In this document: positions 1 to 4,612 of the stretch, piece after piece | How positions within the stretch are numbered: position 1 is the stretch's first letter | Layout of the letters: each line of letters begins with the position of its first letter | Virus record (IMG/VR): IMGVR_UViG_2660237951_000007 | Location: 1-4,612 of that record | Length of the DNA stretch: 4,612 nucleotides | Reading direction: 5' to 3' (one strand) | DNA from: a virus | Lineage: Duplodnaviria > Heunggongvirae > Uroviricota > Caudoviricetes | Program-made: the position numbers and the translations under genes | Notes under the pieces: model-generated | The model's database searches: none | The model's input: the letters and a program-made list of their open reading frames with translations, nothing else | Told to the model about the DNA's origin: nothing

Positions 1-182
1 GATTTGAGTTTGGGGTTTAGCGTGACAAGTTTGCGAGGGTGATCGGAGTAATCAGTGAACAGTTCGCCACCAACAATAACATCATAACCGTGGTTACGTG
101 TCGGTTGTCGCCCGTTATCCGTTCCTTCTGACCATGCCACCATATCCAGGAAAGCTTTACGCTGGGAATTTAGTGCCTGCAT
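1..182 (-). CDS. R: Endolysin, phage lambda R-type lytic transglycosylase; N-terminal 60 codons only, 3' end lies beyond the window start
   Basis: Absent from the supplied ORF track because it is truncated. Minus-strand translation from ATG at 182-180 reads MQALNSQRKAFLDMVAWSEGTDNGRQPTRNHGYDVIVGGELFTDYSDHPRKLVTLNPKLK, which matches the N-terminus of lambda R nearly residue for residue as I recall it, including the WSEGTD segment with the catalytic Glu. AGGAG (plus coords 189-193) sits 6 nt upstream of the ATG, inside the last codons of the preceding holin gene. Confidence 0.9.
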   Translation of the reverse strand, partial: MQALNSQRKAFLDMVAWSEGTDNGRQPTRNHGYDVIVGGELFTDYSDHPRKLVTLNPKLK

Positions 183-185
183 AAA

Positions 186-521
186 TTACTCCTTCGAGCT
201 ACCAAATTTGTTACCGATTACTCGCATTGCAGCCCCACGAATAGCATCGACACCGATCAGCCCCACGCCACCACCAATGGCAACAGAAAGCGATTTAGGC
301 CATCCGACATATTCAAGAGCGGATGCAAAGGTCAGCGTCAGAGCGCCACATAGCAAAATCTCGAGCGTTTTTCGCTTCCAGCCACCACCACCGCCAAAAT
401 AGGCGATGCGCAAACCAGCCATAACGATCGACATAATCACTGCACCCAGCGGTGTGTCTCCACGCCACCAGCTCTGAAACAACTCCAGCCAGTCCGGCCA
501 GGTATTTGGGTTATGAGGCAT
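186..521 (-). CDS. Class I holin, lambda S-like (about 111 aa from ATG at 521-519; the track ORF 186..617 is over-extended at its 5' end)
   Basis: Three hydrophobic segments (LGAVIMSIVMAGLRIAYF, TLEILLCGALTLTFASALEYVGW, SLSVAIGGGVGLIGVDAI) and a charged C-terminal tail. The N-terminus MPHNPN...MAGLRIAYFGGGG and the C-terminus GLIGVDAIRGAAMRVIGNK parallel lambda S (MPEKHD...AMAYLRGRYNGG and GYIGTDSIGSLIKRFAAKK, from memory). The stop TAA at 188-186 lies 3 nt before the R start, the classic S-R arrangement. The longer reading to 617 would overlap the methyltransferase stop codon and an intrinsic terminator, so the internal Met33 start is preferred. Confidence 0.75.
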   Translation of the reverse strand: MPHNPNTWPDWLELFQSWWRGDTPLGAVIMSIVMAGLRIAYFGGGGGWKRKTLEILLCGALTLTFASALEYVGWPKSLSVAIGGGVGLIGVDAIRGAAMRVIGNKFGSSKE

Positions 522-562
522 TTCGTCATCTCTCACCTCGCGATATTTGCGGGTGCTGTGTT

Positions 563-590
563 GGAAATAAAAAGGCCACGCAACGTGGCC
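563..590 (-). terminator. Rho-independent terminator directly downstream of the methyltransferase gene
   Basis: On the minus strand: GGCCACG-UUG-CGUGGCC (perfect 7-bp stem, plus coords 574-590) followed by UUUUUAUUUCC (plus 563-573). It begins 8 nt after the methyltransferase stop codon at 598-600. Confidence 0.6.
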
Positions 591-597
591 ACCAGAA

Positions 598-1650
598 TTA
601 TTTCCCCACCAGTTCACTTACCTCTTTCACCGTCTGATTAAACCGCTCTGACTCAAGTTCAACACCTAACGCCCGACGCCCCAGCGCCATTGCTGCTTTT
701 ATTGTGGAACCGGATCCCATAAAGAAATCAGCAACCAGATCACCAGGTCGACTACTGGCATTGATTATTTGCCGGAGCATATCCGCCGGTTTCTCGCACG
801 GATGTTTACCCGGGTAGAACTGAACGGGCTTATGCGTCCAGACATCGGTATAAGGCACGGAGACTGATACGGAGAAATAGCGCCGGAGAGATTTAAACTC
901 ATCCAGCAATTCAGAATATTTGCGATTCAGTGAATCATAAGATGCCACCAGCTGGTGGTGTGGTTGTTCCAGTTGTTGTTCCTGAAACTTCTCTGCCGCT
1001 ATACGGGAAAACAGTGCCTGTAACTTCCGATAGTCAGCCTCATTCGGCAACTGCCACTGACTGGCACCAAACCAGTGGGAAACCATATTTTTCTTACCTG
1101 TGGCTTCGGCAATTTGTTTTGCCGTTATACCCAGTTCGGCACGAGCATCCCTGAAATACGATATCAGCGGTGCCATTATGTGCTGTTTGAGTTCCCTTTC
1201 TTTTGCCGCATAGCCGTCACTTTTGCCGCGATATGGCCCCTGGTAATGTTCAGCAAACAGAACGCGCTCTGTGGCAGGAAAATATGCGCGCAGACTTTCT
1301 TTATTACACCCATTCCAACGTCCGGACGGCTTCGCCCAGATGATATGGTTAAGCACGTTGAAACGTTCACGCATCATGATCTCAATATCAGATGCCAGGC
1401 GATGCCCACAGAACAGGTAAAGGCTTCCGGCAGGTTTCAACACCCGCCAGAACTGGGCCAGACAGTGGTCCAGCCACTTAAGGTAATCTTCGTCCCCTTT
1501 CCACTGATTGTCCCAACCGTTAGGTTTCACCTTGAAGTAAGGCGGATCCGTAACAATAAGGTCGATGGTGTTATCTGGGAGGGTTGCGAGGTATTGCATG
1601 CAGTCAGCGTTGATAAGCTCAACACTGTTTATATTTACAGTATTTTTCAT
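598..1650 (-). CDS. DNA methyltransferase, beta-class N6-adenine/N4-cytosine family (DPPY motif; YhdJ-like), apparently orphan
   Basis: 350-aa ORF. Motif IV DPPY at residues 35-38 (plus coords 1537-1548) lies near the N-terminus and the AdoMet motif I FFMGSGST at residues 309-316 near the C-terminus; this IV-then-I order defines the beta group. N- and C-terminal blocks resemble E. coli YhdJ as I recall it (DLIVTDPPYF vs DLIFADPPYN; HPCEKPADMLRQIINASSRPGDLVADFFMGSGST vs [34 protein letters not shown]). No restriction endonuclease candidate is adjacent in the window. Confidence 0.88.
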   Translation of the reverse strand: MKNTVNINSVELINADCMQYLATLPDNTIDLIVTDPPYFKVKPNGWDNQWKGDEDYLKWLDHCLAQFWRVLKPAGSLYLFCGHRLASDIEIMMRERFNVLNHIIWAKPSGRWNGCNKESLRAYFPATERVLFAEHYQGPYRGKSDGYAAKERELKQHIMAPLISYFRDARAELGITAKQIAEATGKKNMVSHWFGASQWQLPNEADYRKLQALFSRIAAEKFQEQQLEQPHHQLVASYDSLNRKYSELLDEFKSLRRYFSVSVSVPYTDVWTHKPVQFYPGKHPCEKPADMLRQIINASSRPGDLVADFFMGSGSTIKAAMALGRRALGVELESERFNQTVKEVSELVGK

Positions 1651-1742
1651 AGATCCGTAAGCGTAACTCTGATAGGCTCACTATGCTTTTGCGCTAAAGC
1701 AGTGGGCCTTGGTTAGCTTGTGACCTGAAAGCATGAGCTAAT

Positions 1743-1773
1743 GGCTGGTTGGGTGCTACAACACCCACCAGCC
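1743..1773. repeat. Imperfect inverted repeat (12-bp arms, one bulged T, 6-nt spacer) in the intergenic region between the small ORF and the methyltransferase
   Basis: Plus strand GGCTGGTTGGGTG (1743-1755) ctacaa CACCCACCAGCC (1762-1773). The arms are reverse complements except for one extra T in the left arm. No U-tract follows on either strand, so it is not a canonical terminator. Confidence 0.55.
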
Positions 1774-1800
1774 GCCCATTTCCACAGCAGAATGCCCCCT

Positions 1801-1992
1801 TCAGTGGAGGCGTTTGTAACATCCAAACTGGTAATCTGATAACCCCGCCATAACCAGCTGCGTCAGGATGAGCTGGCATTTCTCTCGGCTTAGGTGCGTA
1901 TTCTGTGCAATTTCCCCAGCTGTCGCTGGTGAAGCGCTGAGTTCGTTAAAAACCGCTTTTGCTTCTTCTGTCATATAAGGTTGATTTTGCAT
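1801..1992 (-). CDS. Small (63 aa) winged-helix/HTH-like DNA-binding protein, family uncertain (PapI/FaeA-like pattern possible)
   Basis: ATG at 1992-1990 is preceded by AAGGGG (2005-2000) with a 7-nt spacer. The segment ATAGEIAQNTHLSREKCQLILTQLVMAGL has the helix-turn-recognition-helix spacing typical of small winged-helix regulators. The gene is co-oriented with and directly upstream of the methyltransferase gene. Confidence 0.55.
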   Translation of the reverse strand: MQNQPYMTEEAKAVFNELSASPATAGEIAQNTHLSREKCQLILTQLVMAGLSDYQFGCYKRLH

Positions 1993-2070
1993 GCCTTTTC
2001 CCCTTTTTTATCGTGTGACACACAGATAACTCTGGTTCATTTTTGCATCAAGCTTTAGATACAAAAGGCA

Positions 2071-2095
2071 TAAAAAAACCCCGCCGAGGCGAGGT
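2071..2095 (-). terminator. Promoter-proximal intrinsic terminator (tR'-like) between the Q-position gene and the cargo genes
   Basis: Minus-strand RNA CCUCGC-CUCG-GCGGGG (6-bp stem with one G-U pair and a tetraloop; plus coords 2079-2094) followed by seven U residues (plus 2072-2078). It lies about 30-55 nt downstream of the candidate promoter. Confidence 0.6.
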
Positions 2096-2103
2096 TAGAT
2101 ATA

Positions 2104-2160
2104 ATTATGACAAAATATAAAATTAGCTTCAAATATGGCTCATTTTGTTGCATTTTGCAA
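2104..2160 (-). promoter_or_regulatory. Candidate sigma70 late promoter (pR'-like) with downstream -10-like elements
   Basis: Minus-strand reading: TTGCAA (2160-2155), 17-nt spacer, CATATT (2137-2132). A second overlapping candidate is TTGAAG (2132-2127), 17-nt spacer, CATAAT (2109-2104). TATATT at 2119-2114 would fall at about +7 to +12 of the first promoter. The region is AT-rich and begins about 30 bp after the stop of the Q-position gene. Confidence 0.45.
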
Positions 2161-2190
2161 GCCCATTTGAGGGAGTTAGTGAAAGTTACC

Positions 2191-2883
2191 TCACATTTCC
2201 GCCACTTTCAGTTCTTGGTACTCTTCGTACCGTGACAAAATTTCGCTTAGTGCCTGGCTATCCATTTCAGCAAACGACGCTTTGAAAGCCGCCCAGTGGC
2301 CTGAATACACTCTGAGCCAGGTGGAACGCTCAACGCTGACCATGCGCGCCAGAGCTGCACCAGCATACTCCTGATAGGTATCGTTATTACGCGAGGCAGC
2401 AACTTCTTGCGCCGCCAGCCAGACAAGCCCTACCAGTTTTTTAGTGACGCGGCCCTGTATTTTTTTGCCGCTATGCTGACGCTGAAACTGTTCCCACACG
2501 TGCTGGCACATCAATGTCTGGTACCGGAAAGTAAGGTCATACCCATAGCAGTACCGCACCCATGCCTGCAAATGCTCACCCAGACCATTGACCGAACGAC
2601 GCCATGCTGAACAAGCGAACTCCGTATCTTTAATAGGCGGCAAAGGTCGACGACGGCTCCTTGTCTCAAGAACATAAAATGGAGTGGCCAGCGTTGTTAC
2701 AACCTTTGACCCACAACCTTCCCCACCCTCCATGACGATTTCAGGATGGTGCCGGGGGTATTTATTCTTATCTGCTGGTGGATGCTCACTGAACGCCTGC
2801 AGCTGTCCTTTTGTCGATCCTGATAAATCCGCCAGCGCGCGGCGCAGTTCAATCCGCGTATATTCCAGTTCTTGTAAATTCAT
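2191..2883 (-). CDS. Putative late-gene antiterminator at the Q position (non-lambda-Q family; assignment by synteny), 230 aa from ATG at 2883-2881
   Basis: An intact ORF directly downstream of a DUF968 gene and directly upstream of a promoter+terminator and lysis genes. This matches the ydfU-then-quuQ arrangement I recall for the E. coli K-12 Qin prophage. It shows no resemblance to lambda Q (no paired CxxC zinc-finger motifs). The track extends the ORF to a TTG at 2904; the ATG at 2883 has GGAG/GAG upstream and is preferred. Confidence 0.5.
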   Translation of the reverse strand: MNLQELEYTRIELRRALADLSGSTKGQLQAFSEHPPADKNKYPRHHPEIVMEGGEGCGSKVVTTLATPFYVLETRSRRRPLPPIKDTEFACSAWRRSVNGLGEHLQAWVRYCYGYDLTFRYQTLMCQHVWEQFQRQHSGKKIQGRVTKKLVGLVWLAAQEVAASRNNDTYQEYAGAALARMVSVERSTWLRVYSGHWAAFKASFAEMDSQALSEILSRYEEYQELKVAEM

Positions 2884-2904
2884 TATGCTCAGCGCTCCAT
2901 ACAA

Positions 2905-3966
2905 TTACGCTTTTGTTATTACGCCGATCGCCAGCGCTCGATTCATAAATCGGAATAGCAGCTCCAGCTGGGTACCGTGTTTTTTCTCGAACGCTGCAAC
3001 ATCAGCATGTAATTTGTCGTGACACTCTCTGCACAGAGGGATCACGAACAAATCGTGGGCTTTAGTGGCGGTACCGCCCATGCCGTGACCAATGACATGG
3101 TGTGGATCATCCGCTGGCCGCCGGCAACCTTCACAGGGCTGGGTTTTAGCCCACCGGGTATAGTCCTCATTCACCCACCTGCGGTGTTTTGGGCGCAACA
3201 TGAATGATTCAGGGGATTCAGGATCCGCATGCAGAGCCAGAACCTGTGGCTGGTCATAGGCCACTTCCTGATTTGTTCCATGCTTTAAATGCGCAGCCGT
3301 GACCGCAGGGGTGACCTTCTTCTGCAAAATGTTTTTTGTCGGTGGCATCGGCACAATGTCACTTTCGCGATATACGGATAAAAACGGCTCATCCGGTAAG
3401 CGAAGCGCATGCTGGGCCATCCTTTCCGTGATTGCATCAGCAATGCCTGAGTAAACGGCCCACCAGCACAATTCACCGAGGGATAGTTCACGCTCGTTGT
3501 TGTAGCCAAGCGAAGACAGGATAGAACTGATCAGCCAGTTAATGAGATTACGCCGGGCCAGTTCTGCCAGCGCCGCGGTGGTTTGCTCGCGCAGCTGGTT
3601 ATCGCAATGCCAACAGAGCAACATTGATCCAGGGGGATGTCGCATCGTTACCAGCTCATGATGGTGATAATTAGTGTGCGGGTACTGGCATTCCTTCACG
3701 TTACGCTCTAGCCAGGATTCCAACCCGGACAAACCGCCTGCTGCACGGATAACTCTCTCGTCGGTGAAGAATTCCTCGAGGGACTTATCTTCTGCCAGCG
3801 GCTGCCGGGCATCAGGGACGAGCCCCGACGGAAGCCCAGCCATGCTTTTTGGCTGAGGCTCCACCAGCACACGCCCCTGTTGAAACAAAGACATCAGTTC
3901 GCTACCCGGCTTTAACAGCACAAGCCCAAGGCGCGGAACAGTCTCGGCTGTAAACAGTCCTCTCAC
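2905..3966 (-). CDS. DUF968-family prophage protein with C-terminal HNH-like Cys/His motif (YdfU-like)
   Basis: 353-aa ORF. The C-terminal CEGCRRPADDPHHVIGHG...VIPLCRECHDKLH matches a CxxC...HH...CxxCH zinc/HNH-type motif. The GTG start at 3966-3964 overlaps the TGA of the upstream gene (GTGA) and is preceded by AAGGGG (3980-3975) with an 8-nt spacer. Family recall is from memory of lambdoid nin-region proteins. Confidence 0.75.
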   Translation of the reverse strand: MRGLFTAETVPRLGLVLLKPGSELMSLFQQGRVLVEPQPKSMAGLPSGLVPDARQPLAEDKSLEEFFTDERVIRAAGGLSGLESWLERNVKECQYPHTNYHHHELVTMRHPPGSMLLCWHCDNQLREQTTAALAELARRNLINWLISSILSSLGYNNERELSLGELCWWAVYSGIADAITERMAQHALRLPDEPFLSVYRESDIVPMPPTKNILQKKVTPAVTAAHLKHGTNQEVAYDQPQVLALHADPESPESFMLRPKHRRWVNEDYTRWAKTQPCEGCRRPADDPHHVIGHGMGGTATKAHDLFVIPLCRECHDKLHADVAAFEKKHGTQLELLFRFMNRALAIGVITKA

Positions 3967-4612
3967 GCGGCATGCCCCTTAGCGATGTGTGCCGTCCACA
4001 GGCCGCCGATCCACTCGATGCCTTTGGGTGTAAAACGTGCCTGGCTAAAGGCGTAGTTTGTTTCGCTCGTAGTGCCAGTTTTCACTTCAAACCGCCCGGC
4101 AGCAATGTGCTGGTGCCGAGGTGTCAGCACTCCACTGAGCCGGTACAAAATGCCGCTCTCAATGAGGAACAAGCGGAAATCGGTCTCTTTGGCCTGCAAC
4201 AGCTTTGCCACCTGGCGGAAAGACATTGAGCCTTTGGCAGTACAATATCGATCGACAAACTCAACTTTCGGCGCGGCAGCGGCTAACTGCTGGCTGAGTT
4301 GTTCTTTCTGCTCGGCCAGATCCGCGGCGAGACGTAATGCCTCCGGCAATGTTTGCGGGACACTTACGGCCTGGCTGTTCTCCAGCTCTTGCCAGCGATC
4401 GACAACAGCGGCGGTAAATTCTGGCGACAGCCTGGCGACGATCACCAGAGAATCACGTTTGTTAAACCAATACTCCTCGTAGGTTTGCCCGTTTTGCGGG
4501 TGTGTGTAGGGGGTGTGCGCCAACGGCGCGGTTAAAATACCAGCAGATGCAAGGCGCTCAGCTGAGCGCTTCACATCACCATGTTTGCTCTGCACCAGCC
4601 TGGCAATTTCAC
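3963..4612 (-). CDS. Rha-family phage regulatory protein with C-terminal KilA-C/ANT (antirepressor-like) domain; 5' end beyond the window
   Basis: The N-terminal part (EIARLVQSKHGDVKRSAERL ... TYEEYWFNKRDSLVIVARLSPEFTAAVVDRWQELE) follows the Rha pattern. The C-terminal part (FRQVAKLLQAKETDFRLFLIESGILYR...GRFEVKTG...FTPKGIEWIGGLW) follows the KilA-C/ANT pattern. The reading frame stays open upstream of the track's GTG at 4595 to the window edge, so the true start is outside the window. Confidence 0.8.
   Translation of the reverse strand, partial: EIARLVQSKHGDVKRSAERLASAGILTAPLAHTPYTHPQNGQTYEEYWFNKRDSLVIVARLSPEFTAAVVDRWQELENSQAVSVPQTLPEALRLAADLAEQKEQLSQQLAAAAPKVEFVDRYCTAKGSMSFRQVAKLLQAKETDFRLFLIESGILYRLSGVLTPRHQHIAAGRFEVKTGTTSETNYAFSQARFTPKGIEWIGGLWTAHIAKGHAA

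Follow-up and report, generated by a model that had tools for sequence, protein, structure and literature searches.

Our analysis of a 4,612-nucleotide stretch of phage DNA (positions 1 to 4,612 of IMG/VR record IMGVR_UViG_2660237951_000007, hereafter the window) revealed an adenine methyltransferase gene of the M.EcoGII family in the slot between a lambdoid late-gene switch and the lysis genes, preceded by a small winged-helix gene and by an mRNA leader whose structure is conserved and covaries among related loci. We consider it probable that this module is late-operon cargo, in which a Q-controlled enzyme would serve anti-restriction and the leader would add a translational layer of control. 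The founding members of the family, M.EcoGII and M.EcoGI of E. coli O104:H4 C227-11, are prophage-borne and methylate adenine whatever the surrounding sequence (Murray et al. 2018, PMC5778455); both are silent in the lysogen and deleterious once expressed (PMC5778455; reviewed in PMC12707154).

Organization and distribution of the late-operon cargo

All features described by the original prediction were recovered on the minus strand, at the positions it had given them or close by, in the order Q antiterminator, promoter-like site and terminator, 63-aa ORF, 150-nt gap, 350-aa methyltransferase, terminator and holin:

2191 to 2883, minus strand: Q late antiterminator gene, 230 aa as called (PF06323 Phage_antiter_Q, 4.6e-41)
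2104 to 2132, minus strand: promoter-like site TTGAAG-17-CATAAT with TG upstream, candidate late promoter pR′ (consensus scan; by position only)
2071 to 2096, minus strand: tR′-like intrinsic terminator, AACCTCGCC-TCGG-CGGGGTT followed by seven T (scan; hairpin 2096 to 2077)
1801 to 1992, minus strand: gene for the 63-aa winged-helix protein, phrog_331 at 2.6e-29 (ORF, AlphaFold, Foldseek)
1651 to 1800, minus strand: gap of 150 nt between the small ORF and the methyltransferase
598 to 1650, minus strand: beta-class N6-adenine DNA methyltransferase gene, M.EcoGII family, 350 aa (PF01555 N6_N4_Mtase, 1.3e-42; PADLOC MTase_II, 2.5e-150)
565 to 590, minus strand: strong intrinsic terminator at the methyltransferase/holin junction, GGCCACG-TTG-CGTGGCC followed by TTTTTATTT (scan; hairpin 590 to 574, then a T run)
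186 to 521, minus strand: gene for the lambda-type holin S, 111 aa, first of the lysis cassette (PF05106, 5.9e-27; gene call)

The endolysin starts at 182, after holin S. Gene callers begin Q at 2883 (gene call in L086), and the longest ORF begins at 2904 (2904 to 2191). Promoter-like sites are not above shuffle frequency in the window (three against 4.2 expected, no enrichment), and the pR′ assignment is therefore positional rather than statistical. By eye, the same region can also be read as TTGCAA (2160-2155)-17-CATATT (2137-2132). Terminator-like sites number ten where 5.2 were expected, and on the minus strand the cassette is flanked by the best two; the counterpart of the terminator at 590-565 is annotated as a terminator in phage SfV. 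A scan for the sigma-70 consensus found no promoter on the minus strand from 2070 to 1651, which agrees with the earlier view that 1651 to 1800 holds no independent one, and no tRNA or tmRNA was found in the gap.

The same layout is known from other phages. In SfV (orf47-orf48, NC_003444), and likewise in mEp460, cdtI and Stx2c phages, a Q gene, terminator, small ORF, gap of about 150 nt, methyltransferase, terminator and holin follow each other as they do here, with the gene order of mEp460 matching that of the window; in these records the small ORF is called hypothetical and the gap is unannotated. SfV is 93% identical to the window at the nucleotide level from 2036 to 1, whereas its Q region has no similarity to the window Q: the Q of SfV and of the Stx2c phage is of lambda type (PF03589, as seen in the Stx2c phage) in place of PF06323. 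The parallel with the stx slot proposed previously proved apt, since the Stx2c phage (L084) carries the same small ORF, leader and methyltransferase between Q and stx2c, with two tRNA genes preceding stx2c. Since the M.EcoGII family was already characterised and the SfV layout annotated, the novelty first attached to the cargo was overrated.

The position between Q with its late promoter and terminator and the lysis genes is the insertion site of lambdoid "morons", which lies after pR′ and holds stx as well as the anti-sRNAs AgvB and AsxR (PMC4104026, where the moron concept is cited). Classical morons have a promoter of their own and are expressed from the prophage; here the cargo has a terminator at 590-565 but no sigma-70 promoter in the scan, and the homologue M.EcoGII is silent in the lysogen. 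AgvB and AsxR sit downstream of cargo genes, not upstream (PMC4104026), and neither an AgvB/AsxR-like RNA nor another known RNA family was detected.

Similar sequence is present in 3178 of 5426 complete E. coli genomes. At 80 species-level loci the cargo is preceded by a Q gene, from one of three Pfam families, and followed by a holin gene, from one of several. In the window itself, a Q module resembling that of Eeyore is fused to a cargo and lysis module of SfV type: homology of 96% with phages that share the Q module stops at 2074-2069, where the T run ends, and homology of the methyltransferase module ends at about 530. Mosaic joints thus lie at 2069-2074 and, inside the cargo, near 1786 (1782-1789). 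The two genes had been described as a cassette-like pair, and terminators do flank them, among them the one predicted right after the methyltransferase; the pair is nevertheless divisible, as seen from the joints and from the loci, about one in four, and the complete phage Eeyore in which the small ORF is absent.

A conserved leader RNA upstream of the methyltransferase

The interval 1651 to 1800 is no empty spacer; most of it forms a conserved structured RNA, with the following elements:

1651 to 1787, minus strand: structured 5′ leader of the methyltransferase mRNA, 137 nt (covariance model R1, 173.6 bits)
1733 to 1779, minus strand: helix P1, made up of P1a (AUGGG:CUCAU), P1b (GGCUG:CAGCC) and P1c (GGGUG:CACCC), with 98-100% of cells paired
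1713 to 1741, minus strand: helix P2 (UUAGCU..UG : CA..AGCUAA), sharing bases with P1a (3′ strand) and with P4 (5′ strand)
1675 to 1708, minus strand: hairpin P3 (GGC-CACU-GCUUU ... AAAGC-AGUG-GCC), with 94% of cells paired and two pairs changed on both sides
1716 to 1725, minus strand: 5′ strand of the long-range helix P4 (GGUCA-CA-AGC), pairing with 1663-1652
1652 to 1663, minus strand: 3′ strand of P4 (CGCUU-AC-GGAUC), ending one base ahead of the methyltransferase AUG (1650)
1794 to 1811, minus strand: hairpin GCCTCC-ACTGAA-GGGGGC, whose loop carries the small-ORF stop codon (1803-1801) and which recurs at an unchanged offset in most relatives

Model R1 matched 54 loci, every one directly 5′ of a methyltransferase homologue, in the same orientation and at the same distance from the AUG. 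Leader identity is 93-98% as against 73-78% nucleotide identity in the coding sequence, and the folding energy has a z-score of -3.4 relative to shuffles. No Rfam 15 family matches the minus strand of 1651-1800 at E<=1; the only Rfam match in this interval is P26 on the plus strand, at 20 bits, below the gathering score of 36. On the first alignment, RNAalifold returned P1 and P3 only, and the alignment used for counting (A7) was fitted to a model with these two helices and without P2 or P4; the latter two were first recognised by inspection and in single-sequence folds, and their pairs were counted afterwards.

Four pairs of P1 show changes on both sides, with only one-sided changes in P1a itself, and in Proteus (L071) the P1 stem is fully re-written yet compensated. 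In P2, pair 52:76 occurs as CG (24), AU (11), UA (7) and UG (4), and pair 55:73 as UA (41) and CG (7). P4 is paired in 93.9% of cells and has three pairs with changes on both sides, a covariation that comes mainly from the Morganella/Proteus group and possibly from few independent events. Partition-function folding likewise pairs the start region (-8 to +3) with the conserved G(G/A)UCA segment at -77 to -71 in about 24 of 31 leaders, and the P4 5′ strand mimics the 16S rRNA 3′ end sequence GAUCA. As a whole, the fold that contains P4 has 96.1% of cells paired, compared with 31-44% in slid controls, and nine pairs changed on both sides, values equalled by none of 500 shuffles; the fold that contains P2 has 94.7% of cells paired and also nine such pairs. 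The folds P1a/P4 and P2 are predicted to be mutually exclusive, and each is backed by covariation. The two-state reading is not proven, because P1a and a shortened P2 could coexist as a pseudoknot.

From prediction and comparison together, the leader appears to be an undescribed conserved RNA structure that hides the start codon of the methyltransferase. It is possible, if on balance doubtful, that it represents a new class of cis-regulatory RNA which gates a toxic methyltransferase by two folds, one with P1a and P4 in which the region of the ribosome binding site would be paired and one with P2 in which it would be free; the trigger might be the winged-helix protein or ribosomes finishing the small ORF at the stop-codon hairpin. 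This hairpin is followed by 5-8 T in many relatives (8 in L010, L015, L017 and L027), and Xenorhabdus and Photorhabdus have the same hairpin with a different sequence. In the window it may not terminate, because its T tail is weak (4 T of 9).

A leader peptide, MGGWWVL-stop, can be read from an AUG inside P1a. In the aligned leaders, read by eye, one-base indels in the P1 loop turn this frame into about 33 codons or into a frame that reaches the methyltransferase AUG, and a leader-peptide attenuator was set aside because no peptide is conserved.

The winged-helix protein and its candidate roles

By its sequence the small ORF is a genuine coding sequence; variable sites at the three codon positions number 32, 28 and 58 of 63 among 16 relatives. 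The AlphaFold model (pLDDT 89) has helices at residues 9-17, 25-32 and 36-48 and strands at 52-55 and 58-61, that is, three helices followed by a beta-hairpin wing, and so bears out the winged-helix-like fold proposed from the letters alone. Foldseek aligned it with winged-helix domains at TM 0.65-0.81; these are generic matches at E of about 1e-3. In Pfam only sub-threshold similarity was found, to DprA_WH (22.3 bits, cut-off 22.9) and TrmB (19.9 bits, cut-off 25.6), and NCBI names its relatives "TrmB family" or "DprA-like wH". PADLOC and PHROG assign it no function, and no solved structure is related to it by sequence.

In phage Mu, the zinc-finger protein Com activates translation of mom, whose product is not a SAM methyltransferase of the class encoded here. 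In Mu as in the window, the gene for a small protein (about 62-63 aa) immediately precedes a gene for adenine modification; the Mu gene is toxic and kept silent in lysogens, as would hold for the window gene, and the mom start region is sequestered in RNA structure, as predicted here for P4 with comparative support. Com is unrelated to the winged-helix protein, and the leader of the window is larger, with four helices. By analogy, the winged-helix protein could be a translation activator that binds the leader at the conserved GUGAAAUGGGCGG/P1, disfavours P1a and lets P2 form, so that the region of the ribosome binding site held by P4 opens. The two exclusive leader folds would suit such a switch, and so would the tight linkage of the genes: at 62 of about 80 species-level loci, from Escherichia to Xenorhabdus, the methyltransferase has the small ORF immediately before it, and in 76 viral contigs the small ORF is always followed by the methyltransferase, which starts within 400 nt in 73 and at about 650 nt at most in the other three. 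Moreover, helix 3 (CQL(I/L)LTQ..LAGL) is the best-conserved part of the protein, the Foldseek matches include the SelB winged-helix domain (2pjp), which binds an RNA hairpin, and M.EcoGII shares with Mu mom both the toxicity of an adenine modifier and silence in lysogens (PMC12707154). Against an activator of this type, the structural matches are generic, similarity to Com is absent from a Pfam comparison that gave two sub-threshold winged-helix families only, and about a quarter of the loci have leader and methyltransferase without the small ORF. The same is true of the complete phage Eeyore, and the idea that it encodes the small ORF elsewhere was rejected, as a six-frame profile search of Eeyore gave no match at E<=10. 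Because Eeyore keeps the leader and the methyltransferase without it, the winged-helix protein is not needed for the enzyme to be useful; a Com-type requirement is at odds with this dispensability, and we regard the activator role as a candidate, albeit an unlikely one.

Somewhat less probable still, and purely by inference, the protein would act on DNA, either as a transcription factor or as a reader or shield of m6A-rich DNA that would keep hypermethylated phage DNA safe from m6A-dependent Type IV nucleases. The best structural matches include the DNA-binding winged helices of IclR, MarR and IdeR type, and the close linkage to the methyltransferase fits this role as well. Prokaryotic winged-helix domains can sense m6A, and DNA modified by M.EcoGII is a substrate of Type IV enzymes with winged-helix fusions (PMC11037411); because of this susceptibility, an m6A-DNA shield would clearly benefit the phage. 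On the other hand, none of the 50 best Foldseek matches is a DpnI-like winged helix, and the functional databases are silent. The P1 stem was ruled out as a sequence-specific DNA operator of the protein: in two Proteus loci (L070 and L071) the proteins are two residues apart, while the stems beside them differ at many compensated positions.

The enzyme and its proposed late expression

The methyltransferase shows the motif order of the beta class, with DPPY at residues 35-38 (codons 1548-1537) ahead of FMGSG at residues 310-314 (codons 723-709), and the PF01555 match covers residues 29-341, confirming the DPPY adenine methyltransferase of the original prediction. It is identical to M.EcoGII at 279 of 349 residues (80%) over the full length, with two gaps and no domain gained or lost, as counted against a machine-read sequence from Table S1 of PMC11551740 in which a few errors are possible; the homologues in SfV and mEp460 are 96% identical to the window enzyme. 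M.EcoGII and M.EcoGI share with it the beta-class DPPY...FxGxG order, a length of 349-350 residues, a prophage location and the lack of a restriction partner. Such a partner is absent here among the neighbours (winged-helix ORF and holin) and, as anticipated, also from a 20.3-kb contig with an identical methyltransferase, which has phage regulatory, replication, methyltransferase and lysis genes only. The PADLOC defence-system search returned generic MTase_II models that match the methyltransferase alone. In the same prophage type, two further methyltransferases lie in the early region.

On this sequence relationship, the window enzyme is a member of the characterised non-specific M.EcoGII family, one of whose members, M.EcoGII, is already a commercial reagent. 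About 20% of its residues differ from M.EcoGII, mostly in the central region, where residues 115-280 differ at about a quarter of positions, and with 80% identity a gain of some specificity in the target-recognition region is conceivable in principle. It is nonetheless very unlikely that the enzyme is a sequence-specific orphan methyltransferase of the Dam or CcrM kind that regulates phage or host expression or packaging. The divergent centre and the early-region enzymes, with which roles may be divided, would leave room for this, as would weak NCBIfam similarity to the PRK11524 adenine methyltransferase and to CcrM; these scores, however, lie far under their cut-offs (108 against 292 bits and 67 against 830 bits), the identity to M.EcoGII extends over the full length with unchanged domains, and M.EcoGI, M.EcoGII and reconstructed ancestors that span the family are all non-site-specific (PMC5778455, PMC11551740).

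We return to a Q-controlled, non-specific enzyme as the best reading of the locus. In the lysogen the enzyme would be absent, since transcripts from the late promoter would stop at the terminator at 2096-2071 and, in many relatives, a second time at the hairpin over the small-ORF stop codon. Upon induction, RNA polymerase modified by Q would pass these terminators and the one at 590-565, so that the methyltransferase would be produced alongside the lysis and morphogenesis genes and would methylate the adenines of phage DNA as it replicates, with hardly any regard to the surrounding sequence. Such near-context-free methylation may therefore protect packaged genomes from numerous restriction systems of Types I, II and III when they enter their next host. 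Q-dependent late expression for anti-restriction had been suggested from the window itself, and lysogen silence, late timing and the logic of protection would fit the published picture of its close homologue M.EcoGII (PMC5778455, PMC12707154). The upstream terminators and the lack of a promoter-like site agree with silence in a lysogen, the prophage context being established. A literature search for direct evidence of hypermethylated virion DNA in such phages found none.

At the level of translation, P4 would pair the sequence just 5′ of the AUG and the alternative hairpin P2 would release it; owing to the P4 pairing, translation of the toxic enzyme may therefore be low by default. Least probable of all, the leader would be conserved as DNA only, for example to link mosaic modules by homologous recombination or to bind a protein. 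A mosaic joint does lie exactly at its 5′ edge (1782-1789), and lambdoid phages reportedly exchange modules at conserved boundary sequences (work of Juhala and of Hendrix), but a recombination linker has no need of base pairing, and the compensatory double changes in four helices whose stem sequences are free to vary, the folding energy and the invariant orientation and AUG distance all speak for RNA.

Overall, the cargo arrangement is common and already described, and the window holds another copy of a widespread prophage gene in a known accessory slot; this finding is ordinary in itself, and the leader is a modest new lead. The accessible portions of the published M.EcoGII work describe neither the place in the late operon nor the leader nor the small upstream partner. 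Placing the M.EcoGII family in a late operon under Q control, downstream of one to two terminators, would give a concrete explanation of its reported silence in lysogens. Furthermore, the leader and its winged-helix neighbour are conserved across Enterobacterales. They point to a specialised means of keeping a dangerous enzyme in check, and such control could account for phages tolerating a methyltransferase whose activity would, without it, damage the host cell ahead of lysis.

Gene order and the methyltransferase

All genes of the window lie on the minus strand, and gene calls, Pfam and a consensus scan recovered the gene order and signals of the original prediction as it had described them:

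4595-3963, minus: Ant/KilAC antirepressor
3966-2905, minus: DUF968 protein, 353 aa, with a weak, sub-cut-off HNHc_6 (HNH-nuclease) match (E 0.0034)
2883-2191, minus: Q antiterminator, family PF06323
2132-2104, minus: promoter-like site (consensus scan)
1992-1801, minus: 63-aa ORF
1811-1794, minus: hairpin with the stop codon of this small ORF in its loop
1650-598, minus: methyltransferase, 350 aa, PF01555
521-186, minus: holin, lambda-type

The DUF968 gene, whose product is annotated as 'HNH endonuclease' in phages SfV, mEp460 and Eeyore, overlaps the end of the Ant gene by 4 nt and abuts Q. An intergenic stretch of 198 nt separates Q from the 63-aa ORF, a 150-nt gap follows before the methyltransferase and a 76-nt spacer before the holin; the start of the endolysin gene is the last feature. 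The strongest terminator-like hairpins on the minus strand in the consensus scan are at 2096-2077 and 590-574, the latter matching the intrinsic terminator predicted right after the methyltransferase. From the first terminator to the methyltransferase, the scan gave no promoter-like site on this strand, in agreement with the claim that 1651-1800 holds no convincing promoter of its own. Because promoter-like sites were not enriched over shuffles, the late-promoter call is positional.

The enzyme has the predicted beta-class order, with DPPY (residues 35-38) N-terminal to FMGSG (residues 310-314), and its match to solved relatives is limited to the two conserved ends. It shares 279 of 349 residues, with two gaps, with M.EcoGII (sequence from the supplement of PMC11551740), which identifies it at the sequence level as a member of this characterised family rather than a new orphan. 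Both M.EcoGII and a paralogue 95% identical to it, M.EcoGI, are encoded by prophages of E. coli O104:H4; the two enzymes methylate adenine in any context, are silent in normal growth and harm the cell if expressed; their authors proposed that they are switched on at induction to defeat restriction (PMC5778455), as restated in a recent review (PMC12707154). The functional reading in the original prediction, late marking of progeny DNA against restriction, is therefore the published one. Published work or annotated records already cover the enzyme family, its likely purpose and the gene order.

The window is an entire 4612-bp contig of assembly GCA_001484085.1, and a 20.3-kb metagenome contig with an identical methyltransferase shows the remaining prophage: a CI-like repressor, Cro, a CII-like protein, replication genes, a Dam-family methyltransferase, a 645-aa C5 methyltransferase, Ant, DUF968 and Q, then the 63-aa ORF, methyltransferase, holin, endolysin and Rz. 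No restriction endonuclease was found on this contig, which extends the earlier observation of a methyltransferase lacking a restriction partner. The early region of L085 (3717-6981), a relative contig carrying the identical methyltransferase, encodes a 444-aa Dam-family enzyme (PF05869) and a 645-aa C5 enzyme (PF00145), giving this prophage type three orphan methyltransferases in one phage; the early pair is also present in Eeyore. Similar DNA turned up in 144 phage records, and 3178 of 5426 complete E. coli genomes have it as well. Loci about 80% identical to enterobacterial prophages also occur in four records (L011, L019, L028 and L048) whose titles name a Geobacteraceae MAG, Vagococcus, Chryseobacterium and Collinsella; these assemblies are likely contaminated or mis-binned.

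A shared cargo slot with exchangeable pieces

SfV, in which both terminators are annotated, and mEp460 have the same layout as the window. In an Stx2c-converting phage, a Q of another family (PF03589) is followed by a 141-aa ORF, a small-ORF homologue, the same leader and the methyltransferase, and then by two tRNA genes and stx2c A and B. The methyltransferase cargo thus does share its slot with Shiga toxin genes, as had been claimed, and this slot is already well known (PMC4104026, PMC6266700).

Down to 2074-2069, where the T run of the first terminator ends, the phages sharing the Q module (Eeyore and several Enterobacter/Buttiauxella prophages) show 96% identity with the window. Similarity breaks off there, restarts at 1782-1789 and continues to about 530. 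SfV matches the window at 93% identity over 2036-1 and is unrelated upstream. The joints at 2069-2074 and 1782-1789 are sharp. The region is therefore a mosaic of four pieces that can be exchanged: Q plus its promoter and terminator; the small ORF; leader, methyltransferase and terminator; and the lysis genes. Of the proposed two-gene cassette it holds that the genes usually travel together, but they form two adjacent modules with the joint at 1782-1789 between them. In several Xenorhabdus loci (L052, L054, L057, L058, L062, L063 and others), the product of the next gene, about 150-210 nt past the methyltransferase stop, is 250 aa long and has a Tad2-like (Thoeris anti-defence 2) domain (PF11195, 4.3e-12), which suggests that the slot collects anti-defence genes.

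A conserved leader RNA

Across loci whose methyltransferase genes share only 73-78% of their coding nucleotides, the 137-nt leader (1787-1651, minus) is 93-98% identical; it can still be recognised in Morganella and in Proteus. Scanned over 717 kb, a covariance model of 37 leaders scored 102-174 bits in 54 loci, every one directly 5' of the methyltransferase gene; the only other matches were one 27-bit partial copy and weak ones to shorter Photorhabdus leaders. In a Trabulsiella prophage (L008, 3026-3111), a weak, partial second copy of the leader (26.7 bits) is located some 900 nt 5' of the full one. The leader had no match in Rfam, and that of the window folds at -54.8 kcal/mol (z-score -3.4 against shuffles). 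Comparative counts support four helices and mark the 150-nt gap as the site of a conserved, structured RNA:

1779-1733, minus: P1, three-part hairpin; 98-100% of cells paired, four pairs changed on both sides
1741-1713, minus: P2 helix; one pair occurs as C-G, A-U, U-A or G-U, another as U-A or C-G
1708-1675, minus: P3 hairpin; 94% paired
1725-1716 with 1663-1652, minus: P4 long-range helix; 93.9% paired, three pairs changed on both sides

The P1 stem is wholly re-written in a Proteus locus (L071) with its complementarity kept; its P1a part shows one-sided changes only. Since P2 was absent from the model used for alignment, its support is independent of alignment fitting. P2 overlaps both P1a, at its 3' strand, and P4, at its 5' strand; P2 and P4, having bases in common, are mutually exclusive; P1a and a shortened P2 could form a pseudoknot. 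P4 ends one base 5' of the methyltransferase AUG, and in partition-function folding of 31 diverse leaders the start region pairs with a conserved G(G/A)UCA in about 24. We infer a default "closed" state (P1 and P4), in which the ribosome-binding region is paired, and an "open" state (P2).

The GAUC at -5 to -2 of the AUG (1652-1655, minus) is nearly invariant. It is complementary to GAUCA near the 3' end of 16S rRNA, doubles as a Dam site at the DNA level, and pairs with the leader segment G(G/A)UCAC (1720-1725, minus), which mimics the 16S rRNA GAUCA. This GAUC may serve as a weak ribosome-binding sequence. An AUG in P1a opens a mini-ORF (MGGWWVL-stop; 1777-1754, minus) that, from alignments read by eye, one-base indels in relatives turn into about 33 codons or into a frame ending in UGA over the methyltransferase AUG; no conserved peptide was seen among the aligned leaders.

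The hairpin around the small ORF's stop codon is found in most relatives including Xenorhabdus, the arrangement being kept while stem sequences differ. Its tail has 5-8 T in many loci, like an intrinsic terminator, and only 4 T in the window. It may be a second terminator, or a coupling element between the leader and what happens where the small ORF ends.

The small winged-helix protein and a proposed mode of action

Variable sites in the small ORF concentrate at third codon positions (58 of 63, against 32 at first and 28 at second), the pattern of a real coding sequence. Its product has only sub-threshold Pfam matches, to two winged-helix families, falls into the function-unassigned family phrog_331 in PHROGs, and has relatives named "TrmB family" or "DprA-like winged helix" at NCBI. 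The predicted winged-helix character is supported by a confident AlphaFold model from 33 relatives (pLDDT 89) with this topology. Foldseek matched it to generic winged-helix domains only (E about 1e-3, TM 0.65-0.8), among them O-methyltransferase dimerisation domains, IclR and MarR regulators and the SelB RNA-binding domain.

The striking feature of this protein is its linkage to the methyltransferase, which is not reciprocal. Across 80 species-level loci (methyltransferase identity 92% down to 61%), a homologue lies upstream of the methyltransferase in 62, ending about 150 nt before the AUG in Enterobacteriaceae and 76-100 nt before it in Xenorhabdus and Photorhabdus. When searched from the small ORF, the methyltransferase starts within 400 nt in 73 of 76 viral contigs and within about 650 nt in the other three. 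In about a quarter of the 80 loci, leader and methyltransferase are present but the small ORF is missing; this also holds for the complete phage Eeyore, whose whole genome lacks a small-ORF homologue.

By analogy to com-mom of phage Mu, the protein could be a translational activator like Com, an attractive idea that fits the geometry of small ORF, leader and methyltransferase; however, as Eeyore shows, such an activator would be non-essential. It is also possible that the protein acts on DNA, including reading m6A-rich DNA or shielding it from Type IV nucleases; winged-helix-based nucleases of this type cut M.EcoGII-modified DNA (PMC11037411). A role of the P1 stem as its sequence-specific operator is ruled out by comparison of stem and protein in Proteus.

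Most likely, Q-dependent read-through is combined with translation gated by the leader. Transcription from the late promoter in a lysogen would give short RNAs that stop at the first terminator. Upon induction, polymerase modified by Q would pass this terminator, the stop-codon hairpin and the terminator after the methyltransferase; because of this read-through, the enzyme would be made alongside the late genes and phage DNA methylated ahead of packaging. The leader would hold translation low until its fold opens. Only two parts might be new to a specialist: the leader RNA and the obligate linkage between small ORF and methyltransferase, both of which appear to be undescribed.

Follow-up and report, generated by a model that had tools for sequence, protein, structure and literature searches.

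A stem-loop followed by a run of uridines separates a DNA methyltransferase gene from the lysis genes of a Caudoviricetes virus (IMG/VR record IMGVR_UViG_2660237951_000007), and the question it raises is whether this element is a transcription terminator that helps to keep the lysis genes silent in the lysogen. The original prediction, made from the sequence alone, held that it is: transcripts entering the "cargo" methyltransferase without antitermination would stop before the holin, polymerase modified by Q would read through, and lysis would be insulated from leaky cargo expression by the same logic as in Stx prophages. Here we follow up that prediction in the window, by which we mean the whole stretch of DNA analysed (4,612 nucleotides, positions 1 to 4,612 of the record), and all coordinates refer to it unless another record is named.

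The genes around the hairpin

All long open reading frames of the window lie on the minus strand (Table 1), and their homologies mark the window as the part of a lambdoid prophage in which late control and lysis are encoded. [quoted passage not shown] A candidate late promoter and a strong, promoter-proximal terminator-like site follow it, both recognized by consensus matches only. On the other side of the hairpin, and on the same strand, a holin gene of the lambda family (PF05106, TIGR01594) is followed by an endolysin gene, which bears out the claim that the terminator sits upstream of lysis genes. The S gene of Shigella phage SfV is annotated with the same start as the window holin. No tRNA genes were found in the window.

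Table 1 Features of the window, with positions in the 4,612-nt stretch, and of a further helix found in relatives
Feature	Position	Strand	Remarks
Ant/Rha antirepressor	4610..3963	minus	
DUF968/HNH protein	3966..2905	minus	phrog_96 'HNH endonuclease', E = 7e-151
Q-family antiterminator, 230 aa	2883..2191	minus	PF06323, E = 4.1e-41; phrog_304, E = 4e-72
Candidate pR' sites, TTGCAA-17-CATATT and TTGAAG-17-TGtCATAAT	2160..2104	minus	consensus matches only
tR'-like terminator, AACCUCGCCUCGGCGGGGUU then U7	2096..2067 (hairpin 2096..2077)	minus	-12.8 kcal/mol
Winged-helix-like ORF, 63 aa	1992..1801	minus	phrog_331; weak DprA_WH and TrmB matches
Conserved 5' leader, left cassette boundary	1651..1790	minus	inherited with the methyltransferase (megablast)
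Beta-class N6-adenine DNA methyltransferase, M.EcoGII family, 350 aa	598..1650	minus	PF01555, E = 1.3e-42
Spacer from methyltransferase stop codon to stem, 7 nt	597..591	minus	
Terminator hairpin, GGCCACG-UUG-CGUGGCC	590..574	minus	7-bp stem, 3-nt loop
T-tract, UUUUUAUUUCC	573..563	minus	directly 3' of the stem
Small hairpin, CACCCGC-AAAUAUC-GCG(A)GGUG	534..555	minus	3' arm is the holin Shine-Dalgarno
Lambda-family holin S, 111 aa	521..186	minus	PF05106, E = 2.6e-27; TIGR01594, E = 7e-37
Endolysin start	182	minus	matches SfV R and glycoside hydrolase family 24 annotations
Helix of ~60 nt in relatives	~30-100 nt past methyltransferase stop		L090, L092, L103, L106, L107, L110, L112, L127, L129, L003
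Helix of ~60 nt in relatives, after a terminator			L104, L109, L123, L124

Of the promoter candidates, the best match (TTGAAG-17-TGtCATAAT, 2132..2104) leaves only 8 nt between its end and the tR'-like hairpin. Should pR' instead be the other candidate (TTGCAA-17-CATATT, 2160..2132), TGtCATAAT would fall within the initially transcribed sequence, as sigma-dependent pause signals do, and termination at tR' would yield an RNA of about 55-60 nt, possibly a short RNA resembling StxS (PMC7547250). Two smaller observations concern the neighbouring genes. Genes in the DUF968/HNH position of phage phiNP (L003 4783-5850) and phage 1720a-02 (L167 32545-33534) are annotated 'antitermination protein Q', a label that looks like a mis-annotation; and an 11-bp palindrome (GTGTG-T-CACAC, 2013-2023, minus strand) lies about 20 nt upstream of the 63-aa ORF, where it is possibly an operator for the encoded protein.

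The methyltransferase gene ends in a TAA stop codon at 600..598. Its product carries DPPY at residues 35-38 and F-M-G-S-G (FxGxG) at residues 310-314, and the resulting order of N-terminal DPPY, central target-recognition domain and C-terminal FxGxG agrees with the one described in PMC5778455. Over its full length it is identical to M.EcoGII at 279 of 349 residues (80%), with the M.EcoGII sequence machine-read from the supplement of the SUPREM paper (PMC11551740), and it shares 80% identity as well with its counterpart in Stx2 phage 1720a-02, which PMC5778455 names as a close relative of M.EcoGII. Family likeness thus points to an enzyme of the M.EcoGII type that would methylate adenine non-specifically. 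M.EcoGI and M.EcoGII are reported to be silent in the lysogen, constitutive expression is reported to harm the cell, and the enzyme is probably switched on at prophage induction (PMC5778455); the lysogen silence and toxicity of the family fit late, Q-dependent expression.

A consensus scan of the minus strand between 2076 and 1651 detected no sigma-70-like promoter with at least 8 of 12 matches, a threshold that weak or non-sigma-70 promoters could escape, and every promoter candidate upstream of the methyltransferase falls at 2160..2104. Since no promoter of its own was detected, the methyltransferase gene most likely depends on Q and is expressed late, unlike a moron, which would be expressed independently. 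The "leaky cargo expression" from which lysis was said to be insulated therefore finds no footing here: the cargo's own promoter went undetected, and the M.EcoGII family is reported to be lysogen-silent (PMC5778455). The only transcripts shown to be possible start at pR' and pass tR' by leakage or by Q antitermination. With the methyltransferase read as a late gene, the targets of the terminator would be leak-through from tR' or spurious starts within the cassette, and not a leak from a cargo promoter.

Form of the hairpin and its earlier annotation

The stem (574..590, minus strand) consists of 7 perfect base pairs, of which six are G-C and one is A-U, and together with its short loop it falls within the usual form of the GC-rich hairpin of an intrinsic terminator (about 5-12 bp). 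The U-rich tract, UUUUUAUUU, begins at the first base 3' of the stem; read on the minus strand, positions 573..563 are TTTTTATTTCC, with 8 T among the first 9 and the U-run interrupted as U5-A-U3. The whole element is non-coding, is contained in the 76-nt gap between the methyltransferase and holin genes, and is co-oriented with the methyltransferase. The perfect 7-bp stem and U-tract that had been predicted with the strand left unstated are thus present at 590..563 of the minus strand. The predicted spacing stood in part: the distance of about 40 nt to the holin is 41 nt (from the terminator end at 563 to the holin ATG at 521), and the distance of 8 nt from the stop codon is 7 nt.

We evaluated the element by folding and by comparison with shuffled sequence. 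The core hairpin has a folding energy of -11.3 kcal/mol, and a 51-nt stretch containing it reaches -19.4 kcal/mol (z = -3.95), a stability equalled by none of 200 shuffles. The whole window was also shuffled 1000 times with its dinucleotide composition preserved, and both strands were scanned for sites of equal quality, defined as a perfect 7-bp stem with at least five G-C pairs, a loop of 3-8 nt and at least 7 T in 9; one shuffle contained such a site. In a scan of the window itself, 590..563 was the top-ranked terminator-like site. Stem, tract, folding and shuffles agree, and the proposal of a well-formed intrinsic terminator on the late-gene strand holds. From the Term-seq statistics in PMC12207403, the RNA 3' end would be expected at ~570..566 (minus strand), that is, ~30 nt past the methyltransferase stop codon and inside the range of 25-75 nt past the stop that is typical of E. 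coli terminators (PMC12207403). A bidirectional terminator was considered and rejected, as the plus strand reads ACCAGAAUUAUUUCC after the stem, so that an adjacent U-tract is missing, and no gene converges on the site. Because no T-tract directly follows the stem in the plus-strand reading, the terminator signal is unidirectional and belongs to the minus strand.

A stable hairpin with a U-tail could also serve the end of an RNA, either by stabilising the methyltransferase message at its 3' end or by terminating an Hfq-binding small RNA derived from its 3' UTR, for which the StxS RNA of Stx phages, made at tR', would be the model. Functional small RNAs do arise at late-region terminators of prophages (PMC7547250), and such a hairpin and tail are the usual 3' module of these RNAs; but the U-run is interrupted in the window, no conserved sequence is found upstream beyond the coding region, and no Rfam family matches significantly, which together make this role very improbable. 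In the Rfam search of the whole window nothing came near any gathering score, and the best match overlapping the hairpin, fstAT, scored 23 bits where the gathering score is 72 (E = 0.86) and was set aside as a generic resemblance to terminators.

The same element has been annotated before. In phage SfV (U82619.2, positions 35222-35253; NC_003444) a "putative rho-independent terminator" is recorded between orf48 and S, and the aligned sequence is identical to that of the window in spacer, hairpin, T-tract and flank. The neighbours correspond as well, orf48 being a methyltransferase homologue and S the holin; the element is the same, whereas the Q/DUF968/Ant module upstream of it in the window differs, with a mosaic break near 2002. 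The SfV annotation is, like ours, a prediction only. The record of phage Ayreon (MF807953) also annotates a terminator there, whose arms and T-tract are unchanged and whose loop differs. Because both records annotate it, the terminator is an ordinary feature and not a new one.

The hairpin as the 3' end of a probable mobile cassette

Megablast comparison with phage records showed that window positions 1-2002 are 94% identical to SfV and that positions 522-4612 match phages Phi06_2987, LLS and Eeyore at 90-93%, with mosaic break points at ~2002-2005 and 522-545. The best match of the whole window to a complete E. coli genome had 92.3% identity over 89% of its length. In phages that combine the methyltransferase with an unrelated holin (cdtI, mEp460, Ayreon, Phi06_2987 and LLS) the homology reaches window positions 534-522 and takes in the terminator, whereas in phages that carry the same holin and no methyltransferase (SfII, SfIV and 689R2) it ends at 541-545 and leaves the terminator outside. 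Matches in cdtI, mEp460, Ayreon and other phages cover positions 534-1790. In addition, a scan of viral contigs for the pattern GGTGGCCAC-N3-6-GTGGCCTTTTTATTTCC found at least 120 loci, and all the matches listed abut the 3' end of a methyltransferase homologue. By these comparisons the hairpin belongs to the methyltransferase cassette and not to the holin/lysis cassette, and the break points together with the viral-contig matches place it at the 3' end of a cassette at ~534-1790 that is composed, on the homology evidence, of leader, methyltransferase and terminator.

This cassette is present or absent between Q and S among related phages. In 689R2, tR' is all that separates Q from S; in SfII and SfIV the position of the methyltransferase is taken by other cargo, and a different hairpin lies about 150 nt before S. 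The cassette resembles a moron in this presence or absence between Q and S (absent in 689R2) and in ending in a factor-independent terminator. It differs from one in that no promoter of its own was recognized in the window and in that the M.EcoGII family is lysogen-silent (PMC5778455). At its other end, the leader folds with -57.1 kcal/mol (150 nt, window 1651-1800; z = -2.2). The leader is thus predicted to be strongly structured, the Shine-Dalgarno sequence of the methyltransferase is weak, and the toxic enzyme is possibly under translational control.

The right boundary of the cassette coincides with a recombination junction at the small hairpin (534..555), with homology breaking at 534-545. 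This hairpin has 7 pairs, two of which show compensatory GC<->CG swaps among 15 distinct relatives, and it is kept before at least five unrelated holin types; it probably controls holin translation and serves as a recombination linker for module exchange. Only 4 nt past this Shine-Dalgarno, an ATG at 529 begins a 30-aa ORF (529..437) in a frame other than that of the holin, whose own ATG (521) is 12 nt away from the Shine-Dalgarno. At this position, a relative from Klebsiella (L112) has two start codons in the same frame (MKM).

Conservation of the terminator and its place in the late operon

To examine conservation independently of the hairpin, 86 close relatives were gathered via the methyltransferase protein and not via the hairpin. 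A terminator was found on the sense strand in 82 of the 86 and on the antisense strand in none, while terminator-like sites occurred in 15 of 237 random 150-nt windows taken from the same loci. Both stem arms and the T-tract are kept in these 82 relatives, and the loop takes at least six forms. Fixed arms around a free loop are what selection on an RNA hairpin would be expected to leave.

Conservation of this kind also bears on the view that the repeat is not an RNA signal but acts at the level of DNA, in protein binding or recombination. The inverted repeat is perfect and adjoins the mosaic junction at 534-545, as such a site might; the T-tract that is conserved along with it is strand-asymmetric, however, its loop bases are free to vary while the arms stay complementary, the arm sequences in other genera are unrelated, and the junction proper lies downstream, at the hairpin that contains the holin Shine-Dalgarno. 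We give this view hardly any credence.

Loci from other genera extend the comparison (n = 80, with 61-92% protein identity; 75 distinct after de-duplication). Before de-duplication, a terminator-like site lay within 150 nt in 31 of the 80 loci, and on the antisense strand in 8 of the 80; 20 sites start 0-8 nt past the stop codon. After de-duplication, 22 of the 75 loci have a site that ends 0-49 nt past the stop, against ~3 per 50-nt bin elsewhere. The stems comprise at least ten unrelated sequences from Enterobacter, Trabulsiella, Salmonella, Scandinavium, Buttiauxella, Phytobacter and Photorhabdus, and in seven representative variants (mostly Escherichia, plus Enterobacter and Trabulsiella) the core stem begins 6-9 nt past the stop. 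When 18 hairpins from different genera were aligned with MAFFT, neither RNAalifold nor pair counting yielded a consensus structure, and register -1 scored equal to register 0: the stems are out of register in this alignment because the loop lengths differ. The structure is nonetheless kept despite sequence change, as seen from loop variation and positional enrichment, and the comparative data indicate selection for a terminator at the position after the methyltransferase.

There are exceptions to this trend. In Proteus and Rosenbergiella the methyltransferase runs to the holin without a terminator; in Mixta, Kluyvera, Citrobacter, Klebsiella spallanzanii and phage phiNP a different structured element replaces it; and in E. 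albertii, Stx2c phages and phage 1720a-02, tRNA genes occupy its position. Because many relatives do without the terminator, the barrier is, by this comparison, dispensable rather than essential. Such exceptions raise the question of whether the hairpin is a remnant that hitch-hikes as the cassette's own 3' end and is tolerated since Q-modified polymerase ignores it, with no insulation under selection. None of the matches listed (at least 120) stands apart from a methyltransferase, the main gate is already provided by tR', and in Proteus, Rosenbergiella, Mixta, Kluyvera and phiNP the methyltransferase still stands directly before the holin in the absence of a terminator. Against this, unrelated hairpins in different genera share an offset of 6-9 nt from the stop codon, and the variation among close relatives is confined to the loop, both of which argue for continued selection and not for neutral decay. 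We therefore consider a neutral remnant rather unlikely, though the least unlikely of the alternatives to a selected terminator.

We favour, with somewhat better than even confidence, a functional Rho-independent terminator at the 3' end of a mobile late-region cassette, forming a second barrier after tR'. Transcription from lambdoid late promoters is constitutive; in lysogens it ends at tR', and Q antiterminates it (PMC7547250). On this model, the cassette would be an insertion that separates the Q/pR'/tR' control region of an SfV-like lambdoid prophage from its lysis genes. In the lysogen, RNA polymerase from the constitutive late promoter would stop at tR'; the few unmodified polymerases that pass tR', or that start spuriously within the cassette, would be stopped at the second hairpin and U-tract, and the transcript would be released ~30 nt past the methyltransferase stop codon without reaching the holin. 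Once the prophage is induced, polymerase modified by Q would ignore both terminators and produce one late message encoding the methyltransferase and then the holin and endolysin. Termination, Q read-through and an insulating benefit are what we infer for this terminator, and late transcription would have to pass at least two terminators before the holin.

The late terminators of lambdoid phages (lambda, 82, 21 and Stx) are likewise intrinsic, on the late strand, and located between a Q-controlled promoter and the lysis genes; they stop unmodified polymerase and are ignored by Q-modified polymerase, and by analogy the same would be expected here (PMC7547250). They differ in position, in that tR' (2096..2077 in the window) is promoter-proximal whereas the window terminator lies 1.5 kb further on and belongs to an inserted cassette. 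A closer parallel is phage 1720a-02, which has the same order of Q, small ORF and M.EcoGII-type methyltransferase, and a GC hairpin with T6 before the next late genes (GGCTCGC-TTTT-GCGGGCC + T6, between argO and stx2A). It differs from the window in having three tRNA genes between methyltransferase and hairpin, and in that stx2AB and not a holin comes next. In both 1720a-02 (L167 30180-30530) and an Stx2c phage (L004), the methyltransferase is followed by tRNA-Met(CAT), tRNA-Arg, tRNA-Arg, the hairpin and stx2A. The Sakai Stx2a prophage Sp5 has no methyltransferase between Q and the tRNAs; the Term-seq figures of the Sakai paper cover the two Stx prophages (PMC7547250).

The distance from stop codon to stem may limit the strength of this barrier. 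In E. coli, terminator tR2 placed a few bp past a translated ORF is almost fully repressed by ribosomes and regains full strength beyond ~27-30 nt (PMC4824070). As the stem in the window begins only 7 nt past the stop, reduced efficiency would be expected on transcripts that are translated right behind the polymerase, and by analogy with tR2 the barrier may be leaky on well-translated transcripts and the insulation weaker than had been assumed. Of the Stx-like insulation logic of the original prediction, then, the placement of a terminator between Q/tR' and the holin survives, whereas its force is qualified by a barrier that is dispensable and possibly weakened by the 7-nt spacing (PMC4824070).

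A stronger version of this effect would make the element a ribosome-gated attenuator, in which the ribosome finishing the methyltransferase ORF blocks folding so that only untranslated or uncoupled transcripts are stopped; leakage of unmodified polymerase into the lysis genes would then be coupled to translation of the toxic methyltransferase. The repression of tR2 close to a translated ORF (PMC4824070), the recurrence of the short offset (6-9 nt) with independent hairpins in several genera, and the strongly structured leader with its weak Shine-Dalgarno are all in keeping with such gating, but the predicted 3' end at ~30 nt past the stop is normal for E. coli (PMC12207403), and compact phage genomes can have short spacing without any special explanation. 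We judge gating improbable and retain the plain second terminator as our preferred reading.

In the evolutionary sense, then, the predicted terminator is real, and its neighbour would be a late, lysogen-silent, non-specific methyltransferase. The result is of use in engineering or interpreting the late regions of lambdoid prophages, including Stx phages with the same cassette, and has little importance beyond sound annotation.

Lastly, the gap between methyltransferase and holin contains another structure in ~14 relatives, a helix of ~60 nt with the form UCAGGC-N-C-N-GGG, ~33 variable nt, and CCC-N-GCCUGA (Table 1). It is absent from the window and had no Rfam match at E <= 1. RNAalifold recovered 11 pairs in this helix, two of them with compensatory changes.

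Follow-up and report, generated by a model that had tools for sequence, protein, structure and literature searches.

The viral DNA stretch of 4,612 nt that was analysed here as a whole (the window) carries a complete gene for a 350 aa beta-class N6-adenine methyltransferase (positions 598–1650, minus strand), identified by ORF calling, by PF01555 and by alignment with M.EcoGII. Judged by its sequence, this ORF is an ordinary member of the characterised M.EcoGII family, and both the family and its architecture had been published before. The reading favored here, with a probability of roughly 85%, is that of an intact M.EcoGII orthologue, which would methylate adenines regardless of sequence context, would be expressed late in dependence on the antiterminator Q and would protect the phage progeny. 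The homology, the motifs, the predicted fold and the gene order of the ORF have all been established directly.

Motifs, family membership and distribution

The Pfam search of the ORF matched PF01555 over residues 29–341 (E = 1.3e-42; 146.6 bits, cut-off 26.7), and a sequence look-up found the exact protein under WP_060659146.1/KUG79558.1. The positions given in the original prediction for three stretches were all correct in the ORF translation: the catalytic motif IV DPPY at residues 35–38 (positions 1537–1548, minus strand), the AdoMet-binding motif I FFMGSGST at residues 309–316 (703–726, minus strand) and LGITAKQ...HWF at residues 173–194. The conserved core resumes at the HPCEKP motif (residues 283–288; positions 787–804, minus strand), whose counterpart in YhdJ and M.RsrI is HPTQKP. 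In the family alignment, which comprised 137 homologues with 51–96% identity and had the window ORF as the reference row, DPPY was invariant and so were H283, C285, E286 and K287. The Rossmann-fold core of the ORF was superimposable on the solved beta-class members, while the scores stayed below the cut-offs of both the YhdJ equivalog NF008572 (108.1 bits vs 292, in two separate end stretches) and the CcrM equivalog NF050803 (67 bits vs 830).

The order of the motifs is that of the beta class, with DPPY N-terminal, the target-recognition domain (TRD) central and FxGxG (FMGSG, residues 310–314) C-terminal. The opposite order, FxGxG first and DPPY last, is present in the alpha-class M.HaeV/Hia5 group (Drozdz et al.), which is also phage-borne, has a greatly relaxed specificity and is presumed to act against restriction (PMC5778455); the resemblance to this group is therefore one of convergent function and not of homologous architecture.

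Whether the ORF belonged with M.EcoGII had been left open in the original prediction, and the pairwise alignment settled it: 282 of 348 positions were identical to M.EcoGII (P0135; 81%), with 92% positives and 0 gaps, and the lengths of the two proteins are 350 and 349 aa. By domain, the identity was 87% in the core part 1–134, 80% in the core part 260–349, 77% in the TRD (160–237) and 72–73% in the linkers (73% in the linker 238–259), with 18 of the 66 substitutions falling in the TRD. The segments 97–110 and 116–140, published as the dimer interface of M.EcoGII (PMC11551740), were identical in 37 of 39 positions, with N98S and V130I as the differences, and the ORF product probably acts as a dimer as well. 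The M.EcoGII sequence used for the comparison came from the OCR text of Supplementary Table S1 of PMC11551740, in which three OCR errors were corrected. The corrected sequence was an exact match to a 349 aa protein present as AFS73976.1, AKE83937.1 and UniRef A0A0E0Y1D5_ECO1C. We take the first two of these entries to come from O104:H4 outbreak strains. M.EcoGII itself is assigned to E. coli O104:H4 C227-11 with the GenBank number EGT69837.1 (PMC11551740).

Both M.EcoGII and its paralogue M.EcoGI resemble the ORF in the motifs, in the four-helix-bundle TRD with a helix-turn-helix (HTH), in the helical linker and in the location within lambdoid prophages. Context-free adenine methylation has been demonstrated for these two enzymes and for reconstructed ancestors only (PMC5778455, PMC11551740); all of the ancestors acted on both DNA and RNA, and no RNA motif was seen with Anc291 or SUPREM (Ochiai et al. 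2024, PMC11551740). The identity of the ORF was 88.5% or more with Anc291, 86.8% or more with Anc289 and 71.6% or more with SUPREM/Anc284. These values are lower bounds, because OCR was used to read the published sequences, and the alignments were collinear save for a few single-position gaps. Bracketed by M.EcoGII and the ancestors, the ORF thus lies inside the sequence space of enzymes found to be non-specific, and its own product is probably non-specific too. Anc291, Anc289 and SUPREM are synthetic sequences, in contrast to the natural ORF, which has Q at position 179 as in the M.EcoGII clade, whereas SUPREM has E179 and a higher RNA activity.

The authors of PMC5778455 described M.EcoGII as a 349 aa beta-class enzyme and called its family in the prophages of E. 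coli "very large". The 90% cluster contained 4060 member sequences; of 5426 complete E. coli genomes, 1244 carried the gene, mostly with 95–99% identity, and a megablast of the region matched 144 records of phages, including SfV, mEp460 and cdtI, which carry the gene. A phage or prophage origin of the window is supported by the genes flanking the methyltransferase (Q, DUF968, Ant and holin). The abundance of the gene argues against a decaying or inactive prophage gene without a present function, which we regard as hardly credible: its reading frame is full-length, all 55 listed family-invariant positions are present (by construction, the ORF being the reference row), and a 20-kb contig encoding the identical protein has intact repressor, replication, Q and lysis genes; the wider contig also has cro. 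Decay would nevertheless agree with the lack of M.EcoGII expression in its native lysogen (PMC5778455), with the cryptic state of many prophages and with the size of the window, a 4.6-kb contig that is too short for judging the integrity of the prophage.

Target-recognition domain and linker

According to the original prediction, the region between motifs IV and I is longer than in the compact enzyme YhdJ by roughly 80 residues. The long central region is real: the motif IV–motif I spacing is 273 residues in the ORF and 180 in E. coli YhdJ (DPPY at 40 and the motif I Asp at 220 in MG1655), a difference of 93. The ORF and YhdJ shared 25% identity, and the matches to all solved beta-class enzymes ended at about residues 115–154 of the ORF and restarted at about 269–283; the compact enzymes compared were YhdJ (M.EcoKII-type), M.RsrI, M.MboIIA, M.BceJIV and CcrM. 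What did not hold was the view of the additional residues as an insertion into a TRD of the YhdJ type. Read from the alignments, the extra ~93 residues are a different type of TRD together with a linker, both gap-free across the whole family.

The AF2 model, built with the 137-sequence alignment (pLDDT 85.7, pTM 0.75), had helices at residues 146–158, 160–173, 177–184, 190–194, 204–220 and 231–254, with block mean pLDDT values of 88–96 across 160–250. From this model and the published M.EcoGII boundaries, the TRD was placed as a four-helix bundle at residues 160–237 (positions 940–1173, minus strand), while the long interdomain linker helix (residues 231–254; positions 889–960, minus strand) leads back to the catalytic core. 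The helix pattern agreed with the AlphaFold model of M.EcoGII, which consists of a Rossmann core (1–134 and 260–349) and a four-helix-bundle TRD with an HTH (160–237), joined by a long, flexible, charged interdomain linker that is absent from the site-specific M.PflMI (PMC11551740). The earlier assignment of the central region, as the part with which a beta-class enzyme recognises its target, was correct.

The stretch LGITAKQIAEATGKKNMVSHWF (residues 173–194; positions 1069–1134, minus strand), which had been singled out as HTH-like, corresponds in the model to the second and third helices of the TRD with the turn between them and is indeed a predicted HTH, with a helix at 177–184, a turn at 185–189 and a second helix at 190–194. 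The HTH profile matches remained below cut-off (Pfam HTH_3, E = 0.004–0.012; Pou, E = 0.03), and a TRD-only HMM searched against PDB sequences gave no meaningful match to solved structures. M189, S191, H192, W193, F194, Q198, W199 and P202, from the second helix of the HTH and the loop behind it, were all invariant in the 137 members. This invariance would fit a conserved, sequence-independent contact better than a diversifying specificity.

In the proposed mechanism, the N-terminal (~1–134) and C-terminal (~260–350) parts would build one Rossmann catalytic core with DPPY and FxGxG, and the ~125 central residues would represent the nucleic-acid-binding module of the family, made of the four-helix bundle with a Cro/C1-like HTH (160–237) and charged helical linkers. 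For M.EcoGII, the corresponding module has been proposed to contact the backbone of DNA or RNA without sequence specificity. Of the "novel or relaxed" specificity proposed originally, the relaxed part is likely in view of the relationship to M.EcoGII, while novelty did not survive, since the architecture had already been published for M.EcoGII. In substance, the central region is what had been named beforehand as speaking against the original proposal, the conserved TRD of a characterised enzyme, except that this enzyme, M.EcoGII, has no specific site.

The HTH-containing TRD might instead read a defined sequence, which would make the ORF a site-specific adenine methyltransferase. The members of the cluster carry the PGAP-type name "site-specific DNA-methyltransferase", a generic database name without an experimental basis. 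The TRD differs from that of M.EcoGII in 23% of its residues, and the closest enzyme for which a site is confirmed, M.PflMI (CCANNNNNTGG), reportedly has a similar overall predicted structure with the same type of TRD (PMC11551740). However, by the published description M.PflMI shares only 27% identity with M.EcoGII and has no charged interdomain linker, which the ORF keeps gap-free; the ORF sequence lies between M.EcoGII and the ancestors, and those examined for a motif were active without one; and M189, S191–F194, Q198, W199 and P202 do not vary at 51–96% identity, unlike what would be expected of diversifying specificities. A site-specific enzyme is accordingly given a very low probability, and a non-specific enzyme of the M.EcoGII type is preferred.

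Late-operon position and expression

The window corresponds in full to the 4612-bp contig LLYC01000010.1 of the E. coli assembly GCA_001484085.1, in reverse orientation, and all of its genes are located on the minus strand. Gene calling and Pfam identified a truncated Ant/KilAC antirepressor (3963–4595) and a DUF968/HNH-like protein (2905–3966), followed by the late antiterminator Q (2191–2883; 230 aa as called, with the longest ORF extending to 2904), which matched Phage_antiter_Q (PF06323) with E = 4.6e-41. At the position of tR', ~95 nt past the Q stop, there is a strong intrinsic terminator (2077–2096, minus strand) with an 8-bp stem, AACCTCGC/GCGGGGTT, and then T7. The candidate for pR', a weak sigma-70-like TTGAAG-17-CATAAT at 2104–2132 (minus strand) with 9 of 12 matches and an upstream TG, is assigned without confidence, because the promoter-like sites of the region (2 found vs 2.5 expected in shuffles) were not above chance. 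Beyond the terminator lies orf63 (1801–1992, minus strand), which encodes a 63 aa protein of phrog_331 (E = 2.6e-29) with weak winged-helix matches below cut-off (DprA_WH and TrmB). Next comes the methyltransferase as the second ORF behind the tR'-like terminator, and between its stop and the holin start the terminator scan found a terminator-like hairpin, GGCCACG/CGTGGCC with a T-run (574–590, minus strand). The holin S (186–521, minus strand; 111 aa; Phage_holin_3_1, E = 5.9e-27) is the first gene of the lysis cassette, which makes the order of the late operon Q, tR'-like terminator, orf63, methyltransferase and holin. The tRNA scan of the window found none.

The gene order downstream of the antiterminator is as in close relatives of M.EcoGII and gives further support to the membership in its family. 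This context was drawn from phage 1720a-02 (93% identical) and from P0021, the representative of its 90% cluster; in both, the methyltransferase comes after an antiterminator gene, with a small ORF of the phrog_331 type and the structured spacer in between, as in the window locus. They differ from it in that the antiterminator in the P0021 context belongs to PF03589 and further genes precede the lysis genes, in contrast to PF06323 and the directly adjacent holin of the window, while in phage 1720a-02 the methyltransferase is followed by stx2. With a strict HMM, a phrog_331 ORF was present upstream of the methyltransferase in 103 of 184 loci; the iterated HMM raised this to 133 of 183. The same pairing occurred in phage 1720a-02, in the M.EcoGII-cluster protein context and in a Salmonella prophage, and it persisted across different antiterminator families. 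In a Vibrio relative (~57% identity) the methyltransferase was situated directly upstream of the holin–lysozyme genes.

In lambdoid phages, transcription of the genes past Q, pR' and tR' depends on the modification of RNA polymerase by Q, which follows induction. The gene context thereby suggests a late timing of methyltransferase expression: the gene would be transcribed only by the Q-modified RNA polymerase after induction, and the enzyme would be silent and harmless in the lysogen. Its position behind Q and a tR'-like terminator provides a concrete reason for the silence of the enzyme in lysogens, and this simple and testable account concerns a point that was only presumed in the original papers. 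After induction, the enzyme would methylate the replicating phage DNA before packaging, by which the progeny would be shielded from restriction in the next host. Such a protection of the progeny DNA was proposed by Murray et al. (PMC5778455), and the gene order observed here fits it as well; for this ORF an anti-restriction role is probable.

A non-specific enzyme may also have been selected for a role that is not, or not only, anti-restriction, such as RNA methylation, a disturbance of replication, repair or transcription in the host during lytic growth, or marking of DNA for packaging. M.EcoGII acts on ssDNA, RNA and DNA:RNA hybrids, and its overexpression from a plasmid slows down the growth of the host (PMC5778455). 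Furthermore, one version of the prophage already has a Dam-family and a C5 methyltransferase, and the elements upstream of the gene, a small ORF and a structured element, are unusually elaborate. We nevertheless consider such a role unlikely, given that the protection by M.EcoGII against many restriction enzymes has been demonstrated in vitro (PMC5778455) and that the position before the lysis and packaging genes fits the protection of progeny DNA.

Conserved structured element between orf63 and the methyltransferase gene

The spacer of 150 nt that separates orf63 from the methyltransferase contains a real conserved and covarying structure, which is tied to the methyltransferase family. This element, recognized by covariation and by a covariance model, occupies positions 1684–1778 and pairs better on the plus strand, i.e. 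antisense to the gene. It consists of a hairpin at 1684–1701 and of a three-way junction formed by a closing helix (1703–1707/1774–1778) and two hairpins (1713–1741 and 1743–1773). In diverged loci the nucleotide conservation of the spacer reached 81–98%, compared to 71–73% for orf63 and 76–80% for the methyltransferase. Four helices were seen in the alignments, namely the invariant UGGGC/GCCCA closing helix, a 12-bp hairpin, a second hairpin and a flanking hairpin. The sequence of the 12-bp hairpin was completely different in Salmonella-type loci, while its pairing was retained; a short spacer ORF (1694–1879, minus strand), considered as another reason for the conservation, was rejected on these grounds.

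In the alignment of 51 distinct sequences, which was fitted to the covariance model itself, 83.9% of the cells could pair, compared to 65% after shuffling and 27–39% with the partners slid, and there were 250 double-change cells against 81 expected; none of 500 shuffles reached the observed values. With a MAFFT-only alignment, three of the four helices were recovered with compensatory changes. The paired fraction of 78% in model R2 is not comparable with model R1, because register errors of the MAFFT alignment were carried over into R2. By the covariance model, the element adjoined the methyltransferase in 97 of 99 and in 68 of 100 related loci (165 of 199), including the Vibrio-type ones. A motif-first scan of one genome per species yielded 52 matches. 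The covariance model confirmed 37 of them, and in 36 of these 37 the methyltransferase was the neighbor, with the arrangement unchanged; the remaining 15 matches were due to chance and came from unrelated phyla. No Rfam family was found for 1684–1778 at the gathering score, the best match of a permissive scan being P26 with 20.3 bits vs 36 (E = 0.11).

A model on the methyltransferase-sense strand (R1) was abandoned, as the G-U vs A-C counts, the MFE values and the RNAalifold energies favored the opposite strand. On the sense strand, 114 A-C mismatches stood against 39 G-U pairs; the MFE was lower for antisense in 55 of 65 sequences, and RNAalifold with the same alignment gave -21.7 kcal/mol for antisense vs -10.2 for sense. 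The single-sequence MFE structure of the segment 1682–1786 on the plus strand was exactly the consensus fold (-47.4 kcal/mol, z = -4.4), which was not reproduced by the single-sequence MFE of the sense strand. Just upstream of the element, conservation in the alignment pointed to a candidate extended -10 for an antisense transcript, TGaTAGGCT (1670–1678, plus strand), with T, A and the final T of the hexamer invariant. The pattern TGnTAnnnT occurred in 67 of 82 distinct sequences, a count that is partly circular, as 37 of them had entered via a pattern containing TAGGCTC, and a generic promoter scan did not report TGaTAGGCT at 1670–1678. Together with the strand tests, this conserved pattern means that the element could be a cis-antisense RNA directed against the methyltransferase leader. 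Alternatively, it could be a sense leader, or the long hairpin at 1743–1773 could serve as a DNA operator for the protein of the small ORF.

The tight and almost exclusive linkage of the element, together with the small ORF, to this methyltransferase family suggests a dedicated control of a toxic promiscuous enzyme. We give even odds to an undescribed control module, in which the winged-helix-like phrog_331 protein and an RNA of ~100 nt, probably antisense, would keep the toxic enzyme off in the lysogen or set its timing in lytic growth; such a module may extend from Enterobacteriaceae to Vibrionaceae and may be compared with Mu com/mom or with type I antitoxin RNAs. In phage Mu, com-mom is a case of a toxic DNA-modifying enzyme of the late operon that is under dedicated post-transcriptional control, and cis-antisense RNAs of phages are exemplified by lambda OOP, P22 sar and P1 c4. 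These systems are analogies for the upstream element only, with no sequence or Rfam relationship to it. The Vibrio-type loci had a 41 aa Com-like zinc-ribbon ORF 13 nt upstream of the methyltransferase, whose best Pfam match was Mu Com (E = 0.0016, below cut-off).

As regards the enzyme itself, the window adds one more natural variant of M.EcoGII, 81% identical to it, and the "odd" central region is the normal DNA-binding domain of that family, whose namesake is already a reagent for MadID, BIND&MODIFY and the footprinting of chromatin. The less expected result is the folded, RNA-like element in front of the gene, which has no Rfam match. If confirmed, this element would be a new regulatory RNA of phages and a possible handle for the controlled expression of M.EcoGII-type tools.

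The structured spacer upstream of the methyltransferase gene

The spacer upstream of the M.EcoGII-family methyltransferase gene (window positions 1651–1800) contains a conserved structured element, also present in the related loci L002–L253, whose core at 1684–1778 folds into a hairpin followed by a three-way junction, and this fold was supported by covariation among the related loci. The core did not correspond to any Rfam family. The element was associated near-exclusively with genes of the M.EcoGII family. The antisense strand, relative to the methyltransferase gene, paired better, and a candidate extended -10 sequence is located on that strand (1670–1678, plus strand). The only model-confirmed copy without a detected methyltransferase gene was found in an 8-kb locus of Erwinia psidii (L204, 3865–4000); it may be a remnant left after loss of this gene.

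Neighboring genes and the late terminator

The short minus-strand region from the stop codon of antiterminator gene Q to the strong terminator (2077–2160) could be the source of a small pR'-tR' transcript, with the placement of pR' not being confident; the location of this putative RNA would resemble that of the short leader RNAs made late by lambdoid phages. A weak Rfam match of the region to istR (E = 0.045) was mostly due to the terminator. The 353-aa DUF968 protein, encoded between ant and Q (2905–3966, minus strand), had a weak HNH-like match at its C-terminus, and the same DUF968-antiterminator order was repeated in L006, the context of the cluster representative P0021. The mechanically called 143-aa holin ORF with a GTG start (186–617, minus strand) was too long: both the Pfam match and the gene calls placed the start at 521, giving a 111-aa holin and leaving the terminator-like hairpin at 574–590 in the methyltransferase-holin spacer outside of the gene. 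In a 20-kb metagenome contig with an identical methyltransferase (L003), from a prophage of the same type, two more methyltransferase genes were present upstream of ant (within 3717–6981), which brings the total in this phage to three. One encodes a Dam-family protein of 444 aa (PF05869), the other a C5 DNA_methylase of 645 aa.

Small ORFs preceding the methyltransferase

Directly upstream of the methyltransferase gene lies a 63-aa ORF of phrog_331, a family of unknown function (1801–1992, minus strand), with weak winged-helix matches. Its position was kept in E. coli and Salmonella prophages, regardless of the antiterminator family, and probably also in Vibrio-type prophages; the product may be a partner or a regulator. 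In the Vibrio-type locus L007 and 10 similar loci, a 41-aa zinc-ribbon ORF (L007 4862–4987) is positioned 13 nt upstream of the methyltransferase gene. Its top Pfam match was Mu Com, below the cut-off (E = 0.0016), and the arrangement is reminiscent of Mu com-mom, in which a toxic DNA-modifying enzyme is controlled at the level of translation.

Follow-up and report, generated by a model that had tools for sequence, protein, structure and literature searches.

Antisense RNAs of restriction-modification and type I toxin-antitoxin systems overlap the beginning of a gene whose mis-expression is toxic. Among phage RNAs, P22 sas, oop, 23as and sar have been listed as antisense RNAs (PMC13397905), while Mu-like prophages have been described that carry Com together with a non-specific adenine methylase in place of mom (PMC3299994). 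The methylase of phage 1720a-02 has furthermore been named as very similar to M.EcoGII, which methylates adenines non-specifically, stays silent in lysogens and is harmful if constitutively expressed (PMC5778455). Here we have analysed a 4,612-nt stretch of viral DNA (IMGVR_UViG_2660237951_000007:1-4612; hereafter the window), in which a gene for a methylase of this type is preceded by a conserved element of three hairpins, and we find that the pairing of this element is selected on the plus strand, antisense to the late mRNA.

The window is a lambdoid late region with all of its genes on the minus strand. An antirepressor-like ORF comes first and a DUF968/HNH ORF second, followed by the antiterminator gene Q (2904-2191; Pfam PF06323), downstream of which lie a late-promoter-like site (2132-2104) and the intrinsic terminator tR' (2096-2077). 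Next are a small ORF encoding a 63-aa winged-helix protein (1992-1801, stop codon 1801-1803; phrog_331), a 150-nt spacer, the gene of a 350-aa beta-class N6/N4 DNA methyltransferase (1650-598, ATG 1648-1650; PF01555), a further intrinsic terminator (590-574) and, last, a lambda-S-type holin gene. The terminator at 574-590 has an annotated counterpart in SfV and Ayreon; being bracketed by terminators, the methylase is moron-cassette-like. We also observe that the terminator between the methylase stop and the holin overlaps an extended holin reading frame (574-617), and that transcription from the late promoter to tR' (2073-2150, minus strand) would yield a short sense RNA ending at the terminator. 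This latter stretch has a weak istR-like match (22 bits) and a likeness to the late-leader sRNAs 6S, StxS and PasD, and the equivalent region of a Rahnella locus gives an STnc100 match (43.9 bits).

The small winged-helix ORF, which has weak DprA_WH and TrmB matches, often stands directly upstream of the element, from Escherichia to Xenorhabdus, and is dispensable, being missing from many element-bearing loci (at least 12 lineages); an 83-aa Vibrio ORF looks similar to it by eye. Its stop codon lies in the loop of a hairpin (1794-1811, minus strand) that shows compensatory changes. On the minus strand, the stem is followed by a weak U-rich stretch in the window, and in relatives the hairpin is a clear sense-direction terminator; on the plus strand of the window, only GUUUGUAAC follows it.

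The methyltransferase shares 80% identity with the methylase of 1720a-02, matches PF01555 over residues 29-341 and has the beta-class motif order DPPY, TRD, FxGxG; by this similarity and motif order, it is predicted to be an M.EcoGII-type promiscuous adenine methyltransferase. A helix-turn-helix-like stretch, LGITAKQIAEATGKKNMVSHWF, at residues ~170-195 (window ~1080-1150) is presumably part of the target-recognition domain. No Shine-Dalgarno sequence is found at normal spacing before the ATG, and synonymous sites are frozen across the first nine codons (1624-1650, minus strand), with zero synonymous entropy at codons 2, 4, 6, 7, 8 and 9 and ~1-2 bits at most later codons. These early codons contain an inverted repeat, ACUGU...ACAGU (1624-1641), as well as a motif, AAUACUGUA, that recurs in another locus (L217) at a non-coding position before a C5 methylase gene.

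Hairpins in the spacer ahead of the methyltransferase gene

A reading of the window made from sequence only had singled out a 12-bp hairpin in the spacer, and its description of sequence, position and flanks agrees with ours. On the minus-strand RNA, positions 1773 to 1743 read GGCUGGUGGGUG-UUGUAG-CACCCA(A)CCAGCC, with 12 pairs, one bulged A and a 6-nt loop, starting 27 nt past the small-ORF stop and ending 92 nt ahead of the methyltransferase ATG. The hairpin, which we call P1, has no terminator U-tract, with the sense strand running on as AUUAGCUC and the antisense strand as GCCCAUUUCC; it lacks the combination of GC-rich hairpin and U-tract that marks an intrinsic terminator, and a terminator scan of the window makes no call there. 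RNA structure prediction folds the minus-strand 31-mer at -22.7 kcal/mol (z = -4.80; 0/200 shuffles as good) and P1 with its flanks at -26.1 kcal/mol (z = -4.16). The plus-strand form of P1 (1743-1773; GGCUGG-U-UGGGUG / CUACAA / CACCCACCAGCC) is almost as stable (-21.3 kcal/mol, z = -3.94). Across 47 homologous sequences, 92% of P1 cells are paired and 10 of the 12 pairs show compensatory double changes, bearing out the proposal that the hairpin is not incidental; by evolutionary criteria, as read from this alignment, P1 is functional.

P1 does not stand alone, being one third of a larger conserved element of ~145 nt (1645-1790, plus strand). On the plus strand, the order is P3, P2, P1 and then a conserved single-stranded tail, CGCCCAUUU(U)CACA, making P1 the 3'-most hairpin. 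P3 (1675-1708, plus strand; GGCUCAC-UA-UGCUUU / UGCGCU / AAAGCA-GUGGGCC) shows compensatory changes in Stx2a-type phages, Chania, Vibrio and Cellvibrionaceae. P2 (1713-1741, plus strand; UUAGCUUGU / GACCUGAAAGC / AUGAGCUAA) consists of nine contiguous pairs, of which two are G·U; on the mRNA strand, these two become C·A and A·C mismatches. The tail (1774-1786; plus strand CGCCCAUUUCCACA, sense UGUGGAAAUGGGCG) is near-invariant in the alignments, and its GCCCA is able to pair alternatively with UGGGC of P3. The resulting helix, AUGGGC:GCCCAU, fits 46-47 of the 47 sequences but is almost invariant, with one compensatory change, in Tatumella. Another candidate pairing, GCUCAU:GUGAGC, was rejected, as it is not kept in the Morganellaceae or Rahnella sequences inspected.

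We built a covariance model of the three hairpins, re-aligned the 47 sequences with it and scored covariation against 500 shuffles. Compensatory double changes occur in 21 of the 34 pairs of the element, including the 10 within P1, and sense-strand covariation is 0.247 against 0.100 in the shuffles, none of which (0/500) reaches the observed value; controls with slid partners pair at just 31-42%. The compensatory pairs and the shuffling result together indicate that the hairpin is a genuine, selected structure. A small conserved ORF in the spacer was considered and ruled out, since single-base indels run throughout the alignment, which marks the spacer as non-coding. Over the element in the window, Rfam 15 yields no family at E <= 1 apart from a chance-level P26 match (20 bits; gathering 36), and scans of nine divergent homologs together with HK620, HK022 and lambda likewise give no family match for the element; ARAGORN finds no tRNA or tmRNA genes in the window.

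The strand under selection

Although the alignment was fitted to the sense-strand structure, so that any bias would disfavour an antisense result, the pattern of mismatches points to the other strand. Sense-strand cells that fail to pair are almost all A·C (100 A·C vs 6 G·U in P2, 66 vs 18 in P3), and the A·C positions differ among Enterobacteriaceae, Rahnella, Morganellaceae, Vibrio and Cellvibrionaceae. An A·C on the sense strand is a G·U on its complement, and this is the signature of selection on the antisense (plus) strand. For the same helices in the 47 sequences, 93.1% of cells are paired with a covariation of 0.318 when read antisense, compared with 84.1% and 0.247 when read sense, and 70 further pair types are seen antisense vs 50 sense. 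P2 is 97.4% paired antisense vs 75.1% sense, with compensatory changes in 7 of its 9 pairs; the lower stem of P3 is 90% paired antisense vs 78% sense, a conserved sense C·A there being U·G on the antisense strand.

Predicted stabilities follow the same direction. The antisense strand has the lower minimum free energy in 43 of the 47 homologs (mean -49.7 vs -44.5 kcal/mol for sense), and in the most divergent homologs, the gap is 13 to 24 kcal/mol, as in L164 (-56.6 vs -32.6 kcal/mol). Antisense and sense z-scores are -3.9 vs -1.5 in L164, -2.9 vs -1.1 in L183 and -6.05 vs -3.8 in L186; in the window itself the sense-strand fold is also significant (z = -2.5). Bit scores of the covariance models barely separate the strands in the seed clade, where the window's element scores 151 with the sense model (R1) and 151.6 with the antisense model (R2); a mirrored model is unable to tell the strands apart there because, in models of this kind, A·C comes to count as a permitted pair. 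In a held-out clade, covariance-model scores show a small antisense advantage. The pairing of the element is selected on the plus strand, opposite the gene that it overlaps, as is characteristic of a cis-antisense RNA.

Distribution across methylase, holin and com-like loci

The spacer ahead of the methylase is conserved over its full length among phages of Escherichia, Shigella, Klebsiella, Citrobacter, Morganella, Providencia and Hafnia. A search with a hairpin-flank pattern retrieved at least 120 IMG/VR viral contigs with the element, and wherever the sequence extended far enough, the element stood 89-91 nt from the methylase, which was always the same gene. P1 is kept in these contigs as well as across Enterobacterales, and the conservation among related phages that was asked of the hairpin is thus present. 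Scanning one genome per species with a methylase alignment extended the leader to Rahnella, Ewingella, Yersinia, Serratia, Chania, Tatumella, Rosenbergiella, Acerihabitans, Proteus, Providencia and Plesiomonas; in these further genera, the hairpin arms are completely different in sequence and their complementarity is kept. Named carriers of the element include SfV, HK620, HK022, mEp460, cdtI and the Stx2a/2c/2d/2e-converting phages.

Megablast homology of many phages stops at window position 1790, which indicates that, in this clade, it is the methylase and not the small ORF with which the hairpin travels; together with the fixed 89-91 nt spacing, this makes a role in methyltransferase control plausible. 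Such a role had been among those proposed for the hairpin, and it is supported by the fixed spacing and co-travel within the clade. The strand then assumed for it was that of the mRNA; the asymmetry described above and an adjacent antisense terminator in relatives point to the opposite one. The hairpin probably does bear on methylase expression, via the opposite strand and within the larger element.

Several loci depart from this arrangement. One IMG/VR contig (L077) carries the leader-plus-methylase cassette twice, the copies lying ~3 kb apart, and in Erwinia endophytica (L140), a methylase 78% identical to that of the window is preceded by unrelated sequence swapped in for the leader directly after a terminator. 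Xenorhabdus and Photorhabdus loci (L148, L153, L155-L157, L162, L179) have a shorter, different leader before the same methylase, with a P1-like hairpin within GGUGAA/UUCACC that the covariance models do not match. Enterobacterial-type methylase loci with the element also occur under the labels Chryseobacterium (L139) and Martelella alba (L183); these odd taxon labels probably reflect contamination.

That the element might be specific to the M.EcoGII-type methylase was ruled out by model matches ahead of holin genes and of a C5 methylase. The model identified four IMG/VR contigs of this holin type, and a clade-specific 19-mer then brought ~36 contigs; the clade is independent, having had no part in model building. 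In these loci, the element comes after Q and the late terminator and is directly followed by genes for holins of several families, or for a C5-cytosine methylase and then a holin, at varying distances from the element to the holin or C5 methylase start codons. BLAST of the holin-type element further gives hits in HK620, HK022, HK633, HK544, HK542 and Sf101, where it separates the annotated late terminator from S; the corresponding regions of HK620 and HK022 are ~16346-16490 and ~37070-37240. Lambda still has P1 and P2 between tR' and S (~45014-45155, corresponding to L371 1215-1356; 24.6 bits), and the element is absent from P22. Read antisense, the holin-type clade is 97.7% paired in P1 and 99.7% in P2, with many G·U pairs and compensatory changes in 8 of the 12 P1 pairs.

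In most holin-type contigs, as well as in HK620 and HK022, P1 on the antisense strand is followed by a conserved tail, CGCCCAUUUUCACGAAG, and then by a canonical intrinsic terminator (for example, GAAGCCCGCCAUUGAGCGGG-UUUUCUUUUUU). A terminator scanner calls it in L229 and L266, and it is seen also in HK022 and in the fold of HK620, for which the antisense strand reaches z = -5.07 vs -1.82 for the sense strand. Covariation is seen in its stem and a conserved U-tract in most of the ~36 contigs; together with the sense-direction late terminator, it forms a tail-to-tail pair, an arrangement expected of two convergent transcription units. In lambda, where P1 (~45031-45061) is followed by GUUUUG, this antisense terminator of HK022 and HK620 is missing. 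The window and the other methylase-type loci show no good antisense terminator after P1, and the hairpin directly upstream of the element in methylase-type loci is sense-directed, possibly bidirectional, or absent. No convincing antisense sigma-70 promoter was found in any lineage examined, the candidates there being weak and positionally non-conserved.

Within the interval between element and holin of L229, L241, L266 and L369-L371, we additionally observe an inverted repeat of ~10-11 bp, GGAUUUGUUCA ... UGAACAAAUCC, with an AT-rich loop (variants include GGAUCUGUUC), after which a short hairpin is predicted to sequester the Shine-Dalgarno region of the holin gene. From lambda to metagenomic phages, and across different holin families, this pair of structures is conserved.

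Weaker matches to the element come from one Vibrio genome (44.8 bits) and one of Cellvibrionaceae (33 bits). In both, it runs up to the AUG of a zinc-finger ORF resembling Mu Com, with the methylase next; in Vibrio, this ORF gives a match to the PHROG "gpCom control of modification". With the element standing before a holin, a C5 methylase or a Com-like ORF, what is constant is its position in the late leader and not any one gene. Com-like zinc-finger ORFs precede distant methylase homologs (43-57% identity) more widely, as in L172 (1352-1468), L186 (1326-1553), L180, L181, L184 and L185, from Vibrio, Cellvibrionaceae, Chromatiales, Methylobacter and Marinomonas; several of these ORFs overlap the methylase start, whereas one stops ~35 nt short of it. 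Among these Com-preceded loci, only those of Vibrio and Cellvibrionaceae carry the RNA element, upstream of com.

A candidate antisense RNA in the late leader and its precedents

The reading that we put forward, at about even confidence, is that the element would be a cis-antisense RNA guarding the late-gene leader. It would form the body of a small RNA transcribed convergently with the late promoter, and this RNA would pair with the first late gene over its leader and translation-initiation region. Transcripts that read through the terminator into toxic late genes (methylase, holin) would thereby be kept silent until Q-driven transcription swamps the antisense RNA, whether by a block of translation, cleavage of the duplex or transcriptional interference. 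In the window, the complementarity would cover the methyltransferase start, with nucleotide-level constraint reaching codons 2-9. The lack of a Shine-Dalgarno sequence, the frozen codons and the recurrence of AAUACUGUA in L217 are in keeping with control at the start region; a sense-strand leader would also suit the frozen codons and the fixed spacing to the first start codon. More tentatively, the element may define a previously unrecognised antisense sRNA family, spread over many lambdoid phages and Vibrio/Cellvibrionaceae prophages and left as a remnant in lambda, that acts as a late-gene safety catch setting a threshold between read-through and Q-driven transcription. A search of the literature for an antisense RNA between the late terminator and a holin or methylase gene returned nothing relevant.

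Alternatively, the three hairpins could fold in the late mRNA as a sense-strand cis-regulatory leader that controls translation of the first late gene. Such a leader might act as a translation-inhibition structure, as a protein operator (e.g., for autoregulation by an RNA-binding methylase) or as a ligand sensor, and might be a functional analog of Mu com-mom, with Com-controlled promiscuous methylases as precedent (PMC3299994). The 89-91 nt to the first AUG, the element ending at the com-like AUG in Vibrio and Cellvibrionaceae, the methylase start without a Shine-Dalgarno sequence and the frozen codons 2-9 would all suit it, as would the window's significant sense fold and the YUNR-like sequence with which most sense-strand P1 loops start. 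We nevertheless consider it unlikely, since sense mismatches that are almost exclusively A·C, at clade-dependent positions, point to selection on the complementary strand, and the sense folds of L164 and L183 are no better than those of shuffled sequence. Nor does it account for the same element before unrelated genes (holins, the C5 methylase) at differing distances from their start codons, or give a role to the antisense terminator that abuts P1. The strand asymmetry would also suit an element acting as single-stranded DNA, as a primosome or priming signal or as an ssDNA-folded promoter, since the late genes have the selected strand as their template and DNA hairpins tolerate G·T wobble; three-hairpin priming signals and ssDNA promoters beside anti-restriction methylases occur in other replicons. 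Lambdoid phages, however, have no obligatory ssDNA entry stage, the stems hold no -35 or -10 sequences, an RNA signal, the intrinsic terminator with its U-tract, follows P1 on this strand in HK620-type phages, and the tightly kept position of the element with respect to start codons speaks for a role in gene expression, so that we regard action as DNA as improbable.

A further possibility, which we rate as quite improbable, is a tandem series of late terminators that Q-modified polymerase passes through, with P1 as the remnant or a variant of a secondary, sense-direction member. The GUUUUG after the homologous P1 of lambda and the constant adjacency of the element to terminators speak for it, but CCAU and no U-tract follows P1 in the window and nearly all homologs, the terminator scan is silent, and P2, P3, the conserved junctions and the antisense asymmetry would go unexplained. 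The roles that the sequence-only reading had offered besides methyltransferase control, namely an RNase III processing site, a 3' stabiliser of the small-ORF message and a duplex-DNA operator, here for the small winged-helix protein, have in their favour a GC-rich, stable stem and the winged-helix ORF directly upstream in many loci, and are taken together very improbable. An RNase III site typically spans roughly 20 bp of dsRNA, or about two helical turns, and is cleaved in vivo in an rnc-dependent manner, whereas P1, at 12 pairs with one bulge, is shorter than typical substrates. Against a stabiliser, the element occurs in at least 12 lineages lacking the small ORF and before holin and C5 methylase genes, and the separate hairpin at 1794-1811 already ends the small-ORF message. 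An operator calls for conserved half-sites and equivalent strands; the arms are instead unrelated in Rahnella, Yersinia, Serratia, Vibrio and others, changing freely while pairing is kept, and the asymmetry of wobbles and mismatches reflects selection on one strand. An operator for the upstream winged-helix protein in particular was ruled out by this variation and by the frequent absence of the ORF.

If the antisense reading is correct, the lambdoid late switch, among the best-studied of gene circuits and carried by phages that also bear Shiga toxin genes, would have an overlooked regulatory layer, in the form of an antisense RNA sitting where terminator read-through enters the lysis and DNA-modification genes. 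It would explain why a methylase that is toxic when constitutive is silent in lysogens and would predict a tunable threshold for spontaneous lysis, with HK620, HK022 and SfV offering a defined and easily mutated element. It would also add a widespread RNA family that Rfam 15 scans do not detect. The case would further show that the strand on which a conserved hairpin acts is not to be assumed from the orientation of neighbouring genes.

Among known RNAs, those closest in location are lambda 6S, StxS, PasD, STnc100 and P22E, which occupy the same neighbourhood, downstream of Q in the late leader; indeed, STnc100 is detected adjoining the element in the Rahnella locus. They are sense transcripts ending at tR', whereas the element is located past tR' and has its structure on the opposite strand. 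Identity with the Pas sRNAs or P22E was ruled out, those being sense RNAs that end upstream, and P22 being without the element. Mu com-mom provides a parallel in a late, host-toxic DNA-modification enzyme of broad specificity under post-transcriptional control by its leader. It differs in that the window has no Com-like ORF, its upstream ORF being the winged-helix protein, and in that the Vibrio element lies upstream of com and not at the com-mom junction. Derivation from the Mu com-mom leader was ruled out, as the covariance model finds no match in that region of Mu. The antisense RNAs of restriction-modification and type I toxin-antitoxin systems share the logic proposed here, while the element has neither a restriction partner nor a small toxin peptide and is found before holin genes as well.

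In kind, the element would resemble the phage cis-antisense RNAs, namely lambda oop, the paQ anti-Q RNA, P22 sar and 23as. It has no sequence or Rfam relationship to them and is set apart by its place between the late terminator and the first late gene. Those RNAs end at intrinsic terminators and are convergent with a major phage promoter; like them, the element would be a small structured RNA lying opposite a phage gene that is harmful if untimely.

Follow-up and report, generated by a model that had tools for sequence, protein, structure and literature searches.

We analysed a window of 4,612 nt, comprising positions 1–4,612 of the IMG/VR record IMGVR_UViG_2660237951_000007, and all coordinates refer to this window unless a locus is named. 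All of its genes are on the minus strand, and they run from the last part of the early-right region of a lambdoid prophage into the beginning of its late region. Many lambdoid phages and prophages match this DNA, among them SfV, mEp460, cdtI, Stx2 phages, Nissle 1917, and strain CX21. In gene order, the genes and their bracketing terminators are:

4595–3963, minus strand: Ant/KilAC anti-repressor, first in gene order
3966–2905, minus strand: DUF968/HNH protein
2904–2191, minus strand: antiterminator Q
2077–2096, minus strand: intrinsic terminator after Q, hairpin AACCTCGCCTCGGCGGGGTT followed by a T-run
1992–1801, minus strand: small ORF encoding a stand-alone winged helix of 63 aa, phrog_331
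1650–598, minus strand: N6_N4 DNA methyltransferase of 350 aa, with DPPY and FxGxG motifs and a recognition domain containing a helix-turn-helix (HTH)
574–590, minus strand: cassette-closing intrinsic terminator, after the stop of the methyltransferase gene and ahead of the holin start
real start near 521, minus strand: lambda-family holin, with a Pfam match beginning at residue 35 of a 143-aa frame
beginning at 182, minus strand: gene annotated as lysozyme/endolysin in the SfV and other records

The terminator at 2096–2077 is tR′-like and divides the Q/PR′ region from the cassette that holds the small ORF and the methyltransferase gene. A terminator is annotated at the equivalent place in the SfV record, and terminators are annotated at the position matching 590–574 in the SfV, N15, and phiKO2 records. 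We also noted a promoter-like site (TTGAAG-17-CATAAT with an upstream TG, 2132–2104, minus strand), almost directly followed by the strong terminator at 2096–2077; the stretch 2077–2132 gave a weak, sub-threshold match to Rfam istR. The segment 2132–2077 may be a PR′/tR′ pair giving a very short StxS-type RNA (PMC7547250), or the terminator may do no more than close the Q transcript.

Two relatives carry an extra methyltransferase gene just upstream in the same region, for DNA cytosine in CX21 (locus L004, 7020–8540) and of the MT-A70 family in strain 100416 (locus L005, 4918–5574), so these phages stack several DNA-modification genes around Q. The window itself is a recombinant, with a DNA homology breakpoint ~10 nt into the spacer that follows the small ORF, at about position 1790. 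The CX21 type has an identical small ORF (100%) but a methyltransferase that shares only 83% identity; in the SfV/mEp460/cdtI type the methyltransferase and leader reach 96–97% identity, and the small ORFs of SfV (L001) and mEp460 (L002) are 78% and 43% identical to that of the window, respectively.

The small ORF and its methyltransferase neighbour

The 63-aa product, MQNQPYMTEEAKAVFNELSASPATAGEIAQNTHLSREKCQLILTQLVMAGLSDYQFGCYKRLH, is translated from an ORF with a strong Shine-Dalgarno sequence (AAAAAGGGGAAAAGGC-ATG) and matches phrog_331 (E = 2.6e-29). Its family comprises 254 clusters at 90% identity in Enterobacterales. Among 57 unique 63-codon alleles, third codon positions varied at 60 of 63 codons, first positions at 37, and second positions at 33; within helix 3, pairwise codon differences were 6556 synonymous and 1259 non-synonymous. 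We confirmed that the small ORF is a genuine gene under purifying selection and not a chance ORF. The abundant synonymous variation also ruled out nucleotide-level constraint, such as an embedded promoter, as the basis of the invariant CQLILTQL helix.

An AlphaFold2 model of the protein (pLDDT 90.3) has the canonical winged-helix layout H1-b1-H2-H3-b2-b3, and topology, model confidence, and structural matches all identified a winged helix-turn-helix. The small winged-helix protein proposed in the initial annotation is therefore borne out, both as a fold and as a real gene. Foldseek with this model likewise recovered the winged-helix fold, with winged-helix dimerisation domains of SAM-dependent O-methyltransferases as the top, weak matches (E ~1e-3). 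A sequence search of PDB chains with the small protein returned nothing at E ≤ 10.

The family is defined by an invariant N-terminal motif (DMTE.A) and an invariant helix 3 (CQLILTQLV.AGL), in which the Q/T/Q positions never change, and its wing always has two or three basic residues. It falls into several allelic types, the window and mEp460 types being only 43% identical. The median pI is 5.6 (8.6 for the methyltransferase), acidic in most lineages, although the charge is mildly acidic only and not DNA-mimic-like. All 86 representatives are stand-alone and nearly all are 22–145 aa long, three long hits matching via repeats; no fusion to a methyltransferase was found among 1.84 billion representatives. 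N15 gp51, PY54 ORF59, and phiKO2 gp51 are probable distant members, as judged by hhalign against the family (E = 1e-5 and 5e-5); helix 3 of these N15-type members contains E residues. An 82-aa ORF upstream in Vibrio ST2-1pr was not supported as a member (hhalign E = 0.17).

The methyltransferase is a beta-class enzyme (Pfam N6_N4_Mtase, E = 1.3e-42) with an HTH_3-like stretch at residues 167–193. It is identical to M.EcoGII at 279 of 349 residues, or 80% over the full length, with the same domain layout; the M.EcoGII sequence was machine-read from Table S1 of PMC11551740, making 80% a lower bound. The order of DPPY and FxGxG, the central helical HTH recognition domain, and the high identity place the enzyme in the M.EcoGII type, and from the 80% identity we infer a non-specific adenine methyltransferase acting in any sequence context. 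PMC5778455 describes M.EcoGII as a non-specific m6A enzyme of an O104:H4 prophage that is silent in the lysogen, harmful when expressed, and fully active alone, in vitro and in vivo. It has been put forward, and engineered, as a mapping and RNA-methylation tool (PMC5778455, PMC11551740), and the prophage location is shared with the M.EcoGII and M.EcoGI genes of O104:H4 (PMC5778455; PMC11551740). The M.EcoGII papers, in the text available, make no mention of an upstream gene or leader, and the word "upstream" occurs 0 times in the main text of PMC5778455. In the mEp460 record, the small ORF carries a remark on its similarity to a hypothetical protein from the O104:H4 strain LB226692. Unlike the small ORF, the methyltransferase gene starts without a good Shine-Dalgarno sequence.

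Across 80 IMG/VR loci, a methyltransferase gene lay 3′ of the small ORF wherever downstream sequence sufficed, at a gap of ~150–159 nt in nearly all; the rest comprised contig ends, two loci bearing an insertion, and two in which the methyltransferase is truncated. It also followed the small ORF in 29 out of 30 species-level genomes (Enterobacter to Providencia, Proteus, Plesiomonas, and Mangrovibacter). Synteny was the same for the divergent members P0151 and P0179, and the Q and holin families around the pair varied. The linkage is near-absolute: in about 110 loci from Escherichia to Plesiomonas, a sample biased to close relatives in that the loci returned were the best-scoring ones, the two genes travel together with one decayed exception. 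In this exception (gut Enterobacteriaceae locus L111, 2977–3306), the leader is kept and the small ORF is altered at its N terminus, but the methyltransferase has been lost. The converse linkage is weaker, as Serratia OS31, VHML, and Aeromonas and Vibrio phages carry a member of the enzyme family but no small ORF.

The small ORF had been placed immediately upstream of the methyltransferase gene, in one transcription unit with it. The gene order stands, although a 150-nt spacer separates the two. The single transcription unit holds only in part: our scan called no sigma-70 promoter within this spacer, but a hairpin lies at the small-ORF stop that is a full terminator in relatives. Individual loci depart from the common arrangement. 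In Erwinia tracheiphila (L102, 3001–3345), the small-ORF stop is lost and the frame reads through the leader to give 114 aa; in Mangrovibacter yixingensis (L120, 3001–3069), a premature stop falls at small-ORF codon 23 and the leader and methyltransferase are intact; and in two viral contigs (L031, 4190–4688; L050, 4187–4697), an insertion of ~500 nt separates the small ORF from a leader that remains flush with the methyltransferase gene.

Family affiliation of the 63-aa protein

The initial annotation had likened the protein to the PapI/FaeA-type regulators and had suggested a module sensitive to adenine methylation. None of 63 family members matched Pfam FaeA (PF04703) at E ≤ 10, whereas the positive controls PapI and FaeA scored 2.4e-31 and 2.8e-33, respectively. 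Aligned with hhalign, the small-protein and FaeA/PapI profiles gave a probability of 26.8% over 31 columns at 23% identity, covering the generic HTH core only. The FaeA/PapI signatures, a YQARYYL recognition helix and an R(T/S)PLRRG wing, are absent; the small protein has REKCQLILTQLV and SDYQFGCYKRL there. The family is acidic and FaeA/PapI proteins are basic. Its setting is a prophage late region, not a GATC-paired regulatory region beside a fimbrial operon: we counted one GATC in 1651–2815 and none in 1993–2190, with no paired GATC sites. Profile, signature, charge, and context together refute membership in the FaeA/PapI family. What the two share is a small stand-alone winged helix, of similar length and in Enterobacteriaceae; they differ in charge, in GATC/Lrp-type architecture, and in genomic context. 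Overall, the initial interpretation was partly supported.

The nearest sequence family appears to be the DprA C-terminal winged helix. DprA_WH (PF17782) was matched by 61 of the 63 members (best E = 3.4e-8), and precomputed matches to it are recorded for several homologs; the window protein scored 22.3 bits, just below the gathering cut-off of 22.9. Size and topology are the same in both. DprA_WH forms the C terminus of a transformation protein and is reported to take no part in DNA binding and to recruit the helicase ComM by direct protein-protein contact, whereas the window family is stand-alone and tied to a phage methyltransferase, with no competence genes around it.

Two further names were considered. 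NCBI calls such proteins "TrmB family transcriptional regulator", but the window protein scored below threshold against the TrmB HTH profile (19.9 bits, cut-off 25.6) and, at 63 aa, has no second, C-terminal sensor domain. It had no match to Zn_ribbon_Com (PF10122), its fold being a winged helix and not a zinc ribbon.

The structured leader and the repeated box

The 150-nt spacer is conserved as strongly as its flanking genes. It and the region 5′ of the small ORF contain the following elements:

2015–2051, minus strand: promoter-like element 5′ of the small ORF, TTGATG (2051–2046), 17 nt, TATCTG (2028–2023), then TGTGTCAC
2026–2035, minus strand: box 1, CCAGAGTTAT, between the −35-like and −10-like hexamers, a perfect YCAGAGTTAY
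1794–1811, minus strand: hairpin GCCUCC-ACUGAA-GGGGGC, straddling the small-ORF stop codon
1651–1800, minus strand: structured RNA leader of the methyltransferase
1779–1774/1738–1733, minus strand: leader helix P1ext
1773–1762/1755–1743, minus strand: leader helix P1
1741–1713, minus strand: alternative helix P2, competing with P1ext and PL
1725–1716/1662–1652, minus strand: long-range helix PL, covering the bases just 5′ of the methyltransferase AUG
1708–1675, minus strand: leader helices P3–P4
1663–1672, minus strand: box 2, TCAGAGTTAC, in the unpaired 3′ leader tail, with its first base at −22 from the methyltransferase AUG

When 37 leaders were aligned with MAFFT, two alternative and mutually exclusive folds were supported, both beating controls. 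In a model-guided alignment that takes in the Vibrio, Aeromonas, Serratia, and N15-like copies, 89% of cells paired, compared with 32–43% when partners were slid. Compensatory changes occurred at 26 of 38 leader pairs (12.2 ± 1.8 in shuffles, with 0 out of 500 reaching 26), and outside the model at 4 out of 4 inner pairs of PL and at 6 out of 9 pairs of P2. Counts of G.U against A.C were 38 to 3 in P1ext, 26 to 8 in P1, and 35 to 1 in PL, an excess that indicates a sense-strand RNA. The window leader has a minimum free energy of −54 kcal/mol (z = −3.5) and takes the same fold, which pairs the GAUC and the UG of the AUG.

We considered other natures for the spacer. The G.U/A.C asymmetry disfavours a DNA palindrome or an antisense RNA, although thermodynamic folding of the antisense strand was equal. 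Coding is not supported, as the peptide of a 7-codon mini-ORF (AUGGGCGGCUGGUGGGUGUUGUAG) is not conserved, being 37 aa long in strain 100416 and of differing sequence in PY54 and N15. No tRNA was found in the spacer. Rfam searches at E ≤ 1, covering the window and five divergent loci, matched no family in the leader and returned only weak, sub-threshold hits to sRNAs of terminator type (istR and isrK) outside it.

Using a covariance model, we found the leader directly 5′ of the enzyme gene in PY54, phiKO2, N15, YDC107_1, Serratia OS31, and a Providencia phage, and also in VHML, Vibrio ST2-1pr, and Aeromonas phiARM81ld (leader coordinates in relatives: L087 1218–1365, L088 1356–1500, L089 1350–1500, L092 1316–1460, L129 1361–1504, and L131 1215–1364). 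The same search found no leader in the P2-like phiO18P or in an archaeal virus. Its 5′ edge is a terminator in all lineages. The conserved structured leader is well supported and has no Rfam match. Within open-access papers, it appears to be previously undescribed, making it a candidate new cis-regulatory RNA family, and it arguably deserves more attention than the small ORF. The methyltransferase is the sole protein that always accompanies the leader, so autoregulation or SAM/SAH sensing is conceivable.

The two additions to the enzyme can be separated. Serratia OS31 and VHML have the leader without the small ORF, and in P0179-type loci the small ORF and a 60%-identical methyltransferase are 73 nt apart, with a short hairpin, a good Shine-Dalgarno sequence, no leader, and no box 2. 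The small ORF and the leader are therefore independent additions, and the leader cannot be the small protein's universal target.

In Aeromonas phiARM81ld (L087, 1362–1577) and Vibrio ST2-1pr (L131, 1331–1468), a Com zinc ribbon is encoded between the leader and the methyltransferase gene. The Aeromonas ORF scored 27.9 bits against PF10122 (cut-off 22.9), and the Vibrio ORF is unannotated in its record. Com and the winged helix occurred together in none of the loci examined, the Com-bearing sample being two loci. In both, the Com start codon abuts the 3′ end of the leader, so that Com would be gated by the leader and, acting as it does in Mu, would itself gate the enzyme, giving two layers of control.

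The promoter-like element has the consensus TTGCTG, 17 nt, TATCTG/TATTGG/TACATG, TGTGTCAC in relatives and ends 29–32 nt before the ATG. We found its core in 86 of the 89 unique upstream regions, and exactly 17 nt separate the hexamers in 83 of those 86; the element occurs whatever the Q family upstream and also in P0179 and P0189 types, but N15-like phages lack it. The hexamers are weak and went uncalled by a promoter scan, and position 6 of the −10-like one is not the usual T. We regard 2051–2015 as a putative promoter, promoter-like in its sequence.

On the coding strand of the window, YCAGAGTTAY, which forms the core of this element, occurs exactly twice, at 2035–2026 and 1672–1663. We surveyed 98 unique modules for YCAGAG, whose background frequency is 0.51 per kb: in 84 it stands at exactly −22 relative to the methyltransferase AUG, and in 63 it falls −42 to −45 from the small-ORF ATG. 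In Providencia/Proteus-type cassettes (L114, L117, L128, and L137), we observed the CAGAG box doubled at about −60 to −15 from the small-ORF ATG, within a long inverted repeat (GGTCAGAGTTAC...ATAACTGACCAGAGG), and a leader without box 2; the two-box theme is kept there, arranged differently.

In relatives, the hairpin at 1811–1794 is followed by a T8 tract and forms a full intrinsic terminator; in the window its U-tract is degenerate, and it reads as a terminator remnant. By position it is the homolog of the terminator that the N15 and phiKO2 records mark at the 5′ edge of the leader.

We also observed that the sole GATC in >1.1 kb (1652–1655) abuts the methyltransferase AUG (..CGGATCT-ATG) and that most leaders have (C/T)TGATC(T/C) there; a Dam site directly before this AUG is maybe noteworthy. 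Its conservation is explained by RNA pairing, the site being in the 3′ arm of PL.

Possible roles of the small protein

We propose that the 63-aa protein is a cassette-specific winged-helix regulator gating synthesis of a toxic methyltransferase, a reading to which we give a probability of roughly 0.4. The hyper-methylation cassette sits between Q/tR′ and the lysis genes in the order promoter-like element with box 1, small ORF, terminator, leader with box 2, methyltransferase gene, and terminator. Basal enzyme synthesis would be held low by the terminators, the lack of a Shine-Dalgarno sequence, and PL burying the initiation region, while the small protein would be translated efficiently from the same region. 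The small protein would recognise YCAGAGTTAY, as DNA or RNA, both 5′ of the small ORF and at −22 from the methyltransferase AUG, and thereby set the level or threshold of methyltransferase during Q-driven late transcription. Binding to the box, the sign of regulation, and the choice between RNA and DNA as the target are all presumed here.

We favour a regulator because the cis elements travel with it, the start of the toxic enzyme is buried, and Com occupies the same cassette elsewhere. The upstream element (86 of 89) and the shared boxes accompany the small protein, the covarying sense-strand leader covers the methyltransferase start, the basic wing residues and the invariant Q/T/Q of helix 3 are in keeping with such a role, and M.EcoGII is harmful when expressed and silent in the lysogen (PMC5778455). 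Several points stand against it: most lineages have an acidic protein (median pI 5.6); its closest family, DprA_WH, is reported to act by protein contact and outside DNA binding; Serratia OS31 and VHML have the leader and no small ORF, and P0179-type loci have the small ORF and neither leader nor box 2; and the −10-like hexamer misses its usual T. Small-ORF alleles that are only 43% identical also adjoin almost identical leaders, and the N15-like homolog lies upstream of an annotated late promoter, with no upstream element.

Two known systems resemble this arrangement. In restriction-modification systems, the controller (C) proteins, dimers of the Xre HTH type, recognise palindromic C-boxes and exert control over a restriction enzyme. 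They share with the window a small HTH protein just upstream of the timed gene and a conserved box over a promoter-like element before its own gene; the window protein differs in being a monomer-sized winged helix, with direct-repeat boxes, an orphan methyltransferase that has no nuclease beside it, and a large RNA leader. The other analogy is functional. In Mu, Com activates mom translation (PMC6483171), and in Mu-like prophages non-specific adenine methyltransferases replace mom downstream of com (PMC3299994). Mu com-mom, like the Com-like genes found with Hin1523, Nma1821, and Hia5, has a small dedicated protein beside a late, broad-spectrum DNA-modification enzyme that is toxic to the host and has its initiation region within an inhibitory mRNA structure, as it does here. 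By this analogy, the window protein might open the inhibitory helix by binding mRNA, as Com does. Com is a basic zinc ribbon and the window protein an acidic winged helix, and the Com-like ORF lies between leader and methyltransferase gene whereas the window small ORF lies upstream of the leader.

The main rival, which we consider possible but somewhat unlikely, holds that the small protein, an acidic winged helix, makes direct contact with the basic M.EcoGII-type enzyme and has no sequence-specific nucleic acid binding. It could neutralise enzyme that leaks through in the lysogen, like an antitoxin, or serve in late growth as an accessory or targeting subunit. Given the double dissociation from the leader, the methyltransferase gene is the small ORF's sole invariant neighbour. 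The DprA_WH affinity (61 of 63 members) points to a domain reported for ComM contact, and the opposite pI values (5.6 and 8.6), the acidic and hydrophobic conserved surface motifs (DMTE and CQLILTQL), the E residues in helix 3 of N15-type members, and the weak Foldseek matches to O-methyltransferase dimerisation domains all fit a protein partner. So does a well-translated small gene before a toxic, poorly translated one, as in toxin-antitoxin pairs. M.EcoGII alone is, however, fully active in vitro and in vivo (PMC5778455), and no methyltransferase fusion was found among the 1.84 billion representatives. An inhibitor on the same transcript would also stay in excess during lytic growth unless degraded or titrated, and direct binding to the enzyme leaves unexplained the conserved box common to both upstream regions.

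A fuller form of the regulator reading, which we think unlikely, is a three-layer safety device for a broadly toxic enzyme that combines an undescribed class of RNA leader with a winged helix doing Com's job, possibly on RNA. The leader, of ~150 nt and with two alternative folds, extends from Enterobacterales to Vibrio and Aeromonas phages and is absent from Rfam; the winged helix would read the box at its own promoter-like element and again in the single-stranded tail of the leader; and the leader might itself respond to the methyltransferase or to SAM/SAH.

It is quite improbable that the small protein is a counter-defence companion shielding hyper-m6A phage DNA from type IV, Mrr-like restriction, in the producer or after co-injection. 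Mrr is a methyl-adenine-dependent type IV restriction enzyme, and T4 IPI* protects glucosyl-hmC DNA from GmrSD. Such a role would explain why the gene is present only alongside the methyltransferase, and would suit a small, acidic, stand-alone, late-region protein from a winged-helix family used for protein-protein contacts; yet we found no likeness to known anti-restriction proteins in sequence or fold, the charge is too mild for a DNA mimic, and the shared cis box is left unexplained.

A PapI/FaeA-type co-regulator of a Dam/Lrp-style methylation-sensitive epigenetic switch has almost no probability left, for it shares with the window protein the generic fold and H2-turn-H3 spacing (TAGEIAQ...L.......L..AG) and nothing else, and is opposed by the profile results (no FaeA match in 63 members, hhalign probability 27%), missing signature residues, and opposite charge, by the single GATC in 1651–2815, by a partner enzyme of a type that PMC5778455 describes as non-sequence-specific, and by a late-region position after Q, where terminal lytic expression would be expected and a heritable ON/OFF state would be useless. 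The remaining probability belongs to mechanisms outside those weighed here.

The original M.EcoGII paper describes a gene that is unexpressed in the lysogen and harmful when forced (PMC5778455). The window shows the native control region of an M.EcoGII-type gene, with an obligate small winged-helix partner, a strongly covarying leader in which the start codon is buried, bracketing terminators, and a box shared by two cistrons, and the silence of M.EcoGII in lysogens becomes a directly testable question. The analysis adds a candidate new cis-regulatory RNA family and gives a functional context to phrog_331, a family that automatic annotation labels "TrmB family transcriptional regulator" across hundreds of enterobacterial genomes, with Stx phages and E. 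coli Nissle 1917 among its carriers. The Com zinc ribbon and the winged helix appear as convergent solutions on the same enzyme-leader core and, if the three-layer reading is true, the winged helix would do Com's job with an unrelated fold.

Follow-up and report, generated by a model that had tools for sequence, protein, structure and literature searches.

Gene content of the window

The window analysed here, 4,612 nt of a Caudoviricetes genome (positions 1 to 4,612 of IMG/VR record IMGVR_UViG_2660237951_000007), carries every plausible gene on its minus strand, as judged from the open reading frame (ORF) list and Pfam. Read along this strand, an Ant/KilAC antirepressor (4595-3963) and a DUF968/HNH protein (3966-2905), both identified by Pfam, precede a 230-residue Q antiterminator (2883-2191; PF06323, the Q82 family), which begins with the ATG at 2883, the mechanical reading frame reaching further upstream to a TTG at 2904. 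Downstream of Q lies the putative late promoter/pause/terminator unit that is the subject of this work (2160-2071), recognised from its sequence and by homology. The first ORF after its tR'-type terminator, taken from the ORF list, encodes 63 residues (1992-1801); the product is weakly winged-helix-like, with weak Pfam matches to DprA_WH and TrmB that both fall under the curated cut-offs, and a similar small ORF occupies the equivalent position in Morganella, Hafnia and phiNP phages. The late transcription unit then continues with a DNA N6/N4 methyltransferase (1650-598; PF01555, E = 1e-42), a second intrinsic terminator at the boundary between the methylase and the lysis genes (590-574; a 7-bp stem with 6 G-C pairs, a 3-nt loop and the tail TTTTTATTTC in the terminator scan) and holin S (521-186; PF05106, E = 3e-27), with which the lysis cassette and the late genes begin. 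A lysozyme gene follows the holin in the near-identical prophage of strain CX21. The Q, holin and methylase ORFs of the window are all intact, and a tRNA/tmRNA scan found no such gene.

A separate observation concerns the 150-nt stretch that separates the small ORF from the methylase (1800-1651); 57 phage records, differing in Q type, conserve it, and in none is it annotated. The consensus fold of ten sequences comprises three hairpins, with compensatory changes in seven pairs and with G-U pairs that fit the gene strand, and the stretch matches no Rfam family.

The putative late promoter

The initial annotation had taken TTGCAA-17-CATATT for the promoter of a late unit downstream of the Q-position gene. 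These elements are indeed found on the minus strand, the -35 hexamer TTGCAA at 2160-2155 and the -10 hexamer CATATT at 2137-2132 being separated by the 17-nt spacer AATGCAACAAAATGAGC (2154-2138), and the assignment is backed both by conservation across 30 units and by alignment with phages 434 and 82. The 30 aligned units belong to phages and prophages of Enterobacterales and Aeromonas; 23 further loci came from a one-genome-per-species scan with a 5-sequence Q alignment. TTGCAA is identical in 29 of the 30 units, including that of phage 434, the exception being TTGTAA in L029. The -10 hexamer is (C/G)ATATT in 28 units, and none of the 30 departs from A at its second position or from T at its third and fifth; in 28 of the 30, +1 lies 35 nt from the -35 hexamer.

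Agreement of the two hexamers with the sigma-70 consensus is 8 of 12 positions, below the reporting threshold of the consensus scan, by which promoter-like sites in the window do not exceed those in shuffles (3 found against 4.2 expected). The promoter call, still a prediction, rests on homology and conservation, and consensus matching alone gives it no support. With one mismatch allowed, TTGCAA-N17-CATATT is expected 0.01 times per window, a figure that applies to a pattern picked after the sequence had been seen.

All numbering in this work sets +1 at 2125. T2125 lies 7 nt after the -10 hexamer and is homologous to the +1 A of phages 82 and 434, in keeping with the start near 2125 that had been annotated; however, A2124 may be the likelier purine start, the predicted start lying 7-8 nt past the -10 hexamer. 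The transcript of phage 82 pR' begins AAA (PMC5001585), and phage 434 has AAA at the position aligned with the window start. On the plus strand, a CII-box-like motif (TTGYN6TTGY, 2145-2158) was considered as evidence for a paQ-type antisense promoter and discarded, its count being at chance level (2 found against 1.25 expected).

The putative pause element and its variant at +7

Across the family the initial transcribed region carries TGnTAT(G/T)TT at +6 to +14, with TG at +6/+7 and TAT(G/T)TT at +9 to +14, and TTT(G/T)nTA occurs at +4 to +10 in all 30 units. The homologous element of the window (2120-2109 on the minus strand, +6 to +17) reads TT-a-TATTTT-GTC against the family consensus TG-a-TATGTT-GCC and aligns with TGGTATGTT of phage 434. 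The pause element of phage 82 pR' joins a -10-like hexamer to an extended -10 and matches the consensus better than that of lambda; GCC at +15 to +17 and an A/T-rich stretch follow, then a U at +25, and the polymerase pauses at U+25/+26 (PMC5001585). The same work found the -10-like element to be essential for the phage 82 pause and mutation of GCC to shorten it (PMC5001585). From the phage 82 numbering we infer a pause site at 2101-2100 on the minus strand (+25/+26), where the window has a T at +25 (2101).

The base at 2119 (+7) is T in the window and in the phage record Phi06_2987 (100% identity by blastn). The remaining 29 units of the alignment have G, and so does the nearest E. coli relative, strain CX21, with 98.8% identity to the window over 161 nt. 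This G-to-T change destroys the conserved TG and creates, two bases upstream of the family register, a TATATT (2119-2114, +7 to +12) that matches five of the six consensus positions. The -10-like TATATT at +7 to +12 that the initial annotation had picked out is present, but it is the lineage-specific product of this change and is absent from the other 29 units. The further suggestion of a sigma-dependent pause element gains a homologue that aligns from +6 to +25 and needs correction as to register, the conserved one being TG at +6/+7 plus TAT(G/T)TT at +9 to +14, as in phage 82. GTC in place of GCC at +15 to +17 is common to the window and several relatives. Because the TG is lost and GCC is replaced by GTC, and given the shortening of the phage 82 pause by a GCC mutation, the pause and the loading of Q could be weaker or displaced in the window lineage.

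The terminator

The stem of the terminator (2096-2072, minus strand) is formed by AACCTCGC and GCGGGGTT (2096-2089 and 2084-2077) around the loop CTCG (2088-2085), and seven T's at 2078-2072 correspond to +48 to +54, so that the U-tract ends at +54. The terminator scan lists the hairpin with 8 pairs, 5 of them G-C, its folding energy is -13.3 kcal/mol, and a fold of the 60-nt leader gives z = -3.4 against shuffles. A strong terminator with a U-tract ending near +54 had been proposed from the start, and the 8-bp stem, the seven T's, the folding energy and a position equal to that of the annotated phage 434 terminator all uphold it. A hairpin and U-run stand at the equivalent distance in all 30 units, the folding energy of the hairpin ranging from -7 to -13.3 kcal/mol. 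The hairpin begins near +29, and the U-run begins between +47 and +49 and ends between +50 and +54. Among these units the hairpin is of two types, AACCTCGC.. and AACCCGC.., and its loop takes many sequences, so that it is the predicted terminator that is conserved, not the terminator sequence. Searches of Rfam with the whole window and with 1630-2170 gave no match at the gathering score, and the weak matches (istR, csRNA, Trp leader and others) all lay on the terminator.

Conservation of the unit next to diverged Q genes

The shared geometry extends through Escherichia, Enterobacter, Klebsiella, Citrobacter, Erwinia, Mixta, Kluyvera, Rahnella, Serratia, Hafnia, Morganella and Aeromonas, and of 5426 complete E. 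coli genomes, 470 (~9%) carry a homologue of the unit, among them Nissle 1917 and many ST131 strains. When 1990-2200 was compared by blastn, the segment 2161-2066 and little else was matched in Morganella, Hafnia, Aeromonas, Klebsiella and Citrobacter phages. Against distant relatives, the segment from -35 to +29 is 62-81% identical and the hairpin 68-88%, and the flanks (the final 100 nt of Q and 100 nt past the unit) are 44-59% identical, save for the downstream flank of Hafnia L002 (70%), the shuffle baseline for the flank comparison being 55-58% identity. In the loci found the unit always adjoins a Q82-family gene, and the Q proteins beside it have diverged to 33-39% identity in Morganella and Hafnia. 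By these comparisons of sequence the unit is an island of apparent constraint beside diverged Q proteins.

A Q82-family antiterminator and a candidate binding element

The window Q matches PF06323 (E = 4e-41) over profile positions 1-207 of 220, and belongs neither to the lambda family PF03589 nor to the phage 21 family PF06530, which bears out the view of the Q-position protein as unlike lambda Q. Q proteins fall into three unrelated families, of which PF06323 is Q82 (PMC9388147, PMC7171158). Identity to phage 82 Q (X92588) is 34.9% over 92% of the protein, and is likewise 34.9% to the 'Q82-like' Q of phage 434; the 82 and 434 proteins are 89% identical to each other.

Sequence searches of the PDB, one with the window Q alone and one with a profile of 44 sequences, found no relative, and a match to macro-H2A was set aside as a spurious effect of low complexity. 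An AlphaFold2 model of the window Q (pLDDT 73) comprises two N-terminal helices, a low-confidence or disordered loop at residues 44-81 and a helical C-terminal part, and its best structural matches in the PDB are the antiterminators AlpA and lambda Q. To our knowledge, Q82 is the only Q family of which no structure has been solved, and a literature search for structural work on Q82 from 2022 onward gave Q-lambda papers only. In published work, AlphaFold models of 82Q were noted to be similar to AlpA, the ring-forming segment being N-terminal and the helix-turn-helix C-terminal (PMC9371919). The agreement of our model with that comparison weakly supports a nozzle-type mechanism, which a Q82-type Q may use; a closed nozzle in Q82 proteins has been stated to be an open question (PMC9388147).

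In phage 82 the Q-binding element (QBE) is located between the -35 and -10 hexamers, and 82Q is thought to bind as a dimer (PMC4914094). The corresponding stretch of the window contains a direct repeat, CAAAATG, at 2157-2151, where it overlaps the -35 hexamer, and at 2147-2141, with a 10-bp period. When spacers were compared with the Q proteins beside them, the bases after TTGCAAAA were found to vary with the Q clade. Spacers that start with AATGCAAC accompany Qs whose identity to the window Q is 57% or more, and AACGCAAC is found in L034, with a Q of 55%; AACCGAAC or AAACGAAC goes with four of the five Qs at 51-54% and with Hafnia, and the fifth of that group, L029 (54%), has AACCCGAC. Morganella spacers start with AAGTCAAT and those of phages 82 and 434 with AACTGGAT. 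Such co-variation of spacer and Q clade is the pattern expected if the spacer is the QBE, which makes these bases candidate specificity determinants; together with the position of the phage 82 QBE, it makes the spacer a good candidate for the element bound by Q.

A model for Q-dependent late antitermination at the unit

We propose that 2160-2072 on the minus strand is very probably the late-gene control unit of a lambdoid prophage, orthologous to the pR'/sigma-dependent pause/tR' unit of phage 82. This proposal starts from what is observed at the locus, namely the elements with their order and spacing, their homology to phages 82 and 434, their conservation, the Q family and the late genes lying behind two terminators. 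The layout of Q-dependent late antitermination that had been suggested at first thus gains a PF06323 Q gene, a predicted promoter and an early terminator that align with 82/434, and a holin/lysozyme region downstream. For initiation, pausing, termination, Q binding and loading, and read-through, the model follows the literature on phages 82, lambda and 21 and on AlpA.

Host sigma-70 RNA polymerase would initiate constitutively at about 2125/2124 from TTGCAA-17-CATATT, after which sigma-70 would re-bind the -10-like element within the first 14 transcribed bases and the polymerase would pause near +25 (2101). Without Q, the polymerase is predicted to resume and to terminate at the hairpin and U-tract (2076-2072), releasing an RNA of ~50-54 nt. 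Q made from the early operon would bind the promoter spacer, the QBE candidate, load onto the paused complex and travel with the polymerase. Once loaded, Q would suppress hairpin-dependent termination at 2096-2072 and again at 590-574, so that transcription would continue through the small ORF and the genes for the methylase, holin and lysozyme. As the second terminator stands ahead of the holin, processive read-through would be needed to reach it.

Alternative explanations

The leader RNA might mainly be a regulatory RNA in its own right, an Hfq-dependent trans-acting sRNA made constitutively in lysogens in the manner of StxS, a role that would be compatible with antitermination. The by-product of pR'-tR' transcription in Stx phage yields a functional 74-nt Hfq-binding sRNA, and the authors of that study propose that such RNAs may be common (PMC7547250). 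The RNA predicted here would have a suitable form, an A/U-rich single strand followed by the terminator hairpin and a U-tail; its 50-54 nt are 62-94% identical across the 30 units from a dozen or more genera, +1 to +29 is strongly conserved, and Rfam reports a weak, sub-threshold likeness to Hfq-binding sRNAs, the best match being istR with 22 bits against a gathering threshold of 45. However, these Rfam matches are driven by the terminator and fall far under threshold, and the conserved positions of the leader coincide with the pause features of phage 82 (the TG, the -10-like hexamer, the G/C-rich triplet and the A/T-rich run), so that an additional RNA function is not needed to explain the conservation. 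We regard an sRNA as the main role of the leader as unlikely.

A second alternative accepts the homology to phage 82 pR'-tR' and holds that this lineage has an impaired unit, in which the change from G to T at +7 has removed the TG and made Q loading inefficient, so that the switch would be attenuated or decaying. That T at +7 is confined to the window among the 30 units, with G in the closest E. coli relative, agrees with such a loss, as does the essential part played by the -10-like element in the phage 82 pause (PMC5001585). Against this, the TATATT that arises two bases upstream, with five of six consensus bases, could make up for the loss, the deposited phage record Phi06_2987 has the identical sequence, and the Q, holin and methylase ORFs have stayed intact, all of which leaves an impaired unit quite unlikely.

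The true promoter could instead be TTGAAG (2132-2127), 17 nt upstream of TGtCATAAT (2112-2104, +14 to +22), with a start at ~2097 and with TTGCAA/CATATT a fortuitous resemblance. This site was reported by the scan as its sole minus-strand consensus match in the region, with 9 of 12 positions and a TG extension; yet its -35-like hexamer varies across the 30 units (TTTAAT, TTTAAC, TTCGAC and others), as does the last base of its -10 (T, C or G), and a transcript from 2097, at the foot of the hairpin, would consist of the terminator hairpin only. In phage 82, moreover, the homologous stretch belongs to the pause signal, as its G/C-rich and A/T-rich portion (PMC5001585). We consider this reading very improbable. 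With hexamers that are not conserved, the site may be at most a second sigma-binding site, and TTGAAG-17-CATAAT may add a second sigma-dependent pause in the window lineage.

Just as improbable is that the hairpin, which at ~95 nt past the Q stop codon is plausibly placed for the end of an operon, merely ends the early Q-containing operon, with the late genes reached independently of Q by leaky termination or from another promoter, as the fixed distances between promoter, pause and hairpin in 30 units and the 82/434 layout would not be expected of an operon end, the unit always adjoins a Q82-family gene, and a second terminator precedes the lysis genes.

Implications

The assignment of the unit to the phage 82 type provides a confident annotation of the late switch for this group of prophages, including the copies in E. 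coli Nissle 1917 and ST131. The 30-unit alignment marks the invariant positions of promoter, pause element and terminator as well as the spacer bases that change with Q, and the T for G at +7 offers a natural variant within the extended -10 of the pause element. Such comparisons could help in designing templates for structural work on Q82. The leader may, in addition to its place in antitermination, double as an Hfq-dependent trans-acting sRNA of the lysogen and, separately, the spacer variants TGCA, CCGA, GTCA and CTGG (around -27 to -24) might serve as a natural specificity code of Q82 proteins; we offer both as speculative and rather doubtful ideas. The current understanding of Q antitermination is unchanged by the finding.

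Comparison with known systems

Among other antiterminators, the Q of phage 21 (PF06530) and AlpA of Pseudomonas aeruginosa show no detectable sequence relationship to the window Q, even with a profile, and their DNA elements differ from those of the window; the structural match rests on a model of medium confidence (pLDDT 73). The StxS system resembles the predicted leader in that a short RNA arises in lysogens from constitutive pR' transcription ending at tR' (PMC7547250), but the StxS precursor is 258 nt long, is processed to 74 nt and has no sequence similarity to the window leader. Lambda pR' follows the logic proposed for the unit, with a constitutive late promoter, a QBE within that promoter, a Q supplied from the upstream gene, a -10-like pause element within the initial transcribed region, as well as a terminator ahead of the late genes. 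In contrast, lambda Q (PF03589) is of a different family with no sequence similarity to the window Q, its pause is at +16/17 as against about +25 predicted here, and its terminated leader, the 6S RNA, is 194 nt as against a predicted ~54 nt, termination in lambda having been placed at +193 (PMC4914094).

The closest system is that of phages 82 and 434, for which we rebuilt the 82 layout from the GenBank records of both phages and the account given in words in PMC5001585. The phage 82 record extends no further than the Q stop codon, ending ...ATTGCAAAACTGGATTAA, with the -35 TTGCAA within the last 20 nt of its Q record, and is identical to 434 through the -35 hexamer; the terminator position of the 82-type layout was taken from the closely related 434 record, where the sequence from the Q end is aTTGCAAaactggattaaaagccaTATACTtcatgcAAATTTGGTATGTTGTAAAAAATGTATAAACCCGCTGCCGAGTGGGTTTTTTTT and the hairpin is annotated as a terminator. 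Counting the first A of AAATTTGG as +1, phage 434 has TG at +6/+7, TATGTT at +9 to +14 and T at +25, positions that fit the published description of 82 pR' save for GTA at +15 to +17, where GCC was reported for 82.

The window differs from 82/434 in its spacer (AATGCAACAAAATGAGC as against AACTGGATTAAAAGCCA), in its -10 hexamer (CATATT as against TATACT, both spaced 17 nt from TTGCAA), in the +1 base (T as against A) and in the place of the promoter, which overlaps the 3' end of Q in 82/434 and stands 30 nt past the Q stop codon in the window. It has also lost the TG of the pause element, its Q is only 35% identical to 82 Q, and its terminator is separated from the lysis genes by a small ORF and a methylase cassette. 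Shared by both are the PF06323 Q family, the -35 TTGCAA, the 38 nt from that hexamer to the TTT(G/T) motif and a homologue of the pause element followed by G(C/T)C, an A/T-rich run and T at +25, as well as a hairpin from near +30 with a U-run ending at +54 and lysis genes downstream; the 95-nt unit aligns with that of 434 position for position. The proposal that the short leader would make a new compact system for studying Q engagement does not hold, as ~54 nt is the standard geometry of 82-type units, fixed across the 30 aligned here, and 82 pR' has long been used in vitro for Q engagement and sigma-70-dependent pausing (PMC5001585, PMC4914094). The unit is of a kind already well known, and its leader of ~54 nt is a fixed trait of the normal phage 82-type layout, not a curiosity.

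Results and discussion

A non-coding segment of about 150 nt (1651-1800, minus strand) separates the 63-aa ORF from the DNA methylase gene. It is conserved in 57 phage records and annotated in none of them. Its carriers include Stx2 phages, phiP27, SfV, cdtI, mEp460 and Morganella/Providencia phages, and their Q types differ. A consensus fold computed from 10 sequences contains three hairpins, with compensatory changes at seven pairs among these sequences, and the G-U pairs of the fold fit the gene strand. The segment matched no Rfam family, and no tRNA was found in it. One possibility is that it forms a structured leader on the methylase mRNA, another that it is an undescribed RNA motif.

Four loci (L008, L009, L013 and L014) match the window at 94-99% identity over the final 100 nt of Q, yet have the other type of terminator hairpin, where identity to the window is 64-72%. 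Given this pairing of a near-identical Q end with the other hairpin type, mosaic recombination joints appear to lie within the transcribed leader. Two other loci, L017 (3226-3340) and L027 (3190-3300), retain the promoter together with a portion of the pause element and lack the hairpin, and in L030 and L032 the region following the Q match contains no recognisable unit. These four Q82-family loci without hairpin or unit may be decayed prophages or may have a different layout.

Directly upstream of Q lies the DUF968/HNH-like gene (2905-3966, minus strand), the end of which coincides with the beginning of the extended Q ORF. In Citrobacter phage phiNP its homologue (L006, 1-793) is labelled a second 'antitermination protein Q', apparently a mis-annotation. 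The first gene 3' of the terminator encodes the 63-aa protein (1801-1992, minus strand), which has weak winged-helix matches to DprA_WH and TrmB, both under the Pfam cut-offs. Many relatives have a similar small ORF at the equivalent position, and the counterpart in Hafnia phage yong2 is annotated as a transcription regulator. Further downstream, between methylase and holin, a second strong intrinsic terminator (574-590, minus strand) consists of GGCCACG-TTG-CGTGGCC followed by TTTTTATTT, and two terminators therefore precede the lysis genes.

Two further motifs lie within or beside the late promoter region. The initial transcribed region holds a promoter-like site, TTGAAG-17-TGtCATAAT (2104-2132, minus strand), from which transcription would begin at the base of the terminator hairpin. 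The relatives do not conserve its hexamers, and in the lineage of the window it could provide a second site for sigma-70 binding or pausing. On the plus strand, antisense to Q, a CII-box-like motif, TTGTTGCATTTTGC (2145-2158), matches the consensus TTGYN6TTGY and overlaps the -35 hexamer and spacer of the late promoter. Matches to this consensus occur here at chance level, with 2 found against 1.25 expected. The phage 434 record has an annotated CII box and paQ -35, which overlap the -35 of 434's own pR'.

Follow-up and report, generated by a model that had tools for sequence, protein, structure and literature searches.

Described Q antitermination systems

Three families of Q antiterminators have been distinguished, one of which is the Q82 family (PF06323; PMC9388147). 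It is the only one of the three without a solved structure, and such a structure has been named as a priority (PMC9388147). For phage 82, the Q-binding element (QBE) has been located between the -35 and -10 hexamers, a segment from -31 to +30 has proved to be enough for Q engagement, and dimeric binding has been presumed for 82Q (PMC4914094). The late promoter of this phage, pR', carries an extended -10-like element that gives rise to a sigma-70-dependent pause at +25, and it reads GCC at +15 to +17 (PMC5001585). In the open literature searched, no description of DNA recognition by the Q82 family has been found, and the literature searched has likewise yielded nothing usable on the 82 pR' sequence or on QBE mutations.

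Several comparable systems have been described. The QBE of phage lambda, whose Q belongs to PF03589, also lies between -35 and -10; it is a 13-bp site, and the helix-turn-helix reads a 4-bp patch at one of its ends (PMC9388147). Lambda Q possesses a zinc ribbon arm, its promoter needs a -35-like element beside the pause element, and the pause occurs at +16. Q of phage 21 (PF06530) uses its helix-turn-helix to bind direct repeats in the promoter, with TGAGCA subsites 8 bp apart that are both essential (PMC6606751). AlpA, a monomer of 168 aa acting at PalpB of Pseudomonas aeruginosa, binds through its C-terminal helix-turn-helix to a 6-bp site between -35 and -10 (ABE, GGGACG at -25 to -20) and needs a sigma-dependent pause, the element of which lies at -1 to +5 (PMC9371919).

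The locus and its relation to the phage 82 cassette

We have analysed a stretch of 4,612 nucleotides, referred to as the window, which comprises positions 1 to 4,612 of the IMG/VR virus record IMGVR_UViG_2660237951_000007 (Caudoviricetes). All window genes are located on the minus strand (Table 1). A promoter TTGCAA-17-CATATT (2160-2132) adjoins the gene of a Q82-family antiterminator, reads toward the lysis and late genes and is collinear with pR' of phages 82 and 434. The stretch 2141-2160, to which a preliminary description had drawn attention, spans -35 to -16 in promoter numbering, the register being taken from homology. With considerable confidence, we regard this stretch as the -35 hexamer and most of the spacer of a constitutive lambdoid late promoter that contains the QBE for the antiterminator encoded upstream. 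The QBE has been assigned to this place because the patch at -27 to -22 follows residue 191 of Q without exception, as set out below.

The window Q is 35% identical to Q of phages 82 and 434. After Q, these two phages read TTGCAA AACTGGATTAAAAGCCA TATACT ... AAATTTGGTATGTTG ... terminator, and the phage 82 cassette has in common with the window the PF06323 Q, the -35 hexamer TTGCAA, the order of the elements and a near-identical spacing; by all testable criteria, the element in the window would belong to the phage 82 type of Q cassette. The two differ in the patch, which reads CTGGAT in phage 82 versus TGCAAC in the window, and in the recognition helix, TSKNWSETF versus ERSTWLRVY. The -10 hexamer TATACT of 82 and 434 is offset by 2 bp from the one in the window, and Q of phage 82 overlaps its promoter, whereas the stop codon of the window Q lies 31 bp before the -35 hexamer. 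Furthermore, the TG of the 82 pause element is missing in the window, and the 82 spacer has neither a palindrome nor a repeat of at least 5 nt.

An AF2 model of the window Q, which is of moderate quality (mean pLDDT 72.7, with 55-69 over residues 171-190), predicts helices at 171-181 and 186-229 that would form a C-terminal helix-turn-helix. PDB sequence searches with the single Q and with a 57-sequence profile have found no related structure. A zinc ribbon as in lambda Q is unlikely, because a single Cys is invariant; the window resembles the lambda QBE in having a conserved block of 13 bp whose upstream end holds a variable patch. AlpA would be alike in its C-terminal helix-turn-helix, its short site and its need for a sigma-dependent pause, but shows no sequence similarity to the window Q, and its pause element is ~10 bp closer to the binding site than the putative one of the window (PMC9371919). 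With the phage 21 promoter, the window shares the presence of direct repeats, whose period, however, is 10.

Table 1. Coordinates of the features of the window, in minus-strand order
Feature	Coordinates	Strand	Basis or remark
Ant/Rha-like protein	4595-3963	-	
DUF968/HNH protein	3966-2905	-	
Q antiterminator, 230 aa, ATG at 2883, stop TGA 2193-2191	2191..2883	-	Pfam PF06323, E = 4.6e-41, covering 11-223
Predicted helix-turn-helix codons, residues 173-197, YAGAALARMVSV-ERSTWLRVY-SGHW	2293..2367	-	AF2 model
Predicted recognition helix 185-193 (ERSTWLRVY)	2331-2305	-	R191 codon at 2313-2311
30-bp block, Q stop codon to -35 hexamer	2161..2190	-	Conserved in the window's lineage (conservation profile)
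-35 hexamer TTGCAA	2155..2160	-	Near-invariant in all Q82-family loci including phages 82 and 434, TTGTAA in a few; equals left palindrome arm and start of repeat copy 1
17-bp spacer AATGCAACAAAATGAGC (-29..-13), candidate Q-binding element	2138..2154	-	Conservation
Conserved 13-mer AATGCAACAAAAT (-29..-17)	2154-2142	-	Near-invariant; 71 unique class A sequences (Q identity 55-100%) show 4 variant forms, at 4 positions
Lineage-specific patch TGCAAC (-27..-22), proposed recognition-helix contact	2147..2152	-	Covariation with residue 191; overlaps right palindrome arm
-10 hexamer CATATT, 17 bp from -35	2132..2137	-	[C/G/T]ATATT conserved in relatives
Predicted transcription start, +1 = 2125	2124..2125	-	Register with phage 82 pR'
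Putative sigma-dependent pause element homologue (+6..+14)	2112..2120	-	Alignment with 82-type promoters; relatives TGATATGTT, window TTATATTTT
Second extended -10-like element TGTCATAAT (+14..+22)	2104..2112	-	Flagged as promoter -10 by consensus scan
Intrinsic terminator equivalent to tR', with hairpin (2096-2077) and T-run (T7, 2076-2070)	2070..2096	-	RNA fold -14 kcal/mol, z = -3.4
63-aa winged-helix-like ORF, first after terminator	1992-1801	-	Weak hits: DprA_WH E = 1.4e-4, TrmB E = 6.6e-4
N6 DNA methylase	1650-598	-	Pfam
Class S holin	617 or 522 to 186	-	Pfam

Anatomy of the late promoter

The conserved promoter has been missed by a consensus scan because TTGCAA/CATATT scores 8 of 12 at a threshold of 9. 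TTGAAG-17-CATAAT (2132-2104), which was flagged by the scan, has been rejected as the main promoter, as its -35 falls into a stretch that is variable among relatives. A divergent promoter starting from TTGCAT on the plus strand (2148-2153) has been discarded as well, there being no -10 at 16-18 bp. For the register of +1, the pR' landmarks of phage 82 named above (PMC5001585) have been applied to the relatives L005 and L047, which sets +1 at 3 nt before TTTG. Downstream of the -10 hexamer, the window reads TAATTTTATATTTTGTCATAATT and then enters the hairpin terminator; nearly all relatives have a hairpin with T-run at the corresponding place, with stems that vary. In analogy to phage 82, a pause in the window would be expected near 2101. 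The pause element of the window has TT in place of the extended -10 TG (TAATTTTATAT vs TAATTTGATAT), as have the identical loci L055 and L056, and due to this replacement pausing may be weaker or shifted in the window.

Repeat and palindrome as a bare pattern

On the plus strand, positions 2141-2160 read CATTTTGTTGCATTTTGCAA. Direct reading and a script have both confirmed the pattern as it had been described, namely CATTTTG twice with a 10-bp period (2141-2147 and 2151-2157) and the palindrome TTGCA-ttt-TGCAA (TTGCAtttTGCAA, 2148-2160). The overlap with the -35 hexamer of a late promoter, which had been part of the same description, exists on the minus strand only (TTGCAA, 2160-2155). Chance levels have been determined by dinucleotide-preserving shuffles. 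Exact 7-mers repeated at a period of 10 or 11 occur twice in the window against 0.53 expected (P(>=2) = 0.095), and 5-3-5 palindromes five times against 4.9 expected. For the 198-bp AT-rich intergenic region alone, P amounts to 0.034 (repeat), 0.29 (palindrome) and 0.009 (overlap of the two). Repeat and palindrome go only weakly beyond chance. As a bare pattern they are weak evidence; the evidence for function has been drawn from conservation.

Spacer classes follow the Q lineage

Three sets of loci have been compared: 134 loci with relatives of the window Q (annotated phages, one genome per species, and IMG/VR), 120 loci found via the DNA motif itself, and 125 more loci for which Qs of class B, class C and phage 82 served as queries. 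The promoter module directly follows Q in 121 of the 134 loci of the first set. In a few contigs (L163/L084 = IMGVR_UViG_3300045115_000039, L352, L355, L359 and L377), Q and module are separated or the module is missing after Q, and the separation has apparently been caused by inserted genes. Across all loci, -35 to -30, -11 to -7 and the pause element are near-constant, and the spacer falls into classes following the Q lineage. Class A, to which the window belongs, starts its spacer with AATGCAAC (94 loci), class B with AA[C/A]CGAAC (12 loci), class C with AACC[C/T]GAC (3 loci), and class D/E, which includes phage 82, with AAGT.. or AACTGG (12 loci).

Among the 71 unique class A sequences, -35 to -17 is invariant or nearly so, though Q identity falls to 55%, and terminator stem and downstream genes are exchanged while -29 to -17 stays fixed. 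Variable positions in this class are -16 (G and A about equally), -13, -12 and -6 to -1. The 13-mer AATGCAACAAAAT is present as one exact copy in the window and as one in the 45-kb genome of phage Eeyore. The exact 19-mer TTGCAAAATGCAACAAAAT has the class A helix encoded directly upstream in 111 of 113 IMG/VR contigs, the two exceptions being L163, which carries an insertion between Q and promoter, and L213, an unrelated match. On the alignments, the A-rich segment at -21 to -17 and GC at -14/-13 present themselves as shared features of the family, and the shared A/T-rich segment may aid bending.

Upstream of the promoter, the window's lineage shows strong conservation of minus-strand positions 2161-2200 (-36 to -75; GAAATGTGA-nn-TAAaTTTCACTA), which include the final codons of Q and two short inverted repeats, GAAAT..ATTTC interleaved with GTGA..TCAC. 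For the match of Q and QBE, the 30-bp block that separates the Q stop codon from the -35 hexamer is unnecessary, because it is absent in the class A loci L004 and L024, where Q overlaps the promoter. Two protein sites have been considered in this region and rejected: a CRP-like site TGTGA..TCAC across the Q stop codon has a spacing of 8 bp, not 6, and for an IHF site near -45 the consensus finds no match.

Repeat and palindrome as possible binding units

The comparison of classes bears directly on the proposal that repeat and palindrome act as functional units. Repeat copy 1 (-32 to -26) and the left palindrome arm (-35 to -31) consist mostly of the -35 hexamer plus AA, which is common to all classes including phage 82. 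A repeat of at least 5 nt has been found in classes A and B only, and the palindrome in class A only. The changes between lineages alter one patch (-27 to -22) and not both repeat copies or both arms. Copy 2 ends at -16 in either G or A within one Q lineage, so that only its CAAAAT is conserved. Repeat and palindrome are probably not the units recognised by Q. What has stood of the preliminary proposal is the candidate Q site as such, for which the location in -35 and spacer downstream of Q, the Q82-family gene and the covariation of spacer and helix all speak; its two structural units are not supported by the comparison, their left halves being family-wide sequence and the lineage changes being confined to a single patch.

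One may still postulate that the 10-bp direct repeat is functional and that two Q protomers occupy tandem CAAAAT(G) at -32 to -26 and -22 to -16, similar to Q21, which binds two direct repeats (PMC6606751; bioRxiv 10.1101/651190). The CAAAA repeat with period 10 in classes A and B would agree with this arrangement, and so would the distance to the pause element: if the latter is assumed at +9 to +14, an AlpA-like protomer would sit near -16 to -11, about one helical turn downstream of the patch, so that a single protomer on the patch may sit too far upstream (judged from PMC9371919) and a second protomer or an extended contact may be needed. However, copy 1 is mostly the universal hexamer plus AA, lineage switches alter -27 to -22 only and not both copies, the polymorphism at -16 affects copy 2 within one lineage, and classes C, D and E including phage 82 have no repeat (at longest 4-5 nt of an A-run, with period 11). 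In addition, a segment that starts at -31, and so truncates copy 1, suffices for the 82 QBE to work (PMC4914094), and while a QBE of the Q21 type has two subsites that both bear specificity, one patch varies between the Q lineages here. We consider tandem binding to the repeat unlikely.

The palindrome TTGCA-N3-TGCAA has been weighed as an operator for a symmetric dimer, of Q or of another regulator, that might also modulate initiation via the -35 hexamer. Its arms are invariant in 10 of 10 unique class A spacer variants, and an inverted 5-bp copy of a -35 half so close by is expected with ~0.7% by chance for one given patch (rough estimate). Against this stand the chance frequency of 5-3-5 palindromes in the window and the absence of the palindrome from all other classes of the Q82 family; moreover, the left arm follows from the -35 hexamer, the right arm from the patch specific to the lineage, and -35 to -32 is dispensable for the 82 QBE (PMC4914094). 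A dimer operator of this kind is even less likely than the tandem arrangement.

Covariation of the spacer patch with residue 191 of Q

The helix 9-mer (residues 185-193) and the spacer class match one to one: xRSTWxRVY is paired with AATGCAAC, SxSTWxExY with AA[CA]CGAAC and xR[DE]TWYQTY with AACC[CT]GAC. Three columns separate class A from class B, two of which (185 and 191) lie in the recognition helix, and residue 191, with R in class A, E in class B and Q in class C, is the only one of ~230 columns to tell these three classes apart. A pooled tally has comprised 344 Q-plus-promoter hits with 182 unique combinations. Bases -27 to -22 read TGCAAC (106), CGCAAC (2) or GTCAAT (1) with R at residue 191; CCGAAC (19), ACGAAC (1) or CTGGAT (32) with E; CCCGAC (1) or CCGAAC (1) with D; CCCGAC (9) or CCTGAC (1) with Q; GTAGAT (3), GTCAAT (1), GTCTCC (1) or GTTGTG (2) with K; GTGAAT (1) with M; and GTAGAT (1) with N. 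The rule, which pairs G at -27/-26 with a basic residue 191 and C with an acidic or amide one, is followed in 182 of 182 unique combinations, although the independent changes behind them are few (about 5-7), because the spacer classes are largely clades. The pairing of Arg or Lys with G and of acidic residues with C would correspond to the usual chemical preference.

Contrasts between related Qs point in the same direction. Phages 82 and 434 combine E with CTGG, versus K with GTAG in 82-like E. coli prophages that are ~71% identical. The mosaic L030 is ~90% identical to class B in its N-terminal 130 residues and carries helix and spacer of another type (in contrast to L026/L027), while the Qs of L258-260 are 73-78% identical to a class B Q (in contrast to L027) and yet carry an R helix and a class A spacer. 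The Qs of L004/L024 are placed with class C by the tree, yet helix and spacer are class A. Some Q genes (L030, L258-L260, L004/L024) are mosaic, with ~130 N-terminal residues from one lineage and the helix-turn-helix region plus adjacent spacer from another; recombination appears to transfer the DNA-binding helix and its site as a single unit. It is conceivable, at odds that we place a little below even, that specificity in the Q82 family is set largely by residue 191 reading -27/-26 (R/K with G, E/D with C, Q with CCCG) and that helix and site, less than 200 bp apart, are exchanged as a cassette.

With only ~150-180 bp between helix codons and site, co-inheritance could account for part of the association. 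Taken to its end, this thought leads to a spacer on which no factor acts: its conservation would reflect common descent and promoter DNA shape, with an A-tract tuning promoter strength, and the helix match would be hitch-hiking. In class A, good conservation extends to the flanks (-66 to -36 and some of the transcribed region), the A/T-rich segment at -21 to -17 is common to most classes, and at less than 200 bp helix codons and site would be inherited jointly. Such an origin, however, does not account for -29 to -17 staying fixed in class A while Q diverges and the downstream region is swapped, nor for the observation that the classes differ from each other in the spacer patch but not in the polymerase elements. 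In mosaic Qs, helix and spacer belong to the same class, hitch-hiking would not be expected to pair Arg/Lys with G and Glu/Asp with C in a chemically sensible manner, and a QBE at this position has been demonstrated functionally for phage 82 (PMC4914094). We therefore hold a factor-free spacer to be improbable.

Least credible, to the point that we hardly reckon with it, is a lambda CII site (TTGY-N6-TTGY) formed by plus-strand TTGT-N6-TTGC for an antisense, paQ-like promoter into Q: the consensus match at 2145-2158 on the plus strand, the CII site and paQ -35 that the phage 434 record annotates as overlapping its pR' -35, and the retention of GCAA-N6-ACAA in classes A and B are outweighed by phage Eeyore (Q 96% identical, same spacer), which is without a lambda CII homologue (tblastn E = 0.12, inside cI), carries a PF06892 CP76-type CII instead, and has its sole other TTGY-N6-TTGY within 45 kb in the tail-fibre region, not near the immunity genes, with no pRE-like site. 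At the fixed 13-bp distance, the -10 in the window reads GGAGTT without the key A, the N6 that is free in CII sites is invariant at 2141-2160 and tracks the Q lineage, and chance alone would yield ~0.5 such patterns on the two strands of 4.6 kb (rough estimate); the combination of flanking repeats, -10 and lambda-type CII that marks CII-activated promoters of the pRE, pI or paQ type has not been found for this place. Phages of the 82 type (phage 434, L001, 1866-1879; L047, L051, L052) possess a perfect TTGC-N6-TTGC within the final part of their Q gene, where it covers the pR' -35 hexamer on the antisense strand. It is conserved in several 82-like E. coli prophages, and the 434 record annotates it as the paQ CII site.

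Proposed mechanism and implications

With the spacer as QBE of the upstream Q82-family antiterminator, the course of late transcription can be outlined by homology with phage 82 pR' as follows. RNA polymerase with sigma-70 would start near 2125 and would pause at ~+25 as sigma region 2 rebinds the -10-like element at +6 to +14. Q would then bind the spacer DNA via its C-terminal helix-turn-helix and engage the paused polymerase, and the modified enzyme would pass the hairpin terminator at +30 to +56 into the methylase and lysis genes. Specificity would come mainly from -27 to -22 (TGCAAC, 2152-2147), read by residues 185-193, in which R191 would probably make contact to G at position -26. Family membership of Q, architecture of the cassette, conservation and covariation have been established here, whereas start site, pause, physical binding, stoichiometry and the residue-base contact are deduced from homology and covariation.

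What is known of Q-dependent antitermination is left unchanged by these results, and the element is an ordinary but well supported example of a known control element. The comparison points out where Q is likely to bind in a prophage lineage that is widespread among enterobacteria and splits Q-specific bases from polymerase elements, with a testable recognition rule for the Q82 family as a by-product. For annotation, TTGCAA-N17-NATATT followed by TAATTTGATATGTTGCC and a terminator can serve as a marker of the late transcription start in these prophages. If the residue-191 code is true, it would be simple and rewritable, would allow orthogonal antiterminator/promoter pairs and would offer a handle on how the third Q family loads onto RNA polymerase.

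Genomic context

The downstream late genes at 186..1992 (63-aa ORF, methylase and holin) would be under Q control. The 63-aa ORF could represent a second late regulator; a small ORF at the same position in phiNP, IME1369_02 and yong2 has been annotated as 'MotA-like transcription regulatory protein'. Between the small ORF and the methylase lies a non-coding gap of 150 bp (1651-1800) with GC-rich inverted repeats (e.g., GGTGCTACAACACCCACC). A tRNA search of the window has found none, and Rfam has given sub-threshold matches only, which are treated as chance: istR with 22 bits against a gathering threshold of 45, and P26 with 20 bits against 36 (E = 0.11) in the gap 1651-1800. The closest relative of the window is Escherichia phage Phi06_2987 S, with 93% overall and 100% over 1990-2300, and similar prophages with at least 80% coverage are present in 13 complete E. 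coli genomes.
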